64,000 nucleotides of DNA from NCBI GenBank assembly GCA_002104905.1, contig MCFE01000141.1, positions 92,973 through 156,972 of the forward strand. The letters run 5' to 3'. Of the stretch, positions 1 through 64,000 are shown in pieces. The notes beneath the pieces are model-generated. The model saw only the letters and a list, made by a program, of their open reading frames with translations. It was not told where the DNA came from and ran no database searches. Within the stretch, counting starts at the first letter, position 1; the number at the start of each line of letters is the position of its first letter. Source of the stretch: Basidiobolus meristosporus CBS 931.73 (Eukaryota; Fungi; Basidiobolomycota). The position numbers and the translations under genes are program-made.

Positions 1-369
1 AATCAAGAGAGCTTGGTGCCACCTGCAAGCCCTGACTTTCCTTATTTATTGATGGCCAACCATCTGGGTATATTATGCCTAGAACATGCTCAGATTTCCT
101 ATATTTGGTGGGTGTTGTCAGCCCTCAGAATTACAACTATGGATATAATCATATTGCAGTTGTTAGGCAGATTTTTAGAAACCTGAAAGGAGCTGTTGAT
201 ATCTGCTTAAGGTACACCTATGAGGATTCCTATCAGGTTCTTTGGGACTCTCTGATGCTGATTGGTTACAAAGCTTAGAAGTCAAAAGATTCACCACAGG
301 TTACGCCTTTCTATACTGTAAAGGAGAATTTTTGTTTGAATCAGGAAAGCAGCCAACTGTAGCACTTTC
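1..369 (+). pseudogene. Degenerate Ty1/copia pol remnant (RT C-terminus to RNase H start), interrupted at 370 by an LTR of the same family
   Basis: Colinear with the open pol segment at ~7675-8050 (GVVS..HIAVV..IFR.LKG..DICLRYTY), with indels and stops. Confidence 0.85.
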
Positions 370-2443
370 TGTTGCAAAAATTTGTATTTCTACCTAAATA
401 TTCACCTAGCTTAGTCACTTAGATTGTCATCTTCAAATCCTAGAGAATACTGACCAAAATTCCTTGTCAGGATTTACTTGGAATATTTTCACCAAAATAC
501 CAGGTACCCAGAACATGAAAATTCTCAAAGTTGTCCAAACAGCCCCAAACTTTGCACACATGTTCTTGGGACCTTCCTTAGCCTATTCTACATGCTTATT
601 ATGCCAAGACGAGGTAAAAGTATAAATACTACTTTTACATTCAAAAAATCATTAAGTGAAAACCACATAATCTACTTGCCCTCCCAATCACATCCAATAT
701 CTCCAAGACTATTACAGAAGGTTAAGAGCCCCAAGCTGTCACTCTCTGCAATGTCTACTACTGCTATTACTGCAATTCCTCTCTCTGCTGAAAATTTGGA
801 TGGATCTAACTACCAAGTGTGGAACGTGAAGATGAAGATGCTGCTACAAGAAAGAGGCCTTTGGGATATTGTTATGGAAGAAGAATACCCTCCTAAAAGT
901 GTGGGAGAGGAAGCCTTAAAGTACCAGAAGAAAGAACAAAGTGCCTTTAACTGCATTTGCCTTAATGTCAAGGACAAATTGCTGATTCAATGCTCAAGAG
1001 CAAAAACAGCAAAGAATGCCTGGAAAGCATTAGAAGACACCTACCAGTCATGTTCAGCTGCCAAGAAAATGTATCAGAGACAAAAATTCTTTACTACAAA
1101 GATGCTGCCAGGAGAAGAAATGAAAAATCCAATTAACAGAATTACCCAGCTGGTAGATGAGATGGAATCTGTGGGCGTACCAACTATTGATGAGAATGTG
1201 AAAGCTATCATTGTGAATAGCCTGACAGACAAGTTTCAGGGCCTTGTATCAGCCCTAGAGTCCAGAACTGAAGATTTGACCTTAAATTATGTATATGAAA
1301 GGCTCCTGGATGAAGAATTAATAAAATCAAGTGCCATTAAGAAGTAAGAAGAAAATGCTCTAATAAGCAATGATAACCAACAAAGGAGGTACCCAAGACC
1401 CTACAAAGGTAACAGCAACCTGTTTTGCAACTACTGCAAAAGGAAAGGACACACATCAGACCACAGTCTCAAAAAGAAAGATAATCAGCAAAAGAAGTCT
1501 AAATATGAAAATGCTGCAACAACTGAAGATAGACTATTCATATCTGCACTAACTATGACCACAAACAAGGATTCTCAGATGTGGTATATTGACCCTGGAG
1601 CATCTCAATGCTTTCCACACCAAAAGGACTTTTTACCCAATATCAAGAAATTCCAATTAAGAAGGTTTTCATGGGTTACAATAGAACAGTTGATGCAGTG
1701 GGAGAAGGAACTATCCAAGTAAACATAAGAAGCAGAGAAGGAAGCCATACACCGACTTTTGAAGAAGTTCTATATGTACCAGAAATAGCCAAGAACCTAC
1801 TATCTGTAAGCAAGGCCACTGCAGAAGGACTCAGTTTCATCTTTGACAATTCTGGATGCAAGATCACTGATCAAAATGGTGCCCATATTGCTTTGGGTAT
1901 CAGAGATCAGAATCTATACAAGCTGACTTATATTCCATCATATTTGGAAGCCAATATAAGTAACTTAAATGAAGAAACACCAATGCTTTGGCACAGAATA
2001 TTTGGGCACATGAATTTTGATTATTTGTGCAAAATGATCAAAGATCAGCTAATTACTGGAGTAAAAATTGATCCCCCAGCCAATTTGGAGCACTGTGAAG
2101 CCTGCCTATATGGGAAATAAGCCAGACAATTGCTCAAGAGCTCTGGGTTAATCAAAACTAAGAAAAAATTAGATCTAATTCACTCAGATTTGTGTGGACC
2201 TATGCAAAATTTACCCTTAGGCAGGATGAAGTATTTGATCACTTTTATTGATGATTAAACAAGATACACATGGGTTTACTTCATGGAGAGAAATGAAGAA
2301 GCTCTGTCTTAGTTCAGGGAGTTTAAAGCTATGGTGGAGAGAGAAACTGGTGAAAAAATCAAGAAAATACGCTTTGACTATGGGGGAGAATATACCTCAA
2401 AACTCTTCATCCAATTCTGCAAAATCCATGGGATAAAGCAAGA

Positions 2444-2654
2444 AGACTTGTTCCATTGTGCCATTGATCATAGTGCCAGAATGTGCTGTATATTTTGTTA
2501 TTAATTTGATATTTTAGGGTCATATGCATGTCAATTTTGATCCCAAATAGGCACTGTATGGCACCATCTGGCACTCTGTGACATGATCAGGCACCATCTG
2601 GCATGCTATGGCACTATTGGGCCCTATGATCAGCTGGAATGATGGAACAAGTCC
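2444..2654. mobile_element. 211-bp MITE inserted in the integrase of element A
   Basis: Imperfect ~30-bp TIRs (agacttgttccattgtgccattgatcatag / ctatgatcagctggaatgatggaacaagtcc); 3-bp TSD AGA (2441-2443, 2655-2657); removing it restores gcaagagactact, as in element C. Confidence 0.8.
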
Positions 2655-3949
2655 AGAGACTACTGTTCCATATTCCCCACAGAAAAATGGAGTAGCAGAA
2701 TGTGCTAACAGATTAATAATTAGTACGGCAAGATCTATAATCCATGATCAAAAATTATCCTATAATTTTTGGGCGGAATCAGTTGCCACTGCTGTATACC
2801 TTAAAGATAGGAGTTATAACAGAATACCTTGTGATTCTACTCTATTTGAAGCATGGTATGGATACATACCAAGTGCAGAACATCTAAGAATATTTGGGTG
2901 TATAGCATATGCCAAAAACTGCCCAGAAATCAGTCAAAATTTAAGCCAAAAAGTGTAAAATGCATATTTTTGGGCTGGTGCAATGAGAGTAAAGCCTACA
3001 GACTCTACAATATCAAAGCAAAGAAGCTAATCAAGTCCAGGAATGTGTTGTTTAATGAAAATTCAAAATTTTCACAAAAAATGACATCAAATGATGACAA
3101 AAATTTGATCTCAGTTCCACCAAAAGTCAGGTTTGAATCAGAGCAAAACAATGAATATTTTTTCACTCCAGAGGACTCTACAATGGTGGTTTTGCCAGAA
3201 TTGGTGCCCAGGAATATCCCAGAAGTGATCATTCCAGTATCAAATGCCTGGAGATCCAATCAGACAAGAAATAGCCCAAATTACTATATCAATGAGGGTA
3301 AACTTAGCCTATGCCAATTGAGTCCATATCGATGAACCCCAGACTGTAAAAGAGGCCCCAAATAGCCCTCAGACAAGGTTTTGGAGATCTACAATGACTG
3401 AGGAATATCAGGCCCTGATGGAAAATCAAAAATGGGACTTAGTCAAATTACCAATCAATTGAAAATCAATTGGATGCAGATGGGTCTTCAAGACAAAATA
3501 CAAGGCTGAAGATACAATTGAAAGATACAAAGCAATACTTGTAGCCAAAGGATACTCTCAAAGAACAGGACTTGACTATACTGAGACATTTGCACTGGTG
3601 GCCAAGTTTAATCCCATCAGATCAATATTGGCTATTGCAGCTAAATACAAGTTTTTTATTCATCAAATGGATGTAAAAGTTGCTTTTTGAATGGAGAGCC
3701 TGATGAGGACCTGCATATGGACCAGCCTGATGGGTTTGTTGACCAAGATAACCCCCATTTGGTCTGCAAGCTTAAGAAGTCATTATATGGTCCCAAACAA
3801 TCACCAAGAGCCTGGAATTGCAGGATAGATTCTTATTTGGAATCTTTGAGTTTCAAACAGAGTAATGCTGACTATAGTATATACTATGAGCCAGATAGAG
3901 CAAATCCGGTTCTATTAGCCCTATATGTGGATGTTCTTACTATAGCCGC

Positions 3950-5019
3950 TGTAGTGGGGTGACAGTGACACCCACTGACAGATGTGCTCATTCCCTTATT
4001 TTCTACTCCCCATATCTCCACTACACTTATTTTAGTTTTATCCCATTTGTCTTACCCAATCAGTACTATCCCATAAGCCGGTTGACTATCACACCTGCTT
4101 AACTTATTGCATAAGTTACCCCTCACTTTATGTAAGATTACTAGCTATAAGTACTTCTATATTAGGCAAGTACCCGCGCCAGTACCCGTGACACATGATC
4201 AGCCCGTGTCACCATCCCTACCATTTCCATACCATATATGGTATCCCCATGTTACACAGGTTTCAGAATACTGATTCCTGATTGGTTGGATGTGCTGTGC
4301 CTCTTAGAACCTTCCGGCACCTACTTAGAACATTCTTAGGTCATTCTGATGTCATTAAGATTTCTATTGATCTCTGGAACCTTCTGGAGCACCATGATTA
4401 GTAATCACTTAGCCAGTGAGAAAAGTATATAAAGGAGGCTATCCCTCAACAATAAATCATCATCCCTTTTATCAATATACCAACTTGTTGATTAGTGTGA
4501 TCACTGCTACCTGCTGCTACCTGAACTTCCAACCCTAGACCACAGGACACTCCCAGGAGACCACGCTGACAGCCAACTGACCTTGGAGGCACTACTTGTG
4601 AGGAATACTCAGAGTAGGTATCTTTTATTATATTTGATTCTTTCCCAAGTTTGTTCTTGTACAGGCAAAGATACTTTTCTGTCTTTGTAACTATTGACCA
4701 CAGCTGCATTCTTATCAAGTCCCTGCTGGTGGAGTTTACAGTTGTTTTGACTTTGGAAGCTTTAGTACATTGTCATCTCAAAGGACGCTGAACCCAGCAC
4801 ATACTTTTGTTAAGACACCAACTAAGTTGGGGATTGTAGCTCAATAGTTTTCCCTTGACAAGCTTGTGGCTTTATTCCCCTTTACATTAGATTAGAAACA
4901 GAACCCAAGTATTCCTAGCAAGCGTTTGCCAGAGGTTATCGCACCCAGTGAACACCCCACACACAAAACACTTGAAAAGTGTTGGACCTATCTCTCCCTT
5001 GGACCTATACACCACCACA
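3950..5019 (+). mobile_element. 1070-bp solo LTR of an unrelated retroelement family inserted into the RT of element A
   Basis: TGTAGTGG...CCACCACA termini; perfect 4-bp TSD CCGC (3946-3949, 5020-5023); internal TATATAAA near 4426 followed by AATAAA near 4451; no long ORF. Confidence 0.8.
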
Positions 5020-5413
5020 CCGCCAATACTCTAGAAACAGTATGAACATTTTGCTGAGTGGGAGTGTTGTAAAAGCTTGTAATTCCACCTAAATATGCAC
5101 CTTACTTAATCACTTGGGTCATTATCTTCAAATCCAAGAGAATACAGACCAAATTCCTTGTTGGGATTTACTTAGTACATTTTCACCAAAATACCAGGTA
5201 CCCAGAACATGAAAAGGCTTAAAGTTGTCCAAAGAGCCCCAAACTTTGCACATATGTTCTTGGGACCTTCCTCAGCTTATTCCTTGTGTTTGTAATGCCA
5301 AGACTATGTAAGAGTATAAATACTACTTTTACATTCAATAAATCATTAAGTGAAAACCACATAATCTACTTTTCCTCTCAATCACTTCCAATATCTCCAA
5401 GACTCTTACAACA

Positions 5414-5860
5414 CTTAGATTATTGCCTCTCAATCTTGTAGAATACCCACCAAATTCCTTGTTTAGATTAACTTTGAATATTTTCACCAAAACATTGGCT
5501 ACCCAGAACATGAAAATTCTAAAAGCTATCCAAACAGCCTCAAGCTTTGCACACATCCTCTTGGGACCTTGCTGAGCCTATTCTGCATGCTTGTTATGCC
5601 AAGATTATGTAAAAGTATAAATACTACTTCTGCATTCAATTAATCATTCAATGAAAACCACATAATCTACTTTTTCTTCAAATTTACTTCCAGTATCTGC
5701 AAGACTCTTACAGCACTTGGGACCTTCCAGAACACAATATATGTATTTGTAATGCCAAGATCATGTAAAAGTATAAATACTCCTTTTACACTCAATGAAT
5801 GTTGAAGTGAAAGCCACATAATCTAATTATTTTTGCAATCACTTCCAATACCTCCAAGAC
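5414..5860 (+). repeat. Two stacked partial, older copies of the copia LTR
   Basis: Degenerate matches to LTR internal and 3' motifs (caaattccttg, gggacctt, atgccaaga, gtataaatact, ccacataatcta, ctccaagact). Confidence 0.75.
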
Positions 5861-5963
5861 TTGAGCAGGAACAAAAAACTCTTGAAAAGAAAGCTAGGTA
5901 ATAGATATTCTAAATATCTTTCCAATCAATGCAGGTTCCTTTGGCATCTTACAATGTAAATGT

Positions 5964-8718
5964 TGTTGTAAAGATTTGTGATTCCACCTAAATATTCACC
6001 TAACTTAGTCACTTAGATCATCACCTTCAAATCCTAGAGAATACTGACCAAATTCCTTGTTGGGATTTACTTGGAATATTTTCACCAAAATACCAGGTAC
6101 CCAGAACATGAAAATTCTCAAAGTTGTCCAAACAGCCCCAAACTTTGCACACATGTTCTTGGGACCTTCTTATACCTATTATACGTGATTGCTATGGCAA
6201 GACCAGTAAAAGTATAAATACTACTTTTACTTTCAATTAATCATTAAGTGAAAACCACATAATCTACTTGTTCTCCCAATCACTTCCAATATCTCCAAGA
6301 CTCTTACAACAGGTTATGAGCCCCAAGCTGTCACTCTCTGCAATGTCTACTACTGCTATTACTGAAATTTTTCCTCTACTGAAAAGTTGGATGGCTCTAA
6401 CTACCAAGTGTGGAAGGTGAAGATGAAGATGCTGCTACAAGAAAGAGGCCTTTGGGATATTGTCATGGGAGAAGAATGCCCTCCTAAAAACGTGGGAGAG
6501 GAAGCCTTAAAGTACCAGAAGAAAGAACAAAGTGCCTTTAACTGCATTTGCCTTAATGTCAATGACAAATTGCTGATTCAATGCTCAAGAGCAAGAACGG
6601 CAAAGAATGCCTGGAAGGCATTAGAAGACACCTACCAGTCATGTTCAGCTGCCAAGAAAATGTATCTGAGAAGAAAATTCTTTACTACAAAGATGCTGCC
6701 AGGAGAAGAAATGAAAAATCTAATTAACAGAATTACCCTGCTGGTAGATGAGATGGAATCTGTGGGCGTACCAACTACTGATGAGGATATGATAGTTACC
6801 ATCCTGAATAGCCTGACAGACAAGTTTCAGGGCCTTGTGTCAGCCTTAGAGTCCAGAACTGAAGATTTGACCTTAAATTACGTATATGGAAGGCTCCTGG
6901 ATGACGAATTAAGAAAATCAAGCGCCAATAAGAAGGAAGAAGAAAATGCTCTAATAAGCAATGATAACCAACAAAGGAGGTACCCAAGACCCTACAAAGG
7001 CAACAGCAACCTATTTTGCAACTACTGCAAAAGGAAAGGACACACATCAGACCGGTGTCTCAAAAAGAGAGATTATCAGCAAAAGAAGCCTGAATATGGA
7101 AATGCTGCAACAACTGAAGATAGACTATTCATATCTGCACTAAATATGACCACAAACAAGGACTCTGAGATGTGGTATATTGACTCTGGAGCATCTCAAC
7201 ACTTTACACACCAAAAAGAACTTTTTACCAAATACCAAGAAATTCCAATTGAAAAGCTTAAAAAGTCACTATATGGTCTCAAACAATCACCAAGAGCCTG
7301 GAATTGCAAGATAGACTCTTATTTGGAATCTTTGAGTTTCAAAAGGAGTAATGCTGACTATAGTATATACTATAAGCCAGATAGAGCAATCCAGTTCTAT
7401 TAGCTCTATATGTGGATGATCTTATTATAGCCACCAATAACCTAGAAACATTGGAAGAGACTAAATCCAGCCTATCTAAGGAGTTCAAGATGTCTGATCT
7501 AGGAGAACTTAGTTACTACTTAGGGATTAAGTTCTCCATAGACAGAAGTACCCAGACTATTACCCTAAGCCAATCCAAGTATATTCAAGATATACTAAAG
7601 AAGTACAAAATGGAAGACTGTAAACCGGCAGCTACCCCAATGGAGACAAACCTTAACTTGGTCAAAACTCAACCAAATCAAGAGAGCTTGGTGCCATCTG
7701 AAATCCCTGACTTTCCTTATCAATCTATGGTTGGCAGTCTGATGTATATCATGCTTGGAACACGTCCAGATATCTCATATTCAGTGGGAGTTGTCAGCCA
7801 ACATAATCAGAACTATGGATCTGATCATATTGCAGCAGTTAAGCAAATTTTTAGATACCTAAAAGGAACTGCTGATATCTGCTTAAGATACACATATAAG
7901 GACTCAGAACAGGACCTTGTGGGATACTCTGATGCTGATTGGGGACAAAATTTGGAAGACAGAAGATCCACCACAGGATATACCTTTCTTCACTGTAAAG
8001 GAGCAATTTCATGGAATTCAAGAAAGCAACCAACCGTAGCACTTACTACTACAGAGGCAGAGTATATGGCAGCCTGTGAAGCTACAAAAGAAGCAATGTG
8101 GTTAAGAAAACTCTTTACAGATTTAGGCCTATGTCAAAAAACGCCTATTACTTTATTTCAAGATAATCAAGGATGTATACAATTAGGTAGAAATCCAACT
8201 TTTCATGCTAGAACCAAGCACATAGATATTAGACATCATTTCATACGTGAAGCTATAGAGAATGACTTAGTTAGCTTAGTTTACTGTCCTACAGATGAAG
8301 TGATTGCAGACATATTTACCAAACCATTAGCTAGAGACAAGATTGAATATCTTAGGTCAAAATTAGGACTAGTCAGTGTGAACATTCAGCTGAGTGGGAG
8401 TGTTGTAAAAATTTGTAACTCCACCTAAATATTCACCTAACTTAGTCACTTAGATCATCACTTTCAAATCCTAGAGAATACTGACCAAATTCCTTGTCGG
8501 GATCTACTTGGAATATTTTCACCAAAATACCAAGAACCCAGAACATGAAAATTCTCAAAGTTGTCCAAACAGCCCCAAACTTTGCACACATGTTCTTGGG
8601 ACCTTCCTTAACCTATTTTACGTGTTTGTAATGCCAAGACCAGGTAGAAGTATAAATACTACTTTTACATTCAATAAATCATTAAGTGAAAACCACATAA
8701 TCTACTTGTTCTCCCAAT
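5964..8718 (+). mobile_element. Ty1/copia element B, internally deleted non-autonomous copy: LTR 5964-6311, PBS 6312-6323, gag-CCHC-partial protease fused to RT C-terminus/RNase H, PPT, 3' LTR 8401-8718 (truncated)
   Basis: PBS GGTTATGAGCCC; ORFs 6387-7403 and 7412-8428; integrase and N-terminal RT absent relative to element C; RNase H motifs GYSDADW, EAEYMA, QDNQG, KHIDIRHHFIRE, ADIFTK. Confidence 0.92.
6343..8428 (+). pseudogene. Gag-delta-pol reading frame of element B, broken only by two single-base deletions (~6375 and ~7390)
   Basis: ATG at 6343, with an in-frame ATG also inside the PBS at 6316; no premature stops otherwise; the frame runs through the PPT and stops inside the 3' LTR at 8428. 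Confidence 0.8.
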
Positions 8719-8814
8719 AAGGAATTTGATTGCAATTCTCCAAGATCTGTAGGTAACAAGTGAAGTGCTTAAGTTATATGAGTATTTAGGTGTGATTGCT
8801 AAATTTGCAATACA
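8719..8814 (-). repeat. Degenerate inverted fragment of the copia LTR 5' part
   Basis: aaggaatttg...agtatttaggtg...caataca matches the reverse complement of the LTR start. Confidence 0.65.
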
Positions 8815-8974
8815 AAAGTGGCACTGAAGACCCTGTAATGAGCAAACCAAACTTTCTTGTTGCTACTGCCAAAGTATTGGACACTCTTCACCCTGGTGCT
8901 TCAGAAAGAGCAATAGCAAGCAAAAAAGGCAAGGGCTTAAAATGCCCAATCATTGAAGATGTATCACTCATATC

Positions 8975-9322
8975 TGTTGTAAGAGTCTTGGAGATTTTGG
9001 AAGTGATTTGGAGAACAAGTAGATTATGTGGTCTTCACTTAATGATTAATTGAAAGTAAAAGTAGTATTTATACTTTTACTGGTCTTGCCATAGCAATCA
9101 CGTATAATAGGTATAAGAAGGTCCCAAGAACATGTGTGCAAAGTTTGGGGCTGTTTGGACAGCTTTGAGAATTTTCATGTTTTGGGTACATGATATTTTG
9201 GTGAGAATATTCTAAGTAAATCCCGACAAGGAATTTGGTCAGTATTCTCTAAGATTTGTAGGTAATGATCTAAGTGACTAAGCTAGGTGAATATTTAGGT
9301 GGAATTCCGAATTTATACAACA
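8975..9322 (-). mobile_element. Inverted solo copia LTR inserted into an older copia gag-protease fragment (~8830-9400)
   Basis: Full reverse-complement LTR; TSD atatc/acatc (one mismatch); left flank encodes a CxxCxxxGHxxxxC knuckle and the right flank continues the linker (aatatgaccacaagcaaggattc). Confidence 0.88.
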
Positions 9323-11295
9323 ACATCTACAATCAATATGACCACAAGCAAGGATTCTCAGACATAGTATCACCACACAATAGGCATGTCCTTTGGACAA
9401 CTTTGATATACTTTCATGTTCTGAGTACCAGATACTTTAGTAAAGTATTCACTGTGCATACTAACAAAGAATGAGGTCCCAGTATTTTATGGTTTAAAAG
9501 CTATGACCTAAGTGACAACAATAATGAAGCATCTACATGTAGTGACAACAGCTAGGAATAGTTTATATTAGTACCAGGAAGTAGTGAACGAAGATTGAGT
9601 TTTTGAACTGGTGGCTCCAGTATTACGAACTAAATCTCAGGTTAATATTCTATAAACCAGCCAGAAGCTTATAGAACCCCAAGATATACGGATAATTTCG
9701 GTGTAAACTAAATAGTTACTGCCGACTCTGGTGTCCGAACCTGACTATTTTCGGATCAAGTTCACTGCTGGGATTCACTTGAATTATTCTTGCTCCGAGA
9801 GAGTTCGAAATATCACAACTCTTCGCCATTTAGATCAAGGGTCCAAGTGGTTTATGATCGATAAGTCTATACCACTCTTCCTTCCAAAAATCCCAAATAG
9901 TTCCATGTTGGGGGAAGTTTGAAGATGGGCATGATATGCACCTGCCGATTTCCAACACCTCTAGAAGAGCTTCAAGCTGACGCCACATATCTTTCAAGAA
10001 TGGGCCTAGGATAGGGATGGCTTGGCGACCACCAAGTCTTGGCCAATTCTTTCAATTAGCCAATATTCTAGGAACCAAGTCTTCTATCGACAATCCACAA
10101 TCTAGCAATCAGTCGAGCGGAAACTTCGAGCATACGAATAGCGCAAACTGAATAATCTCAACCATTTCAATCCATAGCTTCCTTGGGGGGGGGGTCCGTA
10201 TACTCTGCCTCAGTTATGGAAGGTGACACAACATAGGTTGATTCATTGATTGTCAGGAAATCGTCGCACCATAATAAAGGATGACCATCCAGCTCTTGAG
10301 CCAATTGGTGGTTACCCAGAACACTCCACCCACCGCCACCACTAGTCCCAAGTCTGTTCTCTGGCTGGGGCCCAAATCCGCAGGAATAGGGATAAGAAAC
10401 CTGGCTGGCTTGGGATCGAAACGGATGGCGCCATCGTCACTGCTACAAGCACAATAGCCAGGTGGGATTTTTGGCCAGCCACTGGAACGGTTCAAATTCA
10501 GGCTCAGGCTCAGGCTCAGACTCGGCAGGGGGCACAGCCGCAGCACTGGGTGTTAGGATCGAGATCAGGATCCGGGATATCATGAGAGGGATATACTCCG
10601 AAGGGATCCATCAACCCCAACTTACTACAGTCAAATGGGCTCGAACCGGATAGGACTCAATCAAGCACCCACCTCCTTCGAAGGGCCAGCTAGGTGGACC
10701 AGATGGGAACCATACGAAACCGATGGTGTGGGTCACCTGGTGGCAACCCCACCACCCACACCAATCGACATCTGCAGAGTGAGCTTGGCGCATTTGCCCA
10801 AGCATCCTACCCGATCCCAATGATATCATGTCCAAGGACACCAAGTGTGGTCACAAGCCAACATGGATATGGGTTTGCTCGACCTAGTCCGCTGGCCAAG
10901 CTAGCCAAATGGCGAATTTCTCGACGAACCGATGGATCCGTCCAAATCGTGACTACGGGGTGTTTCGAATCCCCAGGTGAGCTCCGGGAAGCTCCGTCTT
11001 CGCCATCCCAGCGAACCCACCTCACGGTGTGCCGGTGCGAAGGATTCGGATTAGTCAGCAGTGGATGGTGTGAGGAATCGGATTGGTGGGGTCAACCACG
11101 GGATTTTATTAGGTTCTTTGGACATCTCCACTGAGAAATTTTATGCAAAGTAGTGGCAGAACGAATAGAAAAAAATATACAAAAGAAACAGGCCCCTCGC
11201 GGACGAAGCGGACTGATTACTGATATGAGCCGGGGATTTTGGTGGGCGTGGGGTGCTACGGGCATCCCCAGTTGATAAAAAAGCGATCGCCAGGA

Positions 11296-12088
11296 TTATT
11301 CGGATTTCGTTTGCGTGGAGTCGGCATCTTTCTGGGTGAAGTTAGGAAGATGCTCGCCTTTCGACAGGAACAGGCTTCTTAACCAAACGATCTTAAGTAG
11401 GGGAAGGAAGGATCGGATGAGTACGCTGTGATAGGTGTAGATAGGCAGACGCCATCGGGTTAGTACTTACTTCATTCTCCAGCATTTTCACCTTATCCAG
11501 GGAGTTCTGCTTTTCCAGACGCACCTGATGGAGCTCGTTTTGAAGGGCGGACATTTGTTGTGCGAATGGGTTCTCCTGCTCCAACTCCTTAACCCTCTGC
11601 TCCAACAACTGGCACTTCTCCAACGCCTCCTTCTCCCGCTGCTTTCTACGGTCGCGGAATCTGGCCGAAGCTGTAGCGTTTCTACGTCTCTTCTCGTCCA
11701 GGATTTTCCCAGCATGTTCCTCGTACGACGAAAGCCCGCTGGAGGCAGGATATGGCTGATACCGTGTGGTGGTGGTTGTGGGAGGAGTGGTGCTTTCGGG
11801 GGAGTATGGGTGTACACCTCTTGACGGGACGACGGCGGTGGAAACCACAGGGGCGGGAATGGCTTTTGGCAGTATCGAGACGTGCTTTCCATTGATCTCG
11901 GGGGAGTTTTTGGTGAATGGGTGGGGAATGGAAGCAGTGGTGACCAGTGGGTTGGTGGTTTCCGGTATGGTGGAGTATGTCACAGGCACATGAGGGTTGC
12001 TGGTGTATGTGTAGGCGGGAGTGGGCTCCTCGGGGGAGCCAGAGATAAGCGAAGTAAGCGGAGGGAGTTTGAGGTGAGTCGAGTACAT
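11296..12088 (-). CDS. bZIP transcription factor, Zip1/CYS-3/MetR-like; exons 12088-11471 and 11391-11296
   Basis: Basic region EKRRRNATASARFRDRRKQRE followed by a leucine zipper; the GTAAGT..TAAG 79-nt intron gives the heptad-continuing tail ENEIVWLRSL..; an alternative acceptor at 11426 is possible. Confidence 0.88.
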
Positions 12089-14086
12089 CGTTAGTGTATC
12101 TAGGTGGAGTGGACGACTACGAGGTACTCTGGGATCAAGAAATCAGCTAAATTAGATGAATGTTGAAAAATACAGAAAAAATTGATCTCTGACTCTCTCG
12201 CATTGGGGGGAACCTTGAATCATTTATAGATGCTGGTGTGAAGGGTGATATTGGCGCAAAATGGCGCGATTTCCATGAGCTTTGTTCATTGGATGTCAGC
12301 TATATATGTGACACAGACCCAACGAGATCTTGCTAAAAGAGGATGCTCAAGCCTATGCAATCGAGATCATACTCTCAAGTGGATATCGGCAAAAGATGGG
12401 ATTTCGGCGCTGGGGTGGTGTTCACCACGGTGATTGGCGGTGCTTCCTGGCTTCCCATCGGCCTGAGCAGCGAGCAGATGAACGGCTCAGCCAATGGGCG
12501 GCTAAGGAGGGCAAATCCATTGCTTGGTAATTTTTAGATAAGCCGAAGGCCTCGCAAGCAGAGTAAGTGATATGCAGCAGCACCCGGTTTTGCAAAACTC
12601 GTCAAAAGGTATAATAATCACCCAAAATGGAGCAATCGCAGTGCTGTAGTCCATGCAAAGATTGGTGTTTCACTCGCGGATGATTAGTAATTGTGGATCT
12701 TGCTCCGTGGCATTTCCATTGGGATCCGCTCTCCTTGATTTATCATGGCATCTGTATTGTTCCTTCTGATGCAAGAGAAGGACGTCACGCACTTGATTGA
12801 ATGTTACTCCGTATTGACGCTTTTGCAAGAGAAATTGCGCAATCGGGGATTTGGATCTCATTGGCTGTCGATGCTGGGTGTACTACGGACACTTCTTCCA
12901 TTGTTGGTCACAGAAATGACCAATTTGTTGATATCATTTCGATGGCATTTCCGACCAATCAGTGACCTTCCAGGAAATGACGCACAAAGTTAGCTTTTAG
13001 GCTATTGATTTTCCGTGAGTAAAATCTCCAAGATCCAACCATAGCTTCGGATCCGATTGCAGGAGCACTTGCACGTGTCAAGTCTATAAACCGACTAGGC
13101 CATGGCTGGGATGGTTCACAAAGCAACCGTGAGGTGTGCGGTGGGAGTGAAGGCTGGTATGGCCAGTGGGCCGTAAGCAAGTTGGGGGGGGGAGCGAATC
13201 GTGCCGAGAGCAATGAGTGGTACGGTGCGTATGGGCGCCGTCAGTACTGAATCGTACCAGGCGTAGGCTCACGCCACGCCCGAGGCATATGAAATTGCAT
13301 CGAAGGTTTGCAAAAGACAGGAGAAGATTTCTCATCATGATGCACCATGATGTGCAATAATCAGTGAACTCATCAACGCCAATGGCCCATAGAGAAGGCC
13401 CCCATCGGGTTTGTTTTGAGGCTATGTTAGATATGTGAACCCCTGCCTCGCATAAACCTTGGCCTGTCTTCCACCGACACAGGGTGATGGCAACAATCAG
13501 CACAAGCTGAGACTCGTTGCTAGCCACTCCACTTGTATATACTGTTTGGATCGGCCTTCAGATACATGTGCAGAAACAGTTCAGCCCTTTGATAAGATGC
13601 AACATCAGCTAGAAAGGCCCCAGTCCAATTGAGTGCAGTAGTTACCAAACAATCCAGATGGATGAATGGCAGGGCCTGTTTGTTCGTGATTGGGCATGGA
13701 ATTCGGAACTTACTCATTCTTTTATGCTGGTTGAATCTTCCTGCCACTATTCATTATTTACTCACCTACAATTGGTTACTCCATTGTGAGTGGCTCCTTC
13801 ACCCATTCATTGTCAAGTCACACGCCATTACACCAGACACGTTGTCTATGCCTTTTCCCTGAGGCACGCCTATTAAATATCGCAGCGGTCCCCAAAATCC
13901 CCATCTCCAATTCACTGCTGTGGATTAATTTCGCGCCCTTGTCAGCCCTCTGTCGACTCATTCCCTCCCCTCCTCTCTCTCTCTCTCCTCTCCTTCCCTC
14001 CTGCTGTGCCACACGTAGATCGATATCGATTGGTCGCATAGTCATCCAAAGTCAAATTCTCGTCGAGCGTCCAAAGAGCTGCCAGC

Positions 14087-14732
14087 ATGGTTTCCATATT
14101 GGTCCCGGAACGGTTTTCCACGCGTGTGCTACGTCTCCGATGCCGTCATTGCCATTCGATGTTTACCGAGCGTGGTATGAAGGTAAGCGTTTCTGTTCCA
14201 ATCCTTGGGAGCCCACACTCACCGGACTCCACCCATACCATGGAAGGCTAAGCTTGTCGCCCAACCGGGCACTTTTCGTTACTCCACTGACGTGCAGCCG
14301 TATAACTGCGCATTGATCTCCTCCGGCCACAACGAGAGCACATCCAACATACTGAACAAGGCGTGTGCATGCTTTGCCCAAGAGGTCGGATGCTTAGGAT
14401 GGTAGGGCTAGCGCGTGCTTGATCTATGTCGAGAGATGGGGGCCCTAACTATCACCCAGTGGAAATGTTGTAGGCTATTACGTGGTTCATCCTTGCTCCA
14501 CGTGCAATACGCGAAATACCAATGGCCACCTATGGGTCTTCTATTTGGAGAATATCCACGAGATGTTTCGGTTGCGAGCAGATGGTAACTTGCTCAGAAC
14601 CAGTCGACAACCCTCACCTTCACCTCCACTCATCCATTTGTTTGTTTTCAAGGCAAGGATTACATACACTGGCACCAATTGGGGGACGAAACCGCTTCTG
14701 AGGGCCTTAATTCCGAAGACGCCATCCGCTGA
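14087..14732 (+). CDS. FAM72-family protein, 151 aa, 4 exons (14087-14182, 14247-14401, 14460-14584, 14653-14732); missed by the ORF track
   Basis: The spliced product LRCRHCHSMFTERGMKAKLVA..RYSTD..CACFAQEVGCLGCGNVVGYYVVHPCSTC..TNGHLWVF..FRL..G..HW..EDAIR* follows the FAM72 motif order (CxxC..RGMK, STD, CxC, CxxCGNxVGY, NGH.W, terminal IR); three canonical GT-AG introns of 64, 58 and 68 nt preserve the frame. Confidence 0.88.
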
Positions 14733-17389
14733 CTCCGATCGGCCTATCCCGCACCTGATCTGACCAATCGGCCGTATGGAAGCCAGATCTGTACTTCAAA
14801 TATGTAGAATACTTATCCCCCTCCTGCCCATAAATCCTAACCTGCCAACTGTCACTCTTTGTGGTGTTCTGGTCCACCTAGCTGTTGGCCAACCCTCATA
14901 TCTAGATAAGCCTCCATCAAAGATGTACTTGGGTAAATGTAAAATAGAAGCTCTCTTCATAGCCACCAGGACTTGACACACGATTTGTTGTTTGACCAAA
15001 GCCATCATTTGGACTCGGCCTTGAGCAGTGAGCACCACAAGTCCCACATACATATCAAGTCCAGCCTCACAGAGCATTCACTTCTCTATTGGATTAGGGA
15101 ATTTGCCACTTGCCACTTGCACCCTAGGACACTATCCAGAGATGAGATTGAGGCTGGTCTGTTTCATGGGGCTCAGCTCATGATTTCCATCCCAATTGAA
15201 GAATCCAGAATAATCATGTTTGTGGGAGAATTGTCAATGTGCCATTGGGTTTTTTCCTTGTGCTGTATAGAGTGGGGATGATCCAGGTGGAGTGACAGCA
15301 ATACAGTATAAGTGGGTTGGCACGGGTGATGGTGTGGATCTCCACATGCATGGGGACTCACAACAGCACACTGCCATCAGCAGAAACCACCAAAAATTCA
15401 ACTCGAAGAAAATGACAACTAGGATGGAGGATCCATACAATATGTGCTGAATCCGATTAGTATGGGCATGGTTCCCTAAATATTGCTCCAATCCCACCAC
15501 ACGTCCACCCCACCCACCGAGGTCGTTCTAGATGCTGCAGCATCGACCACCGCTTTTACCACGACCAAACCATTGCCCATACACGAGCAAGTGCAAATCC
15601 ATGGTGACAAATTTCCTAAACTGCATCCATTTTCACCGATTTGCTCGTGGTGGGTGCCGCGAGGCCTAGGATGCCCCTTGGCATTGCCAATCCCCGTCGA
15701 TCGATCCTCCAGGTGGGATGATCCCTCATGTTGGGAGTTGACGCAGTACAATCGGATCCTCCTCCTTCCATCCTTTCACCCATCTGCGCGAACGCCGCTC
15801 CCTGGGTATCTCAAGGTTGACCAAGCCTACCGCGCACCCATTGGTATGCCATCCGTATTGCCTCATCCTCTCCCATCATCCAGATACCAGGCACGCCCAG
15901 CTCATCGGATCACCAAGGTCACTTCCAACAGCCATGTGATTCTTCGTGGGACAGCGCTGGTTTCCGGAAAACCCTGGGAGAATGTTCATGGTTGTTTAGT
16001 AGCGGTGCCAGATTCAACCACAAAAATCCCCCAGGAAAAGGCCGCTGATTGGCCCATACGAGATGCAGTACCACCAGGGATCGTAGCGCCAGTGCTTGAT
16101 CGGTAGAATAGATGGGTTGTCGAGATAAAGGCCAACATTTCGATGTCCAAAAGCGGGATTCTGCCTACTCTGCCACTGGAAAAAGAAGCCCCCTAAGCAC
16201 GAGTCATGCGATGGATTCATTTGACTGCTGCGCTCTGGTTACACCTCACCAATCGAGGGCGGCCATGAGTATGAGGAGCCGTATATGGGAATCCACTGTG
16301 GGATACCATGATGGCAGCTGATTCAGTGCAATTAGCCGCCGCGCCCGATACGTCTTTGTGGCAGGTGAGGGTGATTTGTTTTCTGGTATTCAGGTGGGCG
16401 CATTCTTCCAGGGAATGTAAGGCAAACTTGGTTGAGGGGGGGTGCGCGGATTACCCAGAAAGTAGGTCCGCTGATCACAGGAGCTGGCCCCTCTTCATCA
16501 AGCCCCTGATCTCCATCCACTGGATCAAAGACGCTGGGTAACAGAGGGTATATTCCGTGCAGAGCAAAAGCATCTGTTTCAGCGAACTGGTGGTGACCTT
16601 GCCAAATATGACTCAGCGGGCAGTGAGATCGGGAATGGGAATGTAATGCTTGGGGGGATGCCATGGTCCTGATTTTGCAGGATGGTTGATTGTGTCCACC
16701 CACTCATGCTCTCACACATAGCAAGAGCCTTGGTTTCAAGAACCGGATATACTGCCAGACATCTAGCTGGAGGTTGCTACGCTGTAGAGCTCGCCGCGTA
16801 GGGGAAGCCCGTAGCAGGAGGTCCCTGCCCTTGAATACCACTAGAGCATGCAGTATGACCTAGCGATGCAGCATACATCAGCACCTCATGTGAGTCCCTT
16901 GTTTCGCCCCCTGGGATGAAAAAACAAATTGGTTTCCCAATTGCCCTGCCGCCCAGTACTCACGCGGGCCATTTTCTGGATATGGGTGCCCCCATGCCAT
17001 CCCGCAGCTGGATTTGGCCGAGCCGAAGTTCCATTTGTCTTTGTGTCTCCTCGCGCCATGATCCCCCGGTTGGCAATCAATCGACAGGGCGTGATTTCCA
17101 GGGTTTCTAGGATTCAACATCGGTTGTTTATTTACAAACATGCTTATTCAACGAGGCAATGATTGTTCTTACTAAATGGTCAACATCATTGTGATGTAAG
17201 ATATCGCAAATGAGAGTGGGGATCAACCTTGTCACTTGGCTGGCAAATCATCTCTCGCGCATGCGATTGATCAGTAGGCTCAGTCCCGTTTGGCCGAGAT
17301 GGATTAGAATTATCGGGGTGGTCACTCTGGACATCAGGTAGAAATACAGTTATTTTACATCAGGCTTGGCAAGCCCTCGGAGGATACCG

Positions 17390-18226
17390 CTAATTCGCAG
17401 TATCCCAGGTACTAAAGTGGTGGGAGAGTAGGGAGGGTCTGTTGGCAGTGTAGAAATCGTCGCGTCGCGGGAGGTAGTAACGCTGCTTTAACGGGCGTAG
17501 AATCTTGTTGGCCTTGATCATACTGGACTCGGCGAGGCTGATTCGCAGATATTCCTGGTTAGAGCGGATGTTCCGTGGCCCCGATAGGCGAGGTGGAAGG
17601 AGCTCCTCAAAATCGTACTTCCGCTCCTTGATTCGGCTCGAGGGATCGGTGGATGGGCAGATGCCGTAGCTGTCCGGGGTTTCGTAGTTGCCCGCAAATC
17701 CCTGGCAGTGCGGGCCTTTCCCATGCCGACATAACAGTTCGTTGGTGTATTTGATAAAGAGTGCTTTGGTGGGGTGAACCATCGCTACGAGCGTTTCCCG
17801 AGCTCGTTTCAATATCGTATCTGGTCGAGGCTCTCGTCGGTTGACCCCAGGGCATGCGTCAAGTGGGTTGGCGGACAGGGTTACACACAAGATGTTGGAG
17901 ACGCCATCATCTTTGATGGGTAGCTCCGTGTAGGAGAATGGACATACGGAAACGGTTCCATGGAGGGCAGCCTCGTTCGAAAAGTCCGGGTGCTGTCCAC
18001 CTAGGCTGGTCGAATTAGATATGTATACAGGGGAGTTCAGCTTGCTCCAGCACTCGGAAGATACCGTCAGCACGGGTAGCACTGGGGAGGCTTTGGCGCT
18101 GATGGAGTCTCGAAATATGGTGGGTTGGGGGGTGACTTTGGGCGGGGTGGATCTACGCTGCTTTTTGGATTTACTAGCGCTACTACTTTGATTCTTCGAC
18201 TTGAGGAACAAACGACCGCGGTCCAT
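17390..18226 (-). CDS. Intronless hypothetical protein (278 aa) with a conserved-looking C-terminal block YLRISLAESSMIKANKILRPLKQRYYLPRR
   Basis: Long ATG ORF in CpG-normal DNA; TATAAATA about 75 bp upstream on the minus strand (~18298-18306); function unknown. Confidence 0.7.
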   Translation of the reverse strand: MDRGRLFLKSKNQSSSASKSKKQRRSTPPKVTPQPTIFRDSISAKASPVLPVLTVSSECWSKLNSPVYISNSTSLGGQHPDFSNEAALHGTVSVCPFSYTELPIKDDGVSNILCVTLSANPLDACPGVNRREPRPDTILKRARETLVAMVHPTKALFIKYTNELLCRHGKGPHCQGFAGNYETPDSYGICPSTDPSSRIKERKYDFEELLPPRLSGPRNIRSNQEYLRISLAESSMIKANKILRPLKQRYYLPRRDDFYTANRPSLLSHHFSTWDTAN

Positions 18227-20831
18227 GATGTACTAGGCGGAGAGGATAGGAGGTGGTGAGGTGTGGGAGAATTTCTGTCCATGGCAGGGCTGTGGCTATA
18301 TTTATATGCGCAGACCAGGCCTGATTTCGCTTCTCACGAACTATTATTTACCTATCTTGTAGGGACCCACTCATGCCTGGTGAGCCCATTGGCTGGCTTA
18401 TATTACATTCAATTGAATCGTGATGGTTAATGTTGGGAGGATTGAATTGAATTCTTAAATAGGCGTACGATAAGGGTGTGCGTTTCGGGTCCGGCTTTTC
18501 TTCAGAGGGCAGCTTCGATCAGATATATTAGTCGATGTGTACTCTATATGTGCCCATGGATGTCACCAACAGATTTGGTGAAGCTGCATGGTGGTGGTAA
18601 CCACTTGAACCCTCGATAGCACAACATGAAGTGTCTGGCAACCCGTATCAGTGAGCGCTTGGAATCGCCGACAATAGGCTGGTGTATGGGCTGTGTACCG
18701 TCATGACCCATATGGCACCACTGCTCCAACATCAACAGACATGCTCCAAATATCCAGGGTCCACAAGAATCCGATATCCCGTCTGGTGCTATGTGTATTT
18801 CCCGAACTGATAGGGTCTGAGGTGTTTCATTGTGTTGCGCGTGTTTCCTGATTATGTGATCACAGATCCCGGGGATCGCTCAGCTTCTATCTGCTGTTTC
18901 AAAGCGGTGTTCAGCAACAGCCATTAGGAGCAGCTGACACGGTGGGTGCTGCCCACTGAAGATATATGTGAGATACATCCTGCATGAAGATGCTCATTCA
19001 ATTTTCAGACCTTCGCTTCACACCACGGATGCCGATGCGTGGTGTTCCAGATCAGTTTGAGCATAAGCTCGGAGCTCAAGCATCGATGAGTTTATCTCGC
19101 ATCGACAGATCACAAAAGCTTATTCTGCATGAGTCGTGTAGCCACCAAGCCAGCATACCTCACAAACACCTCTGACCTATCCTAGTGGAGTAGCTGAGCA
19201 CCGCTGGTGTTGTCCGCCTTCCCTTGTGATGCGTTACGTCATGGGAATCTCCCTCCAGCTAATCCTATTGCGTCGTGGCAAGTGAACAGCAACCAGGCAT
19301 CGGTTGTTTGGCTAGTCAACTGGTATGTTGACTAAGAGTCACCACAGAGAACAATCCCATGGAGGTAGACCGACGCTGTGCTCCAGTCAGATCGGGTTCT
19401 CACACCTCCATTCCATTCTCAGGGTTGATAAGCATTCAATTGCAACATTAACCAAGCATATTCGCACCCACAGCATATGGATTCCTGCTGCATACCCATC
19501 CAATTTGAAATCAAGCAGCCAGATGTCAGTCATTTGCGTAATATGTTCTCAGCATAGTCAGGTGCTCGTATCCAGATCCCGCATCCATTCCCTTCATGCC
19601 TTATCGTTAGCACGGGCAAACAGTGTGGATGCTGCAGAAGCTGGGGGCAGATGTAAACCTCGCTTGTTGCCAAGTTTCAAGCCATGTCAGGTGATGCTCC
19701 GCTCTACTGAATGGGATGCATCGGAGATTTCTTCCATGAGTTCTGAACGAACCCTGACTGACTTGAAACCGAGCCACATCGTAAGCCCGTCATCGATCCT
19801 CTGCGCTGCGCGACCTTCTGGTCTAGCCCGAGAACTAGCTCAACAGTAAGTTTGGGTTTGCACGCTATCTTGCATCCAGAACTCCGGAATATCTCGTAAC
19901 CCTATTCCCAGGGTGACAATCGAGTGGTCATGTGGTCAACCAGATTCCCTATTCAAAACCCCAGTTTGAATCATTCAGTGGATCAATAAACAGAGAGAAT
20001 AAAGGGTGTTCAGGATCGTTTTCTATCCACAGTTGATAGAGGAATGTGAAACGGTGCCTACACCAATTGACACGAGTCTCTAGCTATCTGGGCTGCGATA
20101 CCGTCTAACTCTTCGGGATCCTATTATCAGCGCGCTGCAAAGGCTTCATCTGTATCTGGTGTAGCACTTCCCGCCGCAAATGCTGGATAGGTTTCTAGTA
20201 GAGAAACAGAGGTTTCAGTCCGAATTCCCTCCTTCGTGTGCTGAACAACCATCTTTAGAATAGCTGAGCTTGTTTGTATGCAATATTGGCCCATTCGAGG
20301 GTTTCGTGGAGTTCTCCACTGGTCCAGAACGAGGATGGCTTTAATGTCAACAGATGAGCTGGCTGTTGTGCCCCATCACATTGGCGAAGTCAGTGCTAAC
20401 AGGATAAAGATAAACAGCTGTCCCTGGCAAAGCTTGATTTTCGTAAATATCTCAAACCAGCTCAAGGGAGTAAGGGGCGACTATATTTAACTGCAAATTC
20501 GGTTGGCTACTCTTGGATGCTGCTGACGTCCGACCCGGCATTTGATAGAGAACTGACGGCGAGACTCGGTTACGAAACAAGCATACCAGCCATCGCGTAT
20601 CTAAACAACTTTATTGTATGGTTCTGTGAACACAGCTAGATCTGAGCAGCTGATAAATCGAGAGGCTGCTCAACAAGCACTTCTACGAACAGCACCGATC
20701 ACCCAATTAACAATACATTAATGATTCCATCTGTGAGTGTTTGCGGGAATTACTGGTCTGTAGAACTGCTAGAGCAAAACAGGCTGGCTCTGGGGAACTG
20801 CGGAGATTCTATCGGTGCGAGCTGAAGGATA

Positions 20832-22059
20832 TCAGGGGGAAAGCCCTTCAGAGTTCAATTGCCTCATGTTGGCTTCTGTCACTGTCACCCCTTCCATTCT
20901 CGCCCAGTCCTGGCTGTTACTCCCTGGGACTTCTACCTTCCTGGCTATCGGACGAGGTATTCTTGGTGAGAAAGGCTTGTGACACTCAGGTGAGCCTAGC
21001 TGAGGGTAATACTGTCTATAGGAGAAGTAGGCACAGCAGATTCCTGGCATGATGGGGTAAGTAGGGTCATGATGATGGCTAGGAGGTTTAGGAGTGCATA
21101 CCAATAAGCGCACCTACTGTCACATCCTGCCAATGATGACGATAGTCGCATATTCTTGACACGCCTATCAAAGCCGCACCGACCATTGGCCCGATTGAAA
21201 CGAAGCTTTTATATGTGTGACCTCTTTCGTCGAACAGGTGCAGTTTTCCGGCCAGGAAGCATGAGAGAAAAGTCAAACCTGCGAAGCTTACTGAAACAAG
21301 AGAATTAGATGAAGAGTTAGTTAGACACCTGAAGTACGCACTCACAGGAGGTGTGGCCGCTTGGGAAGCTTTTCATCCCGTCGGTAAACACATACGCGTT
21401 CGTTTGAGTGCACACGTCGACAGAGGTTAATCCCAACGGCGGGTCTTTTGGCTCTTGCCCATTCTCCAGCATAGGCTGACAGCGCGAGATGAAATCAGGA
21501 CGGTGTCTGCCGACGGTAACCTGAGAGGCGTATGAATAGTGAGCAAATGGAGCTATATGAGTGATAGTAACGCTTGCTAACCTTGAGCACATGTGTTATC
21601 ATTAATGTTAGGGTCATGGCCAAGCACAATCCTAAAATGACAGATTAACGGGGGTTCCATCACAATAAACGGGCTTTCCTCACCAAGCATTGAATTGTGG
21701 CAGTCGTAAGGACTTCTTCGAATCAGCAGCGAGACAAGTGCCATCAGAATGAGCGGGAGGACAAAGACTAGGACCTGTGGATGGGCCCTGGTTAGTAACC
21801 AGCTCGAAGCAAAATCAGGAGCAAAGGGAACCCTTCTTACAGCAGCCAAGCTCATCGGAATGGTGTCATACTGCTTGTGTGGAAAGCTTATTGACTTGTT
21901 GTCGAGAGAAAACAGGCGGTGGAACGGGGGGATTTTGTCCACCAAGAAAAACCCCAAGGCAAGAAGCCCGACGATCACCCAATCGACAAAGTATGACAAA
22001 ATCAGGGTCTTCAGATGGCCCGGAGGATAATCATTCTTGAAAATTGGATTTTTAGCCAT
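20832..22059 (-). CDS. PAP2-superfamily lipid phosphate phosphatase (DPP1/LPP1-like), 6 exons
   Basis: Catalytic motifs K(VTV)GRHRP, PSGH and SRICDYRHHWQD assembled across five GT-AG introns (for example 21840-21775 and 21683-21632); several transmembrane segments. Confidence 0.92.
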
Positions 22060-23161
22060 CGCAAGAAGGGTAAGGAGAGAGGCGACAAGAGCGCTTGTGC
22101 TGCATGGGACATATTTAAGTGGCGGCGTAGGGAGTGGCCAATGTGTAGATCTATTGATGAAGCAATTTGTCTCAGGCATCGGGCTGTTTAACTCCTTCAT
22201 GAAATGGCCAAACAAATATGCCGAGTAGGACAGGCCACATCATAGCCTATTGATTACTGGAGACCATTCATAGTCGCCGGGAATGTGGATGGGATTTGTA
22301 GAGGCTCTCCTGCATCATGAAATCAGTTGTTTGAATCGTGCAGCACCTAATCAACTATAAGGCACCAGTGATGGCTTGAAGCCTAATGCTGAGATGACTA
22401 GCCAACCATTTTTGGCTTAAGCGGAGGTGGGGATGATTGGCCACTAAGCTGGATAGACGAATAAACACCATAGCCAATCATCTCCATCAATTTGCTTATC
22501 CAGGGCAGCTCCGCATTCATGGCAGCAACCAGCCTTGCTTTCAACAGAAATATTGCCAACAATCCGCCGTTCAATGGATGGCCCTGCGTCTTGACAGGAG
22601 CGCATGATCGGACTAATGAGGCTACCCCCAGCACTATGCCCCAATGTTGCTATCCTGCGATCGTCTCCTTGCCACTGGCAGCTACAACCCACACCTTGAA
22701 ACAGGAAGCAGCCTCCGCCCAAAGGTACAGATGCCCGGTTGCCATACAGACATTGGCCCATGTCTATAGTTAGCCTGGCCCCACACAAGCGCCTATCAAA
22801 TGATGAGACATCGGCCATCCCGACACTCAATCTGTTAAATTTACCCAGCAAGAGCCTAACTCAAGCCGCTTACTGCGGTGGATTTGGACTATGTCCTTAT
22901 TTGGAAGCTATGGCTAAATACATCGATGGTTGATCAGAAGCTGGGCAGTTAAGGGAAAACGGTGCATGTAGTTTGATTGATCCTACCCAATGGAATTTGA
23001 TTGGATATCATGGGGGTTGGTTAGGCTTGCTTTGTGGGCCCTTGTTGAGTGCAATGGCTACCGAACGATTGGCCATCTCTATCCTTGTTTATGCTGGTGT
23101 GCTCTCGGTGGCTCTTTAAATTGTGCAGGGTTACGAGAAACAATATTCACAGCCCGAAAGT

Positions 23162-24084
23162 ATGACAGTTATCCCCACTGTAGAGAGAAATCGGACCAAG
23201 AGAAAGGTGGTCTACGTCCCTCAAATGGATGAGTTCTATAACCAGTGGTCAGAAGTGTGTTAACTATGCCTTCAGTTCGACTTACTCGATGCCATTTACT
23301 AACCAAAGCATCGCTTCTCCAGGTGTATGATAATGATGGAAACGTCCTTCAACAGCTAGATGACTATCGCTTCAAATACACCTTGCCTAGGCTGATGGAA
23401 GAAATGGCTCTTAGTTCTTCTAAGAAAAAGATTCGCATTTTGGATTTTGGGTGTGGAACTGGTAGAAATCTTACAAGTTTCATGGGAATGCAGAAAGACA
23501 TCCCCGGTTCAACATTTGCCAACCAAGGTGGACTCTGGACCGAGGTTGAGCTGGTGGCGATGGACATTTCTCAAGGCATGATGTCTAAAGCTCAAGCGAA
23601 AATAGCCGAGCTAAACTCACTTCCTAGCCGGCCTGACTGCAACTGTCACCTATCCTTTACCTGGCTGCTTTATGATATATTGTCGCAGCTTCCTGTTCCA
23701 CCGATGGCCAAAAACATTGACATCATATATAGCACTCTTGTCCTGGAACATTTGCCCGAGCCTTGTCACTTTTTCAAATTCGCCAGACAATGCATCAACC
23801 CAGAGACCGGAAAGCTGTATATCTCCAATATGCATCCAGATATGGGAGAAGGTACAAGTGCTGGCTACTACAATACTGATACGGGTGAGAAGGTCGTGGG
23901 ATATTCTGCCAATCATCCGATTGAAAACTTGATAGAGTTAGCCGAAGAGCACGGTTTCAAACTTTTAGAGAGGATTGAAGATGAGGTGAGAGATGCTGAC
24001 CACGTGGGGCAATTGGGCCACAGAGCACAGAAGTGGATTGGTGTTAGATTGTTGGTCATGCTGGTTTTCGGGATTGGTAAATAA
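23162..24084 (+). CDS. Class I SAM-dependent methyltransferase, exons 23162-23254 and 23323-24084 (284 aa)
   Basis: Motif I ILDFGCGTGRN, motif II AMDISQGMM, STLVLEHL; 68-nt intron with TACTAAC; divergent from the PAP2 gene. Confidence 0.9.
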
Positions 24085-24796
24085 GCTGTCTTGATGCAAA
24101 GTTTACATATCAACTATCAATTAAAATATTAAGCCCTAAATAATTTCCTAGTTGCTGGCCGCCGTTGATAGAATCCATGATTTAGTAATTGGTCTAGATA
24201 TTCGCCAATTGTTTGAGTTAGCCCCGAAAATTAGCAATGCTTTCAAACTCGTCTAAATATGCTTGGGGTTTGCAACATTCTGTGATCTTTTTTGGCAGAC
24301 TCCTGCTAAAAACTCAGTAAATCTCATCTAAAAAGAGTGCAATTTTTGCTGTCTACCTTGTAAATCCACAAAATCTAGCCCTACATGTTGTAAATTTTGT
24401 AGTTACATAACAAAATTTCTGTGAGAAAATCCAAGCATGGATTTCATTTAGTATTTTACTGGTATCTCTCAGTCTATTCTTCATGTGTGAGTATCTCTGA
24501 GGCTGGTTACCATATTTGGCATGAGAATTACTCAGGCACAATCCCTTTGAGGATATATGGCTACTTGTCCCCAAGGTGGTTAGGATGTCAGATAGTGAAG
24601 GCAGACACTTTAGAGAAAATTGGATTTCCAATGATACTGTGCTAGGTGTGGCAATTTTTCCATATGGTGTACAGTTAGAGCTTGTGCTTGGATAAAACAC
24701 AATATGCTGTCAAAGTTTTGGAGATATTGGAAGTGATTGGGAGAACAAGTAGATTATGTGGTTTCCCTTAATGATTAATTGCATATTATAGTAATA

Positions 24797-26290
24797 TATT
24801 ATAAAAGTTTATATTTCCATCTAAATATTCACTCTACTTAGTTACTTAGATCATTACCTACAAATCTTAGAGAATCCTCACCAAATTCCTTGCTGGGATT
24901 TACTTAGAATATTCTTGCCAAAATATCATGTACCCAAAATATGAAAGTTCTCATAGTGGTCCAAACAGCCCCAAACCTTACCCACATGCTCTTGGGATGT
25001 TCCCAAGCCTATCTTACATGCTTTTATGCCAAGACCATGCAAAAGTACAAGTACCACTTTTACATTCAATCAGTCATTGAGTGAAACCCATATAATCTAC
25101 TTGTTCTCACAATCACCTCTAGTATTTTCAAGACTATTACAACAGGTTATGAGTCCCAAGCTGTTACACCCTGCAATGTCAAATACCGCAATCACTGAAT
25201 TTTCTCCCTCTGCAGTAAGTTGGATGGATCTAACTACCAGGTATGGAAGGTGAAGATGAAGATACTGCTACAAGAAAGAGACCTTTGGGACATTATTATG
25301 GGAGATGAATGCCCTCCTAAAGATGTAGGTGAGGAAGCCTTCAAGTCTTGGAAGAGCAATCAAAGTGCCTTTAACTGCACTTGCCTTATTGTTAGAGACA
25401 AAATGTTAATTCAATGCTCATGAGCAAAAATGTCAAAGAATACCTGGAAGGTACCAGAAGAAGCCTACCAGCCATGTTCAGCTGCCAAGAAAATGTATTG
25501 TAGCCAAAGATGCTTTACTACAAAGATGCTGCCAGGAGAATAAAAGAAAAATCCAATTAATAGAATTGCCCTGCTTGTGGATGAGATGGAATCTGTGGGC
25601 ACACCAACTACTGGCAAAGATGTGATAGTTACCATCCTGAATAGCCCAAGAGACAAGTTCCAGGGCATTGTATCAGCCCTAGAGTCCAGAATTGAAGATT
25701 TGACCTTAAATTACATATATGGAAGGCTCCTGGATGAATTGAGTATCACAGAATCTTTATAAGTTTATTGATTTTCATCATATCTGGAGGCCAACATAAG
25801 TCCCTATAAAATGTAATAGTAACCTATTTTGCAGCTATTCCAAAAGGAAAGGACACACATCAGACTGGTGCATCAAAAAGAGAGATAGTAAGCAGAAAAG
25901 GCCTGAATATTGAATTGCTGCAACAGCAGAAAATAGAATATTCATATCTGCACTGAATATGACCACAAACAAAGTTTCTTCAACATGGTATATTTACTCT
26001 GGAGCATTGCAACACTTTACATAACTAAAAGAATTTTTTACTCAATATCAAGAAATTTCATTCAAGAAGGTTTTCAATGGCGACAATGGAACACATGATA
26101 CAGTGTGAGAAGGAACTATCCAAGTAAACCTTACTAGCAGTGAAGGAAGCTGTATACTGACCTTCAAAGAAATACACTATATGCCAGAAATAGCCCAGAA
26201 CCTCTATCTGTAAGCAAGGCCACAGCAGAAGGACTTGTTGTTAGCTTTGAAAATCTTGGATGCAGGATCACTGATCAAAATGGCTCCCAT
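24797..26290 (+). mobile_element. Degenerate copia element D (LTR 24797-25144, PBS, gag, CCHC, protease), truncated by a younger LTR
   Basis: LTR homology, PBS ggttatgagtccc at 25145, gag ORF fragments at 25220-25423 and 25577-25762. Confidence 0.85.
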
Positions 26291-26639
26291 TGTTGTAAGA
26301 ATTTGTAATTCCACCTAAATATTCACCTAAATTAGTCACTTAGATCATTACCTTCAAATCCTAGAGAATACGGACCAAACTCCCTATTGTAATATACTTA
26401 GAATATATTCACCAAAATACCAGGTGCCCAGATAATAAAAATTCTCAAAGTTGTCCAAACAGCCCCAAACTTTGCACACATGCTCTTGGTACCTTCCTTA
26501 GTCTATTCTATAAGCTAGTAGTGCCAAGACCATGTAAAAGTAGAAATACTACTTTTACATTCAATAAATCATCAATTTATAGCTATATAATCTACCTGTT
26601 CTCCCAATCACTGCCAATATCTCCAAGACTCTTACAGCA
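26291..26639 (+). repeat. Copia LTR copy with no matching TSD
   Basis: TGTTGTAAG start, cttacagca end, family-internal motifs. Confidence 0.85.
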
Positions 26640-28110
26640 TTCTACATGCATTCTATGCCAGGATCATATCAAAGTAGAATTATTTCTTATTCATTCATTG
26701 AATTATTAAGTGAAGACCTTATAAAATACTTATTCTCCCAATCATGTTTAATACCTCCAAGTCTCTTACAACAGGTTATGACCCCCAAGCTGTCACTTGC
26801 TGCTATGTCTTCCACTGCTATTACTGTAATTTTTCCCTTTGCTGAAAAGATGGACAGATCTAACTCCCAAGTGTGGAAGGTGAAGATGAAGATGCTGCTA
26901 CAAAAAAGAGGCCTCTAAGATATTGTCATGGGACAAGAATGCCCTCCTAAATATGTAGGATAGAAAGCCTCAAAGTAATAGTAGAGAGAACAAAGTGCCT
27001 AAAACTGCATATGCCTTAATGTTAAAGACAAATTGCTAATTCAATGCTCAAGAGCAATAGCAGCAAAGAATGCCTGAAAGGCATTAGAAGAAGTATACTA
27101 GTCATGCCCAGCTACCAAGAAGATGTATCTTAGACAAATATTTTCTACTACAAAGATGCTGCCAGGTTAGGAAATTAAAAATCTAATTAACAGAATCACA
27201 CTGTTTGTCAATGAGATGAAATCTATGAGCATACCAACTACTGATGAGGATGAGATATTTACCATCCTGAATAGCCCAAGAGACAAGTTCCAGGGTATTG
27301 TATCCGCCCTAGAGTACAGAATTGAAGATTTGACCTTATATTATGTATATGGAAGGCTCCTGGATGAATTGAGTATCACAGAATATTTACAAGTTTACTG
27401 ATTTTTTATCATATCTGGAGGCCAACATAAGTAGCTTAAGTGAAGAAACACCAATGCTTTGGTACTGGAGATTTGGACACACCAACTATGATTATCAGCG
27501 CAAGATGATCAAAGATCAGTTAATATCTGTAGTCAAAATTGATTCCCCAGCTAATTTGGAGCACTGTGAAGCCTATATATAAGGGAAGCAAGCCAGACAA
27601 TTGCTTAAGAGCTCTGAGCTAATTGAAACAAAGAAACAATAAGATATAATACATTTAGTTCTGTGTGGACCTTTAAAATAATTATCCTGAGGTGGGATGA
27701 GGTATGTAGTGAATTTATTGTTGATCATACAAGACACATGTGGGTCAACTTCCTGAAAAGAAACAAAGAAGCTCTGTCTAAGCTCAGGGAGCTTAAATCC
27801 TGGGTGGAAGAGAAACTAGTGAAAAATCAAGAAAATTTACACTGATAATGGTGGAGAATATACTTAAAGACACTTCATGCACTTCTGCAGAATTCATGGG
27901 ATATAGCAAGAGACTACTGTACCAGACTCCTTACAGCAACATGGAGTATCAGAATGTACAAACAGATCAATAACTGACATGGCAAGACCTATTATCTTTA
28001 ATCAGATAATAATCCTAAGATTCTGGGCAGAATCATTTGCTATAGCTATTTATCTCAAAGATAGGAGCTATAGCAGAGTACTTTGCTATTATATTTCATT
28101 TGAGAGATTT
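26640..28110 (+). mobile_element. Degenerate copia element F (3' half of LTR to 26772, PBS, gag, then a jump to GAG-pre-integrase/integrase)
   Basis: PBS ggttatgacccc at 26773; gag remnants; integrase remnants (caacatggagtatcagaatgt); CCHC and protease deleted. Confidence 0.8.
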
Positions 28111-28282
28111 AAATCCACCACTCAATAAGCACTTCTGCTGCAACACTCTATATCCACAACTTTGGCAGGAACTCTAAGGCTCTATGCCATTGCTCATTCA
28201 CTGGTTCCTATACATTCTAGTCTTCAGTCAGCACTGTAATGTCTAGCTCCTCATCTGCCAGTTTTTGCAACAAGTCCTTGTA

Positions 28283-29600
28283 TTATTCAAGTGCATTTTC
28301 TTGAGTACTGCTCCTGAAGAAGTGCTGCAACCTCTTGGTGTGCCTATTAACGTTCCAAAATTTCACCAAAGGCATTGTGATAACCTTTTGAGTTCTTGAC
28401 ATTGTTACTTTGTCTGTCAGTGGGATCTCCACTTTGTTAACATTGGAGGATGTGGAGGCTGTGGTAGACAAATTGCCTTTCTCTGCAAACTCATCTACCT
28501 TGCTGGAGTGTAGCTCAACTGGCAGCACTTCCAACTCTTGTGAAAACAGCTGTTTTTTTGTTGGTAATTCTTCTTGGCTATGATGCAATTCAGTCTGTTT
28601 GGGGCTTATGGTGTTCATTGGCAAGACCAGCAGCTTTTTCTCATACTTCCCTGTCTCTGGCTTGGGTAGATTTTTTCCCCTTTACTCTTTCCTTTATCAC
28701 TGCCAGGTCTTCCACTGCTACTTTGTCAGAGTGCTTCTTGCATTGAACTGCATTTTCTGCGTGATATATACTGCTCTGATGCATCTGTTCTGGTTTACTT
28801 GTCCCTTGCTGGCACCCTGCTGGCAACCTACACTTCTTTCCTGCTTGTTTGAAGTTCTCAGTCCATGCTATGATGGGCTCCTGAGGTAGCTGCTTGTTTT
28901 TATCACTGCCAGGTCCATCACTACTACTTTGACTGAGTGCTTCCTGAGTAGAACTATCCTTTTTCTTTGGTAAATGCTGTGCTGGTGCATCCATGTCTGC
29001 CTGCTTTTCCCTTATTGGCACACACATACCTATTGATCTTTGGCTTTAGTATATACACTGCATTTTCTCCCTCCAATGCTGTGATAGGTTTTTCTGTGGG
29101 CATTGTCTCTGGGCACTGTTGTTGTGCTTCAAAAACTGTGTAATGTTCCTTTGCTGTTACATTGGGAAGTGGCTCAATTCTTGGCTATGACATTCAGCTA
29201 CTTGAGTTTCTTCTTTGCAGCAAAGACACTGCTTTCTCTACCTGGGATATTGATTGCTCTACACCTTTTGTCTGCTCATCCTGTTTATGGACTATTTCTG
29301 GATTTCTTTGGGCCATTGCATCTATTGTATCAGCCACTGCACCTAATTGCCTCATTAATGCTTTGGTATAAGCTGACAACATACTTGATAATACAGGTGG
29401 TGGTGATGTTAAGATGACCACTTGCCGGTCCTCAACTAAAGGCACTGCATTTGCTACATTCTCATCAGCCTCAACAATATGGTTAGCTAGCAGCTCTGCA
29501 GAGATTCTCAGTTGCCTTCTTGACTGAGAGCCTGAGGAGTCTGCATTATTACCATAAGTGGGCGCACTTTCCACAGGGCCTTTTTTTGGTGGTAGCCCTA
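28283..29600 (-). pseudogene. Decayed minus-strand coding region of a repeated element; partial second copy at ~37775-38225
   Basis: Overlapping ORF fragments (28283-28624, 28641-29027, 29194-29574); 28500-28960 is clearly homologous to 37775-38225 (ctggagtgtagctcaactggc.gcacttccaactcttg); CpG-poor. Confidence 0.55.
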
Positions 29601-30142
29601 CTTATTGCACTGAATGCCAAAGCAAGCTGTTGTCCAGCTGCTCTTCTACTGCTGTCAATTGCAGGGTTTGGTTAGGAACTAGACAACTTTGCTTTATTTC
29701 TAGGAGGCATATATATGGAAGTGGGCCAAACCAAAGGGGAAATGGTGTTACATATTCATGTGTGTGTGGTGAAACAGCTTTTTTTATAATGCTTACTATG
29801 GCAGGTGATCACTGAATCTTACATTCATGTATGTTCAATGTTGCAAATACAAGACTGTCTTAAACTCACATGAGTATTGACAAAAACATGGTATAAGTGC
29901 ATTGCATTGTTGAGTGTCAAACTGTTTGCCCCATGGGCAAGACAACTTTGATTCAATGCTGTAAGAGGAGAGAAAAAAGACCATGTAGCTATTATAATAA
30001 GCCTGTCAGCCATGAAGTATGCAGACAGCATAGGAAGCACTACAATGATGATGGCCAGTGTTTTGCCACACAAGTCATATTTGACCATTGACCTGTCACT
30101 ACCGTACCAGTAATATCTTGCCAGCTACTTAATACTGCTTTA

Positions 30143-32560
30143 ATGGCATCTGGCCATACTTGTCACTTTGTGCAAGCTGAGTCAGGAGAGTCTGTGATGC
30201 CTTTAGGCTCACCCCAGCTTTCTGAATATGGCATGCAGAGTGATAGCTCTGAAGAAGCAGGCTCTCAGATGGATTTTGAGCCTATCTTCCCTAACAACAG
30301 TTCCCTGCATGAGTCCAGCAAAATCCTATTATGCAATGAGACAACACCCATAGAAAAAAATGCCAAGGATACTTTATGGAGTCAAGTGAGCCCCATAATT
30401 CATCTACTGTTGAAAGATGTGATGCTGTGGCTAGAGAAGTGGCACATTCCCACTAATATCAGTAATGGGGGCTTTGAGGACTTACTTGTACTTCTTGCCA
30501 AACTCATACTGGCATGCAACTTACAATGTACATGGTATAAATGGAAAGCTATCATGCTGCTGGCAACATATGACCCAGAGACCATCCTGATACCAGCATA
30601 TGTTAGCAGTTGCATGGTGTTCACATCCAAAAATGCCACCATTGCAAGGTGTCCAACTTGTCAGGAATCCACCACTACTGTAGGAAAGCATAGTTCACAC
30701 TCCAGATATATTCTGGTAATACCCTATTTAAAGAAGCTCATGTAGTCCAACAAATATAGTGAAGCTACAAAGTACAGCACTCAGTATCAATCAGGCACAA
30801 AAATATCTGATATATTTGATGGCAAACATTACAAATAGCTAAGAAGCAAGAGCTATCTTGAAAGTATGATGACCATGCCTTTGCCTTAGCACTTGACAAA
30901 TTCTCATTAAACCAATACTTTACCAGCAGATCCTGCTGGCAACTGATTCTTGTTAACCTGAATCTGCCACCTATCTCTTAGTATCAGAGCAGAAGTTTGA
31001 TGATAGTCTCACTGGTATCTGGGCCTAAGTCACCATCCAACCTGGATAGCTACCTGTATTCATTGCTGGATGAATTTTGTATGCTTTCCAGCAGGATAAC
31101 AGTAAATGGCCATCATTTAAAAGTGCATATTATATTTGCCTTGGAGATACCCTAGCCTTCAGCAAGACAGCTGGCTTTTCTGGGCACAATGGAAGGTATT
31201 ACTGTTGAATATGTGAGATCCATGGGGCTTACTCCATTACTCACACCCATTATTATTACCCAAGCACCAGCACAAAGAATGTCATCTTTCCACAGACAGA
31301 ATGTACAGAAGTCAACATGCAATTGCAGCAAAGCTGGCAAGCTATTAGCCATTGGCTGGAATGTGGAATAAATTGGAAACTAGAGATACCTAAGATAGAG
31401 GGTATCTGTTGGAGCAAAAGCTTTCCACTGGGAGCAAAGCATTTGCTTTTCAACAATATCCCTATACTGATGACCAAGTTGTACATGGGGCATTTCAAGC
31501 TAAATGAGCCATTTGAGATACTGGAGAGATTTGAAAGAGTTGGCAAGATATTACAGAGTATCCACTACCTTAAGTACTTCTCACAGGCTCTAATCAAGAT
31601 TTATACACATATGCAACAATACAAGTGCAAAGACTGGATGAACTGTTTATGTATTTAATCAAGTAGCCTTCTGAAGCCATTTCTACCAATAGTACATCAA
31701 TAGCATTGGAAGTCATATGTGGACATTGTGGGAATATTAGTCCAGAAGCACATGACCAATGCCAACTTGATGCATCTGCAGCTTTTGTGCAAAGAGTTTG
31801 TGACAGGATTTGAGTGGCTATACTACAAACATAAAGTTGAATGTGTGGATCTCTGCCACTACTTTATCCATTCTCTACTCCATCTTGCATGGTGTGTGGA
31901 GAATATTGGGCCTTGCTTCACCTTTTGGGAGCTTCCTATGGAGTAGATGTGTGGGGAGATAGGAAGACAAGTCAAGTTGCAGGTACTACCATATCTCAAT
32001 CTCATCAAGAATATTACCTTTGAGTCTGTCATGGATGTGATGAGTTGGCACATGGAGGACAGCCAGGAAGAGTTGGAAAATACTGAGGATCAATGTGCAC
32101 ATGGAGAAACCTATGCCTATGGCATTGAGAAGCTAGGCAGCCCCAATGCATGGGTAATCAGTTGAGTAATGCAAAGTTGGGTTGTGTGCAACAAGCAACT
32201 AATTTTATCAGGAAAACTCTACCAAGGTATGCCAGATTTCTCACAGCCACAAACCAATTTTGACACCATTCAGTATGGAGCTCAAACAAACAAAAGCCAG
32301 AGCATACCTATAAGGGGGACTACAATCCTGTAGGGAAAAGGAATATATTGGCTAAGTACCAAAAAGTTCTTTGTAGATATTCAGGAGGTATTCATGGCAG
32401 AAGTGGCGGCAACCAAGCATATGTTTGCAAGATGCACATGTTACCAGCAAAACAAGGTATATGGCAGCTTTGCAAGCATCTCACTGAAAAGCCATAAAGC
32501 TGAGGTTTATAGAAATATGTCAATTGCAGCAGGTGTGCATGTTTGTAGAGGTTAGTAAGC
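30143..32560 (+). pseudogene. CACTA/En-Spm (Transposase_21/tnp2-like) transposase remnant
   Basis: Fragments CPTC, ISDIFDG.HY, LILVNLNLPP, VSGPKSP.NLDSYL..LLDE, GDTLA..K..G..GH.G.YYC, FVTGFEWLYY, IHSLLHL..CVENIGP..FWELPME; many stops and frameshifts; no TIRs found. Confidence 0.8.
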
Positions 32561-32643
32561 AAGAGGCCATAGTGTTTTTTGATTCAAGTTATATGCAGAA
32601 TACCCAAGGTAGTAGTGGGTGAGCAAATACAGAGGGGTGATTC

Positions 32644-35600
32644 TGTTGTAAAAATTTGTAGTTCCACCTAAATATTCACCTAACTTAGTCACTTGGATCA
32701 TTATCTTCAAATCCTAGAGAATACTGACCAAATTCCTTGTTGGGATTTACTTACAATATTTTCACCAAAATACCAGATGCCCAGAATATGAAAATTCTCA
32801 AAGTTGTCCAAACAGCCCTAAACTTTGCACACATGCTCTTGGGACCTTCCTTGACCTATTCAATCTGTTTGTAATGCCAAGACCATGTAAAAGTACAAAC
32901 ACTACTTTTACATTCAATAAATCATTAAGTGAAAAACTACATAATCTACTTGTCCTCCCAATCACTTCCAATATCTCCAAGACTCTCACAACAGGTTATG
33001 AGCCCCAATTTGTCACTCTCTGAGATGTCTACTACTGCTATTACTGGAGTTTCTCCCTCTACTGAAAAGTTGGATGGATCTAACTAACAAGTGTGGAATG
33101 TGAAGATGAAGATGCTACTACAGGAAAAAGGCCTTTGGGATATTGTCATTGGAGAAGAATGCCCTCCTAAAAACATTGGAGAGTAAGCTTTCAAGTACTA
33201 GAAGAAAGAACAAAGTGCCTTTGAATGCATTTGCCTTAATGATAAGGACAAATTGCTAATTCAATGCTCAAGAGCAAAAACAGCAAAGAATGCCTGGAAG
33301 GCATTAGAAGACACCTGCCGGTCATGTTCAGCTGCTAAGAAAATTCATCTGAGACAAAATTTCTTTACAACAAAGTTGCTGCCAAGAGAAGAAATGAAAA
33401 AATCTAATTAACAGAATTAGCCTGCTGGTAAATGAGATGAAATCTGTGGGCATACCAATTACTGATGAGGATGTGATATTTACCATCCCAAATAGCCTGA
33501 AAGACTAGCTTCAGGGCCTTGTGTCAGCCTTAGAGTCCAGAACTGAAGATTTGACCTTAAATTACATACAGGGCAGGCTCCTGGATAAAGAATTAAGAAA
33601 ATCAAGTGCCATTAAGAAGGAAGAAGAAAATGCTTTAATAAGCAATGATAACCAAAAAAGAAGGCACCCAAAACCCCAAAAAGGCAATAGCAACCTGTTT
33701 TGCAATTACTGCAAAAGGAAAGGACACACATCACACCAGTGTCTCAAAAACCAAGATAATCAGCAAAAGTAGCCTAAATATGGAAATGCTGCAACACCTG
33801 AAGATAGACTATTCATATCTGCACTAAATATGACCACAAACAAGGACTCTGAGATGTGGTATATTGACTCTGGAGCATCTCAACACTTTACACACCAAAA
33901 AGAACTTTTTACCAAATACCAAGAAATTCCAATTGAGAAGGTTTTCAGGGGGACAATAGAACAGTTGATGCAGTGGGAGAAGCAACTATTAGAGTAAACC
34001 TAGGAAGTAGTGAAGGAAGCCATACACTGACCTTTAAAGAAGTGATCTATGTACCAGAAATAGCCAAGAACCTACAATCTGTAAGTAAGACCACTGCAGA
34101 AGTACTCAGTTTCAGCTTTGACAATTCTGGATGAAAGATCACTGATCAAAATGGTGCCCATATTGCTTTGAGTATCAGAGATCAGAATCTATACAATTTG
34201 ACTTATATTTCATCATACTCGGAAGCCAATATAAGTAACTCAAATGAAGAAACACCAATGCTTTGGCACAGGAGATTTGGGCACATCAATTTTGATTTTT
34301 TGTGCAAAATTATCAAAGATCAGCTAATTTCTGGAGTAAAAATTGATTCCCCAGCTAATTTGGAGCACTGCAAAGCTTGCATATATGGGAAACAAACCAG
34401 ACAATTGTTCAAGAGCTCTGGGTTAGTCAAAACTAAGAAAAAATTTGATCTAATTCAATCAAATCAGTGTGGACCTATGCAAAATTTATCCTTAGGCGGG
34501 ATGAAGCCTTTAATCACCTTTATTGATGATTATACAAGATACATATGGGTCTACTTCATGGAGAGAAAGGAAGAAGCTCTGTCTAAGCTCAGGGAGTTTA
34601 AAGCCATGGTGGAGAGAGAAACCGGTCAAAAATCAAGAAAATACACTCTGACAAAACTTTTTATCCACTTCTGCAAAATTCATGGGATTATGCAAGAGAC
34701 TACTATACCATACTCCCCACAGCAGAATGGAGTAGCAGAACATGCAAACAGATCAATAACTCATATGGCAAGACCTAGGATCCATGATCAAAATTATCCT
34801 ATGATTTTTGGGCGGAATCAATTGCTACAGCTGCATACCTCAAAAATAGGAGTTATAGCAGAATACCTTGTGATTCCACACCATTTGAAGCATGGTATGG
34901 CTACAGACCAAGTGCAGAACATCTAAGAATACTTGGGTGTACAGCATATGCCAAGAAACTGCCCAGAAATCAGTCAAAATTTAAGCCAAAAAGTGTAAAA
35001 TGCATATTTTTGGGCTAGTGCAATCAGAGTAAAGCATACAGACTTCAAAATACCAAAGCAAAGAAGCTAATCAAGTCCAGGGATGTGTTGTTTGATAAAA
35101 ATCTCAAATCTTCACAAAGAATGACATCAGATGATGACAAAAATCAGATCTCAAGTCCACAAATTGTCAGAATTGAATCAGAGCAAAACAATGAGAACTT
35201 TTTCACTTCAGAGGACTCTAAAGCTGTGGTTCAGCCTGAATCAGTGCCCAGGAATATTCCAGAAGTGATCATTCCTGTATCAAATGCCAGGAGATCCAAT
35301 TGGACAAGAAATAGCCCAAATTACCATATCAATGATGGTTCAAACTTAGCCTATGCCTATTCAGTCCATATTGATGAACCCCAGACTGTAAAAGAGGCCC
35401 TAAATAGCCCTCAGACAAAATTTTGGAGATCTGCAATGACTCATTAATATCAGGTCCTGATGGAAAATCAAACTTGGGACTTAACCATATTACCAATCAA
35501 CCAAAACCAATTGGATGCAGATGGGTCTTGAGGACAAGATACAAGGCTGATGGTTCAATAAAAAGATACAAAGCAACACTTGTGGCCTAAGGATACTCTC

Positions 35601-37304
35601 AAACAAAAGGACTTGACTATACTGAGACCTTTGCACCGGTAGCCAAGTTTAATTCTATCAGATTAATATTGGCTATAGCAGCCAAATATAGGCTTTTTAT
35701 TCATCAAGTGGATGTAAAAACTGCATTTCTGAGTGGAGAACTTGATGAGGATGTGTATATGGACCAGCCTGATGGGCTTCTTGACCAAGAAGACCCCCAT
35801 TTGGTCTGAAAACTTCAAAAGTCTCTATATGGGGTTAAACAATTGCCAAGAGCCTGGAATAGCAAGATAGATTCTTATTTGGAATCCTTGAGTTTCAAAA
35901 GGAGTAATGCTGACAATAGTATATACTATAAGCCAGATAGAGCAAATCCAGTTTTATTAGCTCTATATGTGGATGATCTTATTATAGTCACCAATAACCT
36001 AGAAACATTGGAAAAGACTAAATCCAGCCTATCTAAGGAGTTCAAGAAGTCCAAACTAGGAGAACTCAGTTACTAATTGGCAATTAAGTTCTCCATAGAC
36101 AGAAGTACACAGACTATCACCCAAAGCCAATCTAAGTATATTCAAGATATACTAAAGAAGTACCAAATGGGAGACTGTAAACTGGCAGCTACCCCAATGG
36201 AGACAAACCTTAACTTGGTTAGAACTCAACCAAGTTAAGAGAGCCTGGTGCCATCTGAAAGCCCTGATTTTCCCCATCAATCTATGGTTGGCAGTCTGAT
36301 GGATATCATGCTTGGAAAATGTCCAAATATCTCATATTCAGTGGGAGTTGTCAGCCAACATAATCAGCACTATGGATCTGATCATATTGCAGCAGTTAAG
36401 CGGATTTTTAGATACTTAAAAGAAACTGCTGATATCTGCTTTAGATACACTTATAAAGATTCAGAACAGGATCTTGTGGGATACTCTGATGCTGATTGGG
36501 GACAAAATTTGGAAGACAGAAGATCCACCACAGTATACACCTTTCTTTACTGTCAAGGAGCAATTTCATGGAATTCAAGAAAGCAACCAACTGTAGCACT
36601 TTCTGCTGCAGAGGCAGTCTATGGCAGCCTCTGAAGCTACAAAAGAACCAATATGGTCAAGAAAGCTTATTACAGATTTAGGCCTATGTCAAAAAACACT
36701 TACTACTTTATTTCAAGATAATCAAGGATGTATACAATTAGGTAGAAATTCAACTTTTCATGCTAGAACCAAGCACACAGATAATAGACGTCATTTTATA
36801 GGTGAAGCTGTGGGGAATAACTTAGTTACCTTAGTTTACTGTCATTCAGGTGAAATGATTGCAGATATACTTACCAAACCATTAGCTAGAGGCAAGTTTG
36901 AATATCTAAGGTCAAACTAGGACTAGTCAGTGTGAACATTTAATTGAGTGGGAGTGTTGTAAAAACTTGTAATTCCACCTAAATATTCACCTAACTTAGT
37001 CATGTAGATCATTACCTTCAAATCCTAGAGAATACTGACCAAATTCCTTGTTGGGATTTACTTAGAATATTTTCACCAAAATACCAGGTACCCCAAACAT
37101 GAAAATTCTCAAAGTTGTCCAAACAGCCCTAAACTTTGCACACATGTTCTTGGGACCTTCCTTGACCTATTCTATCTGCTTGTAATGCCAAGACCATGTA
37201 AAAGAACAAATACTACTTTTACATTCAATCAATCATTAAGTGAAAAACTATATAATCTACTTGTCCTTCCAATCACTTCCAATATCTCCAAGACTCTTAC
37301 AACA
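32644..37304 (+). mobile_element. Full-length (4661 bp) but inactivated Ty1/copia element C
   Basis: LTRs 32644-32993 and 36955-37304 (about 21 differences in 350 bp by hand count); perfect 5-bp TSD GATTC; PBS GGTTATGAGCCC at 32994; PPT gagtgggag; gag-PR-IN-RT-RH order with many stops. Confidence 0.96.
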
Positions 37305-38235
37305 GATTCTACAGTAAAATACATGAATTCCCAAGGGGAGGTAGAAAAACAAAATACCATTTGGTAAATTGGTACAGTAGCATTGTATAGAACTAGCTGT
37401 AGGACACCATAGTGCTATGATAATGTCATCAGAGGCTGGTAAAGAGGCCAACAAAACACCATCAAGTTTTTAGCCATATAAGGCAATTGGATGTACTGGC
37501 CAGTTAGATCCACTCAAATAATTGTAAAGCGCACTTAAACTGCAACAATGCTATGCCACCCTTGGCAAAACACCATACAAATACTGTTATATTTTATCAA
37601 CTTTATTAGACTGTAAGATTAGCAAAACACCATTGTGATCCAATCATAAGATTGTGAAGATGGTCATTAATTCCAAGCTGCTGGGATTATAGCAGTCTCC
37701 TGACAGATCTTGAAAGCTGATCTGGATTGGATCCACCTGCAGGACCAAACTATTTTTCATAGGGCACATCTACCTCACTGGAGTGTAGCTCAACTGGCTG
37801 CACTTCCAACTCTTGAGAAGGCAGCTGTTATCTTGTTGGTAAATCATCTAGGCTATGATGCAATTCAGCCTGTTCTGGGCTGACAGCATTAATTGGTGAG
37901 TAGTGCAGCTTTTTCTCATGCTTCCCTGTCTCTGGCTTGGGTAGACTTTAATTTCTTTACCTTTACCTTTATAACTACAAAGTCTTGCACTGCTACTTTG
38001 ACTGAGTGCTTCTTGTATTGTACTTTGTATTCTCCCTGATGAATACTGCACTGGTGCATCTGTTTTTTCCTGCTTGTCCCTTGCCAGCACTTGCCTAGCA
38101 ACCTGAAGTTTCTTTGCTGCTTACTTAGAACTTTCAACCCTGCTTGTGACAGGCTCCTGAGAAAGCTGCAGATTTTTATCACTGTCAAGTTCTTCACTGC
38201 TACTATGACTGAGTGCTTCTGGGAATGGAAACCAA

Positions 38236-38420
38236 GTTTGGGGCTGTTTAGGTAAGTTTCCAAAATTTCATGTCTTGGGTACCTGATGTTATGGTGAAAT
38301 TATTCCAAGTAAATCCCAACAAGAAATTTGGCCAGATAGTTTCTAAGACCTGTAGGTAATAACCTAACTGACTAAGCTAGACTAATAGTTGGGTGTAAAT
38401 ACAAAATCTACAATACAATA
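38236..38420 (-). repeat. Old inverted partial copia LTR; a still more diverged LTR-like remnant follows at ~38540-38850
   Basis: agtttggggctgttt..aagtaaatcccaacaag..gactaagctag matches the reverse complement of the LTR 5' half. Confidence 0.65.
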
Positions 38421-39759
38421 AGCTATATGTAGAACCTGATCATGGACATCTCCATCTAAGATACAAGCAATGCTACTTGATCTTTTGGAATCCAATGAGC
38501 AATAAACAATCATGTGGTCAGTGCTGAGAATATACCACAAGAAACTTGTAAGAATATGTGGACCATGTTATTTTGACTTTTGGAAGCAGCATTTGTACTT
38601 TACAAGATTTTGATAAAAGAATCAAGTGCTTGAGATGGCCCCATGCATCAGTGCACAAGCTCTGGGTGTATTGGACAGCCTTGAGAACTTTTATGCTCTT
38701 AAGACTTGTAATATTGACCAAAAGTTTACAAAGTAGCAAATCATTGTAAGTATACATGCAAGAATCCCCAATAAGGTGACTAATGAGTATTTAGTCAGAA
38801 GAGAGTTTAGTTCTTGAGCTTTGATTTTGGTGGCTATACAATTGTAAATACTCAAGTCTGGACACAAAACCTGCATCATTGAGAAATAGGATGCTAAAGG
38901 TGTAACATGGTTTTATAGTGTAATGAGAGTGATCCAGGGGCTGGCAAAATATGTTTAGCTTTATAAGAATCTAGAGAATATCTGCACATTAAGAAGTTCT
39001 TTAGGCAGCAGATGGCTGACTGCAACCAATGCAGTGATTGCATTTACATTTTCTTAGATATCTACTAAATCATCAGCATGGTAGGAAAACCAGAGGTTAT
39101 CAAGATCTTAAGGCTAACTCAGGATATTGGGAGAGTTTTGGAGATATTCAGAGTCATTGAGCAAGCTGGTAGATCACATTATCTTCACAATATGATCAAT
39201 TGTGTGCAAGAGTAGTACTTGTACACAAATGAGAAAAAACTATCAAAAATCACTCCATTGCTAACAGAAAAATAACAGAAAACCAAGTTTGTTTAAATTA
39301 GAACTCTCAGTATCTGAAGCTCCAGCCTTCTTGAGAACAGGTAAACACATTTACTAGAAGGTGTTATGCCCAATCAATCCTCATACTAAGCTCAGTGACA
39401 GCAAGCTCCCTGATTCTTGAGATATCTACACCTGGGATATTGATTGACAAACACCATCAGAATATCATATGAAATCCAAGTGTGATACATTGCATAGGAT
39501 ACATTGACAAGGTTGTCAAAAAAGAAACACTGAACAAGTTTGAAAAGATCCTATACATGCAAAGTCTGGAGGCTTTTGGCAGATTTAAGAATTTTGATGT
39601 TCTAGGCAGCGGACATTTTGGTGAAAATATTCGAAGTGAATCCCAATGGAGTTTTCCCAGGAAATAGACAGTTCCTAAGCTAGGATCCAAGTAGCCAAAT
39701 CAATGTAAGTATAGAGGTGTAAATACGAAATTCAGACGATGGATAATGTACCTCAAAAC

Positions 39760-40092
39760 TGTTGTAAAAATTCGTATTTCCACCTAAATATTCACCTAAC
39801 TTAGTCACTTAGATCATCACCTTCAAATCCTAGAGAATACTGACCAAAATTCCTGGTCGGGATTTACTTAGAATATTTACCCAGAACATGAAAATTAGAT
39901 AAGTTGTCCAAACAGCCCCAAACTTTGCACACATGTTCTTGGGACCTTCCTTAACCTATTCTACGTGTTTGTAATGCCAAGACCAGGTAAAAGTATAAAT
40001 ACTACTTTTACATTCAATAAATCATTAAGTGAAAACCACATAATCTACTTGTCCTCCCAATCACTTCCAATATCTCCAAGACTCTTACAACA
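39760..40092 (+). mobile_element. Solo copia LTR
   Basis: TGTTG..CAACA termini, perfect TSD AAAAC, ~17-bp internal deletion. Confidence 0.93.
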
Positions 40093-43000
40093 AAAACCAC
40101 TTGTCACTGATATCGGTTTCAAGCTTGACCAACTGCTGTTTACTATGGATTATCACAAAACACTGTTGCGTTTGTTTACTGACCTGTACACTTTGTGACA
40201 TATATGATAAAGAGTTGAAAAGTTTCAAGGATCTGTTCATTAGTTTCTGCTTGTCTGTAGAGTGCCAACAATGGGGCTGAGCAATAACCAAGTCTTATGA
40301 CTGTATCTACACACTTGCACTAATCTGAAACTTTCCATCAAATCAAGACAATACTCCCGGAAATACAAGAGGACCAACGCACCATGTATCCTGAAATACC
40401 AGGTCCTTAAATTCATACGATATATTACTGAACCATGTCTAATGTCAACAGCACAAAGGGTGCCGACTTTTTATGGGTTGTTTGCACATTCGGTTAAGTA
40501 ATCGACAAGCAAACCACAGTAGTCTTGTTGGATTTCATCGGATAGGTCATCTCGATCTCGGCAGGACGTTGTGTTTCCTCGGTGCTCTTTGTCCTGGATA
40601 TACACCACCATCGAGCAAACAATCGACAAAGGGCCACGCGTGCTCAGTAAATTATTACTGGTAGACTTGAGTGCACCATCATATACTAGCGTCAAGCAAA
40701 ATCAATCGCCTTTTGCGCCACACTTGCAAGGTGTAGAAATGTCCGTCAATCCAGCATGGAGATGTACTTGCCCACCTCTCTGGAAAAATCCTCGGCTCCG
40801 GAGTCCTCCTACCACTAGTGGCCCACTGCTAGTAATCTACATAAATTATTATCATTCTACGGAACGACAGAAGCGGAGTCTGCGATCCATTTCGAACCGA
40901 CCACGGTATTTGGCTTTGCATTTTCTGTGGAGCATGCTCTGGGGAAGGCATCGATACCGATATGTAGGAAAGTGATTCCGGTGGCGAATGAAATTCAGGG
41001 AAACTTGGCAATTTCTAAAGCGCCCTTTCATCCAATGACAACCACGATCCGATCGTAAAAGGCAGTAATTTACCAGGTTGGGAATAGAAAGAAACGTAAA
41101 GAACGGTGCTCACTTGCGTCATTGGTGGTAGGGTGGTATGGCCGCGTAAAATATCAATTGCTCAAATAGTGATGATGCTCACATTTGATTTGTTTAGATC
41201 AGTGGTCATGGCTGAAATAACAAGTGATTTCGCACCTGGCACCAATGTCTGGGAGAGAATTCAATGGCCACAGATTCGCCTGGACAACAACGGAGTGCAT
41301 TAGAGTCCATTGGAGCGTGTCGACTACACATTAGTTGAAAATGACCCAAGTATTATCCAGCAATCTTGTGGCATAGAACATAATCCACGAGAATGGGCAA
41401 ATGGTCTAAACGGCCAGGATATGAAAGCTGCCCGGCAAAATAGGTCGTTGGAGGCAATCGCCACACCCCATTGTGACAGGAATGCGTCAAATTAGCAGTA
41501 GAATTTTGCTCTCGCAAGCCAGGGCCAGGGTACAGGGTGTCTGCGCAACATTCAAACCATCTCTACATTTCCACAATTCGGAATCCCATCAAAGGTTGCC
41601 CGATGAATTTCAACCCTACCAACGGATGCGCGAGGGGTAGCTAGGTGCTTAGCTAATAGTTTGCTACAACGCCCAACACTGTAAATCTTTCACTTGGGGT
41701 GGTGGATGCTCAAATCGATATTGATGAACCCTTTGGTGTCTTTATCGAGTTAAAGAACTATCTGCGAGTGGGTAACATATCAAGGAAATTCCAGAATCCA
41801 GAGAATATCCAACAATAATTTCCAAAGTTGAACGACTGATTGTGGCCCGTGAAATAGAAATTGGTTCATAGGGCCTGTCTAATACAGGTTCACAAAACGC
41901 TCGGTTGCCTGAATGCTGGCACGCTCCTGGATCCATCATCGCCGATTAAAAATGAAGGAATGGACCAGTGTGGCACTTCTTAAGCTTTCGGTGGTGTTGC
42001 TTGGGAGCACCCATGCTGACTGCACGCTATTCTTCGAGCCTCCCTCTCATTTCAACGTAGGTAGACCTTCTGTCAGCATACAGTAGTGTGTTGCATCGAC
42101 TAGAAGGCGATATCTGGAACACTGAATAGAAATCCAACGTATTGATGCAATGTAGCATTTTGTATTTTCGTTACCTGACTGGCTTAATGCAAAAATATGG
42201 TCTGGATTTTGACATGATAAGGCTGTCTATGGAATCCTCAGTTGCTCCTTCCAGATAGATTCTTGACATCAACGCAGGCAGTGCCCAGTTAACCTGATTA
42301 TCCCACTTATAGGTATACCGTACTGCTGATTATGGCAATCGGAAAATAATGGATCGTGCCATTGCGTATCTGGGAGCAGGTGCCACCTACTAATCATTAG
42401 GGCTCATTAATCCAGTATTTGGTTAATTGAGGTAGAATATAAAAAATCACCCAAATCAAATACGTATGATCCTTATCTAAATGGAGCCGGGTTCTTGTTA
42501 AACAGATGTGTCCGTGCACTGCTTAATTTAGAAGGTTTGTACTACCTACGATTACTTCGGAGATTTGCAAAATTTACTCCGGTTGATTCAATGCGATACC
42601 TTCCACTTATTCCGCGAATGAAGGTACCAGTAGATTTTCTAAAAAGAATGCACATCGTTAGCAAAGTACTATGTGATTGCAGTTGCTTCTGCCCGTTTCG
42701 TCTCTTACATCTGTAGTGAGTGAATTGGCATTGTTTGCAATAGGTACGTGCTTGGTTTTTCTTAACGCAACTACGTTGAAGTAGCAAACAAAGGCCCCAA
42801 ACCAGCTAGACTCCTGATAATATTTCTTGGCTAGTCCTGATTAGTTAGGCATCTGAAACATCTTCATTATGAAAAGTCCCTATAGGTCGCACTATTTGTT
42901 AGAATTAAATATTAATATAGATCGCCAAGTAAATTTCATCAAGCATCAATTGTCCGCCAGGCTACAGAAAGATTTCTAATCCCTGACAGGATAATCCTTC

Positions 43001-44018
43001 ACCTTTACAAATCAGCTGATCGAGGGATCTCCACCACTGGCTGTATCACTATATTACTATTTTGGCTACGCAAGTCTAGGTTCGCTTGGTGGCAATTTTG
43101 CTTGGTTGGATCAATGGCTTATGATCTCTCACCTTATGTTGAATCCTATGTTTCTGAATTATTCCGATGAGGCTAAAATAGTCAGCTTTGTGATCGGTGA
43201 TCGAAGTCACAAATTTTCTTAGAAAATCGAGCCTAACTATATAGCCACTATCCCTCCATCAGCTGATACGTGGCCTTAGCAGAGATGTCAAACACAATTT
43301 TGTTAAGATTCCAACCCGGTTGCAATTACTTTATCTCTTTCAGGTGCACCCGACTCACTATAGCGTATGCCAAACCCCAAACCCCTTGTTGCCGATTGCA
43401 GTATTAAAGAACTCGGCAAGTCAAGGTATGCGTTGAAAGCATCGACGAATGTATAAGAATATTTTCATAAAACTCGAATACATCCGCACATGGGCAGTGC
43501 CAAGCAGCCCCTACTATCACGCTTTCCCTCTGCTTTCGGCTAGAGTGTAATCCAAAGCTATAACCCTGTATAATTGGCTCCGGATCGAGCATAAAGTGTG
43601 TGCATTATTCTATTTCTGCCATGATCTTCAACATTAGGTTGGGGCTCGGTGTCGTTTTAAAACAATTAAAATATCCACTGAAATATCAGCGAAGAATGAC
43701 ATCTACGCTCGTATTCTTAATGAGTTTTTGCGCTACTTCTAGAGAAATATAGCAATATAAACTATTGTGGAGGCTCGATAATGTCACTTGATATGACTAT
43801 CGGTACAGTTACATGACAGTGCGATCATTCTCTCTGTGCCTAGAGCATATAGGGTTTAGCCTCTTCGAGATAAAATTGGATCGTAGATACTTGCCAATGG
43901 TAATATTGACGATCCTATTCCTCCAGAGATTAGTGCCACCGAAGCTTGAGATTCAAATTCTAGATGTTGTAAGTAGTATATAAGCACAGGTTTAGGATGG
44001 TGAGAAAAGCATAAACTG

Positions 44019-47000
44019 ATGATGCATTTTGTGCTCAAAATACTTGCCATTGCTGGTGTAGTTACCGCCTATACGATTACTGACAAATGCATTAACCAGT
44101 GTATTAGTACAGTTGGGGACGAATATGTTCCAGGATTCTCATTGGAGCAGGACAGTGATACGTTCAAAGAGAGTCAGTATTATTATTGCGATAAGAGCTT
44201 CCCCGATAACGCAAAGATCAACCAAGATATGACAGACTGTTTTTTGGCGAATTGCAATCCTATGGCAATGATGGATTTCATAATGTTGAAGCCATTAATC
44301 TGCGATATGATTGCAACCACTACAGAAGCACCGACTTCAACAAAAACAATCGAGACAACTGTGGCCACTACTACTACTGCAGTACCAACTACCAGTTCTA
44401 GAACAACGCAACCGCCGTTGACCACAGATGCCTCAACATCTACGGAGATGAGCCAGTCTTCACCTACCACAGACACTGCCGACACCTCGACATCACCATC
44501 GGCCGAGACCACAAACACCGCCTCCCCTACAGAATCAAGTGAGACGGCTACAACCCCTATGCCAACCACAGAAATTACGAACACTTCCACAACAGAGCCA
44601 ACAGAGACGGTTACTCCTAATGAATCTACCGATACTACAACCACTTCAGATCTACCTACTGACTCGGAAACCGTAACTCCGCCAACTACCCATACCACTG
44701 ATGCTCCTACCACAACAACAACTGACGCCACTGACACTCCCACACCCACAGAGTCAAGTGAGACGGTTACCACACCAGAACCAACCACTGAAACTACGGC
44801 CTCCCCCACAGCAACAGGACCAACAGAGACAGTTACTCCAACGGAATCTACTGACGCTACTACTACTTCAGGACCATCCACTGATTCTGAGACTGTCGCT
44901 CCACCAACTACCGGCACTACTGATGCTCCTACCACAACAACAACTGACACCACTGACACTCCCACACCCACAGAGTCAAGTGAGACAGTTACCACACCAG
45001 AACCAACCACTGAATCTACGGGCACGCCCACAACAACAGTCCCAACAGAGACAGTCACTCCTACGGAATCTACCGACACAACTACTACTTCAGAGTCATC
45101 CACGGATTCTGAAACTGTGACTCCACCAACTACCGATTCTACCAATGCTCCAACCACAACATCCACTGACACCACTGACACTACCACACCTACGGAGCCA
45201 AGCGAGACAGTTCCAACCCCCGTACCAACCACCGAAACCACGGCCACCCCCACAACAACAGAACCAACAGAGACAGTCACTCCTACGGAATCTACTGACA
45301 CAACTACTACTTCAGAGTCATTCACGGATTCTGAAACTGTAACTCCACCAACTACCCATTCTACCAATGCTCCAACCACAACATCCACTGACACTGTCAC
45401 ACCCACAGAGCCAAGTGAGACAGTTACCACCCCGGTGCCAACTACAGAAACCACGGACACCCACACAGCAACAGAACCAACAGAGACAGTCACTCCAACG
45501 GAATCTACTGACGCTACTACTACTTCAGGACCATCCACTGATTCTGAGACTGTGGCTCCACCAACTACCGGCACTACTGATGCTCCTACCACAACAACAA
45601 CTGACACCATTGACACTCCCACACCCACAGAGTCAAGTGAGACGGTTACCACACCAGAACCAACCACTGAAACTACGGCCTCCCCCACAGCAACAGGACC
45701 AACAGAGACAGTTACTCCTACGGAATCTACGGACACAACTACTGCTTCAGAGTCATCCACGAATTCTAAAACTGTGACTCCACCAACTACCGATTCTACC
45801 AATGCTCCAACCACAACATCCACTGACACCACTGACACTACCACACCCACAGGATCAAGCGAGACGGTTACCACCCCAGAGCCAACCACTGAAACCACGG
45901 CCACCCCCACAACAACAGAACCAACAGAGACCGTTACTCCTACAGAATCTACTGATGCTACTACTACTTCTGAATTGCCAACTGACTCGGAAACTGTAGC
46001 TCGACCCACTACAGATACTACTGTTGCTCCAACCACAACATCCACTGACACCACTGACACTACCACACCCGCAGGACCAAGCGAGACGGTTACCACCCCA
46101 GAGCCAACCACAGAAACCACGGCCACCCCCACAACAACAGTCCCAACAGAGACAGTTACTCCTACAGAATCTACTGACGCTATTACTACTTCTGAACTGC
46201 CAACTGATTCGGAAACTGTATCATCGCCAACTACCGATACTACTGATGCTCCAACCACAACATCCACTGACACCACTGCCACTGCCACACCCACGGAGCC
46301 AAGTGAGACGGTTACCACCCTAGAGCCAACCATAGAAACCACTGACACCCCCACAGCAACAGGACCAACAGAGACGGTTACTCCTACAGAATCTACTGAC
46401 GCTACTACTACTTCTGAACTGCCAACTGACTCGGAAACTGTATCATCGCCAACTGCCGATACTACTGATGCTCCAACCACAACCTCAATTGACACCACTG
46501 GCACTCCCATACCTACAGAGTCAAGTGAGACGGTTACAACCCCCGTACCAACCACAGAAACCACTGTCACCCTCACAACAACAGGGCCTACAGAGACAGT
46601 TACTCCTACGGAATCTACTGACGCTACTACTACTTCAGAACTACCCACTGACTCAGAAACTGTATCATCGCCAACTACCGATACTACTGATGCTTCAACC
46701 ACAACAACTGGTATCACTAACACCGTCACACCCACAGAGTCTAGTGAGACCTCTACAACCCCAGAACCATCCACCGAAACTACGGACACACCTACAACAA
46801 CAGAGCCAACAGAGACAGCTACTCCTACGGAATCTACTGACGCTACTACTACTTCAGAACTACCCACTGACTCAGAAACTGTAACTTCGCCGACCATCGA
46901 TACTACTGATGCTCCAACCACTACATCAACTGGCATCACTAACACCACCACACCCACAGAGTCTAGTGAGACGGTTACAATCCCAGAACCAACCACAGAA

Positions 47001-50000
47001 ACTACGGATTCCTCCACAGCAACGGAAACAACAGAGACTGTAACTTCTATGGAATCTACGGACACAACTACTGCTTCTGAACTACCAACTGACTCGGAAA
47101 CTGTAATACCGCCAACTACTGACTCTACTATTGCTCCAACCTTTACATCAACTGACACCACTGCTAGTGCCACAGTCACAGAGTCGAGTGAGACGGTTGC
47201 AACCCCTGTACCAACCACTGACACTACGGACACCCCCACAACAATAGAGCCGACAGAGACTGTTTCTTCTGCGGAATCTACTGACGCTTCTACTACTTCA
47301 GAACTACCTACCGATTCAGAAACTGTATCTCTACCAACTACTGATACTACTGATGCTCCAACCACAACAACTGGCACCACTAACACCGCCACACCCACAG
47401 AGTCTAGTGCGACGGTTACAACCCCAGAACCGACCATCGAAACTACGAACACACCCACAACAACTGAACCAACAGAGACAGTGACTTCTATGGAATCTAC
47501 GGACATAACTACCACTTCAGAGCCATCCACTGATTCAGAAACTGTAACTCCGCCAACTACTGACACCACTGTTGCTCCAACCTCTACATCAATTGACACC
47601 ACTAGCACTGCCACAGTCACAGAGTCAAGTGAGACGGCTACCACCCCAGAACCGAGCACAGAAACTACGGACTCCCCCACAGCAACAGAAACAACAGAGA
47701 CCATAACTCCTACCGAGTCTGGGGATGCCACTACCTCTTCGGAATCATTCATTGACTCAGAAACTGTAACCCCGCCAACTACCGATACTACTGATACTCC
47801 AACCACAACAATAAGTGGCACTGCGACGCCTACAGAGCCAAGTGAGACAGCAACAACCCCGGTACCGACTACAGAAACTACGGACACAACTACTGCTTCA
47901 GAATCATCCACCGGTACTACAACTACTTCAGATCTACCTACTGATTCGGAAACCGTAACTCCGCCGACTACCGATACCACTGATGCTCCAACCACCACAT
48001 CAGCCGACACCACTGACCCTGCTACACGTACAGATTCAAGTGAGACGTTTACCACCCCAGAACCGAGCACAGAAACCACGGACGCCCCCACAACAACAGA
48101 GCCAACAGAGACAGTTACTCCAACGGAATCTACGGACACAACTACTACTTCAGAATCATCCACTGATTTTGAAACTGTGACTCCACCAACTACCGCCACG
48201 CCTACCGAATCAAGTGAGACGGGTACAACCCCGGTACCAACCACCGAAACTACGGACACTCCCACACCAACAGAGACCATTACTCCTACGCAATCTACTG
48301 ACACAACTACTACTTCAGGACCATCCACTGATTCTGAGACTGTGGCTCCACCAACTACCGGCACTACTGATGCTCCAACCTCAACATCGGCAGAGACAAC
48401 GAACACTGCAACACCTACAGAGTCAAGTGAGACAGCAACCACGCCGGTACCGACTACAGAAACTACGGACACAACTACTGCTTCAGAATCATCCATTGGT
48501 ACTACAACTACTTCAGATCTACCTACTGATTCGGAAACCGTAACTCCGCCGACTACCGATACCACTGATGCTCCAACCACCACATCAGCTGACACCACTG
48601 ACCCTGCTACACGTACAGAGCCAAGTGAGACAGTCACCACCCCAGAACCAACTACAGAAACCACGGCCACCCCCACAGTAACAGAACCTACAGAGACAGT
48701 TACTCCAACAGAATCTACGGACACAACTACTAGTTCTGAACTACCAACTGACTCGGAAACTGTATCTCCGCCAACTACCGATAGTACTGATGCTCCAACC
48801 ACAACAACAACTGACGCCACTGATACTCCCACATCCACAGAGCCAAGTGAGACGGCTACCACCCCAGAACCAACCACTGTAACTACGGACACCCCCACAA
48901 CGACAGAACCAACAGAGACAGTTACTCCCACGAAATCCACTGACACAACCACTGCTTCAGAGTCATCCACTGATTTAGAAACTGCGACTCCGCCAACTAC
49001 CGATACCACTGATGCTCCTACCACAACAACAACTGACGTCACTGACACACCCACACCCACAGAGTCAAGTGAGACGGTTACCACCCCAGAACCAACCACA
49101 GAAACCACGGCCACCCCCACAGCAACAGAACCTACAGAGACAGTTACTCCTACGGAATCTACGGACACAACTACTAGTTCTGAACTACCAACTGACTCGA
49201 AAACTGTATCTCCGTCAACTACCGATACTACTGATGCTCCAACTACTACATCAACTGACACCACTGCTAGTGCCACAGTCACAGAGTCGAGTGAGACGGT
49301 TACAACCCCTGTACCAACCACTGACAATACGGACACCCCCACAACAATAGAGCCGACAGAGACTGTTAATTCCACGGAATCTACTGACGCTTCTACTACT
49401 TCAGAACTACCTACCGATTCAGAAACTGTATCTCTACCAACTACCGATACTACTGATGCTCCAACCACAACAACTGGCACCACTAACACCGCCACACCCA
49501 CAGAGTCTAGTGAGACGGTTACAACCCCAGAACCGACCATCGAAACTACGAACACACCCACAACAACTGAACCAACAGAGACAGTGACTTCTATGGAATC
49601 TACGGACATAACTACCACTTCAGAGCCATCCACTGATTCAGAAACTGTAACTCCGCCAACTACTGACACCACTGTTGCTCCAACCTTTACATCAACTGAC
49701 ACCACTGCTAGTGCCACAGTCACAGAGTCGAGTGAGACGGTTGCAACCCCTGTACCAACCACTGACACTACGGACACCCCCACAACAACTGAACCGACAG
49801 AGACTGTTTCTTCTGCGGAATCTACTGACGCTTCTACTACTTCAGAACTACCTACCGATTCAGAAACTGTATCTCTACCAACTACCGATACTACTGATGT
49901 TTCAACCACAATATCAACTGACACTGCCACACATACAGGGCCAAGTGAGATGGTCACCACCTCCTTACCAATTACTGAGCCTACGAGCACTTCCAAAGTA

Positions 50001-52571
50001 ACAGCAACTACAGGAACTGTTACTGCTACTGAATCTGTGGACACCACCACTTCTTCAGAACTATCTAGTGACTCTGAAACCGTAACGCCGTCAACTACTG
50101 GTTCGACTGGTGCTCCAACCACATCATCAACAGAGACTATGGTCACTGCCACATCTATGCAACCAAGCGAGACAGTTACCGCACCGGTTCCAACTACAGA
50201 AACTATCGACACTCCTACGACTACGGGCACAACAGAGACTGTCACTCCAACAGACTCTATGGACATCACCACTTCTTTGGAATCATCCACTGATTCAGAA
50301 ACTGTAATTCCGTCAACCACTGACACTATTGATAATCCATCCGCAACATCTACAGAAACAAGCGAAACGGTTACCACCCCGGCGCCAACCGCAGAAACTA
50401 CGGAAACTACCACATCACTGAAGCCAACTACTGATTCAGAGACCACTCTAACTCCGACAAAAACGGATACAGCAACCGAAACCACCGAGATCATCGCATC
50501 AACTGAATCGGCATCAACCACAGTGGACGAAACTACTCAATCTGCTCCTATCACAGTAACCTCGGCATCGACGGGAACCACACTGACTGAGTCAATGGAG
50601 ACTACTGCTACGTCGGTTACTACTACTGGCACTTCAATATCTACTGACACTTCAGGCACAGTCACGACTACTGAGTCCACAGAGATTATAACTACCGATA
50701 TCCCAATATCAACATCAACCGAGACTACAGACACTGCCACACAAACAGATCCAGCTGAGACGGTTCCAGTGCCAACCACAAATACTTCGGATCTATCTGC
50801 ATCGACGGAAACCACGGACACTACTACGCCTACCGAGCCAACGGAGACTACCGTCACATCAGTTCCAACTACCGCTTCAGAAACTGCCCACCCACCACCC
50901 ACAACAGACATTACAGACATTCCAACATCAACAACAGAGACTACAGACACGGCTACACCTATTGAATCTACAGAGACTACCATCAATTCAACATCAACAG
51001 CAACTGTGGACACAATCACACCTGTTGAATCTACCGAGACTACCACTTTACCTTGCACATCAAACACTACTGATAACCCGTCCTCCATAGAAACTGCTAA
51101 CACTAACACACCCACCGATACTGTGACAACCATTATCACGTCAGTGCCTTTACCTGACTCTGAAAGTACTCAAGCTCCATCTACCACAGACACTGCTGGG
51201 AACTCTGTATCGACGGAATGTACGGAGGTTGTGACACCTACAGAGCCAACAGAGGCTAATTCCACAGCATCGCCAACAGTTACTCAACCCCCGCCAAATA
51301 CAGACACTATGGGCACTTCAACATCAACTGAAACTAGAGATACAATGGCGTCCACCACTTCTAAAACTACTGTCACGACAGATAGTCCAGCATCCGAGTC
51401 AATGAATGCCACTACCCCACCAGCGCCAACTAGTAGTTCTGAACCTACTCAGCCTACAACAACAGTGGTTACAAGCGACACCAATACCTCAACAGAAACA
51501 GAGTCAACAGAGGCTACTCAGACTGCTGAAACCACCGGAACAGAAACAATTGGCACACCAGCATCATCTATTGATTCAACAGCTACTCAGTCTGCATCTA
51601 CTCCAGACACCACCAAGACAATAGAGTGCTCGACATATTCATCTGACTCTACTGTTACTGAAGAGAGTTCCAGAACCATAGGAACCGTAGAGAACAGCCA
51701 GACCCCTCAATGCTCCAAAACTACTGATACAGTGGCTACCACAGATATTTTTGAAACGTCGTGTACGACTGGGACTTTCGTAACTGTTTCCACGGACACT
51801 TCTTCGTTCTCGCAGAGTACAAAGACTGTACAATGTACCGATAATACCAAAACTAGTGAGACCTCCAAACACACACAAACCCCAGACTCCACATTCGTCA
51901 CGGTGTCCTCGCAGGCAACCAACCCGACCGGTACTACAGAATCAGCATCAAACACGCTCGAAGTTACCGGCTGCACATCCCAACCCACCGGTACGATGAT
52001 TGCCACATGTACCTTAAAGCCCACGATAACTGCTGATACTCAAAAGCCTTCGGATACGGCTACTATGAAGCCTACAATCACTACTATGACTTCATGTACA
52101 ACCAAGACTACTGCGATCACCGACGCTCAGACAACTGAGTTAACATCAACCGGATGTGTGGATCCTACCGACTCTCCCAAGACAACCGTGGAGTGTGAAA
52201 AGCCCACCACGACTTACAAGCCTTCCGACTCTTTCGCCACTGGGACTCGTACCCCTGCTGAGGGAGGGAAATGCACAGAGACTATTAGCACCACGATTAC
52301 CAGTGTATCTTGTGAAGGGTATAAGTCTACAACATGTAAGCGCCCAACAGCTACGATCACAGTCACATCCATCTTCACTGTAACCGTCACCACCGAGTCC
52401 CTCCCGGAATCCACCGAATCCTCATGTGAGCACGGAGCCTACAAATGTGTCAACTCTGGAGAGACCGGCGAATTCACAATATGCTCTCATGGCAAACTAT
52501 TCAAGCAGAACTGTGCTAGAGGTACAGTCTGCCGAGCATTCCAAGACTCGATCATCTGTGATTGGGCATAA
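44019..52571 (+). CDS. Giant secreted Thr/Ser-rich mucin-like cell-surface protein (2850 aa) with an N-terminal 6-Cys domain and a C-terminal CBM19-like chitin-binding module
   Basis: Single 8.5-kb ORF; hydrophobic signal MMHFVLKILAIAGVVTA; about 2000 aa of Thr-rich repeats; C-terminal CEHGAYKC..GEFTICSHGKLFKQNCARGTVC..ICDW resembles CBM family 19; no hydrophobic GPI tail. Confidence 0.9.
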   Translation: MMHFVLKILAIAGVVTAYTITDKCINQCISTVGDEYVPGFSLEQDSDTFKESQYYYCDKSFPDNAKINQDMTDCFLANCNPMAMMDFIMLKPLICDMIATTTEAPTSTKTIETTVATTTTAVPTTSSRTTQPPLTTDASTSTEMSQSSPTTDTADTSTSPSAETTNTASPTESSETATTPMPTTEITNTSTTEPTETVTPNESTDTTTTSDLPTDSETVTPPTTHTTDAPTTTTTDATDTPTPTESSETVTTPEPTTETTASPTATGPTETVTPTESTDATTTSGPSTDSETVAPPTTGTTDAPTTTTTDTTDTPTPTESSETVTTPEPTTESTGTPTTTVPTETVTPTESTDTTTTSESSTDSETVTPPTTDSTNAPTTTSTDTTDTTTPTEPSETVPTPVPTTETTATPTTTEPTETVTPTESTDTTTTSESFTDSETVTPPTTHSTNAPTTTSTDTVTPTEPSETVTTPVPTTETTDTHTATEPTETVTPTESTDATTTSGPSTDSETVAPPTTGTTDAPTTTTTDTIDTPTPTESSETVTTPEPTTETTASPTATGPTETVTPTESTDTTTASESSTNSKTVTPPTTDSTNAPTTTSTDTTDTTTPTGSSETVTTPEPTTETTATPTTTEPTETVTPTESTDATTTSELPTDSETVARPTTDTTVAPTTTSTDTTDTTTPAGPSETVTTPEPTTETTATPTTTVPTETVTPTESTDAITTSELPTDSETVSSPTTDTTDAPTTTSTDTTATATPTEPSETVTTLEPTIETTDTPTATGPTETVTPTESTDATTTSELPTDSETVSSPTADTTDAPTTTSIDTTGTPIPTESSETVTTPVPTTETTVTLTTTGPTETVTPTESTDATTTSELPTDSETVSSPTTDTTDASTTTTGITNTVTPTESSETSTTPEPSTETTDTPTTTEPTETATPTESTDATTTSELPTDSETVTSPTIDTTDAPTTTSTGITNTTTPTESSETVTIPEPTTETTDSSTATETTETVTSMESTDTTTASELPTDSETVIPPTTDSTIAPTFTSTDTTASATVTESSETVATPVPTTDTTDTPTTIEPTETVSSAESTDASTTSELPTDSETVSLPTTDTTDAPTTTTGTTNTATPTESSATVTTPEPTIETTNTPTTTEPTETVTSMESTDITTTSEPSTDSETVTPPTTDTTVAPTSTSIDTTSTATVTESSETATTPEPSTETTDSPTATETTETITPTESGDATTSSESFIDSETVTPPTTDTTDTPTTTISGTATPTEPSETATTPVPTTETTDTTTASESSTGTTTTSDLPTDSETVTPPTTDTTDAPTTTSADTTDPATRTDSSETFTTPEPSTETTDAPTTTEPTETVTPTESTDTTTTSESSTDFETVTPPTTATPTESSETGTTPVPTTETTDTPTPTETITPTQSTDTTTTSGPSTDSETVAPPTTGTTDAPTSTSAETTNTATPTESSETATTPVPTTETTDTTTASESSIGTTTTSDLPTDSETVTPPTTDTTDAPTTTSADTTDPATRTEPSETVTTPEPTTETTATPTVTEPTETVTPTESTDTTTSSELPTDSETVSPPTTDSTDAPTTTTTDATDTPTSTEPSETATTPEPTTVTTDTPTTTEPTETVTPTKSTDTTTASESSTDLETATPPTTDTTDAPTTTTTDVTDTPTPTESSETVTTPEPTTETTATPTATEPTETVTPTESTDTTTSSELPTDSKTVSPSTTDTTDAPTTTSTDTTASATVTESSETVTTPVPTTDNTDTPTTIEPTETVNSTESTDASTTSELPTDSETVSLPTTDTTDAPTTTTGTTNTATPTESSETVTTPEPTIETTNTPTTTEPTETVTSMESTDITTTSEPSTDSETVTPPTTDTTVAPTFTSTDTTASATVTESSETVATPVPTTDTTDTPTTTEPTETVSSAESTDASTTSELPTDSETVSLPTTDTTDVSTTISTDTATHTGPSEMVTTSLPITEPTSTSKVTATTGTVTATESVDTTTSSELSSDSETVTPSTTGSTGAPTTSSTETMVTATSMQPSETVTAPVPTTETIDTPTTTGTTETVTPTDSMDITTSLESSTDSETVIPSTTDTIDNPSATSTETSETVTTPAPTAETTETTTSLKPTTDSETTLTPTKTDTATETTEIIASTESASTTVDETTQSAPITVTSASTGTTLTESMETTATSVTTTGTSISTDTSGTVTTTESTEIITTDIPISTSTETTDTATQTDPAETVPVPTTNTSDLSASTETTDTTTPTEPTETTVTSVPTTASETAHPPPTTDITDIPTSTTETTDTATPIESTETTINSTSTATVDTITPVESTETTTLPCTSNTTDNPSSIETANTNTPTDTVTTIITSVPLPDSESTQAPSTTDTAGNSVSTECTEVVTPTEPTEANSTASPTVTQPPPNTDTMGTSTSTETRDTMASTTSKTTVTTDSPASESMNATTPPAPTSSSEPTQPTTTVVTSDTNTSTETESTEATQTAETTGTETIGTPASSIDSTATQSASTPDTTKTIECSTYSSDSTVTEESSRTIGTVENSQTPQCSKTTDTVATTDIFETSCTTGTFVTVSTDTSSFSQSTKTVQCTDNTKTSETSKHTQTPDSTFVTVSSQATNPTGTTESASNTLEVTGCTSQPTGTMIATCTLKPTITADTQKPSDTATMKPTITTMTSCTTKTTAITDAQTTELTSTGCVDPTDSPKTTVECEKPTTTYKPSDSFATGTRTPAEGGKCTETISTTITSVSCEGYKSTTCKRPTATITVTSIFTVTVTTESLPESTESSCEHGAYKCVNSGETGEFTICSHGKLFKQNCARGTVCRAFQDSIICDWA
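44500..50400 (+). repeat. Intragenic tandem repeats with a basic unit of 222 bp (74 aa), plus shortened variants and higher-order duplications
   Basis: atgctcctaccacaac at 44701 and 44923; gagtcaagtgagac at 44751 and 44973; near-identical blocks at 47148-47583 and 49251-49686. Confidence 0.9.
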
Positions 52572-55500
52572 CTCATAAATCATATCCACCACCATCACAC
52601 ACGTCAATAAATCATATTCAGTGAAACGTATTTCCCAAGCTAGATCGATTATCGAACGATGATTTTTAGTGATTCCGGGATGTTTCCAATGGAGATCCCT
52701 CTTTGGAAATGATCTGGATAATACAAGATACGAGATTGCTTGTTCAACAACTGGTGGCGTATTTCGCGATCACCCAATGCTCATCAACTTGATTAACCCC
52801 AAACACCATTAGTTGGAATTTTGGTTACTGATCCCGCCCGCAGCCTCTCAATATTCGTGTATAAAGCCTTCATTTGGCTGGTTTTTGGCCATCATTGGTT
52901 CCACTCTCCACCTTCTGGGTAAATCGAAGTTCTCTGTGAAATGATGGAATTCTCGTGTGATAAGCTAGAATGACAGATTGCTGATCCGGTGCGTAGCTCG
53001 TCATTGACACACTACTCCATGCGGCTATGGATATGTATCACTCTTACAAGTGCTAGAACGCCAAAAGGTTATTTTGTTCTTGTGCACCCTTACACGAGTT
53101 AGCTGGATGCACAGTTTTTTGGATCAAAAACTCACCGCCAAGTTTATGTTGTTGCCAGACAATCGGCAATAGCCAATTGATGAATGAGCATTATCGCGAT
53201 AAATCAAGCCGGTTATATCAAACGGGCCAGATTGTTGATCTATATCTGGATACTTTGATAAGCAGCAGATCAGCATTGTAGTAATCCTTTACGCAAGCGA
53301 TCGGTTTGCATGAAGTGAATAGCTGTATCTCCTATTTTTCTCCTAACCCTTACTACACTCACAACAGAAAATATGTTCAGTGTCATCATCGCTGACGCCA
53401 CAGGTACAGCTCAGACAACTCGGGGTAGTTATATTAAAGCTACAAGGTCATCAGGTCACACGTGCCCAAGTGTTCATACAGTAGTGATAACAACAGCTGG
53501 TATGAAAAATGCTAAATTTCTCCAATACCCACGACAAATATCACAAGAGATGCAATCAACCCTGCTCTAAGGACCGGGATTTAAGATGCTGCTGCGGTGG
53601 CTTCGGACATTACACTCACCAACAAAAGGGATGCAGCTTTACTCATTGATTTTCCGATGCTCAGACGGAGGTATAAACCTATCGTCCCGGACCATGCGAA
53701 TCTCCCGAATAGAGAACACACTGCCATGGCTTCGCTGATCTGGAATTGGAACAATACACCAGCATTCTAATCCATCTAAAACCAACACCTTCTCTATACT
53801 ACCACACGGCAATGCTATTCCTTGAATCGCTATCCTTCAATCAACAAATAGTAGTGATCATGGAAACGCTGCCTGCATGAGCCTCGGTAAATTCTGGTAT
53901 ATTAACTTTGGGAATATTCGAATCATGTTCATTGTTTATGGAACGGAATGCTGAAATAAAATCTATTTGGTAGACAGTGTTGTCCTAATCCTAACCGGTA
54001 AACGTGAATCCATATTCCCAAAATAAGACTTGCAGCTGATTGGTTGACCAGGTACAAGTATGCCCAGGAATGCATTCTTGGATTCAGCCTGTAATGAATC
54101 TTATTTGCCAGCTTCCGATCAGTAAATGGCAATCTATACTAGTCTAGCTACTTTTGGACATCTATCCCATAACAATGACGGATTTCAGAATGGTGTTCGT
54201 AGTAAGAAATCTCAATAGTGGCATTGCGGGAATCTCCTCCAATCTACTAGATATGTATAAAGAACTAAGGTGCGATACCCAAGTGATGTGACATGGGAAG
54301 GTCTCACACTCAAAATCTTTCTTCAGTGAATTCCAAATAATGGTGCCTTACCATGTGCTCGAGTGTAGTAGTTAGCCATGCTCAGGATCTATGCTGGGGT
54401 ATCAGAGATACCAAGATACATGACTTTGCCTTGCTGTACAAGAATATGATGACTGCCTATTGTTTCTTTAATTGATCCAGCCAATGAAGATCCACAACAT
54501 CAATCTAATCTGTTGGTAACTTACATCAAGAATCAAGAACACTCATAGGAAGACCCCTCTTGTGATTTACAGTGATTTTGCGCTTTCCCAGCCTGCGGTA
54601 ATAGCCTGATCCAAGTCTCGGTCCAACTTGACAATCATTGAAATCCAGTAACGTGCTCTTTATATACAACGTGCGAAACATTGTCACTGATAATATCTCA
54701 AGTGGTGAAAAATTCAAGATATATGAAAGTTAGTAGGCATGCCAGTAAGAAGAGTGTAACGGAGATTTTCACTAGAGCCAAATCCGATGCCCAGATTCTG
54801 AAGTCTGGTTAGCACAACCTCATTGCCAGTTAGACATGGGATAATTTTATAGCTTTGCTCAAAGTCTTCTTCAATCTTTCAATTTAGTTATTTATGTGAT
54901 ATTCGTTGTTTCTAAATCCACTCTTTTCAGCTGCTGGCATTGATCAGGATGAGGCAATGAATCATTTGGTGCCATGCTAAACGCATGGGACAGAGTTAAT
55001 TCTTACAATAGTCCAATCGGCCTTTACTTGATTTAGAGCCCACATCAATTGGTTGGTGGCTTCGTTAAGATGTAAATGCCAGTTCCTTTGGGAATCTCTT
55101 CTGTTCAGCAATATGTGATTAATCATCTGGATCAATGCTTACTAATTATACATTTTCGTCATCTTGCGTGCCAAAGTACGTAGCGCTATTTGGTAGCAGC
55201 ATTGAATTGATGGAATTAATGGTCTCGATGAACCACCCTTGGGTTCTTAGATCAAGTCCGAAATTTCCCCGAGTGGCAATCCTCTACACCAGAATCATCC
55301 GCAATTCAGGTTACTCTTTCAGCACGAGTCATGTTTACCGTGAAGGAGATAGGATAGATTGTTTGGGAAGATGATTGGACAAGATTGACGCGCTTGGGAG
55401 ATGGCTATTTATTAGTGGGCATATTGATTGGTACGTGGGTTTTCCACTGCGGGTAATGCGTGCACCCATGACCAGTCGTGAGCGGGAGAAAATCATGACT

Positions 55501-55761
55501 AGCTAAGCCTGTTCGACATGAATATTGTCGATTTGCCCAAACCAAACAACCTTCTTGCTTAATAATCCTAGCCTTTGATGCTGTTTGGCCCGGCTCTTTG
55601 AAGTAGCAGATTATCCTACCACTCATTGACCATGTCAGTTTCAGCTAACAAGAAGCCTTTCTCCCAAGGGATTTGTCAATTCTATATATACAGGTCTAAA
55701 CACGCACAGTGTTCTTCAGTTTTTACCACGTCCCTTCTGAAACCGTAGAATCTTGATCCAA

Positions 55762-57441
55762 ATGCTTAGGTTACTAGCTTTATTTCACTCAATACTGGTG
55801 CTCTTTCCTGGAACAACGCAGGCTTCTCCAATAGTGAAGAGGCAGGATTTTTCTGACAACACCGCCATCCTACTGCAAGGGGGAACGTTTATTACCTATA
55901 ATGAGACAACAGCTTCTCTCGAGGTAATTAATGGTTCTATGCTAATCATTAATGACACGATAGTCGAAATTGGAGCCAATCTCCCAAATCTCCCACCCCA
56001 CATCGAAATCGTCAACGTTACTGGCCGAATTATCACTCCCGGGTTCGTTGATACTCATCGTCATGGTTGGCAGACTGCGTTCCGCACACAGGGGGAAGAT
56101 CTCACTTTGGGCCGATATTTCTACACATTTGCTAATTTTGGTGCAGCTGCGCAAATATTCGATGCAGAAGACGTCTACATAGGACAGCTCATGGGCTTGT
56201 ACGAGGCCATCGATGCTGGTGTGACCAGTATCGTAGATCACGCACACCACACCTGGTCAAAAGAAACGGCTCAGGCGGGGCTTCAAGCATCTATTGATAG
56301 TGGAAATCGGGTTTGGTGGTGCTACGCAGTTCAACCCGTGCCTATTCAGAGCGACCCGTATGTATTGGACAAAAATACTACATCGTGGCAACTAGCTCAG
56401 ATTGCAGAAATGGTCACCAACAGGCCCTTGACCGGTGATCGAGTGAATATCGGCCTCGCGTATGATCAGTTGAACCTTCCGGAGGAGGAGGTTGCCAGCA
56501 TATTCGAGTTCGTCAAGTAAGATATCACAGAATGCCCCCTCGTGGTTCACCCAATAACTCGTATTCACAGAAAGCAAAATCTGTCGCTCATCACAACCCA
56601 CTACCTAGGGGGAGTATTTCAAGGTATGTTATAGTTCCCTGACGCCAAATAGTTCACTATGTTTACACACACGCGCTTGCTAGGCGAGTTTCATTCGATC
56701 GAAGTGCTAGACAAATACAGGCTGCTGGATATCGACACTCCTATTATTGTCTCTCATGCCTCATATATCACGCCGCAGGAAATAGAACTTCTTCGAAAGG
56801 CCAACCAGTATATATCCATCACCTCGGAATCAGAGATGCATTATGGCCATGGACATCCATATAGCTACAGTATTCAGGACCAGGGGTCCCTCGGGATAGA
56901 TACACACTTTACTTTCTCCTCTGATATTATCACCCAGATGAGAATGAACATGCAAACCACCAGGCTCACCATGTACAAAATGACTATTGAGCAAGGCCAT
57001 TTGCCGTCAAATACCGGTATGACCGTCAACCAAGCCTTTTTGATGGGGACTAGGAATGGTGGGCTTGCACTGAGAAGGGACGATATCGGCGTCTTGAAGG
57101 TCGGTGCGAAAGCTGACATAGTAGTCTTCGATACCAATCGACCAGGCCTGTTGGGATGGAAGGATGCTGTCGCCGCCATTGTATTGCACGCGAACACTGG
57201 GGATATCGAGCATGTTATAGTGGACGGAAAATTTCGAAAGAGAGACAGGAGACTGGTTGATGTTGATTGGATCACTTCTCAGGACCGCTTCCTGCGCAGT
57301 GCCGCTAAGATCTCAACCGCAATGGGAAAGGTTAACTTTGCAGCAATAAAGGATGGCGTTTTTGGACAAGTTCTTGGATATACTGACAGCCTTTTTGCAA
57401 AGACCCCCGAGGTGAACGTTACACGTGGCCCTTCTACTTGA
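55762..57441 (+). CDS. Metal-dependent amidohydrolase (TRZ/ATZ deaminase-like), predicted secreted; exons 55762-56516, 56571-56623, 56684-57441 (521 aa)
   Basis: ITPGFVDTHRH (HxH), AGVTSIVDH, SESEMHYGHG, LGIDT, G.L.VGAKADIVV; N-terminal signal peptide and KR site; two GT-AG introns of 54 and 60 nt keep the frame. Confidence 0.9.
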
Positions 57442-57945
57442 TGCTCTATCATTATCTGCGAATTCAATGCTTCATGTAAATCATTATTGTTAATTAAAAA
57501 GATCCTTGTGTCAGAATATTTAGCCATCCATGTCATAGTATGGCATGGACATGACCAAGCAGACCGTAATTAGCATTGATGCAAGCAGTTAGTGGGATCC
57601 GGAAAGGGCTGTTATTTAATTTAGAATATTGTCAAATTTTAAAAAGTGGTTCTTATGGCGTGAATATAAATCATCACCGGAATTCTAATTATCTACACTG
57701 AGGATGAATAATAAGTACCAGAGGTTAACCGTAATCGTAATATTGTGAATCCGCACGCATTACATATGGGCCGGTGTAGCAATACCAAGTGCGAGTAGTG
57801 AGTTTATAGCACATGGCGTTTATTCAGGAAGGGGTAAGGGGTGACTAGTTTTATGCTATTTTAACAAATGCGCGAACAAACCTTCCAAGCATATACACTT
57901 GCAGGCACTGGAACTGAGGCTTGATGCGTAAGCTGTCAATTAGAT

Positions 57946-58187
57946 TTAGGGGAGGAAAAGTCACCAAGTTGGTGAAATTTTTATGTGCTTTTAAGAACTA
58001 ATCGAAGTACAAACAAAGAAGCCAATTAAGAGGTAGAGAACCTCTCTAATAAGTAATCTAATTATGCTTTGATTCATGTCCAATTATGGTGTCAATAAAA
58101 TAAAGTTCATCAGGTGTAAATATGCAAATAATAACCTTAAGTAAGTCCTAAGATGCAATCCCCCATGCAACTCCCATATTCTTTAGT
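57946..58187 (-). mobile_element. Telomeric array unit U1: 242-bp 3'-end remnant of a non-LTR element
   Basis: TTAGGGG-AGGAAAAGTCACCAAGTTGGTGAAATTTTTAT junction motif and downstream AAAGAAGCCA, shared with U2-U5. Confidence 0.75.
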
Positions 58188-59171
58188 TTAGGGGGAGGGA
58201 AAGTCACCAAGGTAGGTGAAATCTTTATTTGATTTCAGACAAGTCTAACTACAAATAAAGAAGCCAGCTGGGAATAGAAGATTCCCAAAGTAAACACTAA
58301 GTTGAATATGAATAAATCTAAGCTAAAGTTAAGGCAGTATCCCAGTGTACACTGGAGTTCAGGTTCATGGGGGAGTGAAGTAGATAAGCTTGAGAGATAT
58401 AATAATCTTTTAGGAAGTGGGTAACAGCAGGTGAAGGGGAGTTTTTGATAAGTGAAGTAAATCTGGAGAGCAGAGATTCCCTTAATGAGAAGGTCTCATA
58501 AACTGGAGAATCAGGAAACTCTTTAAAGGCATGGTCAGTAGGTTCCCAGAAAAACTGATCAGAGATATTTTGAGAGAATTGTTTAGCAATACTTTTGTCA
58601 AGTACTACCTCCACAATGTGATGGTTGATAAATCTCATGTTAACAATCTTGGATAAATTATAACCTTGTTGCTTGAGATACATCCTATGCTCAGATATAG
58701 GAATAAGCTCCACATTGGCAAAGTAGCAGACAGCCCAGTCAGTAGCAGGAGGCAAATCAGAAGTGGCAGGAAACTTTCTTTTAGTCTTGGGAGGAGCAGC
58801 AGGGTGTCTTGAGGAAGCACGAACAGACTTTTTGACAGTTTCAGAGTAGGAAGAGTGAGCAGGAGCAGATGGTACTTGTGGAGTCTTGTTGACAGGAAGA
58901 GTTTGCACAGGGACAATAGATTCTTGCAGATCAGAGAAGGCAGAAAACAGCTTTTGAACTTGTTTATTAAGTAGAGCATTTTCAGCTTCAACAAGTGCAA
59001 GCCTTTCTTCAAGGAAAGAAATCTGAAGGGAATGGAGTGAAGGCATAAGATATAAGAAAAGAGGGTAGGATGGGGAGGGTGGGTGGGAATGTTAGCAGGG
59101 AGATGAGAAGGAAGGAGCAAAAATTCAAGAAGTCAGAATTTATAGATGGATGGACAAGGGTAGATGGAGAG
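58188..59171 (-). mobile_element. Telomeric array unit U2: 984-bp ORF1-only non-autonomous element
   Basis: Same 3' motif; intact ORF1 followed directly by a ~130-bp 3' UTR; no ORF2 sequence. Confidence 0.85.
58318..59046 (-). CDS. ORF1 (Gag-like nucleic-acid chaperone) of U2, 242 aa: N-terminal coiled coil plus RRM-like domain
   Basis: Uninterrupted ATG ORF; LPPATDWAVCYF..PIS..R..L....LSKIVN.....IVEVVLD aligns with U5 ORF1 LPPASTWTVVYL..PIS..R..L....LSRIVN.....ILEVILD. Confidence 0.85.
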   Translation of the reverse strand: MPSLHSLQISFLEERLALVEAENALLNKQVQKLFSAFSDLQESIVPVQTLPVNKTPQVPSAPAHSSYSETVKKSVRASSRHPAAPPKTKRKFPATSDLPPATDWAVCYFANVELIPISEHRMYLKQQGYNLSKIVNMRFINHHIVEVVLDKSIAKQFSQNISDQFFWEPTDHAFKEFPDSPVYETFSLRESLLSRFTSLIKNSPSPAVTHFLKDYYISQAYLLHSPMNLNSSVHWDTALTLA

Positions 59172-59530
59172 TTAGGGGGGAGGAAAGTCACCAAGTGGTG
59201 AAATCTTTATTTACTTATGACAAGTATTTAAAGTAGCCAATTTAATCTGAAGTAATACCTAGTAAGCTAGGTCTGAGAGATATCTTCCTGGTAAGCCAGG
59301 TCTGAGAGTTGAGAAGCTGAGTGGTACTGTATTTCCTAGTTAGCTAGGTCTGAGAGATATCTTCCTGGTAAGCCAGGTCTGAGAGTTGAGAAGCTGAGTG
59401 GTACTGTATTTCCTAGTTAGCTAGGTCTGAGAGAGGTTTCCTGAAAAGCCAGGCCTGAGAAGTGAAAATCTGAGTATATCTGAGGTCAGTTGTACTTGTT
59501 TGCGGTAGCTGAATTGTGGCTGTTGTGGCC
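59172..59530 (-). mobile_element. Telomeric array unit U3: 359-bp non-coding 3'-end unit with internal tandem repeats
   Basis: GTTAGGGGGG-AGGAAAGTCACCAAGTGGTGAAATCTTTATT junction motif. Confidence 0.78.
59265..59460. repeat. 77-bp tandem repeat, about 2.5 copies
   Basis: agctaggtctgagaga starts at 59265, 59342 and 59419; the first two copies are identical. Confidence 0.92.
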
Positions 59531-60146
59531 AGGGTTGGGGGGGGGAGACAGTCACAAACAGGTGAAATCTTTATTCTGGTTGAAACAAAGAAGCTAGCAC
59601 TACTGTTGTGGCTTTGATACAAGAGTGTGTAGCTGAGGGGAATTTGTAGGTAAGCTTACAAGAAGTGATGATAGTTCTTCAGTGCTCAAGACACTGTTCA
59701 GTGGGAAGGGGGGTAGCAAGAGGGGTAAGAATGATTTGTGAACAACATTAATGAGGGGAACATGATATGGATTGATATTCATCATAAAGGGAGTGTGCTG
59801 CTGCAGATATTGCTGCCAAAGGTCTGTCAAGTACTTCAGGTAGGCCAGTTTGGGTTTTTCTGACTGCAGAATATAGTGAGCAAACTTCTTGACTTCAGGA
59901 TCTCCAAGTATAGTTCTCCAGCAGGAGCCAGGTGTAGTGTGGTGTGTTCTCTTCCAGGCCTTGACTAGTGGGCTGTTGAGTGGTGAAGTATGAGATATAA
60001 TCTGGTTCTGAGGTAGAATAGTCTGATCTTGTAGGGCATAAAACCAAAAGCACCAAGAATAGCATGTCTGTAGGGGCATTCAGGCAGATGAGGCACCAGA
60101 GATGTAATGCACCAGACTGCAAACTTGTCAAGTTTAGTGCAGTCTC
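59531..60146 (-). mobile_element. Telomeric array unit U4: heavily 5'-truncated copy (ORF2 C-terminus plus 3' UTR) of the autonomous LINE
   Basis: Colinear with 60152-60755 of U5, with substitutions and a 1-nt deletion; junction AGGGTTGGGGGGGGG-AGACAGTCAC. Confidence 0.92.
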
Positions 60147-60214
60147 TAGGGTTAGGGGGGAGACAGTCACCAACAGGTGAAATCTTTATTTCAGTTGAAA
60201 CAAAGAAGCCAGCG

Positions 60215-62983
60215 CTACTGTTGTAGCTTTGATACAAGAGTGTGTAGCTGAGGGGAATTTGTAGGTAAGTTAATAAGAAGTGATGATAGTTCTTCAGTGC
60301 TAAACACACTGTTCAGTGGGAAGGGGGGTAGCAAGAGAGGTAAGAATGACTTGTGAACAACATTAATGAGGGGAATGTGATAAGGATTGATATTCATCAT
60401 AAAGGGGGTGTGCTGCTGCAGATATTGCTGCCAAAGGTCTGTCAAGTACTTCAGGTAGGCCAGCTTGGGTTTTTCTGACTGCAGAATATAGTGAGCAAAC
60501 TTCTTGACTTCAGGATCTCCAAGTATAGTTCTCCAGCAGGAGCCAGGTGTTGTGTGGTGTGTTCTCTTCCAGGCCTTAATCAGTGGGTTGTTGCAGTTGT
60601 GAAGTCTGAGGTATAATCTGGTTCTAAGGTAGAGAAGTCTGATCTTATAGGGCATAAACCCAAAAGCACCAAGAATAGCATGTCTGTAGGGGCATTCAGG
60701 CATATGAGGCACCAAGGAGGTAATGCACCATACTGCAAACTTGTCAAGCTTAGTGCAGTCTCTAGAAGTAAGAGAGAGAAGTGGTAAGCCAAATTCCAGG
60801 ACAGGGAAGACAAACTGCTTGAGTAGAAGGAGGCAGCTTGGAGCTGAAGTTGTAGGAGGAGTAACAGCCAGTAGCTTGTGGAGTGCCTGTCTTGCCAGGA
60901 TAATTCTCTTCTTCAGGTGTGCTCCAGAGTCTAGTCCAGTAGGAAGGAAAGGAAAGCCAAGATATGTAGCAGAAACCTGAGCAGGTAGAGTGGAGTTCTC
61001 CAAGTTGATGGGAGAGCCCAAAGGTACTGTCTTTGCAATGGAAAGCTGGAGATTATTCTTCTGCAGATACTGGTGGATGGTCTGGGAGTCTTGTTGCACA
61101 TTGGAGGAGGATATTCTGATGTCATCAGCAAAGAGAGTAACCAGGCAGTCAGCTGAGAGTCTTGGGAAATCATTCAGGAAGATGGCAAACAGTATAGGAC
61201 CAAGCACAGAGCCTTGAACCACTCCATTAGGAACTGAGAACACAGCTGATTGCTCACTTGGGTGCAGAATTCTTGCTTGTGGATCCAGAAACAGAGACCT
61301 GACAAGGAGGGTGAGAGAGGTATTGGAGAAGCATTGCAACTTGGACCAAAGCAGATTTCTGTCAACTGAATCAAAGGCCTTAGTAATATCAAACAGTACT
61401 GAGGGATACTTGCACTGGAGAGAGTGATCTTGGCTAAGTATGACTGCATATTCCAAGGAGAGGCCAGGAACAAAGCCAAACTGTGCAGGATGAAACTTGA
61501 GGGAGTCAGAGTAGAGCTCCTGAGCAAGCAGAAGCTCAAACACCTTTCTGCAGGTGGGCAGCAGAGATATTGGCCTGTAGGAGCTAGGATCCAGGTGCTT
61601 TCCTTTACCCTTGTACAGTGGCAGAACATTTGCAAAGGACCATTCCTCAGGAGTAGAAAGCTGGGCTGAGCATTGCTGAAACAGTGGAAGCAGAAGTGCA
61701 GACATGGCCTTGGTACTAGTCTTCAGAAGCTCATAAGAGATTGTGTCCACACCTGGAGCAGTAGAGTTGGGAAGCCTCTTGAGCACATTATGGATTCTCC
61801 TTTGATCAAGTGCAAGTGGGATGGGCAGAGTCTTGAAGTCAGGATGAAAGCCAGGAGTTGAGTACTGCTTTGTAGAGAAGAAGATGTTAGCCAGCTGTTC
61901 TGTTGAAGGTAACTTCCTGGAAGAGGGCCTCATTGCCCTGTAGAGTCTTGATACTGTTCTTGTTATAGAGTTGGAAGATTGCAGAGGCAAAGAACTCATA
62001 ATATGATCCCAGAGCTGAGTATGCAGAGTGTGGTGAATTGCCTTGGAGTGGTGTATTGCTGTCAGGAGGAGTTTCTCTGTTTTTGGGTTAGGGAAACTCA
62101 GGTAGCTTTGTTGCAGGGCTGAAACAATAGATTCCCATTTTCTTGAGGTAACAGCAGTAGTCTTGCATGGCAGTGAGAGGGAGGCAGACACCAGAATCAG
62201 ATGCTTCACAAAGAGCCAGGCATAGTTGAGATCATCTGGCAGAGAAAGTAGCAAACTGGCAAGCTTCAAGTAGTTCCCAAAGTCTTTCTTCTGAGTCTTG
62301 GTAGCTTTGTGGGTGAGCACAGTAAGTTTTGGCAGCTTCTTCTTCACAACTGGTTCCATAGAAAGGGACCAGGCTGGGTGGTCAGAGGCTCTCAAGGATC
62401 CTAACTCAGCTCCAGAGAATTGCTTAACTTCATTCACAAAGTAGAGGGCAGCAGCAGAAGGGCAGATCCAGTCAACACATCTTTTCTCAGATTGAGCACC
62501 TAGTGCTAGCAGGTGGCTTTCTCTCAGGAAGTTCAGTAGGAATGTAGACCTTGGCTTCATTCTTGCAGTCAGAGTAGTCTTGTTCTCAGGATGGGGAATG
62601 TTGAGATCTCCAAGCAAGATAACAGGTGTTGATATAGATTGCTGGTATTGCTGAACCTTCTGGCATATAACTTGCACTTCCTGAAGGGCAAGACTTGGAG
62701 GCAGATAGCAGAGCACCAGACTGATAGTTGGCAACTGGAGAGCAGCACAGTAAGGGGAGTAAAGAGGAACACAGAGCTGAGGAGTATTGATGGTAGAAGA
62801 GATGAAGCAGATAGAGGAGGTATTCTTTGTTCTAGGAGTAGAAAAGCAATATAGATTAGTCAAAAGTATAGAAGGTAGCTGAACATCAATCAAACACAGG
62901 AGGGAAAATCTTGAAAGAAGTCTCTCTAGAGTTGGTCTTGATGGCTGTATGCTGTTGCAGTTAAGCAACAGAACTACAGGTAG
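60215..62983 (-). CDS. LINE ORF2: APE endonuclease plus reverse transcriptase (922 codons, no initiating AUG)
   Basis: EN motifs LNCN, YLPP, LGDLN, VDW, SDH; RT motifs APGVDTI, YRPISLL, QFGF, FDITKAFDSV, GVVQGSVLGPILF, FADD, YLG; no stops; no C-terminal CCHC or RNase H recognised. Confidence 0.95.
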   Translation of the reverse strand, partial: LPVVLLLNCNSIQPSRPTLERLLSRFSLLCLIDVQLPSILLTNLYCFSTPRTKNTSSICFISSTINTPQLCVPLYSPYCAALQLPTISLVLCYLPPSLALQEVQVICQKVQQYQQSISTPVILLGDLNIPHPENKTTLTARMKPRSTFLLNFLRESHLLALGAQSEKRCVDWICPSAAALYFVNEVKQFSGAELGSLRASDHPAWSLSMEPVVKKKLPKLTVLTHKATKTQKKDFGNYLKLASLLLSLPDDLNYAWLFVKHLILVSASLSLPCKTTAVTSRKWESIVSALQQSYLSFPNPKTEKLLLTAIHHSKAIHHTLHTQLWDHIMSSLPLQSSNSITRTVSRLYRAMRPSSRKLPSTEQLANIFFSTKQYSTPGFHPDFKTLPIPLALDQRRIHNVLKRLPNSTAPGVDTISYELLKTSTKAMSALLLPLFQQCSAQLSTPEEWSFANVLPLYKGKGKHLDPSSYRPISLLPTCRKVFELLLAQELYSDSLKFHPAQFGFVPGLSLEYAVILSQDHSLQCKYPSVLFDITKAFDSVDRNLLWSKLQCFSNTSLTLLVRSLFLDPQARILHPSEQSAVFSVPNGVVQGSVLGPILFAIFLNDFPRLSADCLVTLFADDIRISSSNVQQDSQTIHQYLQKNNLQLSIAKTVPLGSPINLENSTLPAQVSATYLGFPFLPTGLDSGAHLKKRIILARQALHKLLAVTPPTTSAPSCLLLLKQFVFPVLEFGLPLLSLTSRDCTKLDKFAVWCITSLVPHMPECPYRHAILGAFGFMPYKIRLLYLRTRLYLRLHNCNNPLIKAWKRTHHTTPGSCWRTILGDPEVKKFAHYILQSEKPKLAYLKYLTDLWQQYLQQHTPFMMNINPYHIPLINVVHKSFLPLLLPPFPLNSVFSTEELSSLLINLPTNSPQLHTLVSKLQQ

Positions 62984-63803
62984 TCAGGCAGAGGTTGTAG
63001 CTTCTTCAGAGGCAGCATTGATAATGTGACCTGCAGAGTCCCAGAGCTCTTCAAATGGTGCATCACTTAAGTCAGCAAGGAGGGAAATGGCATGGTTCTT
63101 GAGGAAGTATGCCACATCATAGGAGGGGGCTTGTCTCTTGATGGCAGCAAAGAAAGACAGAATGGCAACATGCGCTGGAGGCTTGTTGAACAGTAGAGAG
63201 TAGAGGATTCAGATTCTTCAGGCACTATCTTGAAGTCAGTTTCAGCCAGTTAAGGTTCTTCTCCACAAAGGCAACAAATGGGTCAGCAATGTTTTGGTCT
63301 AGGATAACCTCCAGAATCTTCCCTTTTCTCCAGGCCAGGTTGACAATTCTTGAGAGCTGAATATTGCATGCCTTGAGTGCTTTCCTGATGTTGGAAATGG
63401 GAGTCCAGGGAACTTGCTTCAAGTACACCACAGTCCAGGTAGAAGCTGGTGGTAGGTTTGCTGGGGGCTTGTAAGTCCTTCTGTGTTGCAATGGAGCTGC
63501 AGTAGTCAGATTGGAGTCCACATTCTCAGTAGAAGGTTTTCTTGATGTGTCTTGCTGAATAGTACTGGAGCTGGATGTGCTGATAATTCTTGCTAGAACC
63601 TTGCCTGCATAAGTCTGAGGTATAGCTGAGGTGACTGTAGAGGTGTTGGCAGCTGGTGCAGGTGGAGAGGCAGAAACTGAAGCAGGAACTGAGGTCACCT
63701 GGGAGAAGGCAGTGGAAGCAGGTTTTCTGGGAGGAACAGAGTTCACTATCCAGTTGTTCTGTAAAGCACTGGAGTAGCTTTTCTGTGGAACAGGATCTTG
63801 CTC
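62984..63803 (-). pseudogene. ORF1 of U5: N-terminally truncated, with two apparent single-base deletions (~63243 and ~63200)
   Basis: Three frames joined in sequence reproduce the U2 ORF1 alignment to its C-terminus (YFLKNHAIS..WDSA vs HFLKDYYIS..WDTA). Confidence 0.78.
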
Positions 63804-64000
63804 TTAGGGTTTAGGGTTAGGGTTAGGGTTAGGGTTAGGGTTAGGGTTAGGGTTAGGGTTAGGGTTAGGGTTAGGGTTAGGGTTAGGGTTAGGGTTAGGG
63901 TTAGGGTTAGGGTTAGGGTTAGGGTTAGGGTTAGGGTTAGGGTTAGGGTTAGGGTTAGGGTTAGGGTTAGGGTTAGGGTTAGGGTTAGGGTTAGGGTTAG
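63804..64000 (+). repeat. Telomere (TTAGGG)n, about 32 repeats to the window end; the second repeat is the variant TTTAGGG
   Basis: Direct reading; G-rich strand oriented toward the window end. Confidence 0.99.

Follow-up and report, generated by a model that had tools for sequence, protein, structure and literature searches.

The terminal ~6 kb of a Basidiobolus contig is a unidirectional stack of five retroelement units, and we think it likely that the contig stops at a genuine chromosome end, to whose terminus non-LTR retroelements, coexisting with telomerase, have repeatedly been added. Genome-wide, these elements sit almost only at chromosome ends, and because they are nearly confined there they look like a second end-building system beside telomerase. 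Few lineages are known to have telomere-specific retrotransposons, and each such case is taken as a clue to the relationship between telomerase and retroelements.

Architecture of the terminal array

Allowing at most one mismatch, GGTGAAATYTTTAT occurs in the window (the whole 64-kb stretch of DNA that was analysed) at 57971, 58215, 59197, 59561 and 60176, always on the + strand, and nowhere else, against an expectation of 0.08 occurrences from shuffles. Upstream of each copy are GTCAC(C/A)AA, a short purine spacer, 4-9 G and 3-11 telomere-like bases, and the units start at 57946, 58188, 59172, 59531 and 60147. Coding sense lies on the minus strand throughout the stack, so the 3' ends of the units point inward and their 5' ends point toward the contig end. 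The array is closed by a telomere tract (63804..64000, + strand) of (TTAGGG)32.7, detected with Tandem Repeats Finder, which runs for 197 bp to the contig end and overlaps the outermost unit's truncated 5' end by 2 nt (TT). The anatomy and polarity of the stack, and the families that compose it, were thus observed directly.

An earlier note on this DNA had described five 3' signatures of one polarity, capped by (TTAGGG)n, with the 3' motif most decayed in the innermost unit and a complete ORF2 only in the outermost. All of these features were recovered, with the correction that the outermost copy is not itself intact. Its description of five stacked, end-facing retroelements also stands, with the qualification that the units represent four families rather than five copies of one LINE, because ORF1-only and non-coding elements are among them.

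The innermost unit, U1 (57946..58187, - strand), is a 242-bp 3' fragment of the fourth family, has the loop variant AAC and adjoins unique DNA ~500 bp past the last gene. Its tag (57960-57984) is decayed and is the most altered of the five, with the fold of hairpin 1 lost. The next unit, U2 (58188..59171, - strand), is an ORF1-only element of 984 bp that has the shared tag in its 3' untranslated region (UTR) and no ORF2. Its ORF is complete (58318-59046, 242 aa), is flanked by a 5' leader of ~125 nt and a 3' UTR of ~130 nt, and is 35% identical over 142 aa to the ORF1 of the autonomous LINE, family A (E 5e-21). This element has at least 150 genomic matches, and the ORF is open in most of the full-length ones.

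U3 (59172..59530, - strand) is non-coding and SINE-like. It is a 5'-truncated copy of a ~525-bp element, lacking the first ~250 nt by alignment to a full copy (L031:8010-8545), and it has one additional 77-bp internal repeat (tandem repeat 59258-59475). The 3' tag of this element is held in common with the LINE. ARAGORN and Rfam detected no tRNA in the full copy, in which a B-box-like GGTTCAAATCC is the sole head-like feature visible; the copy in the window has no head. A 5S-like identity for the ~120-bp tandem repeat past the L031 stack was considered and rejected, as it matched nothing in Rfam.

Family A is a LINE with a predicted APE-type endonuclease

The two outer units belong to family A. 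U4 (59531..60146, - strand) is an older copy represented by the 616-bp 3' end of the LINE, and U5 (60147..63805, - strand) is 5'-truncated and retains 3659 of ~4350 bp; the full-length reference copy is L031:3632-7993. ORF2 of U5 is open (60215-62968, 917 aa). The element is cut at 63805 within ORF1, the remnant of which (62972-63805) is missing the first ~163 codons and contains two 1-nt deletions, after 63201 and after 63239. The ORF1 stop and the start of the endonuclease domain lie in the same frame (62969..62986, - strand), as UGA and then CUA with no AUG. The same-frame UGA-CUA/CUC arrangement is found in four lineages, and we infer that ORF2 is probably made by UGA read-through.

The reverse transcriptase (RT) domain of ORF2 is of non-LTR type (Pfam RVT_1, E 3.6e-25; score 89 bits, cut-off 29.6), and its closest solved structures are those of human LINE-1 ORF2p (E 7e-13). 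Database matches to the RT are unnamed, at most 31% identical and limited to the RT core. Look-alikes in the Atlas are annotated only as APE+RT, and a Pfam scan gave no family match in the C-terminal 240 aa. ORF1 has neither a CCHC motif nor a Pfam family above cut-off. Its C-terminal domain is modelled (pLDDT 77.8) as a beta-alpha-beta-beta-alpha unit with additional helices, for which only weak fold matches (RRM and other ferredoxin-like) and no significant ones were obtained. A profile search with this domain against 1.84 billion representatives returned only 22 proteins, and no Pfam family was present in the ten of these that were scanned. In the Atlas the domain falls in unnamed fungal clusters, and the ORF1 relatives that are named come from Basidiobolus ranarum. 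The abundance of telomeric contigs had raised the possibility of a ciliate or trypanosome source, which was discarded in view of these relatives.

The earlier note had also called the endonuclease APE-type. The match of ORF2 to Exo_endo_phos_2 is weak (E 3.5e-4, below cut-off), and the endonuclease region matched no PDB sequence at E up to 10. Despite this, the AlphaFold model of the region (pLDDT 82.6) matches ExoIII/APE1, L1 EN and TRAS1 EN with a Foldseek probability of 1.0 (target-normalised TM-score, TMt, of 0.66 for TRAS1 EN, 1wdu), and the catalytic residues Y88, D121, N123, D166 and H197 are invariant in 29 sequences. The assignment is therefore supported by fold match and catalytic residues, at the level of a structural model: the family A endonuclease is N-terminal and has a predicted APE fold, and its enzyme activity is untested.

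Genomic location and polarity

A 29-base family A tag occurs 640 times in the genome, 601 times forward and 39 times in reverse. We placed 100 of these 640 sites; exact matching favours young copies. For each of the first 100 listed, the contig end toward which the 5' end points is no more than 18.2 kb away, at a median distance of 3.7 kb. Among them are 38 tags on 24 contigs longer than 100 kb, every one of which is near the faced end and none of which is interior. Seventeen of the 20 such contig ends that were checked finish in TTAGGG repeats. Matches to ORF2 behave similarly, with 49 of the 50 best facing the nearer contig end; the exception (C781, locus L017) points away from a telomere 10 kb off. 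Reverse-facing tags on three short contigs were not resolved. For the first 100 tags and the best 50 ORF2 copies, then, the chromosome-end location and single polarity that had been proposed hold, and this end-restricted distribution is a direct observation.

A shared 3' tag with a telomere-complementary tail

Alignment of the families and hairpin predictions define a shared 3' RNA tag, the U5 version of which lies at 60147..60222 (- strand). On the RNA strand it consists of hairpin 1, which includes AAUAAA, hairpin 2 (UCACC-loop-GGUGA), a C run and then UAACCCUA. The same module is found in the other units, also on the - strand, at 57946-58030, 58188-58275, 59172-59250 and 59531-59606. Both hairpins are predicted independently for each family, except that hairpin 1 does not fold in U1; the inner stem columns align unreliably from one family to another. 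Conservation of both tag and tail was seen directly in 63%-identical relatives from other samples. All 67 tags end, on the RNA strand, in a C run followed by 3-29 bases that complement the G strand of the telomere, and a poly(A) or A-rich tail is present in none of the 67.

The number of telomere-like bases at these 67 junctions has modes at 6, 8 and 11-12, and many tails directly adjoin non-telomeric DNA, either truncated elements or unique sequence. Terminal telomere tracts, by comparison, are 150-216 bp long. The observed junction tracts are far below this length, and random cutting inside a long tract is therefore disfavoured, as the earlier note had argued. The same note had taken the one or two telomere units at each junction to be remnants of brief telomerase capping, and here we differ: a tail carried by the RNA is more likely than a remnant of an eroded telomere. 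Because the junction tracts are short and the relatives carry an identical tail, the telomere-like tail probably belongs to the element RNA, where it would pair with the G strand of worn ends; this inference is drawn from sequence and there are no RNA data. A few junctions have 16-29 telomere-like bases, exceeding a fixed tail of 11-12 nt, and these count against an RNA-borne tail.

The best-surviving alternative, which we nevertheless consider unlikely, is site-specific insertion of the Bombyx TRAS/SART kind, in which the APE domain nicks the TTAGGG strand within double-stranded repeats and reverse transcription starts from that nick. Proximal tracts would then be short either because cutting is favoured near the tract base or because internal repeats are lost afterwards. 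Such nicking would fit the retention of the APE fold and catalytic residues across lineages in which the endonuclease region is only 42-55% identical, an orientation that matches TRAS, the few junctions on 16-29 bases of telomere repeat, and the telomere repeats that flank the outermost copies on both sides. However, random nicking should give a broad spread of tract lengths, and no junction among the 67 exceeds 29 telomere-like bases; where tails adjoin truncated elements or unique DNA there is no repeat to cut; poly(A) is absent; and in each of the four lineages compared, Asp replaces the metal-binding Glu of the usual 'ET' motif.

Order of addition and the origin of the array

Repeated terminal addition, the reading that we prefer, was examined further through the divergence of the units from their family mates. 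From inside to outside, identity is 86% (U1, against mates in L008 and L028), 94% (U2), 93% (U3), 94% (U4, which is 93.6% identical to U5 positions 9-619 and has a median of 93.7% to 38 other copies) and 99% (U5, which is 98-100% identical to at least 50 other ORF2 copies genome-wide). Age thus increases inward and the youngest unit is outermost, a direct observation that bears out the stepwise addition inferred previously. The 5' ends of family A copies, which have no terminal repeats, are varied and include, on the 3659-base reference, 2857, 2899, 2942, 3036, 3095, 3229, 3270, 3282, 3288, 3352, 3387 and 3410. Their upstream partners are many different sequences, and in short-read contigs dozens of different sequence joints fall at 60147-60158. 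The truncated 5' ends carry long telomere tracts as caps, which begin with an overlap of 1-2 nt.

Some junctions do recur across contigs. A junction between the 5' end of the SINE-like element and a tail of family A is present in L012, L013, L017 and L023, and the same 2856/2857 truncation point is present in L007 and L027, so whole-end duplication may account for part of the copy number. These identical junction contexts would also be expected of ordinary dispersed LINEs that survive in a subtelomeric safe haven and are multiplied by recombination or break-induced copying between ends. We find that explanation very improbable given the uniform polarity, the lack of any interior tag on the long contigs, the diversity of truncation points and partners, the telomere-complementary tail kept in distant relatives and the inward rise in age. 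An assembly artefact, in which a high-copy repeat has collapsed or been mis-joined at the contig end, can hardly be entertained: although the elements are extremely repeated (summed short-read-contig depth), several contigs break within elements and the DNA runs containing the stretch come only from the assembly's own sample, a 267-base short-read contig equals 57949-58215 exactly and so covers U1 and reaches 28 bases beyond the U1/U2 joint at 58188, divergence from family mates is graded, unlike in a collapse, and the same architecture is found on dozens of contigs that end in telomere repeats.

A model for repeated terminal addition

We propose that the autonomous family A LINE would supply ORF1 and the APE endonuclease/RT ORF2 both for itself and for three non-autonomous riders with the same tag, namely the ORF1-only element, the SINE-like element that codes for nothing and one or more additional families. 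The hairpins of the tag would let the LINE enzyme pick out element RNAs; this mobilisation of the riders in trans is inferred. Beyond the two hairpins and the C run, the tag would offer 1-2 units complementary to the telomere G strand, and this CCCUAA-like tail could pair with the 3' terminus of the G-rich strand, or be copied straight onto it, at a chromosome end stripped of most or all of its repeats. Priming from the G-strand 3' OH is likewise an inference and not a demonstrated step. The cDNA would then extend the chromosome with the 3' end of the element inward and its 5' end outward, and the new, often 5'-truncated end would be capped by telomerase or take the next element. A conserved-looking endonuclease is not required by end-priming alone, and this counts against the model.

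A system of this kind would unite features that have been seen separately: an APE-type LINE, a telomere-complementary tail and a HeT-A-like Gag-only partner. Telomerase is still in use in the fungal host, whose hundreds of assembled chromosome ends amount to a large natural set of replicates for end healing. The fungus can also be cultured, so that it lends itself to asking if telomerase is backed up by retroelements and by what means a LINE enzyme chooses the end of a chromosome.

Comparison with known systems

The MoTeR, FoTeR and Cnl1 elements are REL-type and belong to a CRE/SLACS-like clade (PMC12857005). Like the Basidiobolus elements they are fungal non-LTR elements confined to chromosome ends with their 5' ends facing the telomere, but they use a restriction-like endonuclease, whereas family A has an N-terminal APE domain, a different ORF1 and a telomere-complementary tail. 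Athena and Coprina, both Penelope-like elements, are terminally located and end in short telomeric repeats in reverse complement, for which pairing with exposed G-rich overhangs has been suggested, an ability that has been called unique to endonuclease-deficient Penelope-like elements (PMC8557442). On family criteria, the telomere-complementary tail is the only feature that they have in common with the Basidiobolus elements. They have a Penelope-like RT, no endonuclease and hammerhead ribozyme motifs, in contrast to a LINE with an N-terminal APE domain, an ORF1 and a two-hairpin tag. We found no paper on an APE-type, telomere-tailed set of LINEs in fungi, and likewise none for Basidiobolus. 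With MoTeR being REL-type and Coprina Penelope-like, the suggestion that a fungal APE-type telomeric LINE may be undescribed remains tenable.

TRAS and SART are R1-clade elements with a poly(A) 3' end, and their insertion site is fixed and lies within long tracts of telomere repeats. The Basidiobolus elements resemble TRAS1/SART1 in their APE-type endonuclease (fold match to 1wdu), the coexistence of telomerase repeats and the TRAS-like orientation, but differ in their junction tracts of 3-29 bases and their telomere-like tails, many of which adjoin non-telomeric DNA. Eel UnaL2/UnaSINE1 is a stringent-type LINE/SINE pair with short repeat tails, and Waldo and Mino are microsatellite-targeting R1-clade LINEs. 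The likeness to stringent pairs lies in a conserved 3' stem-loop common to the LINE and its partners and in a short repeat tail that matches the target; what they target, however, is dispersed or microsatellite sites rather than the ends of chromosomes.

HeT-A, TART and TAHRE of Drosophila share with the Basidiobolus elements head-to-tail terminal arrays with 3' ends inward, 5' ends outward and variable 5' truncation, an autonomous APE+RT LINE accompanied by a Gag/ORF1-only partner (here U2), and a strand-biased base composition in which the G-rich strand coincides with the G strand of the telomere (across 57,500-64,000 the GC skew is +0.17 to +0.59). The differences are that Basidiobolus ends keep telomerase repeats (150-216 bp of TTAGGG) and have not replaced them, that the junctions carry telomere-complementary tails rather than oligo(A), and that the set includes a non-coding rider, an ORF1 without zinc knuckles and a fungal host. 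More tentatively, it is possible that telomerase and a three-tier guild of APE LINE, HeT-A-like ORF1-only element and non-coding rider jointly maintain the very many chromosome ends of Basidiobolus. The LINE enzyme would in that case act like telomerase on uncapped ends, because the RNAs carry their own primer-binding tail. Joint maintenance of this kind would amount to the Drosophila solution reached independently and still at an intermediate stage, and would represent convergence with endonuclease-less Penelope-like elements from within the LINE class.

Five tagged units stacked against a telomere

The five tagged units under a (TTAGGG)n cap described in the earlier note are borne out both by the sequence of 57,000-64,000 and by a motif count. 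The core motif GGTGAAATYTTTAT has five sites in the whole 64-kb window (57971, 58215, 59197, 59561 and 60176), all on the + strand; shuffles give an expectation of 0.08. Immediately 5' of each site are 3-11 telomere-like bases, 4-9 G, a purine spacer and GTCAC(C/A)AA, and the window ends on the right in 32.7 TTAGGG units (63804-64000). Every long ORF in the stack is on the minus strand, so in each unit the 3' end points inward and the 5' end faces the contig end; with the five + strand tags, this upholds the single polarity proposed previously.

The units do share a 3' signature, as had been claimed, but they belong to four families, which include an ORF1-only and a non-coding element. The outermost unit, U5 (60147-63805), is a copy of the autonomous LINE, family A, and has a 917-aa ORF matching RVT_1 (E 3.6e-25) and, weakly, Exo_endo_phos_2. 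U5 is 5'-truncated, because other copies extend beyond window position 63805; a full-length copy (L031:3632-7993) spans ~4.35 kb and encodes a 438-aa ORF1 and a 917-aa ORF2. In U5 the ORF1 remnant has also lost two single bases, after 63201 and after 63239. U4 (59531-60146) comprises the final 616 bases of family A at 93.6% identity, and U3 (59172-59530) is the 3' portion of a non-coding element of roughly 525 bp, for which a tRNA-type head was not confirmed. U2 (58188-59171) contains a complete 242-aa ORF homologous to ORF1 of family A (35% identity over 142 aa, E 5e-21) and laid out in the same way, with a coiled-coil region and a C-terminal domain; no ORF2 follows, and the tag comes ~130 nt past the stop. 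The presence of an ORF1 homologue and absence of ORF2 identify U2 as an ORF1-only element of ~1 kb, which has at least 150 matches genome-wide (566 candidates), the full-length ones mostly open. The innermost unit, U1 (57946-58187), is a fragment of a fourth family at 86% identity.

Identity to family mates rises from the inside to the outside of the stack (86, 94, 93, 94 and 99%), and the same trend is seen in short-read contigs, where private differences are many in U2 and few in U5. Thus, the stack was built by successive additions at its tip, and the gradient agrees with the successive rounds of retrotransposition that had been envisaged.

GC skew is +0.17 to +0.59 over 57500-64000, the G-rich strand being the one with the telomeric G strand; a similar asymmetry between strands has been reported for telomeric retrotransposons elsewhere (PMC10088271). 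Inward of the stack, the nearest gene belongs to the amidohydrolase family and takes the form of two exon-like ORFs (55753-57441, +); it ends ~500 bp from the first unit, leaving almost no subtelomeric buffer. Further inward, a 2850-aa ORF (44019-52571, +) consists of ~25 copies of a 222-bp unit rich in codons for Thr, Pro and Glu; it looks mucin-like and is strongly strand-skewed, and a long spurious ORF runs antisense to it.

A common 3' tag with a telomere-complementary tail

When each family is folded separately, two hairpins are predicted, followed by the C run and the tail. Hairpin 1 includes AAUAAA and hairpin 2 is UCACC-loop-GGUGA; in the first stem, family A and the ORF1-only family differ by a C-G to G-C exchange and a G-U to A-U change, without a formal covariation count. 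Because the autonomous LINE shares its tag with riders of three kinds (ORF1-only, SINE-like and a further family), a classic sign of trans-mobilisation, we infer that one reverse transcriptase mobilises them all.

We measured the perfect telomere-like stretch that precedes the G run at 67 tags, drawn from the window plus 30 loci: its length is 3-29 bases (modes 6, 8 and 11-12), whereas terminal TTAGGG tracts measure 150-216 bp. What lies upstream of a tag differs: it can be unique AT-rich sequence, the non-coding element with a full-length 5' end, or a member of any family broken off at one of many different truncation points. Short-read contigs supply dozens more joints, all landing at 60147-60158. 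In five other sequencing samples, relatives at 63% ORF2 identity also carry the hairpin tag and C run, with 9-13 bases complementary to the telomere, and there too another element comes after tag and tail. Since the tail is bounded in length, accompanies the element from lineage to lineage and adjoins non-telomeric DNA, it is most simply read, from sequence alone, as part of the RNA template. The 'remnant TTAGGG' of the earlier note is therefore probably, at most junctions, the elements' own tail; the few tracts of 16-29 bases show that some additions took place on real, short repeat tracts. At terminal truncated 5' ends, long telomere tracts begin at 1-2 bases of overlap, a hallmark of telomerase healing.

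The most likely mechanism is the copying of tagged RNAs onto repeat-depleted ends. Tag-bearing RNAs would be copied onto chromosome ends that lack their repeats, the tail either pairing with the G-strand 3' end or being copied directly behind it, and the newly made end would then be capped by telomerase or joined by another element. The main rival is that the APE domain nicks inside telomere repeats, as in TRAS; this is hard to square with the junctions, none of which has a long proximal tract.

Two more sequence types lie on the outer flank of LINE copies after 2-4 telomere units and lack the two-hairpin tag (L007:4287-4380, L014:4720-4810; L020:4842-4930, L031:8770-8850). One type opens with TTCTAGTGCTTTATTGGG, the second with TGTAGGTGTTATAGTAAGGGCTAG; both may represent extra end-attached families with different 3' ends. 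A ~120-bp tandem repeat, with no family in Rfam, lies beyond the LINE stack at L031:9400-10000 and L062 (right end of C733) and ends some contigs; at L024 a family A copy is joined directly to it.

Genomic distribution of family A

Identity is 98-100% for the best 50 genomic ORF2 matches, of which 44 are uninterrupted. On the 31 contigs of this set with known length or end, ORF2 copies lie 0.6-8 kb from the contig end faced by their 5' end, bar one on contig C781. In the 89.5-Mb assembly, the exact 29-base family A tag has 601 forward and 39 reverse occurrences. We placed the first 100 of these 640 sites, which are not selected by position because they are listed in contig order: all 100 are within 18.2 kb of the end that they face (median 3.7 kb), as are the 38 among them on 24 contigs >100 kb. 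Under uniform placement, at a roughly estimated ~0.1 per contig, the joint probability of this result is negligible. The sample covers family A only, and exact tags favour young copies. As explanations of the stack, passive accumulation of elements at ends and assembly error are both unlikely.

The expected end location and polarity thus hold in the genome-wide sample, apart from a few exceptions. In C781:54971-60721 (locus L017), a family A copy and a SINE-like unit face away from a telomere 10 kb to the right. This inverted stack, the sole exception among the best 50 ORF2 matches, may be what remains of a chromosome end that was inverted or fused. Further exceptions, which are unresolved, are the reverse-facing tags of three short contigs.

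Contig orientation in the assembly is non-random, probably through assembler habit. The family A tag is mostly forward (601 against 39), and of the contig ends checked (L032-L129), 17 of 20 right ends finish in TTAGGG repeats, against 0 of 78 left ends, so few or no contigs run from telomere to telomere.

Endonuclease, reverse transcriptase and ORF1

A sequence search of the endonuclease region against solved structures found nothing, the region being too diverged. Its AlphaFold model, based on 29 sequences (pLDDT 82.6), matches ExoIII/APE1, L1 EN and TRAS1 EN with a Foldseek probability of 1.0. Tyr88, Asp121, Asn123, Asp166 and His197 are invariant, an LNxN motif is present at the N-terminus, and Asp replaces the usual metal-binding Glu in all four lineages compared. 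Fold match and invariant residues together make the domain APE-type, as first supposed; it appears conserved, although its activity and target are not established. The best solved relative of the reverse transcriptase is human LINE-1 ORF2p, and database relatives outside the family reach at most 31% identity. ORF1 has very few relatives: 22 proteins turned up among 1.84 billion representatives, and a word search returned 6 clusters, one named Basidiobolus ranarum.

ORF1 stops at UGA followed by CUA, or CUC in one lineage (window 62969-62986, minus strand; also L031, L130, L131 and L136). ORF2 lies in the same frame without an AUG, the endonuclease motif LLLNCNS coming 6-7 codons past the stop. 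The recurrence of this arrangement in four lineages with 48-63% ORF2 identity suggests a putative ORF1-ORF2 fusion by stop-codon read-through, a reading drawn from the sequences only. In one related lineage, ORF1 has an N-terminal Cys-rich extension (CPNCGG...CKC; L131:1169-1360) that is absent from the window's family.

More distant ORF1 relatives come from unrelated samples (L137:1-115, L138-L140 and L141:1-112; profile E 1e-23 to 7e-9). Each is followed by a further ORF, shown to contain APE and RT in L138 and APE in L137. In one, (CCCTAA)n directly precedes the 5' end; one family forms head-to-tail arrays with (ATCC)n tails; and one has five 21-bp 5' repeats, each containing CCCTAA. The clade may extend beyond Basidiobolus and may often be associated with ends.

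Comparison with known telomeric retroelements

Literature searches for Basidiobolus with telomere or retrotransposon found nothing relevant. Within the literature searched, a fungal guild built around an APE-type LINE, with telomere-complementary tails, is undescribed; the earlier note had suspected as much for an APE-type telomeric LINE family in a fungus. A 2023 survey of telomere-associated retroelements covers SART/TRAS, GilM/GilT, Zepp, MoTeR, Tx1-1_ACar, Athena and the Drosophila trio (PMC10088271). MoTeR, FoTeR and Cnl1 have been grouped together in a CRE/SLACS-like clade with a restriction-like endonuclease (PMC12857005), and reverse-complement telomeric tails have been described as an ability that only the endonuclease-less Athena and Coprina elements possess (PMC8557442). 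The ORF1-only element U2 is comparable in its logic to HeT-A.
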